Origin: an uncultured Acidobacteriota bacterium
GTDB taxonomy: Bacteria; Actinomycetota; Acidimicrobiia; Spongiisociales; ZC4RG35
NCBI GenBank assembly: GCA_963828465.1
Contig: CAWHEU010000013.1
Location: 52,889-116,888 of the forward strand
DNA length: 64,000 nt
Direction of reading: 5' to 3'
Shown here: positions 1-64,000 of the stretch, in pieces
Numbering within the stretch: position 1 is the stretch's first letter
How the letters are laid out: each line of letters opens with the position of its first letter
Position numbers and translations under genes: made by a program
Notes under the pieces: model-generated
Told to the model about the DNA's origin: nothing
Seen by the model: the letters and a program-made list of their open reading frames with translations, nothing else
The model's database searches: none

Positions 1-1294
1 CGGGCGGCTATCGAGTCGATCATGGCCATCGGGCTCGCCCTCGATTGCCAGGTCTCGGATCGCTCGGTGTTCCACCGGAAGAACTACTTCTACGCCGACC
101 TTCCCAAGAACTATCAAGTCTCCCAATTCGATGTCCCGGTCTGCCACGACGGGCATCTCGACATCGAGGTCGACGGCGAGACACACCGGATCGGCATCGA
201 GCGCGCCCATATGGAGGAAGACACGGGTAAGTCCACTCATCTCGGCGCCGGTGGTCGCATCCACGCCGCAGAGGGGACGCTTCTCGATTTCAACCGGTCG
301 GGCGTGCCTCTGGTCGAGGTCGTGTCCAGACCGGACTTGCGCAGCGCCACCGAATCCCGGGTCTACGCACAGGAGCTGCGGTCGATCGTTGCCGAGCTGG
401 GGGTCTCCGACGCCAGATTGGAGGAGGGCTCGATCAGGTTCGACGCCAACGTCTCGATTCGGCCAGCAGGGCCAGGATGAATACGGCACCAAGGTCGAGA
501 TCAAGAACATGAACTCGTTTCGCTCGCTGGAAAGGGCAATCGCATTCGAGATCGAGCGGCAGATCGGAGTAGTCGAGTCGGGTGGTGAGGTGATCCAGGA
601 GACCCGTCACTGGGATGAGGAGACCGGGGTCACCCATTCCATGCGGGTCAAGGAGGGCTCCTCGGACTATCGCTACTTCACTGAGCCCGACCTCGTTCCC
701 ATGGTCATGACCCCGGAGTGGGTCGCCGGCATCGAAGAGCGACTCCCCGAACTGCCCGGTAGCCGCAGGGCCCGATACGCGGCACAGGGCGTGGCCGAGG
801 GCACCGCGGGCGTTCTCTCGGCCCTCGACGCCGATCTGCGACGGCTCTACGACGAAGCGGTGCTGTCAGGAGCACCGGCTCGGTCGGCGGCCAAGTGGAT
901 CACGGGTGAAGTCGTGGCCTGGCTGCGCAAATCCGAGATCGAAGCGCGGGACGCCGCCCTCGACGGGCCCGGCCTCGCCGAATTGATCGAGATGGTGGAC
1001 GACGGGTCCGTGTCGAGCTCAGCCGCCAAGGACGTACTCGATGGCGTCCTCTCGGGTGAAGGTCGCCCGAGGGAGGTTGCCGACACGAGAGATCTGCTCC
1101 AGGTGAGCGATTCCGGGACGCTGGAGGCCGCAGTCGCCGAGGTGCTGGCGGCCAACCCCCGCGCCATCGATGAGTTCCGCGCGGGCGAAGAGAAAGTGGT
1201 GGGGTTCCTGGTAGGCCAGGTCATGAAGGCCACGGAGGGCAGGGCGGATCCGCGGCTTGTCAACCAGCTCATCAGGGAGAGGATGTCGGGCTGA
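1..1294 (+). CDS. gatB: Asp-tRNA(Asn)/Glu-tRNA(Gln) amidotransferase subunit B; 5' end outside window; +1 frameshift near 468-472
   Basis: FHRKNYFYADLPKNYQVSQ, HMEEDTGKS, DFNRSGVPLVE and RFDANVS in frame 1; KVEIKNMNSF, QETRHWD, DYRYFTEPDL and GQVMK in the next frame. Removing one G from AGCAGGGCCAG joins them. Confidence 0.95.
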   Translation, partial: GRLSSRSWPSGSPSIARSRIARCSTGRTTSTPTFPRTIKSPNSMSRSATTGISTSRSTARHTGSASSAPIWRKTRVSPLISAPVVASTPQRGRFSISTGRACLWSRSCPDRTCAAPPNPGSTHRSCGRSLPSWGSPTPDWRRARSGSTPTSRFGQQGQDEYGTKVEIKNMNSFRSLERAIAFEIERQIGVVESGGEVIQETRHWDEETGVTHSMRVKEGSSDYRYFTEPDLVPMVMTPEWVAGIEERLPELPGSRRARYAAQGVAEGTAGVLSALDADLRRLYDEAVLSGAPARSAAKWITGEVVAWLRKSEIEARDAALDGPGLAELIEMVDDGSVSSSAAKDVLDGVLSGEGRPREVADTRDLLQVSDSGTLEAAVAEVLAANPRAIDEFRAGEEKVVGFLVGQVMKATEGRADPRLVNQLIRERMSG

Positions 1295-1320
1295 CCGGCG
1301 ACGGTTAGCGTCGGTCTCAC

Positions 1321-2754
1321 ATGCAGCGCCACACCAAGATCATCGCGACGCTCGGGCCCGCCGTGGCCTCGGCTTCCGGGATCCTGGCCTTGGTCGAAGC
1401 AGGGATCGATGTCGCCCGGCTCAACTTCTCGCACGGCGAGCACGAGATCCATCGCGCCATGGCCGGCTGGGTGCGCGATGCCTCCAAGGAGACCGGGCGA
1501 ACTGTGGCCCTCATGCAGGACATACAGGGGCCCAAGCTGCGTGTCGGCGAGTTCGCGGAAGGGAAGGTGACGTTGGAGCCCGGGCGGGAGGTGACTCTGG
1601 TGGCCGATGGGGCAGTGGGCAACGCCAACGTGATCCCGGTGGGGTACGAGCCATTGCTGCAGGACGTCGTGCCCGGGGACCGGGTGCAGCTCGCCGATGG
1701 GCTCATCCGGTGCGAGGTGGTGGAGCGGACCGAAGCCGGCCTCGTCGCCGCAGTACGGGTTGGCGGGGTCCTCTCGGACCACAAGGGAGTGGCCTTCCCC
1801 GACAGCAAGCTGACCCTGGAGATCATCACTCCCAAGGATGAGGTCGACCTCGCATTCGGGCGAGAGTTGGGGGTCGACTACGTCGCTGCATCGTTCGTTC
1901 GCAGCGGTGACGACGTCCGGAGCGTGGCCCAGCTGGCCGGCGAAGCGCCGATCGTTGCCAAGATCGAGCTCGCCCAGGCATACGAGAACCTCGATGACAT
2001 CATCGGGCCCTCCGCGGCGGTCATGGTGGCCCGAGGCGACCTCGGGGTTCAGTTGCCGCTGGAGAGGATCCCCCTCATCCAGGCCGAGATCCTCAAGAAG
2101 ACGAATGCGGCGGGCCGCATCTCGATCACGGCGACCGAGATGCTCGAATCCATGACCAAGAGCCCCCGGCCCACCAGGGCTGAAGTGACCGACGTCGCCA
2201 ATGCAGTGATGGCCGGCACCGACGCCGTGATGTTGTCGGGTGAGACCGCCGTTGGTGATTACCCGGTGGAGACGGTGACCGCCATGGCATCGATCTGTGT
2301 GGCGATGGAGGAGGGCACGCTTTCGACTCGCGGGCACCACTCCATACCGTTCGTCGGCGACGGCAACACGGTGGCATCGGCCGTTTCCCAAGCGGCCACC
2401 GAGATCGCGGTCAACCTGGAAGCCCAGACCATCGTGGCCTTCACCGAGTCGGGGAACACCGCCCGGCTGATCTCCAAGTACCGCCCCGAGGCGCGGATCG
2501 TGGCCTTCACCCCCAACGAGTCGACCCTCCACCAGATGGCCCTCTACTGGGGAGTCAGCCCTCACCCCTTCGAGCGCCGCACCTATACCGACGAGGAACT
2601 GGCCGCGGCCGCCGACATCCTCGAGCGGGAAGACGTGGTCAGGAGGGGCGATCGAGTGGTCATGGTGGCTGGGGTGCCACCGAATGTGCAGGCCTCCACC
2701 AACCTGGTCAAGGTCCATGTGATCGGCGAGACCTCCGGCGGCCTGGGGTCCTGA
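1321..2754 (+). CDS. pyk: Pyruvate kinase
   Basis: TKIIATLGPA, ARLNFSHG, DIQGPKLR, MVARGDLG, ATEMLESM, PTRAE, DAVMLSGETA. Confidence 0.97.
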   Translation: MQRHTKIIATLGPAVASASGILALVEAGIDVARLNFSHGEHEIHRAMAGWVRDASKETGRTVALMQDIQGPKLRVGEFAEGKVTLEPGREVTLVADGAVGNANVIPVGYEPLLQDVVPGDRVQLADGLIRCEVVERTEAGLVAAVRVGGVLSDHKGVAFPDSKLTLEIITPKDEVDLAFGRELGVDYVAASFVRSGDDVRSVAQLAGEAPIVAKIELAQAYENLDDIIGPSAAVMVARGDLGVQLPLERIPLIQAEILKKTNAAGRISITATEMLESMTKSPRPTRAEVTDVANAVMAGTDAVMLSGETAVGDYPVETVTAMASICVAMEEGTLSTRGHHSIPFVGDGNTVASAVSQAATEIAVNLEAQTIVAFTESGNTARLISKYRPEARIVAFTPNESTLHQMALYWGVSPHPFERRTYTDEELAAAADILEREDVVRRGDRVVMVAGVPPNVQASTNLVKVHVIGETSGGLGS

Positions 2755-2755
2755 A

Positions 2756-2804
2756 ATCTCCCCCTCCGTCGCCTCCGGCGACACCTCCCCCTACGGGGGA
2801 GGAA
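2756..2804 (+). repeat. Double-hairpin REP-like repeat, solo copy (R1)
   Basis: CCCCCTCC-GTCGCC(tcc)GGCGAC-A-CCTCCCCC(tac)GGGGGAGG-AA; identical to 49049-49094 except in the first loop. Confidence 0.9.
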
Positions 2805-2821
2805 CTACCCTGCCGACCCTC

Positions 2822-3115
2822 ATGGGCCAGACCGTCGTCGTCAACGAGGTGAAGGAGCTCGGCGACGTCCTGCTCATCGATACCGATCGGAGCTTCACCG
2901 GCCAGGATGGGATCGCCATGACGCCGTCCAGTCGGGGTGGGAGTGTTCCCGGTGTTCTCGCCGACCAACTGTTCGACCTTGGTCTGGGCGTCGATCACGT
3001 CTACGTGCTGCAGAATACTGTCACCGTGAAGCGCCCCGGGGGTTGGGACGAGGAGAGCAAAGCCGCGATCACCTCGATCGTGGAGAGCTTCCTGCGCTTC
3101 TACGACGAATCCTGA
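2822..3115 (+). CDS. Hypothetical protein, NifU/Nfu N-terminal-like scaffold domain
   Basis: 97 aa; TDRSFTG...LADQLF..GVDHVYVLQNTVTVKR..GW resembles the Nfu_N pattern. Confidence 0.6.
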   Translation: MGQTVVVNEVKELGDVLLIDTDRSFTGQDGIAMTPSSRGGSVPGVLADQLFDLGLGVDHVYVLQNTVTVKRPGGWDEESKAAITSIVESFLRFYDES

Positions 3116-3121
3116 CCGAGG

Positions 3122-5107
3122 TCAGGGAGTAGTGGGCGGTGTTGTCGCAGGCGGCACCGTGGTCGGCGGGACGGTCGTCGTCGGCGGGACAGTCGTCGGA
3201 GGGGGCACGGTGGTCGGTGGAACCGTCGTCGGGGGGACCGTGGTCGTAGTCGGGCAGGCAGTGGAGGTTCCCGGGACCATGCACGGGTGGACCTCGTAAA
3301 CAGCGAACCTGGGGGCGTAGCGCACCGTCCACTCCTGTTCCGAGACCACTTCGTTCTCGTCGCCGCCGAGCAGGATGCGCCGCGTAACGGTCACGCTCCA
3401 ACCTCCTAGCTCGGTCTGCGTCTGGTCCTCCTCGTTGATGCCCAAATCCGGGTTCGGCTCATACCGGGGCTCTGGCGGATCGGTCTCAGCGAAGCGATCG
3501 GAGACCGATCCTTTGACGTGGAGGGCGTTTGGCCCGCCTTCGGTGTCCACCCAGGCCCGGCTCTCGCCATCCGATTGCTCGCCCTTCAGAGTTCTGCCGT
3601 CGTTCTCCCCGAATATCCGCACGGTGATCGAGGTGTCGGAGTAGGTGGTGTCGATGAGGATGCCGTTGTCGGTGTTGTTGCGGAACTTGAGGTCGGGGGT
3701 TCGCCAGTTGAGGGTGGCCTCGACGCCTTCGGGATACCTGGAGAAGTAGTAGGAGTGGGGCTTGTGCTCGACGTCCTCGTAGCCACCCCAGAACACAGCG
3801 TTGTACATCGTCGTCGTGAACTGGCTGACCCCGCCGCCGACGGTGTCCTCGACCTCACCGGCGATGATGGTGCCGGCAGGGAGGTAGCCGTCCTCCAGAG
3901 TCCTCTGGCCGACATGGTCGTTGAGGCTGAATGTCTGTCCGGAGCCCACGATGGCCCCGTCGACCTCGTCGGCGATCGTGTGAATGTTCACAACACGGTC
4001 CTGACAGCAGTCGTAGTAGGTGGTGAATTGCGCCACGAGGTGGTTGATGTTGAGGCTCTCCAGATCGTCGGTCGTGACATCGGGCTCCGCGGCCTCGACC
4101 AGCGGCAGCTCCCCGATGCGCTCCGCGGTCATCGCCGCATCCGCCAGCCTCACGGCGGTCTCCTCGGCATCGATCTGGGTGCCGCTGGCGCCTGGGACAA
4201 TCGAGATGCTGTCACCAGAGATCTCGAACGTCGCGTCCACCGGCTCCGCCTCGACCTGGTCTCGTATCGAGTCCAGGTAACTGTCGATCAGCTCAGGGTC
4301 GAAGGAGTTGACGATGCGCGGCTCACTCTCGGTGACCGTCTCGGATCGGAAGGACTCGGTCAACTGGTCGACGGTGAAGACCACATCGACGTCTTCATGG
4401 TCGAGCTGGATCGGCTCGACGAGCATTGCTTGAGCCTGATCGACGGCACGGTCTACGTCTTCATCAGTGAGCACCGGCACGACGGTCGTTGTCGGGATCG
4501 AAGTGTGCTCCGGCTCGAGAGCGAGAAGGCTTGTCTCGACGATGGCCCGGGCCGCCGGTCGGTCGACGCCGGTGCCGACCTCGGGGTAGACAGCAGTCGG
4601 GCGGCCATCGGTGAGAATCACTCCACCCGGTGACGGGGGAAGGGCAATCACCTCGGCGTCCCAGGTGTCGAACACCTCCCCGATAGCCACGTCGTCTATC
4701 GAACCTCTGACGGGCACGTGCACCGTGTCGAATATGTGGCTGATCCACCAGGCGAACTCGGAGATCACGTTGCCGTTGCGCCCCACCAGCAGCGCCTCAT
4801 CGGCGATCGCCTGCTCGTTGATGTCGAGCCCGGCCTCAGGGGGCTGCATGCTGACGAACTTGCCCTCGATGTTGAAGACGGCCGGCCGGCCCAGGTATTC
4901 CTCCTCCACCGCCACCAACGCGCTCAGGGCTTGCTCCTCGTCGAGACCGCCGATCTGGGTGTCGGAGACCTCCACACGGCCCATCACCTCACCTCGGGAA
5001 GCCAGGCGGGTCAGGCCGTAGGCGGTGAGCAAGAGCAGCACGAGACCGGCCACACCCACGATGAGCGCGCCAAGCGGAGTCCTGACTGCGGAGAGATGCT
5101 TTTTCAT
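3122..5107 (-). CDS. VanW-family exported protein with peptidoglycan-binding region and Pro/Thr-rich tail
   Basis: N-terminal TM; RVVNI, FSLNDHVGQRT, GGGVSQFTTTMYNA, HKPHSYYFSRYPEGVEAT, DLKFRN. Confidence 0.88.
   Translation of the reverse strand: MKKHLSAVRTPLGALIVGVAGLVLLLLTAYGLTRLASRGEVMGRVEVSDTQIGGLDEEQALSALVAVEEEYLGRPAVFNIEGKFVSMQPPEAGLDINEQAIADEALLVGRNGNVISEFAWWISHIFDTVHVPVRGSIDDVAIGEVFDTWDAEVIALPPSPGGVILTDGRPTAVYPEVGTGVDRPAARAIVETSLLALEPEHTSIPTTTVVPVLTDEDVDRAVDQAQAMLVEPIQLDHEDVDVVFTVDQLTESFRSETVTESEPRIVNSFDPELIDSYLDSIRDQVEAEPVDATFEISGDSISIVPGASGTQIDAEETAVRLADAAMTAERIGELPLVEAAEPDVTTDDLESLNINHLVAQFTTYYDCCQDRVVNIHTIADEVDGAIVGSGQTFSLNDHVGQRTLEDGYLPAGTIIAGEVEDTVGGGVSQFTTTMYNAVFWGGYEDVEHKPHSYYFSRYPEGVEATLNWRTPDLKFRNNTDNGILIDTTYSDTSITVRIFGENDGRTLKGEQSDGESRAWVDTEGGPNALHVKGSVSDRFAETDPPEPRYEPNPDLGINEEDQTQTELGGWSVTVTRRILLGGDENEVVSEQEWTVRYAPRFAVYEVHPCMVPGTSTACPTTTTVPPTTVPPTTVPPPTTVPPTTTVPPTTVPPATTPPTTP
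3125..3255 (-). repeat. Coding low-complexity repeat (PTTVP)n at the VanW C-terminus
   Basis: PTTTTVPPTTVPPTTVPPPTTVPPTTTVPPTTVPPATTPPTTP. Confidence 0.85.
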
Positions 5108-5211
5108 GGAAGGCCGCCCCAAAACGACCTTTTGCCCGGGGCCAGCGATGGTAATGAGCAGTCCGCCGTTATCCGAAAATGTGACAGGACCGCTCTGTAC
5201 TCTCGATTCGA

Positions 5212-5988
5212 GTGACGATCCGATTCCCGGAAATGGTTCATGGGGAAGCCCTCAAGGTCTCGGCGTCGACCTACGTCACCTTCAAGAAATGCCCTGCCCA
5301 GGCCGGGGCGAGGCTGCAGGGAATCTATGGCCCGGAGAGCCGTCAGTCCTTCCTCGGCATCCTTGCCCATCGGATCTTCAGCCGGCATCTGACCTCGGGC
5401 TCGATCCCGTCCGATGATTTTGTGCAGGCATGTCGTGAGGAGATCGGCGGCTCGAGCCTGAACCACAAGATGGCGGACCTCGAAATGCGTCCGTCCGCCC
5501 TGGCTGCCGTCATCGAGGAGGTCCGTGGCCTCTACGAGCGTTTCACACGGCTGCCCTCCGAAGGGTTCGAAGGCTCCGAGCACAACCTCGAGGCGAACGT
5601 GGCCGAAGGTGTGGATTTGATGGGCACAGTCGATGCGGTTTACCGCGAGGATCTCGGTGGGTTCCGCCTTGTGGACTGGAAGACAGGCGAGCTCACCGAT
5701 CCCGAGGATCAGCTTCTGTTCTATGCGCTCTTGTGGCTGCTCGACAGTGGGGAGTTGCCGGCCTACGTAGAAGCGGTATCGGTTAGGACAGGGGAGCGGT
5801 ATCGAACTGTGCCCTCATCAGCAGACGCGGGGAGGGTGGCCGCCGAGATCGCTGAGCTGGTCGATCTCCTTCGCAACGCCTGGGCGACCGGCGCCGATCT
5901 TCCCCGGACCGGTGGTCCCTGGTGCCGGTATTGCCCGCTTCTCGAGGACTGTGAGGAGGGGAAATCGGTCGGGGCGCTGCTCGATTAA
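5212..5988 (+). CDS. PD-(D/E)XK nuclease, RecB/AddB/Cas4-like, probable 4Fe-4S
   Basis: SAS..FKKCP, G..AH, GTVDAV, LVDWKTG, QLLFYAL, CRYCP...C. Confidence 0.85.
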   Translation: MTIRFPEMVHGEALKVSASTYVTFKKCPAQAGARLQGIYGPESRQSFLGILAHRIFSRHLTSGSIPSDDFVQACREEIGGSSLNHKMADLEMRPSALAAVIEEVRGLYERFTRLPSEGFEGSEHNLEANVAEGVDLMGTVDAVYREDLGGFRLVDWKTGELTDPEDQLLFYALLWLLDSGELPAYVEAVSVRTGERYRTVPSSADAGRVAAEIAELVDLLRNAWATGADLPRTGGPWCRYCPLLEDCEEGKSVGALLD

Positions 5989-6003
5989 CAACACCCCGAC
6001 CGA
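5962..6003 (-). terminator. Hairpin/terminator of the minus-strand micropeptide transcript
   Basis: Minus strand TCGGTCGGGGTGTTGTT-AATCG-AGCAGCGCCCCGACCGA-TTT: 17-bp stem whose three G.U pairs form only on the minus strand. Confidence 0.7.
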
Positions 6004-6011
6004 GATGCCGA

Positions 6012-6071
6012 TCAGCAGCAGCGAATTCCGTCGCCGCCGCCACAGCAGTCGCTGTCATCGAGAAGGATCAT
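6012..6071 (-). CDS. 19-aa Cys-rich micropeptide MILLDDSDCCGGGDGIRCC, putative metalloid/metal chelator
   Basis: SD GAAGGGAG just upstream, upstream TTGACA-17-AAGGAT promoter, downstream hairpin, two CC pairs, divergent from arsR. Confidence 0.72.
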   Translation of the reverse strand: MILLDDSDCCGGGDGIRCC

Positions 6072-6086
6072 CACTACTCCCTTCGT

Positions 6087-6138
6087 ATCGATGATCTTCG
6101 ATACATTGATCCTTGTCGATATATCGACTAATGTCAAT
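6087..6138. promoter_or_regulatory. Three ArsR-type operator boxes overlapping divergent promoters
   Basis: 16-bp imperfect palindromes at 6087 (ATCGATGATCTTCGAT), 6105 (ATTGATCCTTGTCGAT) and 6123 (ATCGACTAATGTCAAT), exact 18-bp period. Plus strand TTGATC-17-TAATGT; minus strand TTGACA-17-AAGGAT. Confidence 0.75.
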
Positions 6139-6144
6139 ATGAGA

Positions 6145-6474
6145 ATGGAATGTTGTGAGCCGCTGTTTGGCGGGGTCCTGGAGGAGGAGGGAGCTACACG
6201 GACTGCTGCCATGTTTGCCGCGTTGGCGGATCCGGTCCGTCTCAGGATCGTCTCGATGCTGGCGGCCGCTCCAGAGGGGACGGCCTGTGGCTGCGAGCTG
6301 GAAGACCCGCTCGGGCTGGCTCAGCCGACCGTGTCCCACCATCTCCGCATCCTGCGCGAAGCCGGCCTCGTCGTTGGAGAGAGGCGGGGGCGATGGGTCC
6401 ATTACCGCGTCGTCCCGGAACGTCTCGATGAGATCAGGGACGCCCTCAGCCCACCCGTCCTAGACCCCGTCTAG
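6145..6474 (+). CDS. arsR: ArsR/SmtB metalloregulator with N-terminal CC (alternative start 6139)
   Basis: MECC; FAALADPVRLRI, ACGCEL, LAQPTVSHHLRILREAGLV, RRGRWVHY. Confidence 0.9.
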   Translation: MECCEPLFGGVLEEEGATRTAAMFAALADPVRLRIVSMLAAAPEGTACGCELEDPLGLAQPTVSHHLRILREAGLVVGERRGRWVHYRVVPERLDEIRDALSPPVLDPV

Positions 6475-7025
6475 CTCTCTTCGAGCATCTCGAGCAGGCG
6501 GGTCACTGTGTTCCAGTTGCGGGCGGTGCCGGTCACGCCGAGGACCTTCTCGAAATAGCTCAGGTCGAGCTTGGAGCGCCCCGAGCCGGCGGGGCCGTAT
6601 TGAACGAATATCTCCTGGCCCTCGACAGAGAACCGGTCGGCAGGTGAGCGATCAGGATCGAGCGCGACCACCCGGTCGTGAGCCGGCACCGATTCGAGGA
6701 AGACCGCATGAACCATCGTGGGGTTGATATCCGGCCCGAGGAAGGGGTTGGCCAGGACCGTATTCGCCATCCCATTCCGGTCCCGGACAATGACACGGAT
6801 AGTCAATCCGAGACTGTCGCTGATCACCTTTTCGATGAGCCCGGCAACTGCATCGGAATCGCCGGACGGGGGAGTCACGATCACGTTCCCGCTCTGGAGA
6901 TGCGTCCGGACATCGCCCAGGCCCTGCAGCTCGAGCAATGATCTGAGCTCGGCCATCGGCACCCTGACCCCTCCCACATTGACTCCGCGGAGGAGCGCAA
7001 CCACACGCTCCGGAGTCTCAGGCAT
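6471..7025 (-). CDS. DUF1697 family protein
   Basis: VALLRGVNVGG, VRTHLQSGNV, GTARNWNTV. Confidence 0.9.
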   Translation of the reverse strand: MPETPERVVALLRGVNVGGVRVPMAELRSLLELQGLGDVRTHLQSGNVIVTPPSGDSDAVAGLIEKVISDSLGLTIRVIVRDRNGMANTVLANPFLGPDINPTMVHAVFLESVPAHDRVVALDPDRSPADRFSVEGQEIFVQYGPAGSGRSKLDLSYFEKVLGVTGTARNWNTVTRLLEMLEES

Positions 7026-7900
7026 CGAGCTCCGACCGGTAATGCGCCGAACCGGGACCGATCGGGGCACGAACTCCACGATGCTCCCATTCACCACCGA
7101 GTGCGGTCGAGACCACCTCTTCGGAGTTGCTCGGTTGGGCGCCAAAGGTCGGGTCGATCGCCGTCGGTCCTTCGACGATGGTGTTGGTCAACGCCCCGAG
7201 GCCCTCCACCGTGACCGTCACCACGTCTCCGGGGTCAACCGGTCTCGACCCGGCCGGGGTCCCGGAGAGGATGATGTCCCCGGGCAACAGCGTGATGGTG
7301 CGAGCCAGATCCGCCACGAGATACCCCATGTCCCATTCCATCTCGTCGGTGGACCCTTCCTGGCGGATCTCACCGTTCACATGCGTCGTGATTTCCTTTC
7401 CCCTGAATGTCCCAGTCGGTGACGAGCCCGGGGCCGATCGGGCAGAGTGTGTCAGAGCCCTTGACCCGGAGCATCGAGCCGGCGTCGGTGTCACGGAAGT
7501 CGTGCAGCCCGAAGTCGTTGGCGATGGTGTATCCGGCGATCCGTGATTCGGCTTCGCGGATCGAGACATTGCGACATGTCTCCCCGATGACGATGGCGAT
7601 CTCCCCCTCGTAGTTGAGGTACCGGCAACCTTCGGGCCGGACCACGCTGCCGCCGTGGGAGTTCAGCGCACTCGTCGGCTTCTGGAAATAGGTAGGCGCC
7701 GGAGGGAGCTTCGTCATGAACTCCTCCACGCGGCTGCGGTAATTGAGGTGAACGGCGATGATCTTCGACGGCTCGACCGGAGGGAGGTGAATCGCCTGCT
7801 CGGCCGGGACCCTGTGTCCGTCATCCGCCACGAGCTCCTCGCCTGCTCTGACGACCTGGGTGGCTACGCCGTCGAGCAGGATCCTTCGGTGTTCCGCCAT
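7018..7900 (-). CDS. Fumarylacetoacetate hydrolase family protein (HpaG-like); frameshift near 7408
   Basis: PSKIIAVHLNY, YFQKP, NYEGEIAIVIG, GYTIANDF, KGSDTLCPIGP; then in another frame TLLPGDIILSGTPAG. One extra A in GAC(A)TTCAGG. Confidence 0.85.
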
Positions 7901-7944
7901 CCGGCCCCACGGTACCCATGCAATGCCTGCGATCATGTGGGCAA

Positions 7945-9210
7945 ATGTCCCTGAGCACCCTTCACCAGGACCCCCGTGAGGCCCACGCCGACATCACATC
8001 ACATGACACCTTCGTGCGGTCCGTTCCCCATGCCACCTTCGCCCGTATGCGCCGCGAGGAGCCGGTGGCCTGGGTCGAGGAGAGCGATGGCGAGGGCTTC
8101 TGGGCGCTGACCAAGCACGCCGACATCTCGGTGGCGAGCCGGGACTTCGGGAGATTCACCGCCTCGAGGGGGATCAGGATCGAGCAGATGGCGCCCGACG
8201 AGCTCGAGGCACGACGAACCATGATGGAGTTCGACCCTCCGGAGCACGCCAGGCTGAGGCGGCTCGTCCAACCCGGTTTCACACCCAAGGTGGTGGCGAC
8301 CTACGAGAGCGCGTTCCGGACCCTGGCCGGCCAGGTCCTCGACCGTGTCCTCTCTCTCGGAGAGTTCGACTTCGTCACCGAGATCGCCCGGGAGCTGCCG
8401 ATCCGCCTTCTCTGCCGCCTTCTCGGCGTCCCCGAGACGGACGCCCAGCAGTTGGTGGCCTGGGGGGACCAGATGATCTCCAACGCCGACCCCGAGTACA
8501 CCCCGGTGGTGATCGACAAGATGGACACGGAGGAATACCGGCTGCTCCCGTTTCGATCCCCGGCTGCCCTCGAAGTCTTTCGCTATGCCGAGGAGATTGC
8601 ACTGGAACGGCGAAGCAACCCGGCCGACGACATCGTGACGGTGCTCCTCACGGCCGAACCGGACGGGCAGCCCCTGACCGACCTGGAGTTCAAGAACTTC
8701 TTCACCCTCATGATGGTCGCCGGGAACGAGACGACCCGGCACACCATCAGCCACGGTCTCATCTATCTCCTCGAACATCGCGACCAGTTGGAACAACTGC
8801 GCGAGGACCCGGCGCGTCTCTCAGCGCCGGCCACTGAGGAGATCCTCCGCACATCGTCGGTGACCATGCATTTCCGGCGCACCGCCACCGAGGACGTGGC
8901 GTTGCGGGGGAGGACCATCCGGTCCGGAGACCGGGTCGTCATGTGGTACCCATCGGCGAATCACGACGAGGAGGTGTTCGACAGCCCGTTCACCTTCGAC
9001 ATCCGTCGCCAACCAAACGACCATCTGACCTTTGGCACGGGCCGTCACGTTTGCCTCGGCGCCTCCTTGGCCCGTCTCGAGGTGCGGGTCGTGTTCGAGG
9101 AGCTCTTGACACGGGTTGCCTCGATCGAGATCACCGGTCCGCCCGATCGTCTTCGCTCCAACTTCATCAACGGGATCAAGCATCTCCCGGTCAGGGTGAC
9201 GACGGTCTGA
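7945..9210 (+). CDS. Cytochrome P450 (CYP125/124-like)
   Basis: DPPEH, VAGNETT, EEILR, FGTGRHVCLG heme motif. Confidence 0.95.
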   Translation: MSLSTLHQDPREAHADITSHDTFVRSVPHATFARMRREEPVAWVEESDGEGFWALTKHADISVASRDFGRFTASRGIRIEQMAPDELEARRTMMEFDPPEHARLRRLVQPGFTPKVVATYESAFRTLAGQVLDRVLSLGEFDFVTEIARELPIRLLCRLLGVPETDAQQLVAWGDQMISNADPEYTPVVIDKMDTEEYRLLPFRSPAALEVFRYAEEIALERRSNPADDIVTVLLTAEPDGQPLTDLEFKNFFTLMMVAGNETTRHTISHGLIYLLEHRDQLEQLREDPARLSAPATEEILRTSSVTMHFRRTATEDVALRGRTIRSGDRVVMWYPSANHDEEVFDSPFTFDIRRQPNDHLTFGTGRHVCLGASLARLEVRVVFEELLTRVASIEITGPPDRLRSNFINGIKHLPVRVTTV

Positions 9211-9214
9211 CGCC

Positions 9215-9922
9215 CTAGACGTGGGTCAGCAAGAGCCCGATAGCGAGGGTTACCGTGGTCCAGGTGAGGAGGCGAAGTGGCTTCTCCCAGGTTTGCAGAA
9301 GCTGACCTCGATCCCAGGACCGCTCCCCGTCGAACACAGTGACCGCCTCGCCGGTGCGTCTCCTGACAAAACGAGCAGGGGTGCTCAATGCCCGTTGCGC
9401 CAGGCTGAGGAGGCAGGCCATCGCAGCCATGACGATGACGGGCAGCGTGATCGTCATGGTCTGCGCCCAGTAGCCCACGAGGAGAGGGAACGCCCCCCAG
9501 GCCAGCCCGAACCCGACGTCACTGTGTAAGAAGGGCCACTCCAGGGCGTAGCCAACTGCGAGGAAGATGCCCGCGATCGCCCAAAGCAGGACCCACGGTG
9601 AGACCACGAACGACCCGACCACGGCGATCGCCAGCGACACGACCATGGCGCCGATGCCTACCGCCCACAACGCCCGGTCCGAGATGCGCGTCCCCAGAGG
9701 GCGGCTCTTCACCTCGTCGAGGGCGTGGGCGCCCACACCGAGCCCTACGGCGAACGCAGCCAGGGTGCCGCCGAGGATGAGCCAATCGAGCTCTGCGGCG
9801 AGGGCGGCTCCGATTGGGACATAGGAGAGATGCCACAACGTGTAGGGGACATGGAGGAGGGAGACGAAGTCCCCGGTCAGCGAGCCGGTAGGGGCGTAGA
9901 AGGCTGGGCGCCGATCGCTCAC
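9215..9922 (-). CDS. Multi-pass membrane protein, UbiA-prenyltransferase-like
   Basis: About 7 TMs, LHVPYT, AHALDEVKSRP; GTG start with GGAGG SD overlaps the methyltransferase stop. Confidence 0.6.
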   Translation of the reverse strand: MSDRRPAFYAPTGSLTGDFVSLLHVPYTLWHLSYVPIGAALAAELDWLILGGTLAAFAVGLGVGAHALDEVKSRPLGTRISDRALWAVGIGAMVVSLAIAVVGSFVVSPWVLLWAIAGIFLAVGYALEWPFLHSDVGFGLAWGAFPLLVGYWAQTMTITLPVIVMAAMACLLSLAQRALSTPARFVRRRTGEAVTVFDGERSWDRGQLLQTWEKPLRLLTWTTVTLAIGLLLTHV

Positions 9923-10626
9923 GAGCCTCCGACCTCGGAATGCTCTGGTTTGTGCGCCCACATGACGAGACCCCCGCCAAGGGAGAGGCGTTCGTACTGG
10001 ACCCCGGCGAGACCGGCTCTCTCCCAGATGAGGGCGAGCCGATCCGGCGGGTAGTTGTCAGCGAATTCCTCGATGCTCGGACCGAGGAACTTTCCTACCT
10101 CGGGCCAGCCCTCTCCGGCCAGGAGCCCGGCGACAGGCAGCACGAGACGGGTATAGAGCCACCACAACGGCCGCCAAATGCCCCGCGGCCGGCCGAATTC
10201 CACCATTCCGACGCGGCCGCCCGGTCTCAGGGCACGGGTGATCTCGGTCAAGCAATCGCCCACGTCCCCCACGTAGCGGAGCAGGTAGCCGAAGGTGACG
10301 ATGTCGAAGCGGGCATCGGGAAAAGGGAGCCACTCGGCGGACGCAAGCACCCCGGTTGCGCCTCGGGCGATGGCCGGTCCCAGCATCTGGGCACTCTGGT
10401 CGAGGGACGTCACCGTTGCCCCTTCCTCCTGAAGGCGGCGGGTGATCGAGCCGGTCCCGGCGGCGATGTCGAGCGCGACATCCCCCGGGCGCGGGGCGAT
10501 CACCTCGACCATGTGGTCCCGCCAGCGACCGTCCTGTCCCATGCTGAGGATCCGGGCCCAGCGCTCGTATCCGGGCGCGAGGGGGGCGAACAAGGCCCGT
10601 GCGATGCGAGTGGGAGTGGCGGTCAC
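9919..10626 (-). CDS. UbiE/MenG-like class I SAM methyltransferase
   Basis: LFAPLAPGYE, LSMGQDGRWR, LDIAAGTG, LPFPDARFD, LRPGG; TACCGT 7 nt before GTG. Confidence 0.85.
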   Translation of the reverse strand: MTATPTRIARALFAPLAPGYERWARILSMGQDGRWRDHMVEVIAPRPGDVALDIAAGTGSITRRLQEEGATVTSLDQSAQMLGPAIARGATGVLASAEWLPFPDARFDIVTFGYLLRYVGDVGDCLTEITRALRPGGRVGMVEFGRPRGIWRPLWWLYTRLVLPVAGLLAGEGWPEVGKFLGPSIEEFADNYPPDRLALIWERAGLAGVQYERLSLGGGLVMWAHKPEHSEVGGS

Positions 10627-10715
10627 CGCCGGGACGGTACCGATCAATGGGCGAAGTGGTCATGCCACCCGGGTTGTATCTGGATCACAAGGTTTGACGT
10701 ACCCGGGTTCGTGGA

Positions 10716-11030
10716 ATGAGAGAGATGGTCAACCGCATTCGTCTGTTCCTCGGGTTGGAGGCGGCGGTTTTCATCGCGGCCGCCCTCATCCATTTCGGAG
10801 TCGTCCTGGATGGCTACAACGACCAGGAGGCCGGCACGGCGGAGAGTGTCATTGCGATCGTTCTTTTGGCCGGTCTGCTGACCAGCCTGTTGCGCCCCGA
10901 CTGGATGCGGCGCGCGGGAATCCTGGTTCAGGGTTTCGCCCTGGTCGGCACGTTTGTCGGCCTGACCCTCCTCGTCACCCTGGGCCCACGCACCCGCAAG
11001 GTTTCAGGGCATGTCACATCGGGTAACTGA
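10716..11030 (+). CDS. Small membrane protein, hypothetical
   Basis: 104 aa, three hydrophobic segments. Confidence 0.65.
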   Translation: MREMVNRIRLFLGLEAAVFIAAALIHFGVVLDGYNDQEAGTAESVIAIVLLAGLLTSLLRPDWMRRAGILVQGFALVGTFVGLTLLVTLGPRTRKVSGHVTSGN

Positions 11031-11051
11031 CACGGCGAAAAGGAGGTAGTC

Positions 11052-11471
11052 GTGCAAACCATTCATGAAGTCATGACGAAGGATCCGCTGACCGTCGATG
11101 AGGGGGCGCCCGTCAGCGAGGCGGCGCGTGTGATGCGTGAAGCCGATATCGGCGACGTTGTCGTCACCCGCCCCGACGGAAGCGTTTGTGGGATCGTGAC
11201 CGATCGCGATCTTGCGTTGAACGTCGTCGCGGAGGGCAACGACCCCAGTTCGATGGTGGTTCGAGACGTCTGCAACCACACAGTCGAGTCTGTCGAATCG
11301 AGTGATCCGGTAGGCAAGGCGGTCCAGATGATGAGCGGCCGGGCCATCCGTCGGCTCCCGGTGATCGATGACGGCCGCCTCGTGGGCATCGTCACGCTGG
11401 GTGACCTCGCCATGGAGCGCGACCCGGGGTCGGCGCTCGCCAGCATCAGCGAAGCCCCGCCCAACAACTGA
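11052..11471 (+). CDS. Tandem CBS-domain protein
   Basis: VMT.DP, GIVTDRDL, IRRLPV, GIVTLGDL; SD AGGAGG. Confidence 0.93.
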   Translation: MQTIHEVMTKDPLTVDEGAPVSEAARVMREADIGDVVVTRPDGSVCGIVTDRDLALNVVAEGNDPSSMVVRDVCNHTVESVESSDPVGKAVQMMSGRAIRRLPVIDDGRLVGIVTLGDLAMERDPGSALASISEAPPNN

Positions 11472-11489
11472 CCCGAACCCCCACGCGGG

Positions 11490-12869
11490 TCAGCCGACCA
11501 GGGTCTTCTCGATCATGTCGATGGCATGATCGAGGTGATCACGAGTCGTGCGGCGATTGAGGATGGCGAACCGGAGCACGAAGCGCTCGGCGATCGTGGT
11601 TGGGGAGAGATGGACCACCCGCTCCGTGTTGATCGCCTCCAGCGCTAGACGGCCCAGGGCGTCGTCTTCGAATCGGAACGCCACCACCGAGAGGTCGGGC
11701 CTCCACGGGACCTCGAGACCGTCGACGCCCAGCAGTCTTTGATGGGCGTGTTCTGCAAGGTCGAGGCTGGTGTCGAGGGCGTCCCGGAAGGGACCCACCC
11801 CGTGGAGATGGAGCGGGAGCCACATCTGCAGGGCGCGGAACGGCCGGCTCAATTCGGGGCCGAGCGAGGCGATGTCCCTGATGCCCGAATCGTGATCTTC
11901 TTCTCGCAGATAGGCGCCGCGCCCCTGGTTTGCGTCGATCAGGTGGGACTCGTCGCGCACCAGCAGGGCGCCCACGCCGAACGGGACGGACAGGCCCTTG
12001 TGTGGGTCGATTGCGATCGAGTCTGCCTGCTCGATCCCGGACAGGACGGCATCGCCTCGCTTCGTCAACTGGAAGAAACCGCCATACGCGGCGTCGACAT
12101 GAAGCCAGAGCCCCTCGTTGGCGGCGATCCCGGCCAGAGCGGGAAGCGGGTCGACAGTCCCGGTGTCGGTGGTCCCGGCCGATCCAACGACAAGGAACGG
12201 GTCACGCCCGGCACTCCGGTCTTCGGCGATAGCCGCCGAAAGGGCATCCGGGTCCATCCTCAGATCGTGGTCGATGCCGACTTCACGGATCTGGTCCTTT
12301 CTGAAGCCGGCGATTCGGGCGGCCTTCTCGAGCGAGTGATGGGTGTGACGGGTCACGTAGATGACACCCTTGGTGAATTCGTCCCCGAGTCTCGCAGTGC
12401 GAGCGGCGACCACACCGGTCAGGTTGGCCATCGAGCCACCCGACACGATGACGCCGGAAGCCGATTCACCCATGTCGAAGAGGGACGCCATCCAACGCAC
12501 CATCCCGTGCTCGATGGCGCTCATGCCCGGTGCCGCACCCGAGACCCCGGTGTAGCGATTGAGCCCGGCCGCGAGGAACTCGGCCAACGCCGCCGTATAC
12601 AGGCCCGCGTTGGGTATGTACGAGAGGTGCCCGCCGGACGGGTGGAACACGCCGGAGCGCCCTGCCTCCTCGACGTCGGCCAAGATCGTGTCGAGGGAGC
12701 GGCCGTCGTCGGTGGGCGGGGCCATCAGACGCGCCGCCAGATCGTCATCCAATTCGACACCCGAGGCCGGCATGGTGTCGGCCCGGTCGAACCAGTCCTG
12801 GAGGACGTCGAGGACGCTCTCAGCCAACTCGGCGCGTTCCTGGTGCCCCGGCTCGAGGTTTCCCGACAT
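11490..12869 (-). CDS. PLP-dependent group II (aromatic-L-amino-acid-type) decarboxylase
   Basis: SGGSMANL, HHSLEKAA, AGTTDTGTVD, WLHVDAAYGG, DPHK. Confidence 0.9.
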   Translation of the reverse strand: MSGNLEPGHQERAELAESVLDVLQDWFDRADTMPASGVELDDDLAARLMAPPTDDGRSLDTILADVEEAGRSGVFHPSGGHLSYIPNAGLYTAALAEFLAAGLNRYTGVSGAAPGMSAIEHGMVRWMASLFDMGESASGVIVSGGSMANLTGVVAARTARLGDEFTKGVIYVTRHTHHSLEKAARIAGFRKDQIREVGIDHDLRMDPDALSAAIAEDRSAGRDPFLVVGSAGTTDTGTVDPLPALAGIAANEGLWLHVDAAYGGFFQLTKRGDAVLSGIEQADSIAIDPHKGLSVPFGVGALLVRDESHLIDANQGRGAYLREEDHDSGIRDIASLGPELSRPFRALQMWLPLHLHGVGPFRDALDTSLDLAEHAHQRLLGVDGLEVPWRPDLSVVAFRFEDDALGRLALEAINTERVVHLSPTTIAERFVLRFAILNRRTTRDHLDHAIDMIEKTLVG

Positions 12870-12957
12870 CGGAGTCAAGGTAGCCCGGATAGATGTCTTC
12901 GCCCACCCCGGATCGGCGCATATACGATCACGCGATCTACAGCTTGCAGACGATCTG

Positions 12958-13767
12958 ATGTCAGGTTTCCTCTTCCCCCGCACTCCCAGTGGGCGCTCGT
13001 CTCTCATTCCGCCTCCGCCCTGGCATTACTCGGGCGAGATGCTCACCGTCGAATACCGCACCGACCCCGAGCGGGTGGCGGAGCTGCTCCCCGATGGGGT
13101 CGAGCTAGCCCCCGACGATCCGGGGGCAGTGGCACTGATCTGGGCCGATTGGCAGAGCTGCGGCGACACTTTCGAAGAGGTCCTCGACCCGGTGCGCTCC
13201 CAGTACAAGGAGTGCTTCGCTGTGGTCCGTTGCTCGTGGGGTGGGGAGACCTGGAGCCGATGCGTGTTCATCTGGGTGGACAAGGATTTTGCGTTGGTGC
13301 GGGGCTATCACCAGGGCTACCCCAAGAAGCTGGGCAGCATATGGATGACTCGCCCGATCACCATGGGCAGTGCAGGGCCCAGACTCGAGGCAGGGGGGCG
13401 CTTCGGGGCGACACTGGCGGCGGCGGACAGGAGCTTGGCCAGGGCCGTGGTCACGCTGGAGGCGCCCGGGCCGAGTCCTGGGTTCGTAAACGGGCATCAG
13501 ATGCTTCACAATCGAAGGTGGCCGGCGATCGAATCCGATGGTTCGGAGTCACTCGATGAGCTGGTGACGATGCAGGGCTACGACGGCGAGATCGGAGACG
13601 TCTGGAGCGGCTCAGCCGAGCTCGAGCTACTGCCGTCCCCAGCAGACGAGTTGTCGCTGCTTTCGCCATCGGAGGTCATCGCGGGCTACTACCACCGGGT
13701 TGGTGTTTCATGGAAAGGCGGCACGACACTGCGCCGCAAGGTGCCAATGGAGGTTGATGGTCAATGA
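12958..13767 (+). CDS. Acetoacetate-decarboxylase-like superfamily protein (MppR-like)
   Basis: PPPPWHYSG, QYKECF, IWVD.DFA..RG..QGYPKK Schiff-base Lys motif. Confidence 0.85.
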   Translation: MSGFLFPRTPSGRSSLIPPPPWHYSGEMLTVEYRTDPERVAELLPDGVELAPDDPGAVALIWADWQSCGDTFEEVLDPVRSQYKECFAVVRCSWGGETWSRCVFIWVDKDFALVRGYHQGYPKKLGSIWMTRPITMGSAGPRLEAGGRFGATLAAADRSLARAVVTLEAPGPSPGFVNGHQMLHNRRWPAIESDGSESLDELVTMQGYDGEIGDVWSGSAELELLPSPADELSLLSPSEVIAGYYHRVGVSWKGGTTLRRKVPMEVDGQ

Positions 13768-15218
13768 CAGCGATCCTCGATGAGCTCAAAGAACACGGGA
13801 AGACCGGTCTCTACATCGGTGGGTCATGGTCTTCGGGCGTCGGCGAGATGCCCGTCGTCGACCCGGCCACCGAAGACGTGCTGGTCGATGTCGGCCTCGC
13901 CGAGGCCAGTCACGCTGCGGATGCGGTCGATGCGGCCGCCGACGCCCTGGGACCATGGTCGGCCACGGCGCCACGTGATCGAGCCGAGATCCTCCGCCGC
14001 ACCTTCGAAGCAATGCGCGACCGCGAAGACACCCTGGCCGAGCTGATAGTCCTCGAGAACGGCAAGGCGTTCCCGGATGCACTCGGTGAGGTGCGCTACG
14101 CCGCCGAGTTCTTCCGTTGGTTCTCCGAGGAAGCTCCCCGCATCGGAGGCGAGGTTCGACTCGCCCCGGCGGGGGACAAGCGGATCATGACCGTTCTCCA
14201 GCCGGTAGGAGTCAGCGTGATGATCACCCCCTGGAACTTCCCTGCGGCCATGGCGACGCGCAAGATAGGGCCCGCCCTCGCCGCCGGGTGCACCGCGATC
14301 GTCAAGCCGGCCTCGGACACTCCTCTGACCACGCTCGCAGTCGTCCATCTCATGGAGGAGGCGGGGCTGCCGCCAGGCGTGGTGAACGTCGTCGTTGCCC
14401 GAGGGTCGTCTGGGGTGATCGAGCAGATGCTGCATGACCCCAGGGTGCGCAAGCTGTCGTTCACCGGGTCCACGGAGGTCGGCCAGACGCTGCTCAAGGT
14501 CGCCGCAGACCAGGTGCTGAATGTGTCGATGGAGCTCGGCGGCAACGCGCCCTTCATCGTGTTCGAAGACGCCGACCTCGACGCGGCGTTGGAAGGGGCA
14601 ATGGTGGCCAAGATGCGCAACGCCGGAGAGGCATGCACGGCGGCCAACCGGTTCCTGGTCCACTCGTCGATCGCGGAGAAATTCACATCGATGCTGGCCG
14701 GCGCCATGGGGGCGATGAAGGTCGGCCCGGGGATAGACCGGGGCAACCAGGTTGGCCCCATGATCAACGAGCGATCGCGCGACGACATCGCCAAGATGGT
14801 CCAAGAGGCGGTCGACTCGGGGGCGGGTGTCGCGGTCGGAGCGTCGGTGCCCGACCGCACGGGTTATTTCTACGAGCCCACCGTGTTGTCAGGTGTCTCC
14901 CCGGACGCCGCCATCCTCGACCAGGAGATCTTCGGACCCGTGGCGCCGGTGGTCCTCTTCGACACCGACGATGAGGCCATCGCCATGGCCAACGACACGG
15001 TCCACGGTTTGATCTCCTACGTCTACACGGGCGATCTGGCCCGGGGTCTGCAGACGGCGGAGGCCCTCGAATCGGGGATGGTCGGGCTCAACCGCGGCCT
15101 CGTATCCGACCCCGCCGCCCCGTTCGGTGGCGTCAAGCAGTCTGGCATAGGGCGCGAAGGCAGCCATGAGGGCATCGAGGAGTTCCTCGAGACCAAGTAC
15201 ATCGCAACCAGCTGGTAA
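13764..15218 (+). CDS. gabD: Succinate-semialdehyde dehydrogenase
   Basis: ITPWNFP, SFTGSTEVG, MELGGNAPF, KMRNAGEAC, EIFGP, PFGGVKQSGIGREGS. Confidence 0.85.
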   Translation: MTAILDELKEHGKTGLYIGGSWSSGVGEMPVVDPATEDVLVDVGLAEASHAADAVDAAADALGPWSATAPRDRAEILRRTFEAMRDREDTLAELIVLENGKAFPDALGEVRYAAEFFRWFSEEAPRIGGEVRLAPAGDKRIMTVLQPVGVSVMITPWNFPAAMATRKIGPALAAGCTAIVKPASDTPLTTLAVVHLMEEAGLPPGVVNVVVARGSSGVIEQMLHDPRVRKLSFTGSTEVGQTLLKVAADQVLNVSMELGGNAPFIVFEDADLDAALEGAMVAKMRNAGEACTAANRFLVHSSIAEKFTSMLAGAMGAMKVGPGIDRGNQVGPMINERSRDDIAKMVQEAVDSGAGVAVGASVPDRTGYFYEPTVLSGVSPDAAILDQEIFGPVAPVVLFDTDDEAIAMANDTVHGLISYVYTGDLARGLQTAEALESGMVGLNRGLVSDPAAPFGGVKQSGIGREGSHEGIEEFLETKYIATSW

Positions 15219-15227
15219 TGGCCCGCC

Positions 15228-16691
15228 TCAGGAAACGGTGCCCTGGCCGATCTGGATGGTCTTGAGGTCGGAGTGGAAATCGAGGGCATAGTCGCCGCCC
15301 TCCCGGCCAATGCCCGAGATCCCGATGCCCCCGAAGGGCGCGGTCAGGTCACGCACCAGATAGGTGTTGACCCAGATCGTCCCGGCACGTATGCCCCGGC
15401 CCACTCGCTCGGCGCGCTCCTCGCTGCCCGTGTACACGATCCCGGAGAGGCCATACGAGGTCGAATTGGCCAACACAACCGCTTCCTCCTCGTCGGCAAA
15501 GGTCTGGTAGGTGAGGACCGGGCCGAACACCTCGCGCTGAACGATCTCTGAGTCGTTGCCCAGTGGCTCGATCAAGGTCGGCTCGTACCAGAGCCCATCC
15601 TGTTTCCATCGCTCCCCACCCCGCAACACCCGGTCCCCGTGCCGTCGTGCCCTTTCAACGAAACCCTCGACCCGGGCCAGATGGTCGGGGTGGATCAGCG
15701 GGCTTACCGTGGTCCGGGGGTCGCGGCTGTCGCCGAGGACATGGGCATCGGTGTGTTCGTGGAACATCTCCAGGAACTCCGTGGACACGCTTTCCTCGAC
15801 GAGGAGCCTGGTGCCGGCAAGACAGGTCTGGCCCGAATCGTCGTATTGGCCCGCAGCTTTCAGGGAGGCCGCCTCGAGGTCGGAATCGGCAAAGACGACC
15901 AGTGGCCCCTTCCCCCCGAGTTCGGCCGTGAAGGGAACGATGTTTCGCCCGGCGGCCACCCCGATGTGGCGCGCCGTCTCCGGAGAGCCGGTGAACGAGA
16001 TCCGTCGGACACGGCGATCGGAGACCAGGGCGGCACCGACCTCCTCACCGATGCCCTGGACGATGTTGAGCACTCCGGGTGGGAGCCCCGCTTCGGTCGC
16101 CAGATCGGCCAGGAGTGAGGCCGAAAGTGGCGCCCATTCCGCCGGCTTGAGGATCACCGTGTTGCCCGCCGCCAGCGCCGGGGCCAGTTTCCACGTCGAC
16201 AGCAGCCAGGGAGCATTCCAGGGAGTGATGATGACGGCCGGCCCCGCCGGCATCCGCTCCACCTGGTTGTCGGTGCCCTTCGACGACCAGTGACGGCCCT
16301 GATAGGAGACGGCGAGATCTGCGTAGTTGCGGAAGTTCTCGGCCCCCCGGTGGATGACCCTCGCCTCGAGGCTCTCCAGCAGCATCGCCATGTCGGCGCA
16401 CTCGACGCGGGCCAACATGCCGATGTTGGCGTCTATCAGATCGGCCAAGCGATGGAGCGGCTCGGCACGCTGTTTTGGGGTGAGTGAGGCCCAGCCCGGA
16501 AATGCGTCCACGGCGACGGTGACCGCCTGATCGGCGGTCAGCGGATCGCCACGAGCGACATCGGCGAGGTGCCAGTCCCAATCGAGAGGCGAGCGAACTT
16601 CGAAAGTTGCCGGCGAGGACACGCGTCTGCCCCCAATGAAATGGTCGGGGGACACGGCCGTGTCGGAGATCTCGACTCTGGTGGAGGGCAT
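15228..16691 (-). CDS. Aldehyde dehydrogenase, 5-carboxymethyl-2-hydroxymuconate semialdehyde dehydrogenase-like (HpaE-like)
   Basis: RGAENF, ITPWNAP..LSTWKLAPALAAG, KPAEW, ELGGK, GQTCLAG, VRDLTAPFGG. Confidence 0.8.
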   Translation of the reverse strand: MPSTRVEISDTAVSPDHFIGGRRVSSPATFEVRSPLDWDWHLADVARGDPLTADQAVTVAVDAFPGWASLTPKQRAEPLHRLADLIDANIGMLARVECADMAMLLESLEARVIHRGAENFRNYADLAVSYQGRHWSSKGTDNQVERMPAGPAVIITPWNAPWLLSTWKLAPALAAGNTVILKPAEWAPLSASLLADLATEAGLPPGVLNIVQGIGEEVGAALVSDRRVRRISFTGSPETARHIGVAAGRNIVPFTAELGGKGPLVVFADSDLEAASLKAAGQYDDSGQTCLAGTRLLVEESVSTEFLEMFHEHTDAHVLGDSRDPRTTVSPLIHPDHLARVEGFVERARRHGDRVLRGGERWKQDGLWYEPTLIEPLGNDSEIVQREVFGPVLTYQTFADEEEAVVLANSTSYGLSGIVYTGSEERAERVGRGIRAGTIWVNTYLVRDLTAPFGGIGISGIGREGGDYALDFHSDLKTIQIGQGTVS

Positions 16692-16731
16692 GGGGATCGT
16701 TAGCTAGCTAAGGATATGCTGGCATGAGCGC

Positions 16732-17262
16732 ATGCCGAGACGTCTCCATGACCACGACGAAGATGTCATCCTCGAAGCCGAGCGCGATATCCGCTCCAGA
16801 CTGGGGGATCGGGCCCTCGACTTCGAGGCGATGCTGGCCGTCTCCAACATCTATCGGGCGGCCAACGCGGTCCGCAACCGGATGGAGCGCGAGGTGCTCG
16901 GACCTGCCGGCCTCTCGTGGGGCGGTTTCACCATTCTCTTCGTGCTCTGGGTCTGGGGCGAACGGGAGACCGGCCAGCTCGCCGAAGATTGCGGATTGGC
17001 CAAGGGCACGCTGAGCGGCATGCTCACCACATTGGAGAAGGGTGGGCTGGTCGAGAGGTCGCGTCATTCGGACGACGGGAGAAGGGTCGTGGTGAGACTT
17101 CTGGTGCAGGGTCTCAACACGATCGAATCCGTGTTTCCCGAGTTCAATCGTTACGAGGCCAAGTTCACCGCCGACCTCGACCACGAGGAGCGCCGGGAGA
17201 TGGCCAGGCTCCTGCGCCGGGTCACGGCGACCGCCGACGGGGCCCGTCTCATCGCCGAGTGA
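16732..17262 (+). CDS. MarR-family regulator
   Basis: LSWGGFTILFVL, LAKGTLSGMLTTLEKGGLVER, DGRRVVVRL. Confidence 0.9.
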   Translation: MPRRLHDHDEDVILEAERDIRSRLGDRALDFEAMLAVSNIYRAANAVRNRMEREVLGPAGLSWGGFTILFVLWVWGERETGQLAEDCGLAKGTLSGMLTTLEKGGLVERSRHSDDGRRVVVRLLVQGLNTIESVFPEFNRYEAKFTADLDHEERREMARLLRRVTATADGARLIAE

Positions 17263-17313
17263 AGCCCCGGCCGGTACCATTCGTTAGGTAGCGAACGACC
17301 CGAGGAGGACCCT

Positions 17314-18189
17314 ATGGGCGAGATCGTCGGTGCCGGCCTGATCAGCCATGCCCCCACCATCATGTTCGATGAGGCAACCCGGCTGGAGATCAACGACGGC
17401 AAGGAGATCAGCCTGGTCCCCGGTCTGGTCCGTCTTCGCGACGAGGTGTTCGACCGACTCCAGCCGGACACGATCGTGATCATCGACTCGCACTGGCTCT
17501 CCACTGTCGAGCACCTCCTCTCCGCCCACGCCCGGCGGCAGGGCACATTCACCTCATCCGAGTTGCCGAGGGGCATGGCCCAGATCCCCTACGACTATCC
17601 CGGCGACCCCGAGCTGGCCATCCTCGCCGCGACTCTGGGTGAGGAGTTGGGGACCCCGACCCACGCCTCCGTAGACGACCACCTTCCCGTCTATTACGCC
17701 ACGATCAACCTCCTCCACTACCTGAGAAACGACGAGAACGTCGTTTCCGTGTCGGTGGTCCAGACCGGCGAGACGGATGATTTCATGACCATGGGTGAGG
17801 CGATCGGTGAGGCGATCGCGAGACTCGATCGGAGAGCGGTGGTGCTGGCGTCAGGCGGGATGAGCCACACCTTCTGGCCCCTGAAGCAGATCGCGAAGCA
17901 CGAAGCGTCGGATCCGGTTCACATCATCACCCCCGAGGCGCGGGCCGCCGACGAGGAGAGGCTGGAGTGGATGCGGGCCGGTGATCACGCCCGGATCGTC
18001 GACACCATGGGCGAGTACTTCGCTCATTCCCCGGAAGGCGCCTTCGGCCATTACCTGATGATGCTCGGCGCCATCGGGGGGCGTGACTGCACGGCACCCG
18101 GGGAGTTCTTCTCTGACTACGAGAACGCCACCGGCACGGGTCAGGTCCATGTCTGGTTCGACCGCCCAGCGGGCGGCTGGGTGAGCTGA
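17314..18189 (+). CDS. LigB-family extradiol dioxygenase, 3,4-dihydroxyphenylacetate 2,3-dioxygenase-like (HpaD-like)
   Basis: MGEIVGAGLISHAP, DSHW, FTSSELP, YPGDPELA, LASGGMSH, GTGQVHVWF. Confidence 0.82.
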   Translation: MGEIVGAGLISHAPTIMFDEATRLEINDGKEISLVPGLVRLRDEVFDRLQPDTIVIIDSHWLSTVEHLLSAHARRQGTFTSSELPRGMAQIPYDYPGDPELAILAATLGEELGTPTHASVDDHLPVYYATINLLHYLRNDENVVSVSVVQTGETDDFMTMGEAIGEAIARLDRRAVVLASGGMSHTFWPLKQIAKHEASDPVHIITPEARAADEERLEWMRAGDHARIVDTMGEYFAHSPEGAFGHYLMMLGAIGGRDCTAPGEFFSDYENATGTGQVHVWFDRPAGGWVS

Positions 18190-18202
18190 CAACGGAACCG
18201 GG

Positions 18203-19741
18203 TTGGCGTGTGCCAGAATCCTGGAAATCGTGGACGAGCCCACACGAGACGATCTGGCAGGTGACCTGGAATATCTCGCGGCGTCCCTCGAGACGCTCCC
18301 GATTGCCGTTATCCCCGAGAATGGCGGGCTGATCGCCAGACGCGAATGGATCATCCGCACCATCCGCGATTACCTCCTCCCGCGGATGGGCGAACAGACC
18401 GCTCCTCTGATCGTGGTCTTCGCCGGGCCTACCGGTGCCGGCAAGTCGACACTCCTCAACTCGGTGACAGGGGCCGCCCACACGTTGGCCGGTCCGCTTC
18501 GACCGACCACCAAGGACCCGTTGGTCTTGTCGTCGGAGAAAAGGGCGGGCGAGTATGGGCACATCGGCGGTGTCGCCTGCGACGTGGTGACAGGGCGCGC
18601 TCCGATCCTCGAGGAGTTGATCCTCGTCGACACGCCGGACATCGACTCGACGGCGGTGGAGCATCGGGCCATGGCCGAGACCATGATCGACAACGCCGAC
18701 ATAGTGGTCTACGTGAGCTCCGCCCTTCGGTACGCCGACCTGGTGCCATGGGAGGTGCTCCGCAGAGCCCACTCGAGAGGGGTCCCCGTGATCCAGGTCA
18801 TGAACCGGATAAGGGGGTCGTCCGGGGGCGCCCTCGCCGACTACACATCGAGACTCGAGAACGAAGGGCTGGCGTCGGACATCGTCGCAGTCCATGAGCA
18901 TCACATCCGCCCAGGGGCGCAGACGATCCCACCTGCTGCCGTCCAGGACCTACGAGACCGGCTGGTATCAGTCGTCGAAGCCCGGCGGGCGGGCGCAGCA
19001 GACGTGGTCCGATCGGTCTTCGACACCACTATCGAGCAAACCCGTCATGTCATCGACGATGCCACGGCTTTGCTCGACGTGACCGGCTTCGCGACATCTC
19101 ACGTGAAGAACTTGCTCGACGTGGATCTGGGACGGATCGGGGTCCGCCGTGAGAATGTGAAGGGGGCCGGGCTCGACCTGCGCCCGCTGGCCGACCTCGG
19201 TGGCCGTCGTTTTCACACCAAGGGCATGATCCGTCGACGCTTGCCGTCGTCTGTCGAAGTCGCCCGCAGTCTGACCCTGTTCGACGAATCGGTGATCGCT
19301 GCCGTGGACGCCGACATACGCCGCCAACTCCATGCCGGTGGCCTCATCCATGGTGAGGAGCGAAAGCAAGTCCTATCAGACACTCACCTCGCCACGCGCA
19401 CGGCCGTGACCAGGTGGAGGAGCGAGATCGGAGCTCTCCCCGCCGTGGAATCCTCAAATGACCCTCCGCTGGTGTCCTTGATATTGGGGGGTTGCTGCTT
19501 CGACATGCCGGATGGGCGTCTCGAGGAAGTGGTCAGGCTCGTGGCCCCGGCGATCGACCTGTCCGAATTTGCCCCCGATGTCGCGGCACGGCTCGTCGAC
19601 CGTCTCATCCCCGTCTATGCCGGCGCCGAGCACCGCGTCGTTTCCCGGATGACTCTTGCCGCCCTGTCGCGGCGTTCCATCGATCAAGTCAAGGCATCGC
19701 GGTGGGCAGTGATCGCGAGGTCGTCTTTCGCCAATGCATGA
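18203..19741 (+). CDS. P-loop GTPase (MMR_HSR1/dynamin-like), first of a tandem pair; start may be GTG 18230
   Basis: GPTGAGKSTLLN, LRPTT, LVDTPDID, RYAD, NR; helical C-terminal region. Confidence 0.8.
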   Translation: MACARILEIVDEPTRDDLAGDLEYLAASLETLPIAVIPENGGLIARREWIIRTIRDYLLPRMGEQTAPLIVVFAGPTGAGKSTLLNSVTGAAHTLAGPLRPTTKDPLVLSSEKRAGEYGHIGGVACDVVTGRAPILEELILVDTPDIDSTAVEHRAMAETMIDNADIVVYVSSALRYADLVPWEVLRRAHSRGVPVIQVMNRIRGSSGGALADYTSRLENEGLASDIVAVHEHHIRPGAQTIPPAAVQDLRDRLVSVVEARRAGAADVVRSVFDTTIEQTRHVIDDATALLDVTGFATSHVKNLLDVDLGRIGVRRENVKGAGLDLRPLADLGGRRFHTKGMIRRRLPSSVEVARSLTLFDESVIAAVDADIRRQLHAGGLIHGEERKQVLSDTHLATRTAVTRWRSEIGALPAVESSNDPPLVSLILGGCCFDMPDGRLEEVVRLVAPAIDLSEFAPDVAARLVDRLIPVYAGAEHRVVSRMTLAALSRRSIDQVKASRWAVIARSSFANA

Positions 19742-20954
19742 TGCGCTTGTTGGCCTTCTCGACAAGGTCGACACGGCTGTGGCGGAGTCGGCCGGGGCTC
19801 TAGATCGAACCGAAGTGGAGTCGGTGGCCGTGCTTGCCCGCGCCACGAGGGTCAGGTTGGCCTATCCCGACTCCATCGTGGTGGTCGCACTCGCAGGCGG
19901 CACCGGGTCCGGCAAGTCGAGCCTCGCAAACGCGATCGCTGGCGAAGAGGTTGCGCTAACCGGTGGTATCCGCCCGGTGACATCCGAACCACTGGCACTG
20001 GTGCCTGCCGATGGAGCCGAGGCACTCGATGGGTTTCTGGACGAACTCGGGATCTCCGACCGTGTTGGGCACGACGGCCCATCGTGGCTGTGCCTGATAG
20101 ATCTCCCGGACAACGACAGCGTGGAATTGGATCATCGCCACCGAGTCGATGCCCTCCTTCCGCGGGTCGACATGGTGGCGTGGGTCACCGATCCCGAGAA
20201 ATACCGGGACGCAGTGCTCCATCACCAATACATCTCGGTGATGTCTCGCTACCAGGAGCAATTCGTCTTCGTCCTCAACCAGATCGACCGTCTCGACCCT
20301 GAGGACGTCGGGGTCGTCGTCGGCGACCTCGGCAAGGCACTGCGCGAGGACGGGATCGTCGAGCCAAAGGTCATTGCCACCGCGGCCAGCCCGGTGGCGG
20401 GGCCCCCCTACGGGGTGGATCTGCTGATCGACTCGCTGGAGGCGGCGCTGGATCGTCGTCTGGCCGTGAGTCGCAAGGCGCTCGCCGACCTCGCCAGCGC
20501 CTCGTCGAGGTTGGTGGCATCGTCTTCGATGGCCCATGCCGTCGACTTCGAGAGTCAGTGGGCTGACCAGGTGGGATCCGCGTGCGATCTTGCGCTCGCC
20601 GGCAGGGCGGCAGGCGGCGGGCACGAGCTCGCGGAGTATGTGGCCCATCTAGCCACCGAGATGGGTGGTGAGACCGAGCATCGTCTGCAGGACCTCGCAA
20701 TCGATACCCATGCTGCCTTCCTCAGATGCGTCGCCTCCCAGGGCTCGACCACCGAGCCCGGGAGGTCATGGCTGAGACGGAGACGTAGCGACACTCATGC
20801 AGACGGGGGTATGGACCGTGAGGATCTGATTGCCAGGGTCGACTTGGAGATTGGAGGGCCTATCCGTGATCTCCTGGTGCAGAGGGGCCGGGCCCATGCC
20901 GCGATCACCGATCTCGCGTTGGCGCTGGGAGATCTAGAGCGGAGAACCGGCTAA
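19734..20954 (+). CDS. P-loop GTPase (MMR_HSR1/dynamin-like), second of the pair
   Basis: GGTGSGKSSL, IRPVT, IDLPDND, DPEKYRD, NQID. Confidence 0.82.
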   Translation: MHDALVGLLDKVDTAVAESAGALDRTEVESVAVLARATRVRLAYPDSIVVVALAGGTGSGKSSLANAIAGEEVALTGGIRPVTSEPLALVPADGAEALDGFLDELGISDRVGHDGPSWLCLIDLPDNDSVELDHRHRVDALLPRVDMVAWVTDPEKYRDAVLHHQYISVMSRYQEQFVFVLNQIDRLDPEDVGVVVGDLGKALREDGIVEPKVIATAASPVAGPPYGVDLLIDSLEAALDRRLAVSRKALADLASASSRLVASSSMAHAVDFESQWADQVGSACDLALAGRAAGGGHELAEYVAHLATEMGGETEHRLQDLAIDTHAAFLRCVASQGSTTEPGRSWLRRRRSDTHADGGMDREDLIARVDLEIGGPIRDLLVQRGRAHAAITDLALALGDLERRTG

Positions 20955-20969
20955 CTAGCCTCGCCCCGG

Positions 20970-21746
20970 ATGAACGCGACCGCTGCGAACCCTCCGCTCG
21001 TCACCGCGATCATCGTCATATCAGGCGTCATCCTCTATCTGATCCTGGCCGCCGCCGGCGCCCGATTCGTGGAGCGAGTACGGCAGCGGACCCCTGGATC
21101 GGCTGCCCGCGTGGCCACTCTCTGGGTGATGGTGAGGCGCGTCATCCTCATCGTGATCGTCGTCCTGGTCATCCTCATAGTGGTCGACATCTGGGGCCTG
21201 AACATGGCTCCGTTCCTCGCTGTGAGCACCGCCATCGCCGCCGCACTCGGGTTCGGCGCCCAGAACCTGGTCAGGGATGTGATCGCCGGCTTCTTCATCC
21301 TCGCCGAGGACCAGTACCGCATCGGAGACACGGTGACCATCGCCGCCACGACCGGCAAGGTCGAGGACATCCAGTTCCGTGTGACCGTGCTTCGTGACGG
21401 CGAGGGCAATGTCCACTACGTCCCGAACGGACAGATCACGGTCTCATCCAACCTCACCAGTCTCTACGCATCGCCGTCGATCGATCTGAGGGTCGGTTAC
21501 CAGGCCGATGTCGACCGGGCGATGGAGGTGATGCTCGACGAGTTGACGCGCATGTCTGCTGATCCCAGCTGGTCGGACATGATCACCAAGGAGCCGCAGA
21601 TGCTCGGAGTGCAGGACTTGGTGGGTTCTGGCGTGCTGATCCGGGCCCGGCTCACAACAGTGGCCGAGCAACGCTGGTCCGTGCAACGGGAGGCTTTGCG
21701 CCGGTTGAAGAACCGGTTCGCGGACGAGGAAATCGAAATCCTCTGA
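20970..21746 (+). CDS. Small-conductance mechanosensitive channel (MscS/YbiO-like)
   Basis: LGFGAQNLVRDVIAGFFIL.EDQYRIGD, G.VE.I, HYVPNG. Confidence 0.93.
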   Translation: MNATAANPPLVTAIIVISGVILYLILAAAGARFVERVRQRTPGSAARVATLWVMVRRVILIVIVVLVILIVVDIWGLNMAPFLAVSTAIAAALGFGAQNLVRDVIAGFFILAEDQYRIGDTVTIAATTGKVEDIQFRVTVLRDGEGNVHYVPNGQITVSSNLTSLYASPSIDLRVGYQADVDRAMEVMLDELTRMSADPSWSDMITKEPQMLGVQDLVGSGVLIRARLTTVAEQRWSVQREALRRLKNRFADEEIEIL

Positions 21747-21751
21747 ACCTT

Positions 21752-21798
21752 CCCCCTCCCCGCCTACCGGCGGTACTCCCCCCTTCAGGGGGAGAAAT
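21752..21798 (+). repeat. Double-hairpin REP-like repeat, solo copy (R2) between convergent genes
   Basis: CCCCCTCC-CCGCC(tacc)GGCGG-TACTCCCCCC(ttca)GGGGGAG-AAAT; matches the reverse complement of 48524-48570. Confidence 0.88.
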
Positions 21799-21799
21799 T

Positions 21800-22738
21800 T
21801 CAGTCGTCGATGGGTCTCGGCCCGGCGACGATCCGGAGCGAGCCCGGGACCCACTCCACGATCCCGCCGTCGACGAGGCCCAGAGACTCGCCGTCGGCCT
21901 GGACGGCCACTGGGGGGTCGGCGGTGACCTCTATCCGCTTGACGTGGGGGACGACGTTCATCTCGGGGACTGTGCCGAGCTCACCGTTGCGGAGCAGCTT
22001 GGTGACGATGCCCGGGATGCGGCGGCGCCGCAGCCGGCTGATCATGAGCAGGGTCATCGGGTCGGGCCGATCCGGCGACACCCGGAGCGGGATGGCCCCG
22101 AAGTAGGTGTAGACCTGGCGGAACTGCAGGAGGGCGGCGATGCCCATCTCCTCCCTGTCGCCGTGCGTCACCCGAACGTGGGGCTTGCGGCGCGGGAAAT
22201 CCTTGAAGGCGACGCCCAGGGTCGTGCGGGCATAGTGCAGCGACCCGAATCGATATTTCCGGTAAGGATCCTTCTCCGCCTCGAGCACGACCGCGGCATC
22301 CAATCCGAAACCACAGGCAAAGACGGCGTGGTGCGTGGTCTCGACCGAGCCACGGCTGAGGATCATCCGTGCCGTCCCCATCGTCAGGGGCGGCTCCTCG
22401 CCTTCGACGATCAGACGGGCAGCTTTGACCGGCTTGGTCGGGACTCCCAACAATCGGGCTATGACATTCGTCGTCCCGACCGGGATGATGCCGAGGGCGG
22501 CATCGGTCTCGATCAGGCCCTGCGCGACATGATGGACGATGCCATCGCCGCCCATCGCGACGACGACGCGGGCACCGTTCTCGACTGCTTGTGCCGTCTT
22601 GATCTCGGCGTCGGCCGGGGTTTCGGGCCAAACGGACTCGACTTCCGCGACCCGACCAAGTACCGACATCACCGTCCGGTGGGCGCCACCTGTGAATTGG
22701 GACGCCGAGGGATTGGCCACGACCACGATGCGGTCCAT
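21800..22738 (-). CDS. Diacylglycerol kinase (YegS/DgkB) family protein
   Basis: VANPSA, GGDGIV, IPVGTTNVIAR, G.G.DA, VQADGE. Confidence 0.9.
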   Translation of the reverse strand: MDRIVVVANPSASQFTGGAHRTVMSVLGRVAEVESVWPETPADAEIKTAQAVENGARVVVAMGGDGIVHHVAQGLIETDAALGIIPVGTTNVIARLLGVPTKPVKAARLIVEGEEPPLTMGTARMILSRGSVETTHHAVFACGFGLDAAVVLEAEKDPYRKYRFGSLHYARTTLGVAFKDFPRRKPHVRVTHGDREEMGIAALLQFRQVYTYFGAIPLRVSPDRPDPMTLLMISRLRRRRIPGIVTKLLRNGELGTVPEMNVVPHVKRIEVTADPPVAVQADGESLGLVDGGIVEWVPGSLRIVAGPRPIDD

Positions 22739-22789
22739 TGACGAGGGAGCCTACAACCGATGGTCTTGCGTTCGTTACCCTCCCGCACC

Positions 22790-23752
22790 GTGACGGACTC
22801 GGGACCGAGGTTTTCGCTGGTGTCGGGCGAGGGTGATGGGGCAATGCTGGGGCTGGCCGCCGGCGACACCGCTGGGGGGCTCTGGGAGTTGGGGTACAGC
22901 GCAATCACCGAGCAGGCGACCGTGATCGCCTATCAACTGATCGAGAGTGACACGCTGGATCTCGATGCTGTGGTCACCGCTCTGAGAGAGCTGGACGGGT
23001 CGGACGAGGAAGAGCCGGTATATCGGGCCGAGAGCCCTCAATTCCGCGCATGGCTCGATCGGGCCGCCGCCGGACGGCCGGTGCCCGAGGAGGATCCGTC
23101 CCTCGACGCCGCGTCCAGGGCGGTCCCGCTCGGCGTCACGCATCGACGGCACCCGGATCGTCTCCGCGAGCAGGCACTTTCGTTGGGCAGGCTGTTCCAC
23201 GACGATCCGCAGTCGATCCTCAGCGGTGTGGTGGCGGCCGGAGCCGTTGCAGCCTCTTGTTTCGGACAGTCGGGGCGGGATCTCATCACCGGGATCATCG
23301 AGATCGCCGAGCCGGCCGCGGCCACCCTGGAGCCCGACCCCGTTTCGGGCGCAGAACCCGGTGACCTGGTCGAGGGGTTGCGGAGGATTGCCGGGCATGT
23401 GGGCGTGCGCGATGGTGACGAGGCGCTGGCAGTCGTCAGCAATGGAGATGATCCTGCCCCTTGGGACCTGGTGAGGGCAGGTCTGCTTCTCTCGGCTCCG
23501 GTGGTGGACCGCTCGCATCTCCCCGTGGGGCAGGCGGCGAGGCTCGCAGGTAGCCCGCTGGCCGCCATGGTCGGCGGGATAGTCGGGGCCCGGGTGGGGA
23601 TTCGTGCCTGGCCCTGGGCCTTTGCCAATGACACCTGGTTCGCCGAGATCGGAAGGAGATTGGTGAGGGGGCCCAACGAGACCCGGGATCTGCCAATCCC
23701 CTACGCCGTGGAGCACCACCTCATATCAGGGGAGCGTCAGGGGCTGTATTGA
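22790..23752 (+). CDS. ADP-ribosylglycohydrolase-fold protein with degenerate active site
   Basis: GAMLGLAAGD..G, RAVPLG, FH.DP, AAMVGGIVGA; TDD and DxDT motifs absent; TACCCT 8 nt before GTG 22790. Confidence 0.65.
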   Translation: MTDSGPRFSLVSGEGDGAMLGLAAGDTAGGLWELGYSAITEQATVIAYQLIESDTLDLDAVVTALRELDGSDEEEPVYRAESPQFRAWLDRAAAGRPVPEEDPSLDAASRAVPLGVTHRRHPDRLREQALSLGRLFHDDPQSILSGVVAAGAVAASCFGQSGRDLITGIIEIAEPAAATLEPDPVSGAEPGDLVEGLRRIAGHVGVRDGDEALAVVSNGDDPAPWDLVRAGLLLSAPVVDRSHLPVGQAARLAGSPLAAMVGGIVGARVGIRAWPWAFANDTWFAEIGRRLVRGPNETRDLPIPYAVEHHLISGERQGLY

Positions 23753-25001
23753 CGATCGGTAGATCGGCCGTGTTCCAATCCCGCTCCGAGTCGTCGACCC
23801 GTCGCAACACCCACCATCCGATGCCGATGAAGCCGATCAGGGCGGCCATCGCCACGCGGCGCCCGAGTCCGATCACGTCCACGATCAACGCCCATGTCAA
23901 CGGTCCGAGAATGGTGGCGAACCGACCAACGGTTGCATACAGCCCATAGAACTCTCCGAGGTGGCGTGGTGGTGAGACCCGGGTCATGACCACGCGATCT
24001 GCGGTCCAGGTAGCTCCTAGAGCCATGCCTCCGAGTATCCCGATCGCCCAGGCCAGGCCGGTCTCACCGGTCACCGCGGCGGCGATCCCGGCGCCGATCG
24101 CCACCATCCACAACAGAAGCACGGCGCGTAACACGTGGATCGGCCCGAATCTCTCGACCAGGCCGCCGGCTGCGAACGCACCGACGATGGCGGCTGCGAT
24201 GGCGACGCCGAGCAACCTGGTCGTGAACTGGCCGTCGAGGCCCAACTCCTGAATGACGAAAATGGTGAGGAATCCGCCTATGAGGGTGTTGATGGCATCG
24301 GTGTAGAGGAATCGGCCGACCAGGAATCGGACCACGCCGTCGTAGGTGCCGGCCAGCCTCCATGAGGCGGCCAATTTTCGTCCGATGTCCCGCAGTGCCG
24401 GCAGCGGTGCGTCGTCGTGACCGCCTCGTTCGTCGATGAAGAAGAACGCGGGTAGTGCGAGGACCAGGAAGGCGAGGGCGAGCATCAGGAACGTGGCGGC
24501 GTACGACCAGCCGAGCACGTCGAGTGTCACCACGCCGATGCCGAGGCCGATGAACGAGCCGACATAGCCGACGCCAACGCCCAGCCCGGAGATGCGGCCC
24601 CGGTTCGCCGGCGTGCTGACATCGACGAGGAGGGCGTCGTAGACGACCGCGCCGACATTGAACGCGACGAGGGCCAGGCCGAGGAGGGCGAGCGAGAGGC
24701 TGGCAGAGCCCGATGCGAGGAGGGCGGTGGCGGCCACACAGACGATCGTTGTCTTCGCCAGGGTCGGCACCCTCGTGCCCCGGACGTCGCTTCGTGCCCC
24801 GGCCCACGGTGCCAGGAATATCACCAATGCCCCCGCACCGGCCTCGACCAGGGCGAGTGCACTGTCTGGTTCGCCGACAGAGATGAGCCATTCGGGGAAA
24901 TAGCGCCCGATGACACCGAGGGCGAAGATTGTGTTGGCCAGGTCGTACAAGACCCAGGACCAGACGGACAACCGGCCCGGGGCCTCCCCGCGACCGGTCA
25001 T
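23721..25001 (-). CDS. MFS transporter, UMF1/ATG22-like
   Basis: SWVLYDLANT, YDALL, GRISGLG...GY.GS, EFYGLY. Confidence 0.88.
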   Translation of the reverse strand: MTGRGEAPGRLSVWSWVLYDLANTIFALGVIGRYFPEWLISVGEPDSALALVEAGAGALVIFLAPWAGARSDVRGTRVPTLAKTTIVCVAATALLASGSASLSLALLGLALVAFNVGAVVYDALLVDVSTPANRGRISGLGVGVGYVGSFIGLGIGVVTLDVLGWSYAATFLMLALAFLVLALPAFFFIDERGGHDDAPLPALRDIGRKLAASWRLAGTYDGVVRFLVGRFLYTDAINTLIGGFLTIFVIQELGLDGQFTTRLLGVAIAAAIVGAFAAGGLVERFGPIHVLRAVLLLWMVAIGAGIAAAVTGETGLAWAIGILGGMALGATWTADRVVMTRVSPPRHLGEFYGLYATVGRFATILGPLTWALIVDVIGLGRRVAMAALIGFIGIGWWVLRRVDDSERDWNTADLPIVNTAPDAPLI

Positions 25002-25015
25002 GTCAGCCGATCATT

Positions 25016-26089
25016 TCAGAACGTGACGGCCACTGATATCAGTTCCTCACGCCCGAGCAACCCGGCTGCTGCCTGAAGCGCGCGGGATGACTCGGAGAGC
25101 GGGAACTGATGCGAGACGAGATCATCGATTCGGGGATCGGTTTCGATCTGGCGAGACGCCCACTGGTATCCGACCGTCGAGGCCCCCATGGCGCCTCTGA
25201 TCGTGAGTTGCTTGGCCACCAGGACGTCACTGATGAAATGGAAAGCCCGGTTGCCTTTGGTCGACGCCAGTATGACCCGTCCGCCACTGCGGACCAGGTC
25301 GAGTGCGGTGAAGAGTGCCTCCGGGTCGTCGGAGGTGACATCTACGACGATGTCCGGCCTCCGCCCGATCGCCTCGGCGATGGCGCCCCCCACGTCGTCC
25401 TTCTCAGCGTCAATGGCCAGGTCGGCCCCGAGGCGCTTGGCCAACTCGAGCCGGTCACGATCATGGGACAGCCCGGTGACGCCCACCCACCCGGCGCCGG
25501 CCGCCTTGGCGGCAATGAGGCAGGCCAGACCTCGGGGGCCCGGGCCGAGGATGAGGACGTTCTCACCGTTCTGGAGATTGGGCAGCTCTACCGCCCAGGT
25601 ATGGCCTGCCGCCAGAGGATGGACAAAGGTCCCGACTTCGGCTGGGACGTCGTCGGTCAGAGGATGCAGCCGGGCCGCCGGGTCGATGTAGAGGAACTCG
25701 GCAAGACCGCCCCAAAGGCCGGGAGGCTCGATCGAGGGGATGAAGCCATAGGAGTTGGAAGGTCGGCGGCGAACGCAGGTCGCCAGGTTGAGCTTGCATC
25801 GATGGCACTCCCCGCAGTGGATCCTGGGCTCGACCACGACCCGGGTCCCGACCGGGAACGGTATGGACGGCCCACCTCGGGCAATCCTCCCGACTACCTC
25901 GTGCCCGGGTATCAACGGGTACACGACGTCCTTGGCCTCGCCCTTCCACACCTGCACGTCTGCCCCGGAGATCCCGGTGGCCTCGACTGCGAGCCACCCC
26001 CCATCCAGGCCGGGTCTGGCCGGCAACTCGGTGAGCGAGAAGTGACGAGGCTCAACGAGCATCATGGCCCGCGCAGTCGTGCCTTCCAT
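25016..26089 (-). CDS. Zn-binding medium-chain dehydrogenase, catalytic Cys replaced
   Basis: GHE..G, CGECHRC...C, GPGPRG; GISGAD in place of GICGSD. Confidence 0.8.
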   Translation of the reverse strand: MEGTTARAMMLVEPRHFSLTELPARPGLDGGWLAVEATGISGADVQVWKGEAKDVVYPLIPGHEVVGRIARGGPSIPFPVGTRVVVEPRIHCGECHRCKLNLATCVRRRPSNSYGFIPSIEPPGLWGGLAEFLYIDPAARLHPLTDDVPAEVGTFVHPLAAGHTWAVELPNLQNGENVLILGPGPRGLACLIAAKAAGAGWVGVTGLSHDRDRLELAKRLGADLAIDAEKDDVGGAIAEAIGRRPDIVVDVTSDDPEALFTALDLVRSGGRVILASTKGNRAFHFISDVLVAKQLTIRGAMGASTVGYQWASRQIETDPRIDDLVSHQFPLSESSRALQAAAGLLGREELISVAVTF

Positions 26090-26125
26090 CGCCGGCGAGT
26101 GTAAACCCGGTTCAGATGACGCCTG

Positions 26126-27301
26126 TCAACCGGCCAGGAGATCGCCGATTCGCTCCATTCCTCTTTCGATCTCGGTCTCCCCGGTGGCATAGGAGAGTCG
26201 CAGGAATCCGGGCACCCCGAACGACTCGCCGGGGACCAACGCCACACCTGCCTCTTCGAGGATGACCGTGGCCAGGTCGGAAGTGGAGTCCCACCGACCC
26301 TTCATGGCCCCGGTCACGTCGGGGAAGACGTAGAACGCGCCCTGGGGCTCCACGCATCTGACACCCGGAATGTTGCTGACCAGGGAGAGCATGAGCTTGC
26401 GTCTGTTGTCGAATGCCTGACGCATCTCGTCCACCGTGTCCTGAGGTCCACGGAGGGCGGCCAGGGCGGCGTGTTGGGCGACATTGTCGACGTTGCCCGT
26501 TGCGTGGGACTGGTGGCTGTTGGCGGCATCGATGATGTCGGACGGGCCGACCATCCAGCCCACCCGCCATCCAGTCATGGAGTATGACTTGGCCACGCCG
26601 TTGATCAGCACCCAATTGTCGAAGCGAGGGGTCACGGCGGCTATCGACGGCGCGACGTCGGTGAAGTAGGTGAGACGCTGGTAGATCTCGTCGGCTATCA
26701 CCCAGATGTCGTTGGCCTTGGCCCACTCCCCGATGGCCCGTGCTTCTTCCTGCGTGTACACAGCCCCGGTCGGGTTGGAAGGCGAAACGAACACGAGCAG
26801 CCTCGTGCGATCTGTCCGCGCACGCTCGAGGCTCTCGACGTCCACCTTGAACTCGTCTTCGATCCTCGTCGGCACGGAGACAACGACTCCGCCGGCCAGG
26901 TCGATGCCCGCCGGGTAGGTGACCCAGTGGGGCGACGGGAGAAGGACCTCGTCGCCCGGGTCGAGAAGGGCCGCAAAGGCCTGGAAGACAGCCTGCTTGG
27001 CCCCGTTGGTGACCATCACCTCCGACCAGTCGACCTCGACTCCGGAGTATCGCCCGACGTCCTCGGCAATCGCTTCGCGCAGCGGCCGAAGACCCGCCGA
27101 CGCCGTGTACTTGTGGTTCTCCGGGTCGTAACAGGCACGGGCTGCGGCGGCCACGACATGCTCGGGCGTGGCGAAATCGGGCTCACCCGCACCGAAGCTG
27201 ATCACGTCGAGTCCCTCGGCGCGCAGCTCCCTGGCTCGTGCACTGATGCCGAGAGTGGCTGAGGGGGGAATGTTGCTGAGACGGTCTGAGGCGCGTTTCA
27301 T
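26126..27301 (-). CDS. Class I PLP aminotransferase (aspartate aminotransferase-like)
   Basis: GAGEPDFATP, NGAKQA, SPSNPTG, DEIY, KSYSMTGWRVG, GAFY. Confidence 0.93.
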   Translation of the reverse strand: MKRASDRLSNIPPSATLGISARARELRAEGLDVISFGAGEPDFATPEHVVAAAARACYDPENHKYTASAGLRPLREAIAEDVGRYSGVEVDWSEVMVTNGAKQAVFQAFAALLDPGDEVLLPSPHWVTYPAGIDLAGGVVVSVPTRIEDEFKVDVESLERARTDRTRLLVFVSPSNPTGAVYTQEEARAIGEWAKANDIWVIADEIYQRLTYFTDVAPSIAAVTPRFDNWVLINGVAKSYSMTGWRVGWMVGPSDIIDAANSHQSHATGNVDNVAQHAALAALRGPQDTVDEMRQAFDNRRKLMLSLVSNIPGVRCVEPQGAFYVFPDVTGAMKGRWDSTSDLATVILEEAGVALVPGESFGVPGFLRLSYATGETEIERGMERIGDLLAG

Positions 27302-27345
27302 CGTTCAGTATGGGTCACGGGATCTTGGTCGGGTGCGTGGCTCGG

Positions 27346-27669
27346 TCAGCCGTCCAACTCGTCCTTGACGTCGTCCACTGCCCCGTCGACGGCAGCAGCG
27401 GCCTCTCCGGCGGCGTCTTGGGCCGTATCAGCGGCCTCGGCTGCCATGTCCTGGGCATTCTCGACTGAATCCGATCCCGAGTCTTGGAGCTCCTCGACCT
27501 TGGTTCCGGCCGTGTCCGCGGCGTCTTGAGCGAAGTCCTTGGTCTTGTCGACATAGGGCTCGGCCTCGTCCACCAGCTCGGAGGCTTGACCCATGGTCTC
27601 GTCGGCGATGTCTGCGCCTTCTTCCTTGGCATTCCCGAACCATCCTTTGATGGTGTCCATAAGTCCCAT
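27346..27669 (-). CDS. Small acidic Ala/Asp/Glu-rich hydrophilic protein (LEA/stress-like)
   Basis: MGLMDTIKGWFG then repetitive AQDAA/AADTA; SD AAGGGA. Confidence 0.7.
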   Translation of the reverse strand: MGLMDTIKGWFGNAKEEGADIADETMGQASELVDEAEPYVDKTKDFAQDAADTAGTKVEELQDSGSDSVENAQDMAAEAADTAQDAAGEAAAAVDGAVDDVKDELDG

Positions 27670-27741
27670 CTCATGTCCCTTCTCGAGCTGGGGCGTCGCC
27701 AATCGTAGGTGACGGGAGCGAGGCGCCGGTTCGACGTCCGG

Positions 27742-29838
27742 CTATCTGACGAAGGCAGGATCTGATGGGTCGCCTTCGGCGAACCAGACCACGACATCGT
27801 TGTCACCGGGATGGAGGAGCTCAGGCGGGATCATCACCTCGTATCGGGCGGAACGCCCATCGGGCTCGAACACACGGGTCGCTGCTCTCACAACGCCGTC
27901 GACCGAGGCCACCAAGATCTCCTGGCCGGTCGCTTCCCTATCGAGGGTCACGCTTCCGGAGATGAACACCGGAAGGAGGTCCGCGTCAGTCGGGACGTCG
28001 TCCAGCAGATCCTGCTGTCGAACGCTCACCATGACGTCCTCTCTGTCGTCGGCACTATTGGCATCGGACAGGGGACGGCCCAGCCACTCCTCCCAACCAG
28101 GCGGGCTGAGTAACCAGGGGTTTCCTCCTGGGAACCAGCCTTCTTTGAGGGCGGAGGCGGCGAGCTTTTCCTCACCGCCGACTCCAATCGAGACCGGGCC
28201 TTCCCGTCCCACCATGACCGATTCGGTCCGCCCGGCGCGTTCCGGGTCGAGCAGCGAAAGCCCTTCCATGGTCCACGGGACCTCGGTCCGGGTCACATCG
28301 CTGATCGTGGGGAGTATGTCGACAGTCTCTGCTCTCACGTCGTCGATGGTCCCTGGCTCGACCCCCGCTTGTCCGGCGGGGTATTTCACGAACATCGGGA
28401 CTGCGGCAATGGTTCCGATCGTGTCCTCGGTGATCAAGCGCTGGTTTTCAACTCCGGGCCCGATGGTGATCCCGTGGTCGGCCACGACCATGACGAGGGC
28501 CTCGTCGTAGACCCCTTCTTGGCGCAGACGATCCGTCACCGACCCGACGACGGTGTCCGCATACTGGGCCTGGAGGATGTGCCGCTGGTAACCCTGTCCC
28601 ACGAGCCACCTGTCGTTGGTCCAACCCATCCCTTCACCTCCCGGTGAGCTGCCGGCGCCCGTCCGGTGGCCGTCGGCAGTCACCTCCCACGGGTGGTGGG
28701 GGTAGAGGAAGTGACCGAAGCGGAGAGCGGGCTCTGCCCCATCGAACTGGAAGGTGTCGAGGAGTCGATCGACCTCGAGTCTCCGATCGTCGTCGACGTT
28801 GGCCAGGAAGCGGTCGATGATGTCGAAGTCCGAGCTCTCGCCGGTGGTGAAATTGCCCCACGTCTGGTCGATCGGCGGCAGATCATCTGATACCTCGCGC
28901 GGTGTCGTGAGATGCCCGTATACCACGGCGATATCGACGCCGAGGCCCGTCCATCGCTCGAGCCATGGGGCGATCCGTCTGCTCGAGTTGCTGCAAGCGA
29001 AGTCCGGGCAGAGGTTGGTGACGGTCTCCACCGCTGCGATGTCGTAGGCGTCCGAGAACAGGGTGAAAAGGTTGAGCGGATGGTCCGAGGAGATGGGAAT
29101 GCTCCCTTCGTCGGCCCCGACGCCGCTGAGAATGCTGGGCAGGGCTTCTTCGGTCTGCTGCCGGACCCCGACGGCGTTCCGGTACCAAATGCCGTCACCG
29201 GCCAACTCTGCGAGGTTGGGGAACAGGTCGCCCAGGAGGTTGCCCTGCGAATCGATCAACGTGGCAACCGGAAACTCGTCCAACACCAGCAGCACGATGG
29301 GCACCGGGTTCTGGATCTCACCGGTCTCGGGCAGGTCGCCGGATCGGGCCAACGCCACATCGCCGGATGGGGTCATGAAGAGGAACCAGGCGGCAAAGAT
29401 GGGTACGGCCCAGGCGGCGTAGACGGTCCCGGTCTGCACGACCGGGAAGGCGAGGAACACACAGCCGAAGACGATCCCGGCGCCGGCGACTGTCGCCCCG
29501 AAGATAAGCGTGGACGTGTCGCTCCCGAACAAGGCGACCCAGGCATTGGCGACGAAGAGGGAGAAAAGCGCCCCGATGACGATGGCGTGCCCTATGCCCG
29601 CCGTCCGGGGCCCGATCCAGCGAAGCGCCAGGACGGGGAGCGACAGCAGCGCGGGCAAGATGAGCAGCAGGGCCGGGAACAGGATGACATCGATCGCGGT
29701 GAAGCCACGGGCGATGAAGAACTCCGGATTTCTCCCGAGGAGGTCGAGCACGGGCTGAGCCAGGGCAAACGCACCCACCGCCGCCAGGGACAATGGCACC
29801 GTCAACCAGGGCGACGAGCCCAGCTGCCCCGGCTTCAT
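27742..29838 (-). CDS. Membrane-anchored sulfatase/alkaline-phosphatase-fold protein (LtaS/EptA-like architecture)
   Basis: 5 N-terminal TMs; VLDEFP, QTEEALPSIL, PHHPW, VADHG, TVDILPTI; ATGA overlap with the upstream gene. Confidence 0.8.
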   Translation of the reverse strand: MKPGQLGSSPWLTVPLSLAAVGAFALAQPVLDLLGRNPEFFIARGFTAIDVILFPALLLILPALLSLPVLALRWIGPRTAGIGHAIVIGALFSLFVANAWVALFGSDTSTLIFGATVAGAGIVFGCVFLAFPVVQTGTVYAAWAVPIFAAWFLFMTPSGDVALARSGDLPETGEIQNPVPIVLLVLDEFPVATLIDSQGNLLGDLFPNLAELAGDGIWYRNAVGVRQQTEEALPSILSGVGADEGSIPISSDHPLNLFTLFSDAYDIAAVETVTNLCPDFACSNSSRRIAPWLERWTGLGVDIAVVYGHLTTPREVSDDLPPIDQTWGNFTTGESSDFDIIDRFLANVDDDRRLEVDRLLDTFQFDGAEPALRFGHFLYPHHPWEVTADGHRTGAGSSPGGEGMGWTNDRWLVGQGYQRHILQAQYADTVVGSVTDRLRQEGVYDEALVMVVADHGITIGPGVENQRLITEDTIGTIAAVPMFVKYPAGQAGVEPGTIDDVRAETVDILPTISDVTRTEVPWTMEGLSLLDPERAGRTESVMVGREGPVSIGVGGEEKLAASALKEGWFPGGNPWLLSPPGWEEWLGRPLSDANSADDREDVMVSVRQQDLLDDVPTDADLLPVFISGSVTLDREATGQEILVASVDGVVRAATRVFEPDGRSARYEVMIPPELLHPGDNDVVVWFAEGDPSDPAFVR

Positions 29839-31193
29839 CGCGGCTCGAGTGCGAAAAGAATCCTCGTACCCGAGGAGAGACCGATCTCGTCGACGGTGAC
29901 GAAGGACCCGTCGAGTATCCCCCGGAACTCCGACTCCTCGCCTCCGGGGTGAAGCTCGTGAGGGAGTTTGTTGCCGACGAGCTTGATCACCATCTCGTCC
30001 GAAGGGGACACGAACTCGACGACAACGGGACACCGGAACGATGCCAGCCATCGCACGACCTCACGGGGAGGGATGCTCGCTCCGTAGATCAGATGATGGA
30101 TCACCCCGTAGGCGATGATCAGGTCGGGACGGGCGCGCTCCATCAAGGAGCCTCTCTCCTGCCCCGCCCAACCCTGGGAAGGTGACGGGTTGGCAAGGTC
30201 GGTGAGGGCGACGGCGATCCCCGTGCCGGCACTGCCCCGATACACCTCGTCGAGCACGGGCTCATAGCTGTCGATGGCGATCGCCAGTGCTCCATTCTCG
30301 GCGGCTATACGGGAGAAATGGCCGTCGTTCGCCCCCAGGTCCACCACCCGCCCCGGAACGAACTTCTTCAGCGCCGAATCGAGGAAATCGCTCTTCGCCG
30401 TCCGGTCACGGGTGACGTGGCTGCACTCGACGTAGGTGGACCATCCCTCCTCGCCCTCGTCCACCGTGAGGGACTCGACCAACGACCGCAGCTTTTTCAC
30501 ATTGGCCAGGATCAGATCGGCGGTGAATCCGGCCTCGCTCAACTCCTGACGCACGGAGCGATCGGCCATCCTCGACTCCATGCGGGCCTGGAGCCGGACA
30601 TGGAGCAGGGCACTGGTGTTGAAGCGCTTCCTCCCTGCGAGGAGCTTCGACATCTGGTCGGGCGTGGGTCCCTCCAGATCCCCGCGGAGCCAGGGCTGGA
30701 AGGGGACGCCGACCCAGGCCCGAAGCATCAGCGGGAACAGGAACTGACGGGTGAACTGTCGATAGCCGATCCAGGGCTCGCCTTGGCGATAAGTCTCGAA
30801 CGAGCCGATATCGATGAACACCGGCCGCCCATCGACGAACTGGATGTTGTACGGCGTGGCGTCCTTGATCGTGAGTCCCGCCGAAAGCGCTCCCTCGAGC
30901 AGGTCGAGCTGGAGCAAAGCGGCATCCCGCAGCATCGAGAAGGTCCACTCGTAGGGATAGGTGATCAGATCGAGTCGTGGGTGCCTCAATGCACCGGCGC
31001 TGCCGTCAGGTGGATCGATCTCCACTGAATCGATGAGCCGGCCGTCGGCCACCGCATTGCGAAAGAAATCCGTCGCGGAGAGGGCGCGCCACCCCTCGAG
31101 CCCTCGCTCGTCGAGGAGACGCATCACTCTGTCGCCGTCGATGACGACGCGGGAGGCCGGGTCTCGGAACGACCCGGGGTCGGGCGTGCTCAT
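29835..31193 (-). CDS. NoeA-like protein: kinase-like N-domain plus class I SAM methyltransferase
   Basis: GSFRDP, TYPYEWTFSMLRDAA, KDATPYNIQF, FIDIGSF, VDLGANDGHFS, IHHL. Confidence 0.85.
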   Translation of the reverse strand: MSTPDPGSFRDPASRVVIDGDRVMRLLDERGLEGWRALSATDFFRNAVADGRLIDSVEIDPPDGSAGALRHPRLDLITYPYEWTFSMLRDAALLQLDLLEGALSAGLTIKDATPYNIQFVDGRPVFIDIGSFETYRQGEPWIGYRQFTRQFLFPLMLRAWVGVPFQPWLRGDLEGPTPDQMSKLLAGRKRFNTSALLHVRLQARMESRMADRSVRQELSEAGFTADLILANVKKLRSLVESLTVDEGEEGWSTYVECSHVTRDRTAKSDFLDSALKKFVPGRVVDLGANDGHFSRIAAENGALAIAIDSYEPVLDEVYRGSAGTGIAVALTDLANPSPSQGWAGQERGSLMERARPDLIIAYGVIHHLIYGASIPPREVVRWLASFRCPVVVEFVSPSDEMVIKLVGNKLPHELHPGGEESEFRGILDGSFVTVDEIGLSSGTRILFALEPR

Positions 31194-31202
31194 GGAGAGA
31201 TG

Positions 31203-31394
31203 TCAGGACTCGGCGGGAAGCGCCGCGTCTCCAGCGTTCTCCTCGTCACCGTCGTGCTCGGAATCAGGGTCGACCTTGCCGAGGCCGCGTCTGGCGCGGT
31301 AGGCCTTGTAGGCGACACCGATGCCTGTGAGTCCCCCGATGACAGCCTGCAGGATCAGGCTGCCTGAGCCCGGGTCCAGATAACCAAAGATCAT
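31203..31394 (-). CDS. Small membrane protein with YLDPGSGS motif
   Basis: 63 aa, YLDPGSGSLILQAVIGG + TM + basic patch; SD AGGAG. Confidence 0.8.
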   Translation of the reverse strand: MIFGYLDPGSGSLILQAVIGGLTGIGVAYKAYRARRGLGKVDPDSEHDGDEENAGDAALPAES

Positions 31395-31535
31395 TCTTCA
31401 ACTCCTATGAGGGCACAGGTTGCCTGTGCCGGGCCATTGTTATCTAGATCGGGAATCAAGCAAACCAATCTGACACGTCCGGTTAACCCGGATGTCGTGA
31501 TCCGTTCCCGATAGGGCGCGGTATCGGCGTCCCGC

Positions 31536-31880
31536 TCAAACGTCCCGCAACCTCCGCAGCTCATCTCTCTCCTCGCGCCGCCGCCGCCGTCGCTTGCGAT
31601 AGCTGACACCGATGAGCTCGGTCAGCAGGATCACGACGCCGACGGTAATCAGGATCACGATGGCCAGCGGGTGCTCTCCTTCCATCCAGAGGAACCTGAC
31701 CGGCACCGGATCGGTGTTCTGGACGGCGAAGACGATGATCAAGGCGATCCCGGCGAAGGCGAAGATGGCCCCCCACGCGATCCCCGTGGGTTCCGGGCTG
31801 CGAGTCGGCGCCTCGACTGCGTCGGGCTCCGCAGGAGGCTCTTCCTCGGCCCGGAACGGGTCCTGATGCTCGTCGGTCAT
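31536..31880 (-). CDS. LapA/DUF1049 family membrane protein
   Basis: IVFAVQNTDPVPVRFLW, PLAIVIL, Arg-rich tail. Confidence 0.85.
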   Translation of the reverse strand: MTDEHQDPFRAEEEPPAEPDAVEAPTRSPEPTGIAWGAIFAFAGIALIIVFAVQNTDPVPVRFLWMEGEHPLAIVILITVGVVILLTELIGVSYRKRRRRRREERDELRRLRDV

Positions 31881-31891
31881 CCGGGTCGATC

Positions 31892-33235
31892 CTATGTCAT
31901 GGCCGCCGGGGTTCGTAGCGCAGCCCGATTGCGTCGACCCTCTTCGATGTCGACCGACCTGAACAGGATGCCGCCCGCAATGAAGAAGAAGGCGATCGAG
32001 AGAATCGCCAGTCGGGCCGAGCCGGTCACCTGGCGGACGAAGGCGAACATCCAGGGCCCCCAGATCGCGCTGAACTTGGAGAACACCGAGTAGAAGCCAT
32101 AGAACTCCGCTGATTGATCCTCGGGGATCATCGATCCGTACAGACTCCTCGACAACGCCTGGGTGCCGCCGAGGACGAAGCCGATCACCGCAGCGAGGGC
32201 AAGGAAGGGCGCTGCCTCGCCGGTCGGAAGGAAGAAGGCGGCAAGGGTCACCGCCGACCAGACCGCGATGCTGGCCAGGAGTGCGGGCTTGGTGCCGACC
32301 CTGTCGGCGAGACGACCGAAGCCGATCGCGCCGAAGAAGGCGATGAACTGCACGAGGAGCACTCCGACGATCACGATCGTGATGCCCAGATCCAAGGTCT
32401 CGGTGGCGTAGATCGCCGCAAGGGCGATCGTGGTCTGCACCCCGTCGTTGAACAGCATGAAGGCGATGATGAACACGAGCAGTGGCCGGTTGTGGACCAC
32501 CTTCTTCAGCGTGGCAAACGTCCGGCTGAACCCGAACCGCGTGTATGCCCTCCAGGTCGGCGTGACAGCACCGGGGAGCTCCTGGGCGATACCCACCCGG
32601 GGCAGGTTCTTGAATGCCGCCACCCCGAATCCCAGCCACCAGAGCCCGGCCGAACCGATGGCGATCCTGGTGGCCAGGGCGGTGTCGATCGGGATGAGGC
32701 CGTCGCTGAGCTGGATCAGCGCCAGGGAGAGAAGGAGATGGAGCCCACCACCGAGGTACCCCCAGGCGAACCCCCTCGAGCTGACCATGTCGATGGTGTC
32801 GTCGGTGGTGAGGTCGGGGAGAAAGGCGTCGTAGAAGACGTTGGCCCCGACGAACCCGAGGTGAGCGAGGAGGAAGAGGCCGAGTGTGAGCAGCACGTCG
32901 CCGGTGGCGGCAAAGAACAGGAGTGAGGTGAAGATGGCCCCCCACGTGGCGAACACCACGAGAAAGCGCCGTTTCGACCCCGAGAAATCCGCGATCGCCC
33001 CGAGTACCGGTGTCGCCAGGAACATGATCAGGGGCCCGGCACCGACGGCGAGGGCCCATAGGTCCTGACCGGTCCAATTGCGACCGATGAGGTCGACGCC
33101 GCCGTCGCCCACGACCTCGGCGGCGAAGTAGGCGGGGAGCACGGCGGCCAGGATCGTCGTGGCATAGGCCGAGTTGGCCCAGTCATATGTGATCCAGGCC
33201 CGGATGCTGCCCGGATCGTTCTGATGCTCGGCCAC
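31892..33235 (-). CDS. MFS transporter, UMF1/ATG22-like
   Basis: AWITYDWANSAY, FYDAFLP, SSRGFAWGY.GG, NDGVQT, QALSRSLY, EFYGFY. Confidence 0.92.
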   Translation of the reverse strand: MAEHQNDPGSIRAWITYDWANSAYATTILAAVLPAYFAAEVVGDGGVDLIGRNWTGQDLWALAVGAGPLIMFLATPVLGAIADFSGSKRRFLVVFATWGAIFTSLLFFAATGDVLLTLGLFLLAHLGFVGANVFYDAFLPDLTTDDTIDMVSSRGFAWGYLGGGLHLLLSLALIQLSDGLIPIDTALATRIAIGSAGLWWLGFGVAAFKNLPRVGIAQELPGAVTPTWRAYTRFGFSRTFATLKKVVHNRPLLVFIIAFMLFNDGVQTTIALAAIYATETLDLGITIVIVGVLLVQFIAFFGAIGFGRLADRVGTKPALLASIAVWSAVTLAAFFLPTGEAAPFLALAAVIGFVLGGTQALSRSLYGSMIPEDQSAEFYGFYSVFSKFSAIWGPWMFAFVRQVTGSARLAILSIAFFFIAGGILFRSVDIEEGRRNRAALRTPAAMT

Positions 33236-33267
33236 GATTTGCGGAACATATACCTAGCGTGTCCAGC

Positions 33268-34478
33268 ATGCGCCGCCTTCTCATCCCCGTTCTATGTCTC
33301 GTGGCCGCATGCACCGCGGAGTCCGAGCCGGAGCCGGAGCCGACCACTTCGACCATCCCGGCCGTCACGACGTCGACGAGTGCCGAAACCACCATTCCTG
33401 AGACCACGTCCACGTCCGCTCCGGCAGAAGTGCCACTACGAGTGCCCCGGCTACCACCTCCACGCTCGCCCTGGACGAGACGGTTCTGGCCTACCAGCCC
33501 GTGGCAGATCTCAACTTCCCGGTTCAGCTCACCTCCCGGGCCGGAGAGGCGCATTCCTACGTCATAACGAAGGACGGGCGCGTCTGGCTCTACGACGGGA
33601 GTGCCATCGCAGAGGCGCCTGTGCTCGACATCCTGGAAAGAGTCCGCAACGACGGGGAGCAGGGTTTGCTCTCGATGGCGCTTCACCCGACGGATCCGGC
33701 TCGGTTCTATCTCCACTATTCGGATACTTCGGGTGACACCGTTGTCTCCGAGTTCACTTTCACCAGCCCGGAGCAGGCAGACCCGGCCAGCGAACGTGTG
33801 CTGCTCGAGGTCGACCAGCCCGCAGGCAATCACAACGGCGGGATGATCCAGTTCGCCCCCGATGGCTCCCTGATCCTCGGTCTCGGCGACGGCGGCGGTG
33901 CGGGGGATAGTTTCCAAAACGGCCAGAATCCGGACACACTTCTCGGCGGATTGGTGAGCATTGGCGTCGAGGGTGCCGACCCGAACCCGACCAAGTACGC
34001 GATGGGACTGCGCAACCCGTGGAGGTTCTGGATCGAGGGAGAGACGATCTACATCGCCGATGTCGGCCAGAACACGTACGAGGAGGTCTCGATCGTTCCA
34101 CTGCAGCCGGACCACAACTTCGGATGGCCCATTCTCGAAGGAATGAATTGCTTCAGCTCATCCGACTGTGATGGGACCGGGATGGTGACGCCCGTCCTCG
34201 AGGTCGAGCACGGCGACGCCGGCACTTGCTCCATCACAGGTGGGCCCGTCTACGGCGGAGCGTCCCTTCCCCAGTTGGTCGGTCACTACTTCTACTCCGA
34301 CTATTGCGGCGGGTATCTGCGCAGCTTTCTCTTCGCAGATGGTGCCGCCTCCGAGCTTCGGGACTGGACCGAGCAGGTCGGCATGCCCGGGCAGGTGACC
34401 GGTTTCGGCGTCGACGGGGCGGGCGAGATGTATGTCACCACGACCAACCAGCTGTTGAAGGTGGTTGCCGGCGGCTGA
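33268..34478 (+). CDS. PQQ-dependent glucose/sorbosone dehydrogenase family lipoprotein; frameshift near 33429
   Basis: Lipobox VAAC; GEQGLL, HP, NHNGG..QF.PDG, GDGG, GLRNPWR, ADVGQ, EEV, NFGWP, SITGG. One missing A in GCAGAA(A)GT. Confidence 0.88.
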
Positions 34479-34503
34479 ACCCGGGGCCGATATTCTCGGC
34501 GCG

Positions 34504-34926
34504 ATGCCGACACTGTTCACCCGCATCATCGAGGGAGAGATACCCGGCACATTCGTGTGGCGGGATGATCTATGTGTTGCGTTTCTGTCTATCAACCCCT
34601 TGCGGCGAGGGCACACCCTCGTCGTGCCGAAGCTGGAGATCGACCATTGGATCGATTGTCCGCCAGAGCTGTCGAATCACCTGTTCACCGTCGCCGGTCA
34701 CATCGGCAAGGCACTACAGAACGTCTTTCAGCCGACAAGGGTCGGTCTGATGATTGCCGGTCTGGAGGTTCCACACATGCACATCCACGTGGTCCCGATG
34801 GATGGCATGCACGACCTGGATTTCTCCAATGCGGCCGCCTCGGTCGAGCGTGAGGATCTCGACGAGGCCGCCGGCGCGATTCGCAATGAGCTCGAGGTCA
34901 TGGGTCTGCCCGGGGCCAACAGCTAG
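34504..34926 (+). CDS. HIT family protein
   Basis: LFTRIIEGEIP, GHTLVVPK, VPHMHIHVVP. Confidence 0.95.
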   Translation: MPTLFTRIIEGEIPGTFVWRDDLCVAFLSINPLRRGHTLVVPKLEIDHWIDCPPELSNHLFTVAGHIGKALQNVFQPTRVGLMIAGLEVPHMHIHVVPMDGMHDLDFSNAAASVEREDLDEAAGAIRNELEVMGLPGANS

Positions 34927-35757
34927 GTGGAGGTAATCCTCGGGGGCATCAGCTCCCTCCTCTACGGAGTCGCCGACTTCCTGGGTGGAGAGGGAGCCAA
35001 GCGCGCTCCGGCCGCGGCCATCGTCCTCTGGGCGGGAGTGATCAGCTTCCCGATGATCCTCGTGGTCGCTTTGGTCGTAGGTGGCGACACGGGGCCTGTC
35101 GACCTCCTGCTCGGGGCAGCAGCCGGGATCGCCGGCGCCATAGGTCTCGTGTCCTTGTTCGCCGGGCTCAGTCGGGGCAACGCCGCTGCCGTCGCCCCAA
35201 CAGCTGCCGCCGTGGCCGCGGTGCTACCGGTGATAGTGGCGGTCGTAGGTGGCGAGCGTCCCAGCACCCTCGCCTGGGTTGGGGTGGCGGTCGCGGTCCC
35301 GGCGATCGTTCTCAGCTCATGGGTGGCGGACCCGGGCGAGACACCACGGGGCCGATTCGGATATGGGCTGGCCGCCGGGCTCGGGTTCGGTGGCTTCACC
35401 TCGATCATCGGGTTCACCGATCCAGAGTCGAATCTGCTCCCGCTCATCACGTCGCGAGCGGCGACCATGCTGGCGGTTCTGGCGCTGACTGGCCTCGGCG
35501 TCTGGAAGCTCGTCGGATTTGGCTCGGTGCCCCGGCGCTTGGTCCTGGGGAATGCCGTCCTCGACGTGAGCGGCAACGTAGCCCTCCTGCTCGCCGTGCG
35601 GGCCGGCTCGCTCGCCCTGGCCGCGGTCGCCGCTTCCTTCTACCCGGCCGTCACCGTGCTGCTCGCCCGGCTGGTGAACGCCGAGCACCTCCGCTCACGG
35701 CAGATCGTGGGCCTTGTTCTCACAATCGTGGCCATGGCTGCGATCGCCTTTGGCTGA
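34927..35757 (+). CDS. EamA/DMT transporter
   Basis: YGVADFLGG, 10 TMs, SFYPAVTVLLA...EHL...Q. Confidence 0.88.
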   Translation: MEVILGGISSLLYGVADFLGGEGAKRAPAAAIVLWAGVISFPMILVVALVVGGDTGPVDLLLGAAAGIAGAIGLVSLFAGLSRGNAAAVAPTAAAVAAVLPVIVAVVGGERPSTLAWVGVAVAVPAIVLSSWVADPGETPRGRFGYGLAAGLGFGGFTSIIGFTDPESNLLPLITSRAATMLAVLALTGLGVWKLVGFGSVPRRLVLGNAVLDVSGNVALLLAVRAGSLALAAVAASFYPAVTVLLARLVNAEHLRSRQIVGLVLTIVAMAAIAFG

Positions 35758-35763
35758 GCACGA

Positions 35764-36198
35764 TCAGCCGCGGACCACCAGCCAGGTCCCCCCGATGACG
35801 AGAGCAACGCCGACAACACGCATCGCGTCCAGAGAGCGCCCGTCCCCGAACCAGCCGAAATGCTCGATCAGGGCGCCGAGAATGAGTGTGGCCGCGGTAA
35901 ACAAAGTCAGTCCGGCTCCGAGACCCAGATTGGCCACGCTGACCCCCAACGAGGCCACGACTACGAGCCCCATGAGACCAGCCCCGAACACCCACCACGG
36001 CAGTTCCCTCAACTCCGATAACCGGTTCCCCTGAAAGACCACCATCAGGATGGTCACGGCCAATCCGCCCCCGGCATAGGTGACGAAGGTCGAGGCGAGC
36101 GTCCCCACTCTCTCCTCCATCACACCGAGGAATTGTGACTGGAGGGCCCCGGCCAAGCCTCCGAGGACTGCGATCAGCACCACGACTATGAGTGTCAT
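35764..36198 (-). CDS. DMT family (YdcZ/DUF606-like) membrane protein
   Basis: 144 aa; LQ, PWW..GAG.MG, IEHFGWFG, RVVG. Confidence 0.85.
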   Translation of the reverse strand: MTLIVVVLIAVLGGLAGALQSQFLGVMEERVGTLASTFVTYAGGGLAVTILMVVFQGNRLSELRELPWWVFGAGLMGLVVVASLGVSVANLGLGAGLTLFTAATLILGALIEHFGWFGDGRSLDAMRVVGVALVIGGTWLVVRG

Positions 36199-36264
36199 CT
36201 CACCCGCCAGGATGGTCGCTTCCGGTCCGGTGGAGGCGGATCTGCCCGAACCTACGATGGGGTC

Positions 36265-37467
36265 ATAGCCGAGTCACCCGTCCGAGCACGGCCCTTCCGC
36301 CCGGCCGTCGCCACACTTCTCTTCCTGAAGCTGGTGGCCAACATCGGCTTCCGCTTCGTCTATCCCTTCTTGCCTGCCATCGCCCGAGGGCTGGGAATCG
36401 ACCTGACGCAGGCTGGTGCGCTCGTATCGGTCCGCTGGGCCGGTGCCCTGACCACGCCCGCCTTCATGTCGTTTTCCGGAACACGAGGGCGAAGCCGTCG
36501 TCTTCTCGTCGCAGGACTGGCACTGTTCTCAATCGGCTCGATCGTCACCGCATGGACCGGGGTGTATGTCGGGGCGGTGATCGGCTTCGCCCTGGTCGGC
36601 CTGGCCAAACCGATGATCGACGTCAGCTCCCAGGTCTATGTGTCCGAACGGGTGGCCTACGGGGAGCGTGCTCGGTACCTCGGGATCCTGGAGATCGCAT
36701 GGGCCGGCGGGCTGCTGATCGGCGCCCCGCTCGCCGGATGGCTGATCGAGAACTGGAGTTGGAAGGCCCCGTTCTGGGTGGTTGGCTCCGTCGGGCTCCT
36801 CGGCATCGGGCTGGCCTTGTACTTCCTGGACCGGAGAGACGACTCCGTGGCCGGCGTGATGGCGGCGGACAGCCCCGGTCGTCAGGTGGCGCTGGTCCTG
36901 GTGACGGTGGCTCTGTTCGGTTTCACCCATGAGTCGCTACTGGTCGTGCTTGGCGGGTGGCTCGAAGGCAGCTTCGAGTTGAGTCTCATCGCACTCGGCG
37001 GCGTCGGCACGCTCATCGGGGTTTCCGAGCTGGCCGGCGAGGTATCGATGGCCGCCTTCACCGATCGCATCGGGAAACGGAACTCACTGGCCCTCGGGCT
37101 GGGCGTCGCCGCCGTCGCCCTCTTGGTGCTCTCGGCGGTCTCCGATCAGCTACTGGCGGCGATGGCGGTCCTTATCGTCGTCAGTGTCGCCATCGAGTTC
37201 GGGATCATCTCGGCCATCCCCTTGACCACAGAGCTACGGCCGCGAGCCCGGGCGCGCCTCCTCTCGCTTCTCATCGTCGCCAGCGGGCTGGGGCGGATCG
37301 TCGGGGACCTCGTCGCCCCACGTGTGTTCGCAGCCGGCGGTATGCAGTCGGTCACGTTGATGGCGGCCATAGTGGCGCTGGCCGCATTGATCGTGGTTCT
37401 CACTGGCGTGCGAGAGGTCACGGCCGGCTCCGGGGATCAAGAGGATCCGGCGGCGATCACCTCGTAG
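36265..37467 (+). CDS. MFS transporter; start uncertain (in-frame ATA 36265 or GTG 36334)
   Basis: RFVYPFLPAIARGLG, ERARYLG, GAPLAG, DRIGKR; the frame upstream of 36334 encodes a TM1-like segment. Confidence 0.82.
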   Translation: MAESPVRARPFRPAVATLLFLKLVANIGFRFVYPFLPAIARGLGIDLTQAGALVSVRWAGALTTPAFMSFSGTRGRSRRLLVAGLALFSIGSIVTAWTGVYVGAVIGFALVGLAKPMIDVSSQVYVSERVAYGERARYLGILEIAWAGGLLIGAPLAGWLIENWSWKAPFWVVGSVGLLGIGLALYFLDRRDDSVAGVMAADSPGRQVALVLVTVALFGFTHESLLVVLGGWLEGSFELSLIALGGVGTLIGVSELAGEVSMAAFTDRIGKRNSLALGLGVAAVALLVLSAVSDQLLAAMAVLIVVSVAIEFGIISAIPLTTELRPRARARLLSLLIVASGLGRIVGDLVAPRVFAAGGMQSVTLMAAIVALAALIVVLTGVREVTAGSGDQEDPAAITS

Positions 37468-38585
37468 CGCCGGATCGTGGATTCGAGATAGGCCATGGCA
37501 GCGTCGAACCCCTCCCGGGCCTGATTTGTCGTGTAGGACAGCACCCTGGTCAGCCAGAGGCGAAAGGCCAGCGACTCCCATGCCACGTCGCCGAGAGCGA
37601 AGCCCTCCATCAGAAAACCGTGCGCCATGTGCCAACGGTCGGCGTCCATCAGCTCGAATCTCGGCCGGGTCGGATGGTCGAGGAGGAGATCGGACAGATC
37701 CAGGGGCAGGCTCTCGGCGAGATGGATCTCGTCGGCGCTCCAGTCCGCGTCGAGCAGACGGACCGTGCCTTCCACGTCATACGCCGTGATCTGTTTCAGA
37801 TCCTCCGGGACCGGGGCGGGCGGGTCGGTGGCATGTCTGGCGCCAGGCGCTGGGCCCGGTCGGCCCGACAGTGATGCAGCCGCATCCAGGCACTCGATCA
37901 GCATCTCTCGCAACTCGTCGAGCGACCCATAGAGGGCGTGTCGCTTCCCGTCGGCAACGTGATGCTCATAGAAGCCGATGTCCATCACCGAGGTGGCATA
38001 GGTCAAAACCGTGTCTATTCCCCAGTCGGAGCGACTTCGCACCAGATCGGAGGAGGCCAGGGTCTCAACCGCCGGCCGGGTGAGCAGGACTTCACCGCCG
38101 AGCGGCTGGTCGAGCCTCGGAAGGAAGGTCCCCGGGAATAGACGGGCCAGGGCGGGTCTGGTGATCATCCAGGTGATCATTGCGTCGGTCGCGGCTCGGG
38201 GGAACCGGTGCCTCACCACGCCAAAGCCGCGGTCGGCCGCCGCCTCGGCCCCGTCGATCCATGACGCGTCGAAGTTGGTGATGTCGGCGTCGTAGAAATG
38301 GACCCGATCCCGGCCCTGTCCCGCGGCGAGGGCCAAGGCAGTGTTCATCGCGTCGCCTTTGCCCGACCGGTAGGTGCCCAGCCGCTCCTGAATGATCACC
38401 TCGACTGGCTTGGCATGGGCGCCGGACACGTCCTTCGCCATGTCTCGCACTGCCGCCTCCGCCCCGCTTTCCTCTGAAGCCACCGCCCATACCTCGTTGA
38501 TGGCGGGGTGAGCTGCTGCAGTGGCGAGATTGGAGACGACCAGCGACGGCTCCTCCGACTTGAAGGGGAACACCGCCAGGCTCAC
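37437..38585 (-). CDS. mgs: Mannosylglycerate synthase (GT78, single-step)
   Basis: MSL.VFPFK, AAAHP, QERLGT.R.GKGD.MNTAL, HFYDADIT, FPRA.TDAMITWMITR, QPLGGE, RSDWGIDT, GK.H.LYG.LD, as I recall them from Rhodothermus marinus Mgs. Confidence 0.88.
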   Translation of the reverse strand: MSLAVFPFKSEEPSLVVSNLATAAAHPAINEVWAVASEESGAEAAVRDMAKDVSGAHAKPVEVIIQERLGTYRSGKGDAMNTALALAAGQGRDRVHFYDADITNFDASWIDGAEAAADRGFGVVRHRFPRAATDAMITWMITRPALARLFPGTFLPRLDQPLGGEVLLTRPAVETLASSDLVRSRSDWGIDTVLTYATSVMDIGFYEHHVADGKRHALYGSLDELREMLIECLDAAASLSGRPGPAPGARHATDPPAPVPEDLKQITAYDVEGTVRLLDADWSADEIHLAESLPLDLSDLLLDHPTRPRFELMDADRWHMAHGFLMEGFALGDVAWESLAFRLWLTRVLSYTTNQAREGFDAAMAYLESTIRRYEVIAAGSS

Positions 38586-38640
38586 CCGGCGAGCCTAGGT
38601 GGCCCTCGATCTGTCCCTCCCCGGGTCTACGCTCGGCCAG

Positions 38641-40314
38641 ATGGAGGAGATGGTCGGTCGCGTGCTGGGGACTGTCGACGCCACGCCACTCGAATTCTGG
38701 GTAGGAGTAGCCGAGGGCGAATACCTGGAGCTGGACGATGTCGTCGCTCTCGAGCGCGTCCTTCCGACAGGCGAGCTGGTCAAGATCTTCGGGACCATCA
38801 GCCAGGTGCGGGCCCGCCACGAGGGGGCCCGATTCGATTCCGACGTCTTCCTCATCGAGGACGGGGTCCTGCCGGCCGAGGTCATGGAAGCGGCACAAGT
38901 CACTGCGACGCGGGTCGAGCCCGAGATCTTCGTCCCACCCCGTCCCGGACAGCCGGTCCGCAGGGCCCATGGCAAGGAGCGCGACCAGGCCTTGTTCTTC
39001 GACCGGATGGATCGCAGGTTCCCGGTCGGCGCTTCGCGAAGCGGGGAGCCCCTCTACGCCAACTTCGAGTTCATCAACGGACAGCGCGGCGCCCACGTCA
39101 ACATCTCCGGGGTCTCGGGTGTCGCCACGAAGACCAGCTACGCCACGTTTCTCCTCCACGCGCTGTTCACGTCCGGCGTGCTCGGGGCGGCCGTGGTCAA
39201 CACCCGGGCGCTCATCTTCAACGTGAAGGGCGAGGACCTCCTTCATCTCGACCGGCGCAACACCAGCCTCGACGAGGACGCCGAGCGTCTCTATCGAGCG
39301 CTGGAACTACCGGCCCAGCCGTTCGGCTCGGTCGGTCTGTTCGCCCCGCCGCGGCCCGGGTCCGATCGGGCGGTGGCCGATGTGAGCAGCCGCTCCGACC
39401 TGACGTCGTTCTTCTGGACGCTGGCCGAGTTCTGCCACGAGGATTTGATGGTCTTTCTCTTCGCCGACGCAGAGGATGAGCGTGCGCAGTACACGATGGT
39501 GGTCTACAACGTCATGGCTCAGCTCCGTCATGCCGAAGCTGCGGACGGAGGCTCGGTCCGCATCGAAGGGGACACAGTGCGGACTTTCCGGGACCTGGTC
39601 GACCTGGTGACCCGGAAGGTCCAGGAAGAGGAAACCCGGAACGATTGGGCCGGTCCCCACATCGGGGCCGGGACGGTCAACGCCTTCGTGCGAAGGCTCC
39701 AGGGAGCCGTCCGTCATGTCGAACGGCTGATACGGGGAGATATCGCCAACCCGGACCGGCACCGAATCGACGTTCAGGGCCACCAGGTCACGGTGGTGGA
39801 CCTGCACAATCTCAATGATCGGGCGAAACGGTTCGTCGTCGGTGTGGCGGTGCGTCGGGCTCTCGAAGACAAGGAGAAGGCGGGCCAATCCGACGAGTTG
39901 CTGTTCCTGGTCCTCGACGAGTTGAACAAATATGCCCCGAGAGAGGGGGCCAGCCCGATAAAGGAAGTGCTTCTCGACGTGGCCGAGCGGGGGCGCTCAC
40001 TGGGCGTGATCCTGATTGGCGCCCAACAGACCGCATCGGAGGTGGAGAGGCGGATCATCGCCAACTCCTCGATTCGGGTGGTGGGCAGGCTCGACTCGGC
40101 CGAGGCATCCCGGGAGGAGTACGGCTTTCTCCCGGCCGCACAGAGACAGCGCGCCACCATCCTCAAACCGGGGACGATGCTCCTGGCGCAGCCGGAGATC
40201 CCGGTCCCACTCGTCCTCGAGTTCCCGTTCCCGGCCTGGGCTACCCGCGCTTCCGAGGCAGGCAGGGAACCTGGCGAGATCGACGGCCCGGCCGACCCCT
40301 TCGAAGACCTCTAG
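38641..40314 (+). CDS. herA: HerA-family ATPase/helicase
   Basis: HAS-barrel-like N-terminus, HVNISGVSGVATKTS, FNVKGED, LDELNKYAP, AERGRSLG, AQQ; TACGCT 7 nt before ATG. Confidence 0.88.
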   Translation: MEEMVGRVLGTVDATPLEFWVGVAEGEYLELDDVVALERVLPTGELVKIFGTISQVRARHEGARFDSDVFLIEDGVLPAEVMEAAQVTATRVEPEIFVPPRPGQPVRRAHGKERDQALFFDRMDRRFPVGASRSGEPLYANFEFINGQRGAHVNISGVSGVATKTSYATFLLHALFTSGVLGAAVVNTRALIFNVKGEDLLHLDRRNTSLDEDAERLYRALELPAQPFGSVGLFAPPRPGSDRAVADVSSRSDLTSFFWTLAEFCHEDLMVFLFADAEDERAQYTMVVYNVMAQLRHAEAADGGSVRIEGDTVRTFRDLVDLVTRKVQEEETRNDWAGPHIGAGTVNAFVRRLQGAVRHVERLIRGDIANPDRHRIDVQGHQVTVVDLHNLNDRAKRFVVGVAVRRALEDKEKAGQSDELLFLVLDELNKYAPREGASPIKEVLLDVAERGRSLGVILIGAQQTASEVERRIIANSSIRVVGRLDSAEASREEYGFLPAAQRQRATILKPGTMLLAQPEIPVPLVLEFPFPAWATRASEAGREPGEIDGPADPFEDL

Positions 40315-40387
40315 ACCACTTGGAGCCTCCCAGGAACTGTCCCTGCCCCGACCTACGATCGGGAGCGATGACCTGCTCGGTCCCACC

Positions 40388-41518
40388 ATGAGATTGCTCC
40401 ACACCTCGGATTGGCATGTGGGGAGGAAGATTCGTGGTCGCTCCAGGGCCGACGAGCACCGGGCGGTCCTGTCCGAGATCGTGGAAATTGCCCGGGACCG
40501 GCGTGTCGACATCACTCTGGTCGCCGGCGACCTCTTCGATATCTCCTCACCCTCACCCGAGGACGAATCGATCATCTATCGGGCACTGCTCGACCTCGCC
40601 GAGGTCGGTCCGGTCCTGGTGGTGGGTGGCAACCACGACAGCGCTGCCCGGCTGGAAGCGGTGAAACCGCTCCTCGACCTGGGTCGAATCACGGTCGTCG
40701 CCCGCCCAACGCGGCCTATCGACGGCGGGGTGGTGGTCATCGAGGCGCTCGGCCTCAAGGTGGCTTGCCTCCCATTCGTCTCTCAGCGCGGCATCATCAA
40801 GGCGGCGGAGATCATGGATCTCGACCCCGATCAACACGCCCAGGGATACGAAGAGCGGTTGAGACGGATCATCAGCGGTCTGACCGAGAAGATGGGCACA
40901 GACACGGTCAATGTGCTCACCGGACATCTCACCGTGTACGGGGCAGAAAGTGGCGGCGGCGAGCGTGAGGCGCACATCTTTGGCTACGCCATCCCCCCGC
41001 AGGCCTTCCCGGGAAGCCTCTCGTATGTCGCGCTGGGCCACCTCCACCGTCAGCAGAGGATTCCCGCCTCCGCCCCGGTCTGGTACAGCGGCTCACCGAT
41101 GCAGCTCGACTTCGGGGAGGTCAGCGACAAAAAGGGTGTCCTCGTCGTGGAGGCCGAGCCGGGTAAGCCGGCGTCTGTCGATACGGTCGTGGTCGAGAGC
41201 GGGACCGGGCTCGTCCAGATACGGGGCACTCTGGAGCAGGTCCTCAGCCGGGCTGCGGAGGTAGAAGGGTCCTACGTGAAGGTCCTTCTGGACGAGCAAG
41301 CCAGAGCCGGCCTCAACGAGGAAGTCAGAGATGCGATCACGGGGGCGGTCGACGTGATCATCGCCCAACCGGAGGACAGAGCGCCCCGGGAACGGATCGA
41401 GCGGGTGGGCAGGTCTCCGGCGGCACTGCTGGAGGCATATCTCACCTCGAAGGGGGTCGACGATCCTGCCGTAGTGGAGCTGTTCCGGGAGCTCGAGGAG
41501 GAGGTTCTCTCCAGGTGA
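40388..41518 (+). CDS. sbcD: SbcD/Mre11 nuclease
   Basis: LHTSDWH, AGDLFD, GNHD, YVALGHLH, YSGSP...DFGE. Confidence 0.95.
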   Translation: MRLLHTSDWHVGRKIRGRSRADEHRAVLSEIVEIARDRRVDITLVAGDLFDISSPSPEDESIIYRALLDLAEVGPVLVVGGNHDSAARLEAVKPLLDLGRITVVARPTRPIDGGVVVIEALGLKVACLPFVSQRGIIKAAEIMDLDPDQHAQGYEERLRRIISGLTEKMGTDTVNVLTGHLTVYGAESGGGEREAHIFGYAIPPQAFPGSLSYVALGHLHRQQRIPASAPVWYSGSPMQLDFGEVSDKKGVLVVEAEPGKPASVDTVVVESGTGLVQIRGTLEQVLSRAAEVEGSYVKVLLDEQARAGLNEEVRDAITGAVDVIIAQPEDRAPRERIERVGRSPAALLEAYLTSKGVDDPAVVELFRELEEEVLSR

Positions 41519-43845
41519 GACCGCAGCGCCTGGTCATGGAGGGATTCCTCGCCTACCGGCGCAAGACCGAGATCGACTTCACCGATGCAGACCTCTTCGT
41601 GCTTTCGGGCCCGACGGGATCGGGGAAGTCGAGCGTCATCGACGGCATGACGTTCGCCCTCTACGGGTCGATTCCCCGGGTCGGCAAGGGCTCGGTGGCG
41701 CCCCTCATCTCGGCTCAGGCGGACATCTGCCGCGTGGAGTTCAGGTTCTCGGTCGGTGAAGAGACCTATACCGCTGTCCGTCTCGTGGAGCGCCAGGGTT
41801 CCAGGGCGACCACCACAGAGGCGCGCCTGCTCCGCGGTGAATCTCTCGAGGTGCTGGCGGGCACAGCACCGGAGGTAACCGACGCCGTCACCGATCTGCT
41901 CGGTCTGCGTTACGAGCATTTCATCAAGGCGGTGGTCCTGCCCCAGGGTGCCTTTGCCGACTTCCTGACCGACCAGCCCAGCGATCGTCAGGACCTTCTC
42001 AATGCCCTGCTCGACATGGGCCTATACGAGCAGGTGATGCAACTGGCCAACCAGCGGGCCAAGCTGGCAGAGGGCAGGGCGAAGTCGGTCGGTGACAGCC
42101 TGGCCAAGCTCGAAGTCGCCACCGTGGAGCAGATCGAGGAAGCACGGCAACGCTTGGGCGACCTGGCACAGGCCAGAGTGGAGCTGCCTGCCCGTCTCGA
42201 GGAAATGGGCCGGCTCGAAGCCCTGTTGGGCGAGGCACGATCCAGCCACGCTGCAGCGGTCGATGGTCTCAAGCAGCTCCAGGCAATCGAAGTTCCCGAT
42301 GACCTGGAGACCCTCGACACCGACATGGCGGCCGCCGCCAAAGACCTCGAATCGGTCGAGAAGGAATTTGCGGTGGCCGTCGAGCTGGGCAAAAAGATCG
42401 ACGAAGCCTTATCAGGGCAGCCCAAGCTGGCCGACCTCGAATCGGCTCGGGCCGACCGACTCCGGCTTCGTGATCTCACGGTCAGGAGGTCGGAGCTCCC
42501 ACTCGAATCTCTCACCTCGGCTTTGAGCCAGATCACCGCCGACCGCGATGAGAAGCGCCACTCACTCGAGGCGCTCCGGGTCGCACACGCCGCTCATGAC
42601 CTGCGTCGCGGTCTCGCCATTGGTGACACCTGCCCGGTGTGCCATTCCGTGGTCGCCACGATCACGGACGAGGCCGACGGGCCGGACACATCGCTCGATC
42701 AGCTCGCCACCGAGTTGCGAGAGTTGGAAGAGCGGGCCGATCGCTCCCGGGACGGCCTGAAGGAAGCCGAGGGACAGGCCAAGCAGATCGATCGGCAGCT
42801 CGAGGAAGTGGAAGAGCGCCTCAAAGGACAGCCGGGCCTCGACGCCCTCGATGAGGCCATCACCACTGTCCGGGAGTTGGTCGAATCGAGGGAGGCCGCC
42901 GAGAAAGCGGTGAGCGGGGCTCGACTCGCCGTCGAGCAGGCACGTATCGCAGTAGGCGACCTCGGCGAACGCGGCTCGAGTCTGCGCGACGCGCTCCTTG
43001 CCGTCAGGGACCGGATCGCGGCCGAGAAGCCGCCACTGCCCGCTGACGACGCCATCGATGCCTGGCGGCGGTTCGACATATGGCTGAGGGAGAAAACTGC
43101 ATCTCGCGTGGAGGAATTGGCTGATCTGGAGAAGGCCGTCGAGACGGCAGCCGAAGGCTTGGCGAAGGTGCAGGAGGAGCAGCGTTCCTGGCTCGAACTA
43201 CTCGGAATCTCCTCGACAGAGTCGCCCGACCGGGACCTGGCGCTGGCGGAGGAGCGACGGCGAGCCGAAATCGATGAGATGGAGAAAACGATCACCCATG
43301 CCAGGGAGCTGAACGAAGAATTGGGTGTCGAGATGGGCCACGCTCGCGTCGCTTCATCACTCGGGAACCATCTCAAGGCCAACAACTTCGAAGCGTGGCT
43401 CCTCGAGGAAGCGATGGACGTGCTCATCGATGGGGCCAACCGTCTTCTCGACGAGCTATCGGGCGGCAGCTATTCGCTCAGGGTCAGGAAGAGTCAGTTC
43501 GAAGTCGTCGACCATCGCAATGCCCGGCTCACCCGAACCACACGCACGCTCTCCGGTGGGGAGACATTTCTCGTTGCCCTCTCCCTCGCCCTGACGATGG
43601 CCGAGCAGTTGGCGGAGCTGACCGGGATGTCCTCCCGGTTGGAATCGGTGTTCCTCGACGAGGGATTCGGCTCGCTCGACCAGGAATCTCTCGACGTGGT
43701 TGCCTCGGTGCTCGACGAGCTGGCCGGTCGGGGCCGCACCGTGGGCATCGTCACCCACGTGCGTGAGCTCGCCGAGCGGATGCCCGTCCGCTTCGAGGTC
43801 ACCAAGGGCCCAGAGACATCGTCGATCGTGAGGGTGGGGGAATGA
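41515..43845 (+). CDS. sbcC: SbcC/Rad50 SMC-like ATPase
   Basis: GPTGSGKS, LPQGAF, zinc hook CPVC, LSGGE, FLDEGFGSLD, IVTHV. Confidence 0.95.
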   Translation: MRPQRLVMEGFLAYRRKTEIDFTDADLFVLSGPTGSGKSSVIDGMTFALYGSIPRVGKGSVAPLISAQADICRVEFRFSVGEETYTAVRLVERQGSRATTTEARLLRGESLEVLAGTAPEVTDAVTDLLGLRYEHFIKAVVLPQGAFADFLTDQPSDRQDLLNALLDMGLYEQVMQLANQRAKLAEGRAKSVGDSLAKLEVATVEQIEEARQRLGDLAQARVELPARLEEMGRLEALLGEARSSHAAAVDGLKQLQAIEVPDDLETLDTDMAAAAKDLESVEKEFAVAVELGKKIDEALSGQPKLADLESARADRLRLRDLTVRRSELPLESLTSALSQITADRDEKRHSLEALRVAHAAHDLRRGLAIGDTCPVCHSVVATITDEADGPDTSLDQLATELRELEERADRSRDGLKEAEGQAKQIDRQLEEVEERLKGQPGLDALDEAITTVRELVESREAAEKAVSGARLAVEQARIAVGDLGERGSSLRDALLAVRDRIAAEKPPLPADDAIDAWRRFDIWLREKTASRVEELADLEKAVETAAEGLAKVQEEQRSWLELLGISSTESPDRDLALAEERRRAEIDEMEKTITHARELNEELGVEMGHARVASSLGNHLKANNFEAWLLEEAMDVLIDGANRLLDELSGGSYSLRVRKSQFEVVDHRNARLTRTTRTLSGGETFLVALSLALTMAEQLAELTGMSSRLESVFLDEGFGSLDQESLDVVASVLDELAGRGRTVGIVTHVRELAERMPVRFEVTKGPETSSIVRVGE

Positions 43846-44747
43846 GGTTCACGGTCGAGGCGTGGGACCCCGACTATGGGGCGCCATCGGAGGCGGATCT
43901 CGTCGACGCTACGGAGAACGTCGATCCCTCCGTCGAGCTGCCCCCTGAGCAATGGCGCCCGATGCCACCGGAAGGCGACCCGGCGCCGGACATCCTCTTC
44001 GTCGACGGTGTGCGCCGGGTCGATGCGAACCTCTGGATCGACCGTGACGGCCGGTTCCCGGGTTTCGGCCTGGCCGCCACCTTCGCCGCCGGGGCGGTTC
44101 GCTGCAACAGCACTGCCCGGGTGGTGGCGGCGGAGGTGCGCCGCGGAGTCTTCACCGGCGCCGATGCGGAGTCTGTGGAGACAGCGGTGGGAACCTACGA
44201 GATCATGAGTACGAAGGGATCGACCCCCGAGGAGCTCTGGCTCGGGATCCAGGAGCGGATGGGTGATCTCGAGGGCGTGGTCGCCGAAGCACATGCCGAC
44301 GTTGCTCTCGTAGTAGTCGATGGCCCGCTCTCTCACCGCCGGCACGTCGAAGGGGCGGTCGGCTATGTGAAGACCCAGCACGTCCAATACCTGCCCGAAG
44401 AGCTGAGAGGCACCCTGGGGAGCCTGCCAGTCGGATGCCGCACACCGCTCTTCCTGACCACGACCTCGTGGAGCAGGTTCTCTTGGTATTTGAGACTGGC
44501 CAACGGGACCGGGCCTGCCGGAGGGCTGGTTCGATGTGAGGTCAAGGCCGACATGACCGTGGCCGAGGCCGCCCGTCGAGCCAACATGGTGAGTGCCTCC
44601 CTGCCTCGTTACGCGTCGGCCCGGCACAAGGACCCTCGTGCCCCACAGAACCTCTATCCGATCGGTGGCCTGGAACGCGAGCTTCGCCGGAGACTCGGCG
44701 ATCGCGATCTTGCGATGAGGGCACTGAGGCGGGCGGCGGCCGCCTGA
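43842..44747 (+). CDS. nurA: NurA-family nuclease
   Basis: FVDGVRR, VVDGPL, GYVKT, HKDPRAPQNLYPIGGLE; ATGA overlap with sbcC. Confidence 0.8.
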   Translation: MRFTVEAWDPDYGAPSEADLVDATENVDPSVELPPEQWRPMPPEGDPAPDILFVDGVRRVDANLWIDRDGRFPGFGLAATFAAGAVRCNSTARVVAAEVRRGVFTGADAESVETAVGTYEIMSTKGSTPEELWLGIQERMGDLEGVVAEAHADVALVVVDGPLSHRRHVEGAVGYVKTQHVQYLPEELRGTLGSLPVGCRTPLFLTTTSWSRFSWYLRLANGTGPAGGLVRCEVKADMTVAEAARRANMVSASLPRYASARHKDPRAPQNLYPIGGLERELRRRLGDRDLAMRALRRAAAA

Positions 44748-44750
44748 CGG

Positions 44751-45707
44751 TCAGGCCGCGTCGTCGTCCTCGACATCGGGCACAGCCACTGCCATGGCTG
44801 CCGCCGGCGTCTCGCGTCTCGAAGCGAGGAACGCACCGGCGATGACGAGCACCGATCCGACGATGGCAACAGGCGCCACGATCTCATCCCGGAACACCAC
44901 GCCGAGGACCAGCGCCACGACCGGGATCAAGTAGGTGATGAAGCTGGCCCGGGTGGGCCCGACACTCCCCGCCAGGCCCCCCATGATTATGTAAGCGAGT
45001 CCCGTGCCGAGGAGGCCAAGGGCCATAAGAGCCGCCAGTGATCCCCAGTCGAAGGTCGACCGGACGAGGCCATAGAGCCCGTATGGCGCGACGAGAACGG
45101 CGGCCACCCAGAGCATGCGCGCCATGACCGGGATCGAGCCATAGGTCTGTTGGAGAGGTGTCACGATGTTGGTGGCGAATCCGTAACAGATCGTTGCCAC
45201 CAGCACGAGGCCCACGCCAAGGGCAGCCGTGGTTCCCGACTCTGCCGAGGGGAGGGCAATGGCCACGATGCCGATAAAGCCCACGATGAGGCCGGCGATC
45301 TGCAGGCGTCCGGGGAGCTGTCGAAGCAGGACCGAAGCGATGATGGCGGTGAAGATCGGCACCGCGCCATTGAGCATCCCGGCCACCGCCGAGTCGATCC
45401 ACTGCTGGGCGATCGGGAAGAGGGTCAGCGGTATCGCCACCCAAACCACCGCCAGCACCGCCACCCGTGGGCGGTCTTCGCGCCGGATCGGAGTCGATCT
45501 GGCCCGGGGCAGCATCGCCATGAAGAGAGCGCCAAACCCAACCCTCATCCAGGTCACGAGACCCGGGTGGAAGGCCTCGAGACCGACCTCGATGAAGAGA
45601 AACGACGCGCCCCAGATGAGACCGATCGATACGAAACGGGCCCAGTCGCGGCTGGTGAACGCCTCACGATTGGTGCCGTGGGATGTGGAAAGCAGACGGT
45701 TGGTCAT
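44751..45707 (-). CDS. EamA/DMT transporter
   Basis: IWGASFLFI, SAVAGMLN..VPIF, GTGLAY, TYLIPVVA..LG. Confidence 0.92.
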   Translation of the reverse strand: MTNRLLSTSHGTNREAFTSRDWARFVSIGLIWGASFLFIEVGLEAFHPGLVTWMRVGFGALFMAMLPRARSTPIRREDRPRVAVLAVVWVAIPLTLFPIAQQWIDSAVAGMLNGAVPIFTAIIASVLLRQLPGRLQIAGLIVGFIGIVAIALPSAESGTTAALGVGLVLVATICYGFATNIVTPLQQTYGSIPVMARMLWVAAVLVAPYGLYGLVRSTFDWGSLAALMALGLLGTGLAYIIMGGLAGSVGPTRASFITYLIPVVALVLGVVFRDEIVAPVAIVGSVLVIAGAFLASRRETPAAAMAVAVPDVEDDDAA

Positions 45708-45747
45708 ATCTCTAGAACACCGGTTTCCCTACCGCGGTTGCGCCCAA

Positions 45748-46386
45748 TCAAGAACGTCGGTAGGTGGTCAGATAGTCCGGGACTTCGAGATTTGGCTCCA
45801 GGTCAGGCGAAGGCTCCGGATCGCCATATGTCGTGGTCATCGGGACCACACCCGCCCACACCCCGGTGCCGAGGTCGGCGATGTCGTCCTCGGGTGGCCC
45901 CGCGGACACCTTGGCCGAAACCGTATCGAGTGGTACGGACACCACGGTGGTCTTGCGCAACTCCATGTCCGTGGGAGGTCTGATGTCGGCGAGTCGGCCC
46001 GGGATCAGACCCTCCACCATCAGGTCGAGGGCTCGTGTGTGGGCGTCGCCCGAGAGGACGGTGCCGAGTCCGTGGATGACGACCGATCGGTAATTGACCG
46101 AGGACTCGAACCCGCTCCGGGCCACCACCAGCCCGTCGACGAGCGTCACAGCGACGCTGAGGGGCGATCCCCGGCGCGCCGCGGCGGCGATCCCGGACGC
46201 GGTCGACCCATGGAGCAGACAGCTGTCTCCGTCGCGCACATAGAGCGTCGGTATGACCACGGGCCGGCCGTCGATGAGGTAGGCGACATGACAGACGAAG
46301 CCCTCGTCCAGGATGGCGTCGATGACCGCTCGGTCTTCCACAGACTTCTCGGGCAGGCGGCGGATCGTGGCCGGTGTCCTTGCCAT
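45748..46386 (-). CDS. Pyridoxamine 5'-phosphate oxidase-like (NimA-type) flavin-binding protein
   Basis: ILDEGFVCHVA, PVVIPT, LLHGS, DGLVVARS.F.SS.NYRSVV, WAGVVP. Confidence 0.9.
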   Translation of the reverse strand: MARTPATIRRLPEKSVEDRAVIDAILDEGFVCHVAYLIDGRPVVIPTLYVRDGDSCLLHGSTASGIAAAARRGSPLSVAVTLVDGLVVARSGFESSVNYRSVVIHGLGTVLSGDAHTRALDLMVEGLIPGRLADIRPPTDMELRKTTVVSVPLDTVSAKVSAGPPEDDIADLGTGVWAGVVPMTTTYGDPEPSPDLEPNLEVPDYLTTYRRS

Positions 46387-47385
46387 CTAGCTCTCCGACT
46401 TCGGGTCTCGGGTCATCAGGCGCAGGACGGCGTCCCGGGGGTGCATCCCGTCGTACAAGACCATGCCGACATGGGCTGCGATGGGCATATCGATCCCGTG
46501 CTTGGCGGCAAGATCGAGGACCGCACGAGTGGTCTTGATCCCCTCGGCCACCATTTGCATCTCTTCGACGATCGCCTCGAGTGTCTCCCCTCGGGCCAGC
46601 CCGAATCCAACGCGGTGGTTCCTGCTGTTGGTCGAGATGCAGGTCGCGATGAGGTCCCCCATCCCGGCCAGCCCGGCGAAGGTCGATGGGCGGCCCCCCA
46701 GTGCGGTTCCCAAACGCGTGACCTCGGCAAGAGCGCGGGTGATGAGGGTGGCCCGCGTGTTGTCGCCGAAGCCGAGGCCGTCGGACATGCCGGCTGCGAT
46801 CGCCATCACGTTCTTGAGGGCGCCCCCCAGTTCGCATCCGGGCACATCGTCATTGGTGTAGACGCGGAAGGTCGGTCCCATGAACACCTTCTGGAGAGAG
46901 ACGGCTGCATCCGGGTCCTGAAATGCGATGACGGCTGCAGTTGGCTGGCCGGCGGCGATCTCCGAGGCCAGGTTGGGACCTGTCATCACGCCGATCCGAC
47001 CCTGGTCGTGGGTTGGAGAGACATCTGAGATCACCTGGGTCATGGTGGCCAGTGTCTCTTGTTCGATTCCCTTCGTCAGGGAGAGGATCGGGACGGAGGC
47101 ATCGATATGAGGGGCGGCTTCAGAGAAAACACCACGGAAGCCGTGTGACGGGACAGCCATCACAACGGCGCCGGCGCCGTTGACTGCTTCGGCGAGATCG
47201 GGCGTGGCGATGAGGCCATCGGGGAGGGGATGGTCGGGCAGATATCGCGGGTTCCGATGGTCCTGGTTGACTCCATCGGCCACCTCACGGTGGCGCGCCC
47301 AGAGCAAGGTGGGCGTGCCCGTGGCGGCGAGGGCTGCGGCGGTCGTGCCCCACGATCCGGCGCCAATCACTGCGATCCTGTCCAT
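46387..47385 (-). CDS. gpsA: NAD(P)H-dependent glycerol-3-phosphate dehydrogenase
   Basis: GAGSWGT, TKGIE, GPNLA.E, GGALKNV.AIAAG, GLAGMGDL, SRN, AEG. Confidence 0.96.
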   Translation of the reverse strand: MDRIAVIGAGSWGTTAAALAATGTPTLLWARHREVADGVNQDHRNPRYLPDHPLPDGLIATPDLAEAVNGAGAVVMAVPSHGFRGVFSEAAPHIDASVPILSLTKGIEQETLATMTQVISDVSPTHDQGRIGVMTGPNLASEIAAGQPTAAVIAFQDPDAAVSLQKVFMGPTFRVYTNDDVPGCELGGALKNVMAIAAGMSDGLGFGDNTRATLITRALAEVTRLGTALGGRPSTFAGLAGMGDLIATCISTNSRNHRVGFGLARGETLEAIVEEMQMVAEGIKTTRAVLDLAAKHGIDMPIAAHVGMVLYDGMHPRDAVLRLMTRDPKSES

Positions 47386-47437
47386 CGGAGGCGACGCTAG
47401 TGGGCATGCCCGGGCCGCTCCCTAACCTGCGATCTCG

Positions 47438-48520
47438 GTGGCGCTCTCCATTGGCATCGTCGGTCTCCCCAACGTCGGCAAGTCGACTCTCTTCAACGCG
47501 CTCACAAATGCCGGCGTTCTCGCCGCCAACTATCCCTTCGCCACGATCGAGCCCAACACGGGGGTCGTTCCGATACCCGACCCGCGGCTCGAGGTCCTGG
47601 CCGGCATGTTCGACTCGGAGAAGGTCATCCCGGCCACGGTCACGTTCGTGGACATCGCCGGGCTGGTGAAGGGCGCCAGCGAAGGGGAAGGCCTCGGCAA
47701 CCAGTTCCTCGCCAACATCCGCGATGCGAACGCGATTTGCCATGTGGTCCGGGGCTTCAGCTCGCAGAGCGTTGCCCACGTCGACAACGAGCTCGACCCG
47801 AAGAGGGACATCGAGACGATCGAGACCGAGCTCGCGATCGCCGACCTCCAGACGATCGACAAGCGGCTGCCCCGCCTCGAGAAGGAATCGACCATCGATC
47901 GGACGCTCGTGCCGCGGGTCGAGCTGCTGAGAGACCTGCGGGCGGTGGTGGCGTCGGGGCGTGTCGTGAGCAGCGTCCCGTCGATGATGGCCCGGAGCCG
48001 TGAGTTCGCCGATCTTCATCTGCTGACGGCAAAGCCGGTGATCTATTTGTTCAATGTGGACGAGGCCGGTCTGCGCGACGCTGATCTCCGCAGCCGTTTG
48101 TCCGATCTGGTGGCCCCATCTGAGTCGCTGTTCGTCGATGCCCAGATCGAGGCCGAGATGGGCGAGCTCGACGAGGGAGATCGACGGGAGCTCCTCGTCT
48201 CGGTGGGACAGGACGAGCCCGGCCTCAATGCCGTGATCCGGGCCGCCTATCGCACCCTGGGCTTGCAGAGCTTTCTCACCGCCGGCGAGAAGGAAGCCCG
48301 TGCCTGGACGATCCGGTCCGGGGCGACCGCCCCTGAGGCAGCCGGCGCCATCCACACCGACTTCCAGCGGGGGTTCATCGCCGCCGAGGTCGTGGCTTAC
48401 CAGCCTCTGCTCGAGGCGGGTTCATGGGTGGCGGCCAAGGCCAAGGGTCTGGTCAGGACCGAGGGCAAGTCCTACGTGATGCGACCCGACGACGTGGTGG
48501 AGTTCCGCTTCAACGTGTGA
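47438..48520 (+). CDS. ychF: Redox-regulated ATPase YchF
   Basis: GIVGLPNVGKSTLFNALT, ANYPFATIEPN, DIAGLVKGASEGEGLGNQFL, IHTDFQRGFI, FRFNV. Confidence 0.97.
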   Translation: MALSIGIVGLPNVGKSTLFNALTNAGVLAANYPFATIEPNTGVVPIPDPRLEVLAGMFDSEKVIPATVTFVDIAGLVKGASEGEGLGNQFLANIRDANAICHVVRGFSSQSVAHVDNELDPKRDIETIETELAIADLQTIDKRLPRLEKESTIDRTLVPRVELLRDLRAVVASGRVVSSVPSMMARSREFADLHLLTAKPVIYLFNVDEAGLRDADLRSRLSDLVAPSESLFVDAQIEAEMGELDEGDRRELLVSVGQDEPGLNAVIRAAYRTLGLQSFLTAGEKEARAWTIRSGATAPEAAGAIHTDFQRGFIAAEVVAYQPLLEAGSWVAAKAKGLVRTEGKSYVMRPDDVVEFRFNV

Positions 48521-48523
48521 CTC

Positions 48524-48570
48524 ATTTCTCCCCCCGAAGGGGGGAGTACCGGCGTAGCCGGGGAGGGGGG
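48524..48570 (-). repeat. Double-hairpin REP-like repeat (R3), left of DUF559 gene
   Basis: Reverse complement CCCCCCTCC-CCGGC(tac)GCCGG-TACTCCCCCC(ttc)GGGGGGAG-AAAT. Confidence 0.88.
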
Positions 48571-48603
48571 ATTCCGTCCCAACTGGTTGTCATGATCTCT
48601 CGG

Positions 48604-49311
48604 ATGGCTCGACCCCTCCATACGCCAATAGCGGGTACTCGCGCCAAGACACTGCGCCGAAACCTGACCGTGTCTGAGGCGAGGGTCTGGAGCGGCTTGA
48701 AGAACAAGGCAGCCGGTGCCCGGTTCCGCCGTCAGGTCCCGTGTGGATATTGGATTGCCGACTCCTGTTCCTTCCACCCGAAGTTGGTCGTCGAGATCGA
48801 CGACACGTCACATGAGTTTCGAGATGAAAGTGTGAGAACCGACTACTTCGAGTCACTCGGATTCCCGGTGCTCCGCTTCACCAACAGACAGGTCGCTCAG
48901 GAGTACCCCGAGGTGATGGGCACCATTTCAGCATGGGTCGCGCATCTCAAGTCCACAGGCAAACCACCTGAGTCACCCTCCGGCCCTGTTTCTCCCCTCG
49001 TAGGGGGAGTACGGGGAGGGGGGAACCTCTTTGCTGCCTCACCCAAATCCCCCTCCGTCGCCCATGGGCGACACCTCCCCCTACGGGGGAGGAAATGTCG
49101 GTTCGCTCCTGGGGGAGGAAACGTCGCCGGCCAATTAGACTGGCGTGGCCATCGACACCGAATGGGAGAGCCCCTGGTTGGCAGGGGCGCCGAAGGGGCA
49201 ATTCCTCCCCAGAATCTCTCAGGCAATGTGGACCATTCGGCCGAGGCAACGCTGGAGTCGTCTGGAAACTGTCTGGAAATGACGACAGCGGGGGAGGGCA
49301 TTGCACCCTGA
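48604..49311 (+). CDS. DUF559/Vsr-like endonuclease; domain ends near 48972 but the frame stays open to 49311 (possible lost stop or pseudogene)
   Basis: [34 protein letters not shown]...H, RT.YFESLGF.VLRFTN. Confidence 0.8.
48989..49023 (-). repeat. REP-like repeat (R4) lacking the first hairpin
   Basis: Reverse complement CCCCCCTCCCC-GTACTCCCCC(tac)GAGGGGAG-AAA. Confidence 0.8.
49046..49095 (+). repeat. Double-hairpin REP-like repeat (R5), inverted relative to R4
   Basis: AAT-CCCCCTCC-GTCGCC(catg)GGCGAC-A-CCTCCCCC(tac)GGGGGAGG-AAA. Confidence 0.9.
49158..49240 (+). ncRNA. Glycine riboswitch (single aptamer)
   Basis: P1 CCGAATGG/CCATTCGG; GGAGAG...CGCCGAAGGGGCA...AATCTCTCAGGCAA...GGAC; directly upstream of gcvP. 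Confidence 0.9.
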
Positions 49312-49319
49312 GGAGAGAG

Positions 49320-52145
49320 ATGCCCAACCCCAACGAGCGGTTCGCCGACAGGCACATCGGTCCCCGGCCAGACGACATGGACAAGATGCTGGCGACGATC
49401 GGCGCGGCCAGTCTCGACGACCTCGTGGCCGAGACAATCCCTGCCTCGATACTCGATACAGACCTCGACCTGCCGCCGGCCCTGTCCGAGGGGCAGACGA
49501 TCGAGAGGTTGTCGGAGCTCGCATCCAAGAACGTGGTCATGACCTCGTTGATCGGCTTGGGCTATCACGACACCATCACCCCACCGGTGATCCAACGAAA
49601 CGTGTTGGAGAGCCCGGCGTGGTACACGGCATACACCCCGTATCAACCCGAGATCTCCCAGGGTCGGCTCGAGGCCCTCCTCAATTTTCAAACGATGGTC
49701 TCCGATCTCACCGGTCTGGACGTGGCCAACGCTTCGCTGCTCGACGAAGCGACTGCCGCTGCCGAGGCCATGGCCATGTGCCGCCGTCTCGCCAAGAGCG
49801 ATCGGTCGGTGTTCTACGTCGATGACGATTGCCATCTCCCGACAATCGAGGTGGTGAAGACCAGGGCAGCGGCGGCCGGGATCGAGATCCGGATGCTCTC
49901 CGAGGGCTTCGAGGCCGATTCGGCGTTTGGCCTCCTACTTCAGTATCCGGGATCATCGGGTGACATCAGGGACCACCGCGCCCTGGTCGACGAAGCCCGC
50001 GGTGCCGGAGCGCTGGTGGCCGTGGCCGCAGATCTGCTCGCCCTCACATTGATCACTCCACCGGGGGAGTGGGGTGCTGACATCGCGGTGGGCTCGGCTC
50101 AGCGATTCGGGGTGCCCTTGGGATACGGCGGGCCCCATCCCGGGTTCATCGCTACCAAAGACGAGCACGTCCGGGGCCTCCCGGGCCGCCTCGTCGGCGT
50201 GTCCCATGACACGTCGGGTCGGGTCGCCTATCGGCTTGCCCTCCAGACACGGGAGCAGCACATACGGCGGGAGAAGGCCACCTCCAATGTGTGCACCGCG
50301 CAGGTCCTCCTCGCGGTGATAGCCGGCTTCTACGGCTGCTGGCACGGGCCGCTCGGTCTGAAGGAGATCGCAAAGGAGGTGCACCGGCTGACCTCATTGA
50401 CTGCCGCATCTCTTCGATCCGCTGGATATGAGGTGGTCAATGGGTCGTGGTTCGACACCATCACCGTCGCCACTCCGGGTAGAGCCGAGGAGTTGATAGA
50501 CGAGTCCCTGAAGGGCGGGATCAATCTCGGGCACGTGGACGAGGACCACGTGCGGATCGCCTTCGACGAGACGACGACCGAACAGATCGTCGAGCGGCTA
50601 CTCGACGCTTTTGGCGCGAGTGGGGCCGGCGTCACCGACGACGACTCGATTCCGGTCGATCTGGTCAGGCAATCGGAGTTCATGACCCACCCCGTGTTCA
50701 GCCTTCACCGGTCGGAGCACTCGATGCTCCGCTACTTGCGACGCCTCGCCGACCGCGATCTCGCCCTCGACCGAAGCATGATCCCGCTGGGTTCATGCAC
50801 CATGAAGCTCAACGCAACGACGGAGATGATCCCGATCACCTGGCCAGAGTTCTCGGCGATCCACCCCTATGCGCCGGAGGAGCAGGTGGCGGGATATCTG
50901 GAGTTGATCGATGACCTCGCCGGCTACCTCTGTCGGATCACCGGCTACGACGCCGTGTCGCTGCAGCCCAACGCCGGCTCGCAGGGCGAGCTCGCCGGCC
51001 TGCTCGCCATCAGGGCCTATCAGGGCTCGATTGGCGAAGGGCATCGGGATATCTGTCTGATCCCGTCGTCGGCGCACGGAACCAACGCCGCCTCGGCGGT
51101 GATGGCGGGCATGAAGGTCGTGGTGGTCGCCACCGATGGTTCGGGGAACGTCGACCTGGCCGACCTGGAAGCCAAGGCGTCGGAGCATTCGGAGCGTCTG
51201 GCGGCGGCGATGATCACCTATCCCTCGACCCATGGTGTGTTCGAGGAAGGGGTGCGGCGGCTGATCGAGATCGTGCACCAACACGGTGGCCAGGTCTATG
51301 TCGATGGGGCGAATCTGAATGCGATGGTGGGATTGTCCAAGCCGGCCGGCTTCGGGGCCGACGTCGGACATCTGAATCTCCACAAGACCTTCACCATCCC
51401 TCATGGGGGTGGTGGGCCGGGTGTTGGCCCGGTCGGAGTGAAGGCACATCTTGCCCCGTTCCTACCCAACCACCCGATGAGCCGGCGGGCAGGCCCGTCG
51501 ACCGGAGTGGGGCCGATCTCGGGAGCGCCCTTCGGGTCGGCCGGGATCCTCCCCATCCCGTATGCCTATGTCCGCCTGATGGGGGCGGACGGTCTGCGGG
51601 CGGCGAGCAAGGTGGCGATCCTCTCGGCCAATTACCTGGCTCGACGCCTCGATCCCTATTTCCCGGTGCTGTACACCGGGACGAGCGGTCGAGTTGCTCA
51701 TGAGTGCATCGTCGATGTGAGACCCATGACGCGGGCTGCAGGGGTGACGGCGGAGGACATCGCCAAGCGTCTCGCCGACTACGGGTTTCATGCGCCCACG
51801 CTTTCTTTCCCGGTGCCCGGCACATTGATGATCGAGCCCACCGAGTCCGAGAGCCTCGAGGAGCTGGATCGATTCGTGGAGGCCATGATCGCCATTCACG
51901 GCGAAATCGGGCGTGTCGAGTCCGGGGAGTGGAGCCGAGGGGACAACCCTCTCCACAACGCCCCTCACTCCGCTGAGCAGGTGGCATCGGACGAATGGGA
52001 CCACGTTTACTCGAGGGAGACCGCGGCCTTCCCCGTGGCATCGCTCCGGGTCGACAAATACTGGCCACCCGTCGGCCGTGTCGATGGTCCCGGTGGCGAC
52101 CGCAATCTCGTCTGCGCATGCCCACCGCTCGACGCCTACGCTTGA
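49320..52145 (+). CDS. gcvP: Glycine dehydrogenase (decarboxylating), P protein
   Basis: [63 protein letters not shown]; SD GAGGAG. Confidence 0.97.
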
Positions 52146-52228
52146 TTCTTGGCTTGACATTCACCCGGGGGGTGGGATCTTGATGCACTGCACAGGGCGG
52201 GTAGGGACGCAGAGGTGACGGTGTCAGG

Positions 52229-53647
52229 GTGAAATTCACCGGTCAGGTGAGGGTTCCGGAAGTCGACCATCCGGGAGTCCCAGCAACGATCGTGGTCGAA
52301 GAGGGCCAGACCGAAGTATTTCTCGAAGGAGAATCGCTCGGCCGTTGGTCTCTTTTCGATGTGCGTGCCGCGCGTCTGGTCTCGAGCGCCTTCTCCCTTT
52401 CCCTCGATGGCGAGGAGATCACATTCATCGCCGATGAGCCCGTCGACTTCGCATACAAGGGCGTCGATCACATGGCTGGGGTCTGGGCTCGCTACAAGTC
52501 GATGACGATCCCCCGGCGTGTCGTTGCAGTTGGCCGTTCCCGGCGCGGCACGATTCCCTCGCGTATCCCCGAACTCCGCGAGGCGATGCTGCTAAACCTC
52601 CAGACGGCCGGTCGTAGTGCCTCGCGATTGGCCCCGATGGAGGCGACGACGACGGCTCTCGCTGAGCCTTCACTGTGGACCAAGCGGATCGATGCCTATT
52701 CCAATGTGCCCCAGCCCATCGACACCGAGTTGGTCGACACCGAGTTGGTCGACACCGAGTTGGTGGACACCGAGCCGATGGACAGCGGGTTGGTCGATAC
52801 CGAGCCTGTCGAGGTCGAACCGGTCGCAGAGCCCGATGACGGGGCCTTGGACCCCGAGAGTGTCCCGAGCGCAGAGCAGCCCACCGAAATTCTGTTGGTC
52901 GAGACCCTCGATGAGTCGGCGTTCGCCCCTGAGCTCGAGCCCGTTTCCGACCAGATTGCGGTCGAGGACGCGGAGCCCGGGATCCGTGCGCCACTGCGGC
53001 CAGGCCCGGGTTTGATACCCAGGCGAGTCGAGCGACACCGCGCCGAGGACGTCGCCGCCCCGTTTTGGGACGAGGCATGGGAGGAGCCGCCGTTTGAGGA
53101 AGAGCCGTACGACGACGTGCCCCCCGACGCCGACGCCTTCCTCGCTCTCGAGCACGTGGCGGCAGAGGTCACAGAAGAGGTCGTAGAAGAGGCCACAGAA
53201 GAGTCCGACGGCCCGGATGTCGAAGCGATGGAGTTGATAACCGACGAAGACCATCCGATCTTCGCCGACGAGGCTCCTCCGGCGCCCGCTCCGGCTATCC
53301 CCGTTGGGAAGGAAGAGACGGCGGTCGAGGAATCCGCTCCGGCCGCGGTGGAGGAATTGTGGGCGGTTCCTGCTTCCGGGGGAGCGTTGAAGCACCAAGT
53401 GCTGGTCGACCTCGATCATCTCCATGTCGACGAGACCGCATCGCTCGAGCCAGACCTGGAGCTGCTGTTTGCCGGCGCCCCCGCACCGGAAGGTGAGAAG
53501 AGCGGGTTGTTCGGCGCGGTCCGATCCGCCTTCGCCCGCAACAAGACCTCACATGAACACGAGTTCGTCGAAGCCCCTGGTGGGATCGGCATCGTCCGGC
53601 AGATCTGTGCCGAATGCGGCTACATCTCGATCGGAGTCGCAGACTGA
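52229..53647 (+). CDS. Hypothetical protein: folded N-domain, long acidic linker, C-terminal HxH...CxxC
   Basis: 472 aa; Glu/Asp/Pro-rich middle; HEHEF...ICAECG. Confidence 0.75.
   Translation: MKFTGQVRVPEVDHPGVPATIVVEEGQTEVFLEGESLGRWSLFDVRAARLVSSAFSLSLDGEEITFIADEPVDFAYKGVDHMAGVWARYKSMTIPRRVVAVGRSRRGTIPSRIPELREAMLLNLQTAGRSASRLAPMEATTTALAEPSLWTKRIDAYSNVPQPIDTELVDTELVDTELVDTEPMDSGLVDTEPVEVEPVAEPDDGALDPESVPSAEQPTEILLVETLDESAFAPELEPVSDQIAVEDAEPGIRAPLRPGPGLIPRRVERHRAEDVAAPFWDEAWEEPPFEEEPYDDVPPDADAFLALEHVAAEVTEEVVEEATEESDGPDVEAMELITDEDHPIFADEAPPAPAPAIPVGKEETAVEESAPAAVEELWAVPASGGALKHQVLVDLDHLHVDETASLEPDLELLFAGAPAPEGEKSGLFGAVRSAFARNKTSHEHEFVEAPGGIGIVRQICAECGYISIGVAD
52721..52810 (+). repeat. In-frame 15-bp tandem repeat encoding (DTELV)n
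   Basis: GACACCGAGTTGGTC x3 near-perfect plus 3 degenerate units. Confidence 0.9.
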
Positions 53648-53662
53648 AGCCGACCGGTCCGG

Positions 53663-54118
53663 CTAACCAGCGCCTGTCTTAAGAACCATTACGACGACGG
53701 CGACGATCAACAGGACGATCGTCACCGCTCCCCAGATCGCCGCCCGTTTTCCGTCCCGGGCAGCGGCGGCCCGGTCTCCCGATTCGAGGGCCGTGATGAT
53801 CCGCTCTCCGCCCGGGCGGTGAACCAAGACACCTATCAGCCCGGCTGCGATCACGACCGCGATGCCGATCGAGACGAACGTGTCGCTCCAGTCATACGCC
53901 TCGCTCACCATGACCAGTCCTATCCCACTCAGGGCAGTGAGCAGACCCGCCGGGTTGAAGTAGCGGGTCGCGGCCTGTGCCGCTACTCGGGCCCAGGCGA
54001 GGGCGGCACCTTCGACGCCGCTTCGGCTGATTCGTGGAGCGACAAAGCCATTGAGGAGGCCACCGCCGATCCATGCCGCGGCGGCCAGGATGTGAATGAT
54101 GAGTAGCAGTTCGCTCAT
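53663..54118 (-). CDS. DUF2269-like 4-TM membrane protein
   Basis: IHILAAAAWIGG, LSGIGL, VVVMVLK. Confidence 0.75.
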   Translation of the reverse strand: MSELLLIIHILAAAAWIGGGLLNGFVAPRISRSGVEGAALAWARVAAQAATRYFNPAGLLTALSGIGLVMVSEAYDWSDTFVSIGIAVVIAAGLIGVLVHRPGGERIITALESGDRAAAARDGKRAAIWGAVTIVLLIVAVVVMVLKTGAG

Positions 54119-54175
54119 CTCAGAGGGTCAGCAACGTAGCACGAGCGAGGCACCCGCAAGGGGTACCCTCGCCAG

Positions 54176-55222
54176 GTGAATCCCACGGTCCGGCCTGTGA
54201 TCCTCTCTGGCGGATCCGGCACTCGTCTTTGGCCTCTATCGACCACGAACGCCCCCAAACAATTCCTCGAGCTTCTCGGTGAGCCTCTGTTCGAGGCGAC
54301 GCTGGGACGAGTGGACGAGCTGGGCCTGGGCACGACCGTCACGGTGGTGACCGGACGCGATCAGCTTCTTGCAGTGGAGAGATCGCTGGACAGCAAAGCG
54401 ATCGGCACGGCCACGATCCTGGCCGAGCCATCGGGGCGGAACACTGCGCCGGCGGTGGTGGCGGCCGCCCTGATCTCGGATCCCGACGATGTCCTCGTGG
54501 TTCTCCCTTCGGACCATGTCATCACCGACAGCCCCGCATTTGGCGACGCCGTGAGCAAGGCAGTCGCGCTGGCCGGCGACGGTGCCCTGGTCACGTTCGG
54601 TGTCGAACCGAGCCGACCCGAGACCGGATACGGCTATATCGAGAAGGGAGAGCCTGTGGGACCCGGCTTTCGGGTCGACAGGTTCAAGGAGAAACCCGAC
54701 GAGGAGGAGGCTGCCCGTCTCGCCGGCGACGGGCGGCACCTGTGGAACTCGGGAATGTTCGTCTTCGGCGCCGGTCAGATCCTCAGCGAGGCCAGGCGGC
54801 AGGTCCCCGAGATCCTGACGGGAGTCGTTGCGGCTCTCCCTGCCGAACGGGCCGGGACGATCACTCTCGGAGAGACCTTCTCAGAAATACCGGCGACCTC
54901 GATCGACCACGCCGTCATGGAGAATGCGGAGAACTCGGTAGTCGTCCCTCTCGACGCAGGGTGGAGCGACGTGGGTTCGTGGCATTCGGTCTGGGAGCTG
55001 AGCGAGCGCGATGTGAACGGCAATTACATCAACGGCGATGTGGTGGCTGTCGACGTGGCCGATACCTATGTCCGATCGGAGTCGAGGACGGTCGCTGTCG
55101 CCGGAGTAACCGGGCTGGTGGTGGTGGTGACGCCGGACGTCGTCCTCATCGTTCCCAAGGAGAAGTCCCAGATGGTGCGTGACCTCGCCGCCGGGTGGGC
55201 GGCGAGTCGGCGGGCCGATTGA
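54176..55222 (+). CDS. manC: Mannose-1-phosphate guanylyltransferase
   Basis: VILSGGSGTRLWPLS..PKQF, EP.GRNTAPA, LPSDH, TGYGYI, WNSGMF, SIDHAVME, WSDVGSW; no PMI domain. Confidence 0.93.
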   Translation: MNPTVRPVILSGGSGTRLWPLSTTNAPKQFLELLGEPLFEATLGRVDELGLGTTVTVVTGRDQLLAVERSLDSKAIGTATILAEPSGRNTAPAVVAAALISDPDDVLVVLPSDHVITDSPAFGDAVSKAVALAGDGALVTFGVEPSRPETGYGYIEKGEPVGPGFRVDRFKEKPDEEEAARLAGDGRHLWNSGMFVFGAGQILSEARRQVPEILTGVVAALPAERAGTITLGETFSEIPATSIDHAVMENAENSVVVPLDAGWSDVGSWHSVWELSERDVNGNYINGDVVAVDVADTYVRSESRTVAVAGVTGLVVVVTPDVVLIVPKEKSQMVRDLAAGWAASRRAD

Positions 55223-55256
55223 AGCCCTGGCCCGCCGATCCATACCATCGCACTCG

Positions 55257-55562
55257 ATGAAGCGTGTGGCGATGGTGGCCCTGTTGAGTGTGCTCGTCTC
55301 CTCGTGCGTGGGCCGCCCCGAGGCCGACGCCACCGGGGAGGACATCTACCTCCAGCTCTGCTCCAACTGCCATGGCGACCAGCTCGAAGGTGGAGTCGGC
55401 CCACCCCTGGGCCCCGGAACGAACGCCGCCGAACAGCCGGACGAGTATCTCCGGGTGACCATCGTCGAGGGACGGGGGAGGATGCCGTCTTTCTCCTCAT
55501 CCCTCACCGACGATCAGGTGGGACGCCTGATCGACTACCTGCGGGATGCCCAGGCCGGATGA
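55257..55562 (+). CDS. Monoheme cytochrome c lipoprotein
   Basis: Lipobox VSSC, CSNCHG, GPPL, GRGRMP. Confidence 0.9.
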   Translation: MKRVAMVALLSVLVSSCVGRPEADATGEDIYLQLCSNCHGDQLEGGVGPPLGPGTNAAEQPDEYLRVTIVEGRGRMPSFSSSLTDDQVGRLIDYLRDAQAG

Positions 55563-56518
55563 GCGTCGTGCTGGAGGCCCTCGAGTTGTATCCCGTCCGG
55601 ATACCGATGCGTCACCGCTTTCGCCGGGTGGATCACCGCGAGGCCGTACTCATCAAAGGCCCGGCCGGCTGGGGTGAATTCTCACCCTTCCCCGACTACC
55701 CGCCTCATGTGACCACGCGGTGGCTGGCTGCGGCGCTCGAAGCCGCTTGCAGTGTCCTCCCCGAGCCGGGCCGCGCCACAATCCCGGTCAACGTGACGGT
55801 GCCGGCGGTCGCACCCGAGGTGGCTGCCCGTCTCGTTCTGGAGTCGGGCGCCGGCACGGCCAAGGTAAAGGTTGGCGAGCCCGGCCAAACGATGGAAGAG
55901 GACGAGGCACGTCTTGCGGCGGTCCGGGCGGCGATCGGGCCCGAGGGCAAGATCCGCATCGACGTCAACGCAGGCTGGGACCTCGAGACCGCCGCTACCC
56001 GTCTCGCCTCCTATGCCCGCTTCAACCTGGAGTACGTCGAGCAACCCGTCACGAGTCTCGAGGAGATGGTCGAGCTCAAGAAGATGACGGATGTTCCGCT
56101 CGCTGCCGATGAGCTGGTTCGTCTCCGACCGGACCCGCTGGAGGTCGCGTCCATGGGCGCTGCCGACATCCTGGTGGTGAAGGTTCAGCCATTGGGCGGG
56201 GTCGTAAGGACGCTCGACATTGCTGCGCGCGCCGGCATCCCCGTCGTCGTGTCGTCGGCTTTGGAGACTTCGATCGGGATCTACTCCGGTCTCTTGGTCG
56301 CTTCTCTCCTACCCGAGCTCCCGTACGCCTGCGGGCTGGGGACGGTGTCGCTGATCGAGGGCGATCCCACCCGCCACCCCCTGGTCTCGATGAACGGGGA
56401 GCTCGAAGTTCGCCGCCCCGAACCTGACCCTGAGTTGCTGGTCCGGTGGCGGCCCGACCGTGACAGGTCCGCCGAGCTCCTGCGTAAAGTTCGAAACGCG
56501 GCCGAGGTGCTCACTTGA
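55559..56518 (+). CDS. menC: o-Succinylbenzoate synthase
   Basis: GWGEFSPF, IPVNVTVP, KVKV, RIDVNAGW, YVEQP, AADE, KVQPLGG, VVSSALE, ACGLGT. Confidence 0.92.
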   Translation: MSVVLEALELYPVRIPMRHRFRRVDHREAVLIKGPAGWGEFSPFPDYPPHVTTRWLAAALEAACSVLPEPGRATIPVNVTVPAVAPEVAARLVLESGAGTAKVKVGEPGQTMEEDEARLAAVRAAIGPEGKIRIDVNAGWDLETAATRLASYARFNLEYVEQPVTSLEEMVELKKMTDVPLAADELVRLRPDPLEVASMGAADILVVKVQPLGGVVRTLDIAARAGIPVVVSSALETSIGIYSGLLVASLLPELPYACGLGTVSLIEGDPTRHPLVSMNGELEVRRPEPDPELLVRWRPDRDRSAELLRKVRNAAEVLT

Positions 56519-56546
56519 GATCGCGAGACCACAAATCGAGTGTCCT

Positions 56547-58229
56547 TTGACACAGCCCAACCCCAGCACCGCCCAGGCCCGGGTCATGGTGGACGAGTTG
56601 CACCGCCACGGTGTCGACTACGTGGTCATCTCGCCTGGCTCCCGCTCGGCTGCCCTGGCCATCGCTTTCGAGGAGCACGCCGGGGTGGAGACCAGGGTCG
56701 TCCTCGATGAGCGATCCGCCGCTTTTCATGCCCTCGGCCGCAGCCGGGCGTCGCAGACCCCCGTTGTTGCACTGGCCACCTCGGGGACCGCGCTTGCCAA
56801 CTACCTGCCGTCTGTGGTCGAGGCGGACCTGTCGCTGATTCCTCTCATCCTGATCTCGGCCGACCGTCCCCCCGATCTCCTCCACGTCGGGGCCAATCAG
56901 ACGATCGAGCAGGCAGGGATCTTCGGGGAGAAAGTCCGCTGGTCATGTGCAATCCCGCCCGCTGAGCCCGGTCTCGACTCGAACGGCTATTGGCGCTCGA
57001 GCGTCTCCCAGGCGGTAGCAAGGGCGAGGGGACATGGCGGCCGCCCCGGGCCGGTTCATATCAACGTGGCGTTCCGCGAGCCGACGGTCCCCGTCTCCGA
57101 TGACGGGCGTACCCGGGCCGAGCCCTACCAGCACCCCATCGAGGGGCGGCCAGGCGGCGACCCGTGGCAGCAACACCAGCAGGCCAGGCCGTCAGGGGCG
57201 GCCCTCGGGTTGGGCGGTCGTGGCCTTGTTGTCGTCGGCGAGGGTGACTTCGACCCAAAGGATGTCTTCGAGGCCGCCGGAAAACTCGGCTGGCCGGTGC
57301 TCGCTACCGCCACTTCCGGGCTCCGTGTCTTCGACGTCGTCACCACCTATCACCACTTGTTGGTGACGGGTGTGCCCACCGCTCTGCGGCCTGACTTGGT
57401 CGTGACTGTTGGCCGGACCGGGCCTAGTGACCGCATCGGATCACTCACCTCGTTGCCTGTGCCACAGGTGCAGGTCGACCGGTGGGGGGTGTGGAACGAC
57501 CCGCGCCGGCATTCGAGCCATCTGCTCCAGGCCGATCCGGCGCAAACCCTCGACGGCTTCTTGCCGGCTCCGGACGACCTGTTGCTCCGCTCTTGGCTCG
57601 GGGCGGACGCCGCCATACGGTCGGCTCTAGACGACCACCTCGCTTCCGACGAGACGCCCACCGGTCCGGCAGTGGCCCGAGCCCTCGACCCCCTTGATCA
57701 GGTGACGCTGATCGTGGCATCGTCAATGCCGATCAGGGACGTGGACGCACATGTCGCCAACACGGCCAGGGTCATCGCCAATCGCGGTGCCTCGGGCATC
57801 GATGGCTTTGTCTCCACGGCGTTGGGCGCCGCAACGGCGACGAGAGGTGCGGTGGCATTCGCGGGTGACCTCTCGTTTCTCCATGACGCCACCGGTCTCG
57901 TGGCGGACGACGTCGGCGATGTGGTCTTCGTGGTCGCTGACAACGGCGGGGGTGGTCTGTTCGACTTGCTACCACAGGCGGAGCACGCCCCTGCCTTCGA
58001 GCGCCTGTTCGTCGCCCCTCACAATCTCGACCTGAGCCGGGTCGCGTCCGCGTACAACCTGGCTGCCGCTGTCGTAGAGGATGTCGCTGATCTGACAGCC
58101 ACGGTCACAAGTCGGCTCGAGGCAGGCGGTCCACATGTCGTCGTCGTCCCGGTCGAGCGCGAGACCGATCTGAAGACTCGCCGGGGCCTCGACGACACCG
58201 CGCGGGCGGTGAGCGCCAGGTTCAACTGA
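56547..58229 (+). CDS. menD: SEPHCHC synthase
   Basis: SPGSRSA, DERSAAF, TSGTA, ADRP, GANQTI, GPVHIN..FREP, SSMPIRD, NRGASGIDG, GDLSFLHD, NGGGG. Confidence 0.95.
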   Translation: MTQPNPSTAQARVMVDELHRHGVDYVVISPGSRSAALAIAFEEHAGVETRVVLDERSAAFHALGRSRASQTPVVALATSGTALANYLPSVVEADLSLIPLILISADRPPDLLHVGANQTIEQAGIFGEKVRWSCAIPPAEPGLDSNGYWRSSVSQAVARARGHGGRPGPVHINVAFREPTVPVSDDGRTRAEPYQHPIEGRPGGDPWQQHQQARPSGAALGLGGRGLVVVGEGDFDPKDVFEAAGKLGWPVLATATSGLRVFDVVTTYHHLLVTGVPTALRPDLVVTVGRTGPSDRIGSLTSLPVPQVQVDRWGVWNDPRRHSSHLLQADPAQTLDGFLPAPDDLLLRSWLGADAAIRSALDDHLASDETPTGPAVARALDPLDQVTLIVASSMPIRDVDAHVANTARVIANRGASGIDGFVSTALGAATATRGAVAFAGDLSFLHDATGLVADDVGDVVFVVADNGGGGLFDLLPQAEHAPAFERLFVAPHNLDLSRVASAYNLAAAVVEDVADLTATVTSRLEAGGPHVVVVPVERETDLKTRRGLDDTARAVSARFN

Positions 58230-59343
58230 GTCCGAGTGCCCCCAGCATCGGCCGCAGCTTGATCTGTGTCTCTTCGAACTCCAAGGCCGCGTCGGAGCCG
58301 TTAACGATTCCTGCACCGGTGTAGAGGGTCGCTTCCGCACCGTCGATTTCCCCACAGCGGAGGGCGATCGCAAACTCTCCGTCTCCTTCCCGGTCGAACC
58401 AGCCGACCGGACCGGCGTATCTCCCCCGCTCGTGGCCCTCGAGCTCACGGATCAACTCGACCGCGGTCTTGGTCGGCGTCCCCGCCACGGCTGCAGTCGG
58501 GTGGAGGGCTGCCAGCAAGTCGGTGACGGTGGTCCCCGGGCGGACGTCGCCTTCGAAGACGGTCGACAGGTGCTGGATGTCTCCGTATGTGGCGACCGTT
58601 CTCTCCGACCGCCCCAGACGGGTGCAGAAGAGCGCCAGGGCGGTGTCGACCGAGTCGGCCGCGAGGGCATGCTCCCGTGTCATCTTCTCCGTGTCGAAGA
58701 AGCCGGCCGAGGCGGGGTCGCCGGGATCGGCAGATCCGGCCAGGGAGATCGATCGGACACTCCCCCCGGCCAGCGAAACGAGTAGCTCGGGGCTCGAGCC
58801 CACAAAGCCATCGACGAGGAAGGTGTGCGATCCACGCTCGTTGCGGGCGAGATTGGACAGGACGAGGTGGCTGGGCACCTGATCCTCGAACTTCGCAGGG
58901 AGGCGTCGGGAGAGGACGACCTTCTCGACCTCTCGCTCATGAATCGCATCGAGCGCGTCACTGACCAGCCGCATCCAGACCTCGAGCCCGCCGTCGCCGA
59001 GATGGCCACCGGGCAAGACGGTGGGTGGTGCTGATGGAGGCAAGTCGCTTGCGTCCCCCATCAGGAACCAGGCCCCGGCTGCGTCGATCTTCATGAGTGC
59101 CCGGGGGATGACCACGACCGAGCCTGGGTCGTTCTCGTCAAAGGTGAAGCTCGCCAGAGCCAACGGGGCCGTGGTGGCGGAGAGCCTGCGCAAGGCCCTG
59201 TCGAAGCGGTCGGCTCCGGTGCCGGCGTCGATCCTCGTGGAGACTCCCCAGCCGAAGAGAGCCAGGTCGCGATGGATCCATGCCGAGTCCGGGGCGCGTG
59301 AGAGGGCGTCGCCCACGGCCGACTCGAAGATCTCAGCTGTCAT
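58222..59343 (-). CDS. menF: Isochorismate synthase
   Basis: KVVLSR, GSSPELL, LAGS, K..REH, IQHLST, LHPTAAVAGTP, RGRYAGPVGW, ALRC, GAGIV. Confidence 0.9.
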   Translation of the reverse strand: MTAEIFESAVGDALSRAPDSAWIHRDLALFGWGVSTRIDAGTGADRFDRALRRLSATTAPLALASFTFDENDPGSVVVIPRALMKIDAAGAWFLMGDASDLPPSAPPTVLPGGHLGDGGLEVWMRLVSDALDAIHEREVEKVVLSRRLPAKFEDQVPSHLVLSNLARNERGSHTFLVDGFVGSSPELLVSLAGGSVRSISLAGSADPGDPASAGFFDTEKMTREHALAADSVDTALALFCTRLGRSERTVATYGDIQHLSTVFEGDVRPGTTVTDLLAALHPTAAVAGTPTKTAVELIRELEGHERGRYAGPVGWFDREGDGEFAIALRCGEIDGAEATLYTGAGIVNGSDAALEFEETQIKLRPMLGALGLS

Positions 59344-60121
59344 TCCACGTGCAGGCTAGGACCGGCTCGAGTGACTCGATCCCCGCCAACTCGTACGCGA
59401 CCCGACGGAACCGCTCAGTGTCGCCCGATGTGGCCAGGGTGAGGCGACCCGAGCCTTCGGTCGATGACGCCACCCGGCTCACCTGGCGGGCCACCGCCGG
59501 AGATGGATCGACGATCCTGACCCCAGGCCCGGCCACAGCCTCGATAAGCGGAACGAGGAAAGGAAAATGGGTGCAGCCCAAGACCAGCGTGTCGGCGCCG
59601 CCATCGAGGATCGGCTCGAGGCATGCCTCCACCTGTTGTCTCGCCTCGGGCCCGTTGACTTCAGCTTTCTCGACGAGCTCCACCCATTTCGGGCAGGCCC
59701 GGGTGAGCACCTTCGCACCGGTGGCGTGTCGCTGCAACACCGATGCGAAGAGCTCGCCCTGGAAGGTGGCGGCGGTGGCGACGACACCGATCACACCCGT
59801 GGCGGTGCTCGTTGCAGCCGGCTTCACCGCCGGTTCCATTCCCACGAAGGGCACATCGGGATGTTTGGCACGCAATGCGTGGAGGGCGGCGGCCGAGGCG
59901 GTGTTGCACGCGATGGTGATGGTCGTGGCGCCCCGATCGAGGAGCCACCGGGAGGCCTCAGCCGTCAGCTCGGCGACCTCGGCGAGGGTTCGCACCCCAT
60001 ATGGGGCCCGAGCCTGGTCGGCCAGATAGAAGAGGTCGGCGGAGGGCAACTCCCGTCGTATCTCGGTGAGGACGCTCAAGCCGCCGACACCCGAGTCGAA
60101 GACCCCGATCATGGCTGTCAT
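59333..60121 (-). CDS. murI: Glutamate racemase
   Basis: FDSGVGGLSV, PYG, IACNTAS, LGCTHFP. Confidence 0.95.
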   Translation of the reverse strand: MTAMIGVFDSGVGGLSVLTEIRRELPSADLFYLADQARAPYGVRTLAEVAELTAEASRWLLDRGATTITIACNTASAAALHALRAKHPDVPFVGMEPAVKPAATSTATGVIGVVATAATFQGELFASVLQRHATGAKVLTRACPKWVELVEKAEVNGPEARQQVEACLEPILDGGADTLVLGCTHFPFLVPLIEAVAGPGVRIVDPSPAVARQVSRVASSTEGSGRLTLATSGDTERFRRVAYELAGIESLEPVLACTWNDS

Positions 60122-60176
60122 ATCAGCAGGCCGACGAGGGGGTCGGTGGTAGCTTCGCCGCTACAGGAGGTCCGGC

Positions 60177-60947
60177 GTGAAGATCGAGGGCTCGGTGGCA
60201 CTGGTCACGGGCGGAGTGTCCGGTCTTGGCTTCGGTGCAGCCTCCCGTTTCGTTCGGGGTGGGGGATCGGTGGTGATGCTCGACATCAACGATGCCCACG
60301 GCGCCGCAGCAGTCGATGCGCTGGGAGACAGCTCTCGCTTCATCCGCTGTGATGTGCGGGATCGAGACGCTGTTGCCAGCTCGGTCGGCCGCGCCGCCGA
60401 GGAGTGGGGCCGGATCGACATCCTGGTCAATGCCGCCGGGGTGGCGCCGGCGCAGCGGTTGATCTCGCGAGATGGTGAGCTCTTCGATCTCGACCTCTTC
60501 AAGTTCGTGATCGAAGTGAATCTGATCGGCATGTTCGACGTGACCCGAAATGTCGCGGCGGTCATGTCTCACAACGATCCCGGTCTCGACGGGGAGCGGG
60601 GTGTCATCGTGAACGTGGCGTCGATAGCGGCCTTCGAGGGGCAGATCGGGCAGGCTGCCTACTCCGCCTCGAAGGGCGGGATCGTTGGCATGACCCTGCC
60701 CCTGGCCCGCGATCTGGCCGGAATCGGCGTGAGGGCGGTCACAGTCGCACCGGGGATAATGGACACACCCCTTCTGGCTGACGCTCCCGATGAGCTCAAG
60801 GAATCCCTGGCCGCCCTGCATGTTTTCCCCCGCCGTCTTGGCACACCCGAGGACTTCGCCCATCTGGTGCAGTCGATTGTGGAGAACCCGCTCTTGAACG
60901 GTGAGGTCATCCGCCTCGACGCCGGAGCCAGGATGCCGCCCAGGTGA
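60177..60947 (+). CDS. SDR, 3-hydroxyacyl-CoA dehydrogenase type II (HSD10-like)
   Basis: TGGVSGLG, ERGVIVNVASIAAFEGQIGQAAYSASKGG, LNGEVIRLD. Confidence 0.92.
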   Translation: MKIEGSVALVTGGVSGLGFGAASRFVRGGGSVVMLDINDAHGAAAVDALGDSSRFIRCDVRDRDAVASSVGRAAEEWGRIDILVNAAGVAPAQRLISRDGELFDLDLFKFVIEVNLIGMFDVTRNVAAVMSHNDPGLDGERGVIVNVASIAAFEGQIGQAAYSASKGGIVGMTLPLARDLAGIGVRAVTVAPGIMDTPLLADAPDELKESLAALHVFPRRLGTPEDFAHLVQSIVENPLLNGEVIRLDAGARMPPR

Positions 60948-61058
60948 TCGTTCGGTACCAAAAAACCACCCGATGTCACTATGTGTTGCCCGCGTTGGGT
61001 GTATATGCTCCCCGCTTGATGGGCGTAAAAGCCCGTCTGCCCATAGGAGGGAATCCAT

Positions 61059-62798
61059 ATGAAAAAGGGACGACAGAGGAGCGCGCTTGCCGCTCTTCTT
61101 GCGTTTGGACTGTTCCTTGCGGCTTGTAGCAGCGGGGAACCAACAGAAACCACGGAGGCGTCGGGCGACACGACGGCGACCACCGAAGCAACTACAGAAA
61201 CCACGGCTGCGCCCACGACCGAGACCACTGAGGCCGCTGCGGCCGGCGATGGGATCGTCACCACCTACCTGGCGGAGCCTGAGTTCTTGCAGCCAGGGAA
61301 CTCGGCCGAGTCCGAGGGCGGTGCGGTGCTCAACGCCCTGTTCCGCGGGTTGATCGACTATGACCCGGTCACCAGTGAGCCCACGATGAACGGTGTCGCC
61401 GCGTCGATCGAGACGCCCGACGAGGGTCTCACCTGGGAGATCGTCCTCAATGACGGTTGGACCTTCCACGACGGCACACCGGTCACGGCGCAGTCCTTCG
61501 TGGACGCCTGGAACTGGACGGCGTACGGCCCCAATGCGACCCAGAACGGGTTCTTCATGGGCCCGATCGCCGGTTTTGCCGACCTTCAGTGCGGGACGAA
61601 CGATGCTGAAGAGACCGACTGTGAGGCGGCACCGCCGGCCGCCGAGGAGATGAGTGGCCTCTCGGTCACCGACGACCTCAACCTCACCGTGACGTTGAGC
61701 GAGCCGGAGACCTTCTTCAATCAGAGGCTGGGGTACACGGCCTACTACCCGCTGCCGGAGGCGTTCTTCGCCGACCCGGCCGCCTTCAACGAGATGCCGA
61801 TCGGCAACGGTCCGTTCATGATGGACGGGGCATGGGAACATGATGTCGAGATCAGGACGGTCGCCTTCCCCGACTTTGCCGGGCCTGATCCGGCCCAGGT
61901 CGACGGTTTGACTTTCCGGATCTACGCCGATGTGGAGGCTGCGATCAACGACCTGTTGGCCGGCAACATCGACATCGTCGACAACATCACGCCACCGCGT
62001 CTTGCCGAGGTGCAGGCCACGGTGCCCAACTTCGCCGAGTCACCGAGCTCATCGGTCAGCTATCTGGGCATGCCGCTCTACGACCCGGCGTTCGAGAACC
62101 CGGACGTGAGAGCTGCCCTGTCGATGGCCATCGACCGCGAGACGTTGGTCAACAGCCCGATCTTCAACGGATCTCGCCAGGCGGCGTTCAACCTCGTGTC
62201 ACCGGTCATCCCCGGCTACCAGGAGACCGTGTGTGACAACTGGAACTACGACCCGGAGCAGGCCGCTGCTCTCTGGGAGTCGTCCGGTGGGATCGACGGT
62301 CCGATAACCGTGTGGTTCAACTCCGGGTCCGGTCACGAGGAGTGGGTCGCGGCCGTGGTCAACATGTGGGCCGAGACTCTCGGGATCGATCCGGCGAGCG
62401 TCACCTTCGAGTCCTTGGAATTCGCCGATTATCTACCGCTGCTCGACGACCAAGGGGTCAACGGTCCGTTCCGTCTCGGCTGGGGCATGGACTTCCCCCA
62501 TCCGCAGAACTACTGGCAGGGAGTGTTGGACAGCCGGGCCATACCGCCCGGGGGCTCGAACACCTCGTTCTACAACAACCCCGAGTTCGACGCCAAGCTC
62601 GACGAGGCCAACGCCGTGCTCGATTTCGAGGCGTCGCTCCCGGTCTACCACGAGGCGGGAGTAATTGCCTGCAACGACACGCCGTTGATCCCCGTCTACT
62701 TCGGGTTGAACCAGTTCGCATGGAACGACACCGTGGACGGTGTAGTGATGGACGCGTTCGCCCGGCTGGTTCCCACCTCGTTGGTGGCCGCCGGCTGA
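61059..62798 (+). CDS. oppA: Peptide ABC transporter substrate-binding lipoprotein (family 5)
   Basis: Lipobox LAAC, Thr-rich linker, FHDGTPVTA, PIGNGPF, VRAALSMAIDR, GWGMDFP. Confidence 0.9.
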   Translation: MKKGRQRSALAALLAFGLFLAACSSGEPTETTEASGDTTATTEATTETTAAPTTETTEAAAAGDGIVTTYLAEPEFLQPGNSAESEGGAVLNALFRGLIDYDPVTSEPTMNGVAASIETPDEGLTWEIVLNDGWTFHDGTPVTAQSFVDAWNWTAYGPNATQNGFFMGPIAGFADLQCGTNDAEETDCEAAPPAAEEMSGLSVTDDLNLTVTLSEPETFFNQRLGYTAYYPLPEAFFADPAAFNEMPIGNGPFMMDGAWEHDVEIRTVAFPDFAGPDPAQVDGLTFRIYADVEAAINDLLAGNIDIVDNITPPRLAEVQATVPNFAESPSSSVSYLGMPLYDPAFENPDVRAALSMAIDRETLVNSPIFNGSRQAAFNLVSPVIPGYQETVCDNWNYDPEQAAALWESSGGIDGPITVWFNSGSGHEEWVAAVVNMWAETLGIDPASVTFESLEFADYLPLLDDQGVNGPFRLGWGMDFPHPQNYWQGVLDSRAIPPGGSNTSFYNNPEFDAKLDEANAVLDFEASLPVYHEAGVIACNDTPLIPVYFGLNQFAWNDTVDGVVMDAFARLVPTSLVAAG

Positions 62799-62806
62799 AA
62801 CGCACA

Positions 62807-62865
62807 TGGCGACGCAACGTCGCCAGAACGGTGTGGAGCGACATCCCCAGGATGTCGCTCCACAC
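62807..62865 (+). terminator. Twin intergenic hairpins after oppA (partial terminator or mRNA stabiliser)
   Basis: TGGCGACG-caa-CGTCGCCA and perfect 16-bp GTGTGGAGCGACATCC-cca-GGATGTCGCTCCACAC. Confidence 0.7.
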
Positions 62866-62937
62866 TATGGTTCGCAGAAGGTGACGGGATGGGACTTCGA
62901 CCCTCGGGACGAAGGAGCACTGGATGAAGACTGACTG

Positions 62938-63864
62938 ATGACGAGTTACATCATCCGGCGGGTTGGGCATTTCGCTCTGGTTTTCTTCGCGGCCACCTTG
63001 ATCATCTTCGCCATGGTGTTCGCCATCCCCGGTGACCCGATCCGGGCCCTGGCCGGTGACCGGCCCATGTCACCATCGACGCTGGCCACGCTCACCCAGC
63101 AGTTCCACCTCGACGAGCCCTTCTTCGCCCAGTACTGGCACTACATCTCGGGCGTCTTCCAAGGTGACCTCGGCACCAGCTTCAACGACCGCCCCGTCCT
63201 CGACATCATCAAGGAGAGATTCCCCCGGACTCTCTATCTCGCCATGATGGCTTTCTTCATAGAGATGGTGATCGGCGTCATCGCCGGGATCTGGGCCGGG
63301 ATCCGAAAAGACAAGTTTCTCGACTCCCTGGTCAAGGTGAGCACTGTCGCCGTCATCTCCGTTCCCATATTCGTGCTCGGGTTCGTGGCCCAACTCACGA
63401 TCGGGGTCAGATTGGGCTGGCTCCCGGTGACTGCGGGCAATCCGCCCAGTGTCTACGGCTACCTGCTCCCCGCCATCGTGCTGGCCGCGGTTTCCCTGGC
63501 CTACGTCGCCCGGCTGACCCGGTCGAGCCTGGTGGAGAACCTCCGCTCCGACTACGTGCGCACCGCCAAGGCGAAAGGGCTGAGCCAGCGTCGTGTCATC
63601 GGGGTCCACACCTTTCGCAATTCGCTCATCCCGGTCGTCACCTTCCTCGCCATCGACCTCGGGGCATTGATGGGAGGCGCCATCATCACTGAGCGCATCT
63701 TCAACGTCCCCGGGATCGGCCAGGCAACGTATCAGGCGGTCATCGGGCAGGAAGGGGCAGTGGTGGTCGGGATCGTCACCCTGCTGGTGATCATCTACGC
63801 CATCGCCAACCTGGTGGTAGACGTCATGTACGCCGTGCTCGATCCGAGGATCCGTTATGACTGA
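62938..63864 (+). CDS. oppB: Peptide ABC transporter permease
   Basis: YIIRR, PGDP, GDLGTS, DYVRTAKAKGL, RNSLIP, ERIF..PGIG, LDPRIR. Confidence 0.93.
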   Translation: MTSYIIRRVGHFALVFFAATLIIFAMVFAIPGDPIRALAGDRPMSPSTLATLTQQFHLDEPFFAQYWHYISGVFQGDLGTSFNDRPVLDIIKERFPRTLYLAMMAFFIEMVIGVIAGIWAGIRKDKFLDSLVKVSTVAVISVPIFVLGFVAQLTIGVRLGWLPVTAGNPPSVYGYLLPAIVLAAVSLAYVARLTRSSLVENLRSDYVRTAKAKGLSQRRVIGVHTFRNSLIPVVTFLAIDLGALMGGAIITERIFNVPGIGQATYQAVIGQEGAVVVGIVTLLVIIYAIANLVVDVMYAVLDPRIRYD

Positions 63865-64000
63865 CACCACCAACAAGACGCCAACGGAGATCCTGGCGCC
63901 AGATGTCGTCTCTCCGGAGGTGGTGCCCGCCCCAGCGCCCCAACAGGGGAAGCCGAACAGTCTGTGGAGCGACGCCTGGCACGAGCTGAGACGGAAGCCG
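63857..64000 (+). CDS. oppC: Peptide ABC transporter permease, N-terminus only (runs off window)
   Basis: Overlaps the oppB stop; SLWSDAWHELRRKP is a typical OppC_N segment. Confidence 0.8.
   Translation, partial: MTDTTNKTPTEILAPDVVSPEVVPAPAPQQGKPNSLWSDAWHELRRKP

Follow-up and report, generated by a model that had tools for sequence, protein, structure and literature searches.

We found that the window, the whole 64,000-nucleotide stretch analysed, carries a short open reading frame (sORF) divergent from an ArsR/SmtB repressor gene, and comparison of related loci indicates that it is a real, conserved, unannotated gene under protein-level purifying selection. The repressor gene that it adjoins belongs to an ArsR clade with paralogues that control ars genes. 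Its product is most likely a tiny arsenite-binding peptide switched on by arsenic, and we put the probability that arsR and the sORF together form a two-gene arsenic(III)-responsive module at roughly 55%.

The sORF, MILLDDSDCCGGGDGIRCC, lies on the minus strand at 6012-6071, with its ATG at 6071 and 19 codons followed by TGA at 6014-6012. A Shine-Dalgarno sequence (SD), GAAGGGAG (6077-6084, minus strand), stands 5 nt upstream of the ATG. Further upstream on the same strand are a -35 hexamer TTGACA (6132-6137) and, after a 17-nt spacer, a predicted -10 hexamer AAGGAT (6109-6114). The predicted leader is ~30 nt long, and the start is SD-led, not leaderless. The ArsR/SmtB repressor gene occupies 6139-6474 on the plus strand (111 aa from ATG 6139), behind a predicted promoter TTGATC-17-TAATGT (6106-6134, plus strand) that is conserved in relatives. 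The -10 hexamer of the sORF is weak, with 3/6 consensus matches, and the list from a promoter consensus scan contained TCGACA-17-GATCAT instead of TTGACA-17-AAGGAT; the predicted arsR promoter was likewise absent from that list. TTGACA was found in 32 of the 33 loci examined. In 22 of 28 Acidimicrobiia loci it stood exactly 66 nt upstream of the start codon, and xAxxAT followed 17 nt past it in all 28. A GGAG/AGGA-type SD was present 3-10 nt upstream of the start in 32/33 loci.

Two operator-like palindromes lie between the genes. A perfect palindrome, O1 (GTCGATATATCGAC, 6115-6128), fills most of the spacer in both divergent promoters, while O2 (GTATCGA-N6-TCGATAC, 6085-6104) falls within the predicted 5' leader of the sORF. 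The arsR -10 overlaps the sORF -35 and the arsR -35 overlaps the sORF -10, so one repressor bound at O1 would block both promoters. TCGAT/ATCGA repeats recur in all related loci. Within the 3.07-Mb source genome O1 is unique and the O2 core, TATCGA-N6-TCGATA, occurs once; no further copy that would mark a second regulon member was found in this 92% complete assembly. The looser pattern TCGATnnATCGA has 13 matches in the same genome. The claim that the peptide is the only visible local target of the repressor holds in the sense that there is no second operator copy in the 92%-complete genome, and in that sense alone.

Downstream of the sORF is a terminator hairpin followed by TTT (5962-6003, minus strand), with a 17-bp stem (6003-5987 paired with 5981-5965), a loop at 5986-5982, and TTT at 5964-5962. 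The folding energy is -36.2 kcal/mol on the minus strand (z -5.9, with none of 200 shuffles as good) and -26.3 kcal/mol on the plus strand (z -2.7). The strand asymmetry originally attributed to G.U pairs is borne out here; as a family feature, a strand-specific terminator found no support, the sORF-sense strand being the more stable in just 17 of 28 loci. The hairpin is common to the sORF and a convergent nuclease gene, whose last codons contain the plus-strand arm and whose stop codon (5986-5988) falls in the loop region. Among 26 loci, 6 of the 12 consensus pairs showed compensatory double changes. The promoter hexamers, SD, reading frame, 17-bp hairpin and TTT were all found where the original prediction had placed them, and its description of a complete, unannotated mini transcription unit stood up to every check made.

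To characterize conservation of the sORF, 30 ArsR loci were fetched for 41 relatives. As had been anticipated for the DNA opposite ArsR homologues, a Cys-rich sORF lay beside ArsR in 22 of the 30, namely all 21 of the genus and one of another family. Six further loci, from a class sample and a collection scan, brought the Acidimicrobiia set to 28. No two of these share a nucleotide sequence, and together they encode 21 distinct peptides; the SD, start, CC-GG...CC and TGA are kept in every one, beside an orthologous ArsR, in line with the proposed tie to the divergent repressor. All length changes (54-81 nt) are in-frame. The four cysteines of the two pairs (4/19 residues) and the TGA are invariant at the amino-acid level, with third positions varying (TGC/TGT 16:12; Gly codons GGC/GGT/GGA), and the acidic N-terminal half and Gly linker are conserved as well. 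Codon changes between close, equal-length relatives were 14 synonymous versus 5 nonsynonymous, against a synonymous fraction of 0.23 expected from random change (rough binomial P 4e-6; relatedness of the loci inflates this and all other counts). The sORF is still kept where ArsR has diverged to 67% within the genus, or to about 50% in another family.

The exact DNA pattern was found in one copy each in 23 of 31 genus genomes (reversed control, 0), and a ...CCCG variant in two more. The sORF was not found in the remaining 6/31 and is therefore dispensable. A search of the whole 3.07-Mb genome for CC-x(1-9)-CC-x(0-2)-stop returned five six-frame matches; just one, the sORF, lay beside a regulator, a rarity that speaks against a chance occurrence, and none of the five was a convincing paralogue. 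In the class sample 10 of 401 genomes matched, versus ~17 matches for the reversed control, and ArsR adjacency alone separated seven true cases from one ArsM tail and two chance matches.

The upstream frame is open in all loci, and two longer products in the same frame were considered. A 66-aa ORF from ATG 6212 was rejected on the grounds that the SD and ATG downstream are conserved and that the upstream part is operator DNA with no period-3 variation; a 41-aa ORF starting from a TTG inside TTGACA was rejected on the same grounds. Both products were absent from the protein collection. A recent remnant of arsM, or of another deleted gene, was rejected in view of the sORF's own start and SD and of purifying selection across the family over the range of ArsR divergence given above. 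The sORF may still have arisen from a Cys tail at an earlier time.

One RNA-library contig (X16) covers 5841-6091, including the sORF, and a second (X18) comes from a relative with an in-frame 3-nt insertion and reaches 6136, upstream of the predicted transcript start; both are from one study, and such contigs cannot show strand, ends or induction and may reflect DNA carry-over. Two others (X19 and X20; four runs in all) cover only parts of arsR or DUF1697, and parts of the stretch are without cover. All 10 product sequences looked up, each of at least 20 aa, were absent from a collection of ~15 billion predicted proteins. At E up to 10, none of four related-locus peptides of 20-31 aa matched a family in Pfam or NCBIfam, bacterial metallothioneins of the SmtA/BmtA type included (the 19-aa peptide of the window itself is too short for this search). 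No description of such a peptide was found in the literature searched.

The repressor was assigned to the ArsR family by its matches to HTH_5 (PF01022; 57.4 bits, cut-off 22, E 1.4e-15) and NF033788 (98.4 bits, cut-off 55), in agreement with the original identification of this neighbour. Its score against the Rv2640c-family model NF041413, 94.5 bits, is below the cut-off of 155, and it was not assigned to that family. The protein has cysteines at positions 5, 6, 50 and 52, an N-terminal pair plus a CxC in helix 3, and most orthologues begin at the equivalent of ATG 6145 with M-E/D-C-C. Its nearest solved relative is CgArsR (6j0e, E 2.2e-18), in which the As(III) ligands are Cys15, Cys16 and Cys55 (PMC11868830). 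The N-terminal ECC aligned to CgArsR residues 14-16; Cys50 and Cys52 occupy the helix-3 CxC position, four residues away from the Cys of the CgArsR chain, and do not align with Cys55. The As(III) sites of ArsR proteins have been described as type 1 (C32/C34/C37), type 2 (C95/C96/C102) and type 3 (C15/C16/C55') (PMC11868830). By the positions of its cysteines, the arrangement here looks like a cross between types 1 and 3.

We then considered the genes that face related repressors. ArsR paralogues sharing the CCxP...CxC pattern were divergent from an arsenite methyltransferase gene at three loci that scored over the NCBIfam cut-off, and a fourth arsM-facing locus (L029) was identified only by sequence likeness to another (L028). 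Paralogues with the same pattern also faced ArsI/CadI genes (over the cut-off) and arsenate-reductase-like genes (under the cut-off). Every recognisable effector beside the same-pattern paralogues was an arsenic gene (arsM, arsC-like or arsI/cadI). In a 101-genome Chloroflexota sample, six ArsM-like proteins ended in GCCGGxGCC; the two tailed proteins that were scored were over the NCBIfam cut-off for ArsM, and the tail lay beyond the end of the model. One Acidimicrobiia protein ends as those ArsM tails do, and two ArsR proteins end in ...WEDCCGGGxCC, which is nearly the core of the sORF. Because the paralogues face arsM, arsC-like or arsI/cadI genes and ArsM proteins carry a CCGGxGCC tail, As(III) is indicated: among metals and metalloids at large, it is the one that this context singles out as the likely ligand.

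ArsR-linked relatives of the sORF unit were also found in three Chloroflexota lineages, where the partner ArsRs have the classical CxCDxxxCC site, and a similar unit occurs in Microcella. The units of other phyla end in terminators of their own and lie among different genes, and the same peptide motif is encoded there by unrelated nucleotide sequences; ArsR alone is constant across the lineages. These are examples rather than a census: the collection scan covered at least 120 stretches, with 80 loci among the matches listed, and most of the matches listed were FmdB-like zinc-ribbon tails, ArsM or ArsR tails, or chance.

The same architecture could instead respond to and bind one of the soft metals Cd, Pb, Zn, Hg and Cu, the peptide being a true micro-metallothionein under a CadC-like sensor. 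The four cysteines of the repressor also fit Cd/Pb sensors, since an N-terminal pair with a helix-3 CxC resembles the alpha3N site of CadC. CmtR and SmtB models and structures match the repressor weakly, and four thiolates suit tetrahedral metal sites. Against this, the effectors beside the same-Cys paralogues are all arsenic genes, the peptide motif recurs as an ArsM tail, and among solved structures the best match is an As(III) repressor. We therefore consider a soft-metal response unlikely.

We give little credence to a regulatory leader with a functionless peptide, in which ribosomes pausing at Cys codons under cysteine or thiol depletion (caused, for example, by arsenite) would hinder the terminator and allow antisense read-through into the nuclease gene. 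Mycobacterial Cys-rich sORFs are described as cysteine-responsive attenuators (10.1101/834739). In all loci 8-13 nt separate the sORF stop codon from the stem, a distance at which a ribosome terminating there would reach into the 5' arm of the hairpin. However, none of the 28 Acidimicrobiia loci has a same-strand gene downstream, and the next gene in the genus is convergent. The SD-led start, the conservation of non-Cys positions and of the amino-acid sequence, and the separate terminators and neighbours of the units in other phyla also argue against it.

A modified or exported precursor or signal, such as a RiPP-like thiol metallophore, would fit a peptide so short and Cys-rich, but the surroundings make it a slim prospect. 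The flanking genes encode the PD-(D/E)XK nuclease, DUF1697, a VanW-like protein and an FAA hydrolase, which agrees with the earlier statement that no ars effector is adjacent. The maturase, protease or transporter gene expected next to a RiPP precursor was found neither within ~3 kb of the sORF nor as a conserved feature of related loci, the 19 residues include no signal peptide, and the neighbours vary between lineages with ArsR as the sole constant. It is equally improbable that the frame is untranslated and open by chance within a conserved DNA or RNA element (operator flank, terminator context or small RNA): the region is short, with operator and terminator sequences under constraint on either side, but synonymous changes are in excess, no length change breaks the frame, conservation extends to the SD and start but not to the freely varying spacer from stop to hairpin, no Rfam covariance model matched 5800-6300 on either strand at E up to 1, and other phyla encode the same peptide motif in unrelated DNA.

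Four parts of the arsenic-responsive module are inferred: that ArsR binds O1 and O2, that As(III) induces the unit, that the sORF is translated and that its peptide binds As(III). ArsR would occupy the TCGAT/ATCGA palindromes O1 and O2. Since O1 occupies the 17-bp spacer shared by the fully overlapping divergent promoters, one bound repressor is proposed to silence both arsR and the sORF. As(III), possibly also Sb(III), would bind the thiols of the N-terminal Cys-Cys and helix-3 CxC and take ArsR off the DNA. A transcript of ~140 nt would then be made, translated from the strong SD and ended by the hairpin. The 19-residue product, with two vicinal Cys pairs on a flexible Gly-rich linker, may hold As(III) by three of its four thiolates; it would thereby act as the metal(loid) chelator, or micro-metallothionein, first suggested. 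It could buffer free arsenite, protect protein dithiols, or pass As(III) to another protein. As free As(III) falls, ArsR would again repress both promoters. A ribosomal peptide is an expensive means of one-to-one chelation, and nothing shows what would become of the complex.

The arsenite efflux proteins Acr3 and ArsB were not found in the source genome (92% complete), and Acr3 was found in just 7 of 31 genus genomes. We suggest, tentatively, a wider class of ars genes, so far undescribed but widespread across phyla, to which the sORF may belong and whose members would encode ribosomal, phytochelatin-sized As(III)-binding peptides. Such peptides would be a free-standing form of the Cys tails of ArsM and ArsR, and might provide pump-independent, first-line arsenite buffering or hand-off under direct ArsR feedback in lineages mostly without an arsenite pump. 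Few resistance systems are as well studied as ars, yet gene callers miss this component. Should the peptide bind As(III), bacterial arsenic defence, which is so far described in terms of efflux, reduction and methylation, would gain a chelation or hand-off arm. A role would also be suggested for the Cys tails of ArsM and ArsR, at present unexplained, and the repressor and peptide would make a minimal natural pair of sensor and binder for use in biosensing or in capturing arsenic.

The closest known parallel is SmtB-SmtA of Synechococcus, in which an ArsR/SmtB repressor controls a divergent metallothionein gene. As in that system, the repressor adjoins a small Cys-rich putative binder as its apparent main local target, with the predicted operator in the shared intergenic region. 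Unlike SmtA, with about 55 residues, the sORF peptides have 17-26 residues; they consist of Cys pairs and a Gly linker rather than a zinc-finger-like fold, and their context indicates As(III), not Zn or Cd. AzuR-NmtA of Anabaena shows the same repressor-metallothionein arrangement (PMC8790569).

The sORF also resembles the polycysteine sORFs of mycobacteria (Canestrari et al., bioRxiv 10.1101/834739), which are likewise short, rich in Cys, unannotated and from Actinomycetota. Those attenuators are described as leaderless, first in an operon, and controlling downstream genes through ribosome pausing, whereas the sORF is SD-led, predicted to be repressor-controlled, and followed directly by a terminator with no downstream gene; it thus has neither the leaderless start nor the operonic genes of that class.

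The GCCGGxGCC-stop ending of ArsM is the same as the core of the sORF, but the ArsM tail is tethered to its enzyme by a ~30-residue linker. No paper on the role of this tail was found, so it offers no tested function to borrow. ArsD, a metallochaperone for ArsA with a thioredoxin fold and about 120 residues, carries As(III) via vicinal Cys pairs, and phytochelatins are thiol-rich chelators of As(III) made enzymatically from glutathione, not on ribosomes. The sORF peptide is like phytochelatins in size and like ArsD in its vicinal Cys pairs.

In ArsR proteins the AsS3 site for As(III) is built from a vicinal Cys pair and one more Cys at a distance of a few residues, as in AfArsR (Cys95-Cys96-x5-Cys102) and CgArsR (Cys15-Cys16 plus Cys55') (PMC11868830), and a free 10-residue AfArsR peptide with CC-x5-C forms such a site alone (PMC11212059). 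Some ArsR proteins end in ...DCCGGGxCC, which is likewise close to the sORF core. Unlike these sites, the sORF motif is a separate gene product with a second Cys pair, and its As(III) binding is predicted.

The sequence architecture of the arsR-sORF module, its conservation and its arsenic context were observed directly. The original prediction described a complete minus-strand transcription unit, and we found all of its elements in the sequence, divergent from an ArsR/SmtB regulator gene (6139-6474, plus strand). The -35 hexamer TTGACA (6137-6132) is followed after 17 nt by the -10 hexamer AAGGAT (6114-6109), the SD GAAGGGAG (6084-6077), a 19-codon sORF (ATG at 6071, TGA at 6014-6012; product MILLDDSDCCGGGDGIRCC) and, eight bases past the TGA, a 17-bp hairpin (6003-5965) then TTT, all read on the minus strand. 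Two operator-like palindromes were read in the same region: O1, a perfect palindrome (GTCGATATATCGAC, 6115-6128) that fills nearly the whole 17-nt spacer between the sORF -35 and -10, and O2 (GTATCGA-N6-TCGATAC, 6085-6104). The plus strand of this region can be read as a predicted arsR promoter, TTGATC-17-TAATGT, directly 5' of the arsR start; therefore the -10 of each promoter overlaps the -35 of the other. The two promoters appear to be fully superimposed (window 6106-6137), with the O1 spacer common to both. A consensus promoter scan listed neither divergent promoter and gave a different pairing instead. The symmetric layout around a single palindromic spacer is kept across the genus.

From this arrangement we infer ArsR-DNA binding, induction, translation and As(III) binding by the peptide, as follows. 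ArsR on O1 would block both overlapping promoters, As(III) would release ArsR, and the short sORF mRNA would then be translated. The micropeptide would tie up As(III) via three thiolates, and the drop in free As(III) would restore repression. A free 10-residue CC-x5-C peptide derived from AfArsR forms an AsS3 site, with As(III) held by three thiolates, unaided (PMC11212059), and therefore a 19-mer with CC-x7-CC is a chemically plausible As(III) binder.

To place the regulator, we compared it with solved structures, among which the As(III) repressor CgArsR was closest (6j0e, E 2.2e-18). The ECC of the window ArsR aligns to CgArsR residues 14-16, and the As(III) ligands of CgArsR are given as Cys15, Cys16 and Cys55 (PMC11868830). 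The remaining two Cys occupy the helix-3 CxC position known from the classical R773 site, so that the site would be a hybrid of both. CCxP...CxC was common to all 30 aligned ArsR proteins. Six of the 8 ArsR loci that lack the sORF had an ars gene at, or just past, its usual position, and no ars gene was recognised in the other two. Arsenite methyltransferase was found in L022, L024, L028 and L029 (three over the NCBIfam cut-off, L029 assigned by likeness to L028), followed in L024 by an arsenate-reductase-like gene. L023 had an arsenate-reductase-like gene ~200 nt upstream of arsR, below cut-off, and L030 an ArsI/CadI enzyme beside ArsR, over cut-off. The gene of this last enzyme (1913-2317) runs divergently to a paralogous ArsR, and with its ...DAACC-stop ending the enzyme is a further arsenic-related protein that terminates in a Cys pair. 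The hybrid Cys site may also be compatible with a Cd/Pb-type reading, and a micro-metallothionein for soft metals is the leading alternative to an arsenic binder, though an unlikely one.

As predicted, no ars effector was found among the flanking genes in the window, which encode a convergent PD-(D/E)XK nuclease, DUF1697, a VanW-like protein and an FAA hydrolase. Pro, Thr and Val are abundant in the long C-terminal tail of the VanW / PG_binding_4 protein (3122-5122). Acr3, ArsB and ArsM were not found in the 92%-complete source genome; its one arsenate-reductase-like gene is on another contig and has no operator beside it. Of 31 genus genomes, 7 had Acr3. The sORF is also present in six of these 7, which leaves 19 of 25 sORF genomes in which Acr3 was not found. 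The module looks self-contained because O1 and O2 each occur only at this locus in the source genome. A self-contained module would suit a buffer more than a chaperone that feeds a pump; the incompleteness of the genomes makes this a weak argument.

The nuclease gene (window 5212-5988; C-terminal Cys cluster WCRYCPLLEDC) reaches into the hairpin. One arm of this covarying terminator is formed by the last seven codons of the nuclease, so the same bases are under coding and structural constraint. Folding of the RNA gave -36.2 kcal/mol (z -5.9) on the sORF strand versus -26.3 kcal/mol (z -2.7) on the opposite strand. Across loci, the hairpin keeps 12 pairs, with compensatory double changes in 6, while the stop-to-hairpin spacer is free to vary in sequence and length. 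The sORF could instead be a leader in which ribosomes pause at Cys codons and transcription then runs antisense into the nuclease gene; we consider this improbable.

Of 41 related genomes, 39 had an ArsR homologue, and 30 of the loci were fetched. The sORF was at the same position in all 21 genus loci (ArsR identity 100% down to 67%) and in one locus from another family (52%), and was not present in the remaining 8. The expected Cys-rich sORF opposite ArsR was thus found in 22 of 30 fetched loci, and in 28 loci in all with six more from a class-level sample and a genome-collection scan. (The set includes L013 (G018) and L158 (G042), from genomes marked unpublished; no conclusion depends on either.) These are 28 different nucleotide sequences of 54, 57, 60, 63, 66 or 81 nt, encoding 21 different peptides of 17-26 residues. 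Both Cys pairs and the TGA were invariant, the second Cys codon was split between TGC (16 loci) and TGT (12), and the third base of Gly codons varied. The anticipated synonymous-site variation was also seen: 11 comparisons between close relatives of equal length gave 14 synonymous and 5 nonsynonymous codon changes, against an expected synonymous fraction of 23% under random single-base change (rough binomial P 4e-6, which ignores transition bias and some relatedness). TTGACA and the SD were each found in 32 of 33 loci examined. Among the 28 Acidimicrobiia loci, TTGACA was exactly 66 nt 5' of the start in 22, and the hexamer 17 nt past it was xAxxAT in all. The sORF is covered by RNA-library contigs, all of one study, and a 3-nt in-frame insertion marks the one that comes from a relative. 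These contigs are silent on strand, ends and induction, and one extends upstream of the predicted start. That the stretch is an untranslated element is very improbable in view of the excess of synonymous codon changes.

The DNA pattern TGCTGYGGNGGN{3,24}TGCTGCTGA matched exactly once in each of 23 of the 31 genus genomes, with 0 matches for the reversed control. Two more genomes carry a ...CCCG variant, so the sORF is present in 25. In an even class-wide sample, 10 of 401 genomes had matches and the reversed control gave ~17, so the pattern alone is unspecific at this scale. Judged by ArsR adjacency, 7 were true (six from the same family, one from another), one was an ArsM tail and two were chance. 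Loci among the matches listed from a scan of 185,579 species genomes serve as examples. Among these and a follow-up sample, ArsR-linked sORFs occurred in three Chloroflexota lineages (products MRHESCDCDCCTDCCGGGCC, MRRTDDCCGGGCGTGCC, MTRNDGCCGGGGCCEGCC and MTILVFETEVCCGDCCGGGGCC), with partner ArsRs carrying the classical CxCDxxxCC motif. The three units inspected whole each have an SD, TCGAT-type palindromes and their own terminator, with TTGACA in the divergent ones; in a fourth (G448), TTGACA and SD are visible. In a Chloroflexia genome (L062 / L177, 1365-3181), DUF47 (PhoU_div) and a PHO4 phosphate transporter follow the ArsR-divergent sORF and hairpin by ~130 nt on the same strand, a possible arsenate/phosphate link. 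The promoter, the SD and the MDDGCCGGGEC... start recur beside ArsR in Chloroflexota locus L172 (G492, 1100-1300); there the frame continues beyond the second Cys block and may be a longer or disrupted variant. Microcella alkaliphila (L071, 2560-2700) has a 14-codon sORF, MSDLDGCCGGGLCC, with TTGACA, several ATCGAT repeats and an SD. No ArsR was found by tblastn anywhere in this 8-kb locus, and all 4 HTH_5 genes of the genome are on other contigs.

The peptide core recurs as the extreme C-terminus of arsenic proteins. In 101 Chloroflexota genomes, 6 of 11 pattern matches were ArsM-like proteins ending GCCGGxGCC (L169, L170, L171, L174, L176, L178); L043, L079 and, from Acidimicrobiia, L152 are further carriers. 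The tail lies ~30 residues past the methyltransferase domain; L170 and L178, the two scored, exceeded the NCBIfam cut-off for ArsM, and in both the model ends before the tail. Its role seems to be undescribed. Two ArsR-like proteins (L086, Acidobacteria MAG; L103, Holophagaceae MAG) end in ...YLWEDCCGGGxCC-stop, by sequence nearly the micropeptide core fused to a sensor. A further set of open frames (L033, L050, L053, L088, L100, L104, L105, L107 from Nocardia, Streptomyces and Aldersonia; L055, L085) has an N-terminal part that resembles a zinc ribbon (CPxGH...DTVKLL or CxxCG) and finishes with GGGCCGGGGCC-stop; we take these to be probably FmdB-type. Streptomyces L048, L082 and L108 have conserved ~56-codon open frames ending ...CCPYPPPIGCCGGGAYCC-stop.

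Pfam and NCBIfam models gave 0 matches to four family peptides of 20-31 aa, Rfam gave no family match at the sORF locus, none of ten product sequences was in a collection of ~15 billion proteins, and we found no description of such a micropeptide in the literature. A modified or exported peptide, the remaining alternative, is very improbable. Among known systems, the mycobacterial polycysteine attenuators share with the sORF-ArsR unit none of their defining features that could be compared. The unit would work like SmtB-SmtA, and we rate it as a repressor plus thiol-rich binder, a kind already known, with a micropeptide that is outside any known metallothionein family.

Follow-up and report, generated by a model that had tools for sequence, protein, structure and literature searches.

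In the window (the whole 64,000-nucleotide stretch of DNA that was analysed), positions 48524-49127 hold a 604-bp insertion that combines a short DUF559 (Vsr-like) nuclease gene with copies of a dispersed repeat on its two sides, and that sits between ychF and the glycine riboswitch of gcvP. The interpretation that we judge somewhat probable is that this insertion is a small selfish cassette, pairing the nuclease with repeats of the BoxC/triplex-motif type, which passes through a homing-like cycle; we read its layout as akin to those of the REP-RAYT and NTS-SsnA systems, built on a different enzyme fold. We infer that the nuclease acts on the repeats: it would recognize the folded repeat (i.e., a hairpin or an intrastrand triplex in single-stranded or extruded DNA) and nick or cut beside it, and host repair and recombination might then copy, or precisely remove, the repeats and the cassette, giving a cycle of invasion, decay, loss, and re-invasion.

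The extent of the cassette was established by alignment with empty sites in relatives, in which the junctions coincide with the outer repeat ends. A soil-metagenome contig from run X3 represents the empty allele, joining position 48523 to 49128 with CGGT between them and skipping 604 nt; contigs in runs X1 and X2 carry the occupied allele. An earlier first-pass annotation of this DNA had ended the unit at 49095, which the empty-site alignment and the X3 contig correct to about 49127, with the start at 48524. The individual features are as follows:

2759..2806, plus strand: solo type-B copy of the repeat, a clean indel relative to genomes G021 and G041
21751..21799, plus strand: solo type-A copy between two convergent genes, polymorphic among relatives
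47438..48520, plus strand: ychF, the left flanking core gene (open reading frame; stop codon TGA at 48518-48520)
48524..49127, plus strand: entire cassette, repeats plus DUF559 gene, 604 bp (alignment with empty sites; run X3 contig)
48525..48570, minus strand: R3, type A, full copy, the top-scoring copy of the genome (54.6 bits)
48604..48975, plus strand: short-form DUF559 (Vsr-like) nuclease gene (Pfam E 1.2e-22; orthologue alignment)
48976..48988, plus strand: type-B repeat, truncated 5' half comprising block 1 and the left arm of hairpin 2 (orthologue alignment)
48989..49023, minus strand: R4, type A, with hairpin 2 deleted (nhmmer E 0.13)
49049..49096, plus strand: R5, type B, full copy (nhmmer E 4e-7)
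49097..49127, plus strand: cassette tail, a right-arm partial tandem repeat (TGTCGGTTCGCTCC, then TGGGGGAGGAAA) and the right junction
49111-49121: GGGGGAGGAAA remnant, within the cassette tail
49153..49245, plus strand: glycine riboswitch upstream of gcvP (Rfam RF00504; score 65.3 bits, gathering score 32)

Every element named in the first-pass annotation is thus present (R3, R4/R5, the GGGGGAGGAAA remnant, and the solo copies at 2759-2806 and 21751-21799), and R4 and R5 are indeed inverted relative to each other as it had described, although R4, which it had counted as a member of the double-hairpin family, lacks hairpin 2. R3 consists of TTTC, hairpin 1 (CTCCCCCC/GGGGGGAG), TA, hairpin 2 (CCGGC/GCCGG), and GGAGGGGGG, in that order, and R5 of CCCCCTCC, hairpin 2 (GTCGCC/GGCGAC), AC, hairpin 1 (CTCCCCC/GGGGGAG), and GAAA; the truncated type-B half directly adjoins the stop codon of the nuclease gene in orthologues. 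Hairpin 2 is perfectly paired in 22/22 copies, with stems that differ among them (CCGCC, CCGGC and its length variants, GTCGCC, GGCCC, and CTGCC). In 23 of 27 copies, a stretch of 7 nt or more in block 1 equals the parallel pyrimidine code of block 3, and the run lengths of the blocks co-vary (5,5,5 in four copies; 6,6,6 in nine). Judged from its sequence, the repeat has the three consecutive mirror-symmetric, potentially triad-forming blocks by which BoxC/PIT/TM repeats are recognized, a layout of a known repeat class that the first-pass annotation had overlooked. A Rfam search of 48300-49500 returned only the glycine riboswitch above the gathering score and nothing on the repeats; whalefall-1, CRISPR-DR58, scr5239, and sot2652, which gave weak matches far below their gathering scores, were rejected as identities for the repeat.

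The genome-wide count that the first-pass annotation had called for yielded 25 matches to the strict full-length pattern in the 3,069,762-bp genome, against one for the pattern reversed, and 39 repeat sites in an nhmmer search at E < 0.5. Within the window, the hairpin-1 pattern has five matches against a shuffle mean of 0.87, and 0/100 shuffles reach five; the repeats are commoner than chance. G021, G041, and G044 lack the solo copy at 21751..21799, which in G012 and G017 is present in a decayed state. Doublets of the A(-)B(+) type with no gene between them occur at C2:76685-76778 and C24:6728-6832. Solo copies and gene-less end-to-end doublets are themselves insertion/deletion polymorphisms. 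Two repeat pairs spaced 2.3-2.4 kb apart were checked as candidate insertion sequence ends and ruled out, their interiors being trpD-trpC-trpF in one case and amidohydrolase and nitrilase genes in the other.

A crude ORF caller placed 18 of the 39 copies inside ORFs, calls that we distrust because frames in a genome of 64% GC continue through repeats, as they do at the cassette; 14 of the 21 copies that it called intergenic lie no more than 8 nt from a stop codon. This position, as far as the crude caller defines it, and the reported processing of mitochondrial RNA by Vsr-like FASTK proteins would suit an RNA-level role, with the hairpins serving as transcript terminators, stabilizers, or processing sites and the DUF559 protein as their ribonuclease. 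Such a role is very improbable in our estimation, given that copies face either way with respect to the upstream gene, that the repeats match no Rfam family at or above its gathering score, and that gain and loss of the entire cassette would go unexplained. RNA run X15 contains no contig spanning 48571-49119 and has no bearing on expression.

The nuclease gene starts at ATG 48604 and has a real length of about 123 codons. Positions 48973-48975 read TCA here versus a TGA stop codon in four orthologues, and the contigs from runs X1 and X2 have G at 48974; the orthologues of G019, G023, and G044 are intact at the stop. After the stop loss the frame continues across R4, R5, and the glycine riboswitch as far as 49311, and the 295-aa frame at 48424-49311 is therefore an annotation artefact; the riboswitch lies outside the cassette, yet is crossed by this frame, and gcvP begins at ATG 49320. 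In the translation from 48592, residues 16-114 match PF04480 (DUF559) with 80.3 bits against a cut-off of 20.6, in agreement with the first-pass identification of the enzyme. Residues D53, E64, D66, and H70 are invariant in a 12-sequence homologue alignment and, by analogy with the family, are the putative catalytic residues; F54S is private to the present copy, at a nearly invariant position. A family profile matches PDB 3hrl with E 2.3e-30 and, weakly, the homing endonuclease I-Bth0305I (3r3p; E 0.0029, 20.6 bits, profile positions 50-116), and the score against the YcjD equivalog NCBIfam NF007294 is 50.9 bits, below its cut-off of 218.

The nuclease is under purifying selection, with a dN/dS of 0.10-0.15. 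Its dS, estimated from 120 codons, is 0.33-0.54 in all six pairs versus 0.23-1.14 for ychF and gcvP, and by this comparison the history of the cassette is uncoupled from that of its flanks. In the present genome (G000) the cassette copy looks as if it is decaying and, because of the lost stop codon and F54S, would probably lie on the decay branch of the homing-like cycle. Three of the nine close genus copies are damaged: G000 has lost the stop codon, G017 carries a frameshift, and in G042 the gene is split.

The empty sites that the first-pass annotation had suggested seeking at the ychF-gcvP junction exist in relatives. Among 30 genus loci (ychF identity 79-100%), five are occupied, 14 have ychF and gcvP as neighbours with neither gene nor repeat, and 11 show other synteny. 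Since repeats are missing altogether from the empty alleles, the gene and its repeats arrived jointly, and at this site they are gained or lost as one unit. The occupied state implies at least five changes on the flank tree (18 genomes; 12/15 inner branches starred); this tree derives from one locus, and relationships in the region shift along the window. A 16-nt target duplication is present in G017 alone (one of the five occupied sites), which implies at least two separate insertion events. The gene is found in two copies in G019 and in three in G009.

Repeat number follows the gene within the genus: all seven genomes with the short-form gene have at least seven strict repeats, and 13 of the 18 without it have at most three (p 0.0016, with no phylogenetic correction). 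Five genomes depart from this pattern, carrying repeats with no short-form gene found (10 in G003, 17 in G012, five in G015, 22 in G018, and eight in G024) in assemblies that are 88-98% complete; either repeats persist in genomes that lack a nuclease of their own, or assembly missed the gene.

Searches for another mobilizer gave no alternative partner. The Y1 transposase family (PF01797) has no match in G000 (92.29% complete) or in five repeat-rich relatives, and RAYT was accordingly rejected as the true partner enzyme in these genomes. A small GIY-YIG gene was likewise rejected for G000, whose only GIY-YIG matches fall in frames of 549 aa and 610 aa. As to insertion sequence or MITE features, the cassette has no transposase, its ends are inverted here and direct in 17 of 55 flanked homologues, and target duplication is seen at one of five sites. 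The context does not resemble that of a homing endonuclease, the gene standing free between ychF and gcvP with no intron or intein. The first-pass annotation had conceded that a RAYT or insertion sequence elsewhere in the genome might carry these ends; no RAYT was found in G000 or the five relatives, and the two repeat pairs that were checked enclose trpDCF and hydrolase genes.

RAYT genes are typically single-copy and vertically inherited. A domesticated partner of the same kind, i.e., a single-copy DUF559 gene that is kept by the host, passed on vertically, and stays put while spreading repeats in trans, would fit the cognate repeats that flank the gene, the REPIN-like appearance of the gene-less A(-)B(+) doublets, the dN/dS of 0.10-0.15, and the tracking of gene presence by repeat number in the genus. 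It is nevertheless quite unlikely in view of the presence/absence polymorphism of the gene (at least five changes on 18 genomes), the multiple copies in G019 and G009, the damage to three of nine close genus copies, an enzyme that is not of the Y1/HUH type and cannot rejoin strands, and signs that suggest joint movement of gene and repeats between unrelated loci. The RAYT-analogous system proposed in the first-pass annotation thus survives insofar as gene and repeats form one recurrent, co-varying unit; the at least five changes of state and the copy numbers of two to three are unlike a RAYT.

Gene and repeat are also paired elsewhere, at other loci and across many phyla. Short-form loci carry the repeat in 9/9 close genus cases, as against 0/9 long-form DUF559 loci in the same genomes, and the loci in G022/G009, G040, G034, and G028 lie away from ychF and are still repeat-flanked. 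At other loci, homologues with 42-90% identity likewise have the same repeat, or a co-varying one, at their flanks, and over the range of 35-90% identity the repeat sequence co-varies with divergence of the nuclease, as the first-pass annotation had anticipated. Its further expectation, enrichment of repeats beside DUF559 genes across taxa, was borne out by matching flanks in 54/76 homologues from many phyla versus 5/212 control ORFs (Fisher p 1.6e-34). Flanks are inverted in 38 and direct in 17 of the homologues with matching flanks (n=55), and because their orientation varies in this way the repeats are not fixed transposon ends.

These data bear on passive co-location, in which repeats would spread through their own DNA structure or another factor and DUF559 cassettes would hitchhike, the nuclease having some other target such as mismatched or foreign DNA. 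BoxC/TM repeats have been linked to local genomic instability, and no mobility genes were found near them according to the available text of that study (Holder et al., 2015, PMC4666352), which accords with passive spread, as do the five genomes in which repeats persist with no short-form gene found and the variable flank orientation. We nonetheless hold passive co-location to be improbable: repeat sequence co-varies with the nuclease over 35-90% identity, long-form DUF559 genes in the same genomes are flanked in none of nine cases, and the repeat-free empty alleles point to joint arrival of gene and repeats.

Several observations sit uneasily with a homing-like cycle. A hydrolytic nuclease by itself is unable to rejoin (ligate) DNA, and homing through homologous repair does not account for how solo repeats, or the cassette as a whole, inserted cleanly into sites that had no repeat beforehand. 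Target duplication occurs in just one of five occupied sites, flank orientation is mixed, and five genus genomes hold 5-22 repeats with the short-form gene not found.

A host function comparable to that of Ssn is also conceivable, whereby a repeat-specific, perhaps single-strand-specific endonuclease would modulate the uptake or recombination of repeat-bearing DNA and the layout would be the relic of a mobile ancestor. The NTS-ssnA-NTS architecture is the same (PMC11893778), repeats bracket operons such as trpDCF, and the nuclease is under purifying selection; the fold, however, is DUF559 rather than GIY-YIG, and a gene that is decayed or absent in most close relatives fits a useful host role poorly. 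We regard this explanation as unlikely and retain that of a selfish cassette.

More tentatively, and with confidence that falls a little short of even, we suggest that short-form DUF559 could be the missing partner of BoxC/PIT/triplex-motif repeats in many phyla, including ycjD of E. coli, with structure-specific cutting driving their spread, precise loss, and instability. If true, nuclease-repeat partnerships would comprise three classes, with this one joining REP-RAYT and NTS-Ssn. DUF559 is very common and has no assigned function, and to our knowledge no cause has been put forward for the spread of BoxC/triplex-motif repeats since the 1990s; a tested link would explain both, and would bring the nuclease folds among repeat-partner systems to three. 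Sequence- or structure-specific nuclease tools might also be derived, as with Ssn. Since E. coli K-12 has a look-alike, ycjD with BoxC-type hairpins, and 26 sites of the BoxC type, the idea is directly testable in a laboratory strain. No description of the DUF559-repeat pairing was found in the available DUF559/ycjD/Vsr-like literature, in which DUF559 is treated without it (PMC12308824, PMC9881135, PMC9403480, and PMC3424549, among others); the supplements of Holder et al. (2015) and Chenal et al. (2025) may bear on this point.

Compared with REP/REPIN-RAYT systems (Nunvar, 2010, PMC2817692; Ton-Hoang, 2012, PMC3333891), the cassette shares an enzyme gene bracketed by cognate extragenic palindromes, as well as solo copies and inverted doublets dispersed beside gene ends. 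It differs in its enzyme, a hydrolytic DUF559 protein that would form no covalent intermediate in place of the Y1 HUH transposase (TnpA-REP), and in a gene that is neither single-copy nor vertically stable. The likeness to NTS/SRM-SsnA lies in a gene for a small single-domain nuclease that sits between hairpin repeats also dispersed genome-wide, a separate repeat variant for each homologue, and an insertion sequence-like layout with no transposase (PMC11893778). There, the two-sided NTS-ssnA-NTS arrangement is found in 42% of homologues, and SsnA cleaves single-stranded DNA near its own repeat (Chenal et al., 2025, PMC11893778). Here, by contrast, the fold is Vsr-like PD-(D/E)XK (DUF559) rather than GIY-YIG cd10448, the repeat combines two hairpins in a C/G-tract motif of three blocks, the cassette shows frequent presence/absence polymorphism in the genus, and cleavage is a candidate activity only.

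With BoxC/PIT/TMECO repeats, the present family has in common the succession of C-block, loop, G-block, spacer, and mirror G-block, with the potential to form an intrastrand triplex, and a dispersed, extragenic distribution that varies between close strains, with no mobilizing enzyme known (PMC4666352); the words "nuclease" and "ycjD" are absent from the available text of Holder et al. (2015, PMC4666352). The blocks are CTCCCCCC/GGGGGGAG here versus CCCTCNCCC/GGGNGAGGG there (PMC4666352), and where TMECO has N3 as its second loop, the present repeats have a hairpin of 13-16 nt plus 2 nt. The resulting loop of 15-18 nt falls outside both the TMECO pattern, CCCTCNCCC-N3-6-GGGNGAGGG-N3-GGGNGAGGG, and the ITxF loops of 1-6 nt, and with these different loops and blocks the present repeats would be missed by the published TMECO search pattern. 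On the enzyme side, Vsr, DUF559, and DUF2726 belong to one clade of PD-(D/E)XK enzymes (Steczkiewicz, 2012, PMC3424549), as does the EDxHD homing endonuclease I-Bth0305I (PDB 3r3p; Taylor et al., 2011, PMC3239194), to which the present family shows weak kinship. The gene described here differs from that of I-Bth0305I in being intergenic and flanked by multi-copy repeats instead of a unique host gene; I-Bth0305I is nonetheless a precedent for a nuclease of the Vsr-like kind promoting the spread of the gene that encodes it.

A 604-bp insert (48524-49127) between ychF and the glycine riboswitch ahead of gcvP holds, as the first-pass annotation had claimed, a single nuclease gene surrounded by repeats, with one copy on its left and copies and part-copies on its right. 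Two subtypes (A and B) of a dispersed double-hairpin repeat are involved, and the features of the interval are as follows.

Features of the ychF-gcvP interval, in window positions
48518-48520: stop codon (TGA) of ychF
48525-48570, minus strand: repeat copy, left of the nuclease gene
48976-48988: 5' half of a type-B copy, directly downstream of the nuclease gene
48989-49023, minus strand: type-A copy without hairpin 2
49049-49096, plus strand: full type-B copy
to about 49127: partial tandem repeat of the right arm of the type-B copy at 49049-49096
49153-49245: glycine riboswitch ahead of gcvP (RF00504, 65.3 bits)
49320: start of gcvP

The left copy consists, in order, of TTTC, hairpin 1 (CTCCCCCC/GGGGGGAG), TA, hairpin 2 (CCGGC/GCCGG), and GGAGGGGGG. 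The frame to its right matches DUF559 (Pfam PF04480, 80.3 bits; cut-off 20.6), and the gene starts at the ATG at 48604, where the alignment of homologues begins. Loss of the nuclease stop codon is all that keeps the frame 48424-49311 open; since the run-on frame crosses the riboswitch, its tail is not coding. Directly before the type-B repeat, four orthologues end in GAC TGA and the genome holding the window (G000) in GAG TCA, and environmental contigs from sequencing runs X1 and X2 have a G at 48974, restoring TGA. The G000 copy looks damaged, as it also carries F54S where the 11 other aligned sequences have F; elsewhere in the genus, the gene has a 2-nt frameshift in G017, and G042, a genome flagged unpublished, carries a split copy.

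The first-pass annotation had proposed comparing this junction among relatives for empty sites, and these exist: across the ychF loci of 30 genus genomes, ychF is followed directly by the riboswitch and gcvP, without a DUF559 or repeat match, in 14, the cassette is present in five (G000, G044, G017, G023, and G019), and gcvP is absent within the locus in 11. Alignment places the insert between GTGTGACTC and CCGGCCAATTAG, with its junctions at the repeats' outer ends. Contigs of X1 and X2 cover the cassette, and the soil run X3 holds an empty allele, in which 48523 is linked to 49128 with 604 nt skipped and CGGT between. In a flank tree of ychF and the gcvP start (18 genomes, with G013 omitted because a contig end cuts its ychF), in which 12 of 15 inner branches are starred, an empty genome is sister to each occupied one, and cassette presence requires five changes. 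In G017, and in none of the other four occupied genomes, the last 16 nt before the insert, from the end of ychF, are duplicated so that they stand on both sides of it, indicating at least two insertion events at the site. Synonymous divergence of the nuclease gene, measured over 120 codons only, is 0.33-0.54 in all six pairs versus 0.23-1.14 for the flanks; by this measure the cassette predates the host split in the pair G000/G044 and postdates it in G000/G019. Both this comparison and the flank tree concern a region in which relationships change along the window. Gene and repeats have been gained, lost, and exchanged as one unit. At the same locus, ychF of G012 (L017, 2289-2291) aligns as two pieces that meet with a frame shift, reflecting either a frameshift or an assembly error.

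Away from ychF and gcvP, homologues in G022 and G009 (a second locus that the two share), G040, G034, and G028 all lie between copies of the same repeat, or of a diverged form of it, at distances of up to about 100 nt. At 35-37% identity (G029, G036, G011), other C-tract/G-tract hairpins make up the flanks. The suggested association between repeat and DUF559 gene was borne out within the genus, where the repeat lies at 9/9 close short-form loci versus 0/9 long-form loci; the other two DUF559 loci of G000 (C24:47733-47924 and C25:190670-190858) are long-form without an adjacent repeat, one remaining open for about 300 aa and the other being a pseudogene with several in-frame stops. It also held across many phyla: in the best 80 homologous loci, of which four with short flanks or runs of N were left out, the two flanks matched each other at 32 bits or more in 54 of the remaining 76, compared with 5/212 same-locus control ORFs (p 1.6e-34). 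Repeating the comparison with slightly altered coordinates gave 55/76 (38 inverted, 17 direct), and C4/G4 hairpins on both sides were found at 19/78 homologous loci versus 0/275 displaced windows. For 25 genus genomes with both repeat and gene counts, all seven with the short-form gene have at least seven strict repeats, and 13 of the 18 without it have three or fewer (Fisher p 0.0016, kinship ignored); the other five are G003 (10), G012 (17), G015 (5), G018 (22), and G024 (8), genomes flagged unpublished underlying the G018 count as well as the pattern matches in G027 and G038.

G019 has a second short-form DUF559 gene (C2:236858-237205, L138), whose product shares 56% identity with the window's protein; it lies between the same A(-) and B(+) ends that the ychF copy has. 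Escherichia coli K-12 ycjD (DUF559; L158 of NC_000913, 5040-5830; record 1351217-1351239) ends in a C/G-tract hairpin, and downstream come a second, 39-nt copy of the gene's 3' end, at 90% identity, and a BoxC-type hairpin; the K-12 chromosome has 26 sites of the form CCCTCNCCC-N2-14-GGGNGAGGG versus 0 for the control.

The hairpin-1 pattern occurs five times in the window (0.87 expected; at least five in 0/100 shuffles), and the genome-wide count that had been called for yielded 25 copies by full-length pattern (3.07 Mb, 29 contigs) versus one for the backward control. A profile search returned 46 rows, 39 with E < 0.5 and a span of at least 25 model positions, and the family includes a long-loop variant besides subtypes A and B. 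Hairpin 2 pairs perfectly in 22/22 copies matched by a stricter pattern and its stems vary in sequence among copies, so that structure is kept while sequence changes. Block 1 (CCCCCCTCC) mirrors block 2, and in 23/27 copies it is identical to the G block's third-strand code, with co-varying run lengths. The structure of the repeat is under constraint. Solo repeats exist alongside gene-less A(-)B(+) doublets, which in G000 are both cassette ends minus the gene; compared with G021 and G041, both solo copies of the window (2759 and 21751) align as clean indels, and the one at 21751 has decayed in G012 and G017.

Neither the cassette nor either of these solo copies is present in the sister lineage G021/G041 (L151, L152, L154, L155, L014, L015), where the repeat is near-absent genome-wide (no strict copies in G021, 2-3 BLAST matches in G041), as though the lineage had either been purged or never been invaded. 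The long-loop hairpin 1 encloses AACG(T/C)..CGCT..GCTCC (G000 C2:195243, C4:49926, C4:52299, C6:10219, C16:12585, C18:352710, and C26:63188); this string recurs right of the cassette end as a partial tandem repeat (49097-49121), and a 12-nt deletion there would yield the long-loop form. At 48976-49000, a type-B 5' half ending in the hairpin 2 loop (CCCCTCCGGCCCTG) abuts an inverted copy at the latter's outer end (TTTCTCCCC...). This junction, found in three genomes in all (also G017:C22:13974-14031, G011:C7:8128-8185, and G017:C82:4478-4533), represents either nested insertion at a preferred hairpin-2-loop point or a composite unit spreading as such.

The nuclease protein is also under constraint, with dN/dS of 0.10-0.15 and invariant D53, E64, D66, and H70. 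Its family profile matches PDB 3hrl, annotated as an endonuclease-like protein (E 2.3e-30), and the homing endonuclease I-Bth0305I (3r3p, E 0.0029); according to Steczkiewicz et al. (2012, PMC3424549), both structures belong to a PD-(D/E)XK clade that unites Vsr, DUF559, and DUF2726. We suggest that the nuclease would recognise the folded repeat and cut beside it, whereupon host repair may copy or remove repeats and cassette; the damaged copies described above would be the decay phase. We cautiously lean towards such a nuclease-driven, homing-like cycle; rival readings are passive co-location of gene and repeats, an Ssn-like host function, a domesticated RAYT-like partner, and an RNA role. Other candidate partners were considered: GIY-YIG matches fell only in frames of 549 and 610 aa, and two repeat pairs 2.3-2.4 kb apart enclose, not transposases as in an IS with repeat ends, but trpD-trpC-trpF (G000 C2:15979-18501, L159) and two hydrolase genes, an amidohydrolase and nitrilase pair (G000 C4:49926-52360, L160), in both cases at operon borders.

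A search for Y1 transposases in G000 (92.29% complete), G022, G034, G023, G018, and G012 found none. Of the likeness to REP-RAYT systems drawn in the first-pass annotation the layout is shared, whereas enzyme and mode of inheritance differ. The G000 repeats are a variant of BoxC/TM repeats, with three blocks arranged as in the BoxC/PIT/TMECO "intrastrand triplex" repeats (Holder et al. 2015, PMC4666352); the short second loop of the latter is replaced by a hairpin, so that the published pattern would miss the G000 copies. In that paper, mobility functions are said never to have been found near BoxC/TM repeats, and neither 'nuclease' nor 'ycjD' occurs. DUF559 proteins appear among families enriched at predicted programmed inversions (PMC9881135), and a Legionella recombination hotspot is a transposase/DUF559 segment (PMC12308824); in the passages concerned, both touch on the matter without describing a partnership, and no description of a DUF559-repeat partnership was found in the literature searched, supplements excluded. 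The closest published system is NTS/SRM-SsnA, the basis of the Ssn-like rival reading: as presented by Chenal et al. (2025, PMC11893778), its architecture is the same as that of the cassette, whereas its enzyme is a GIY-YIG nuclease with demonstrated cleavage and that of the cassette is a DUF559 protein.
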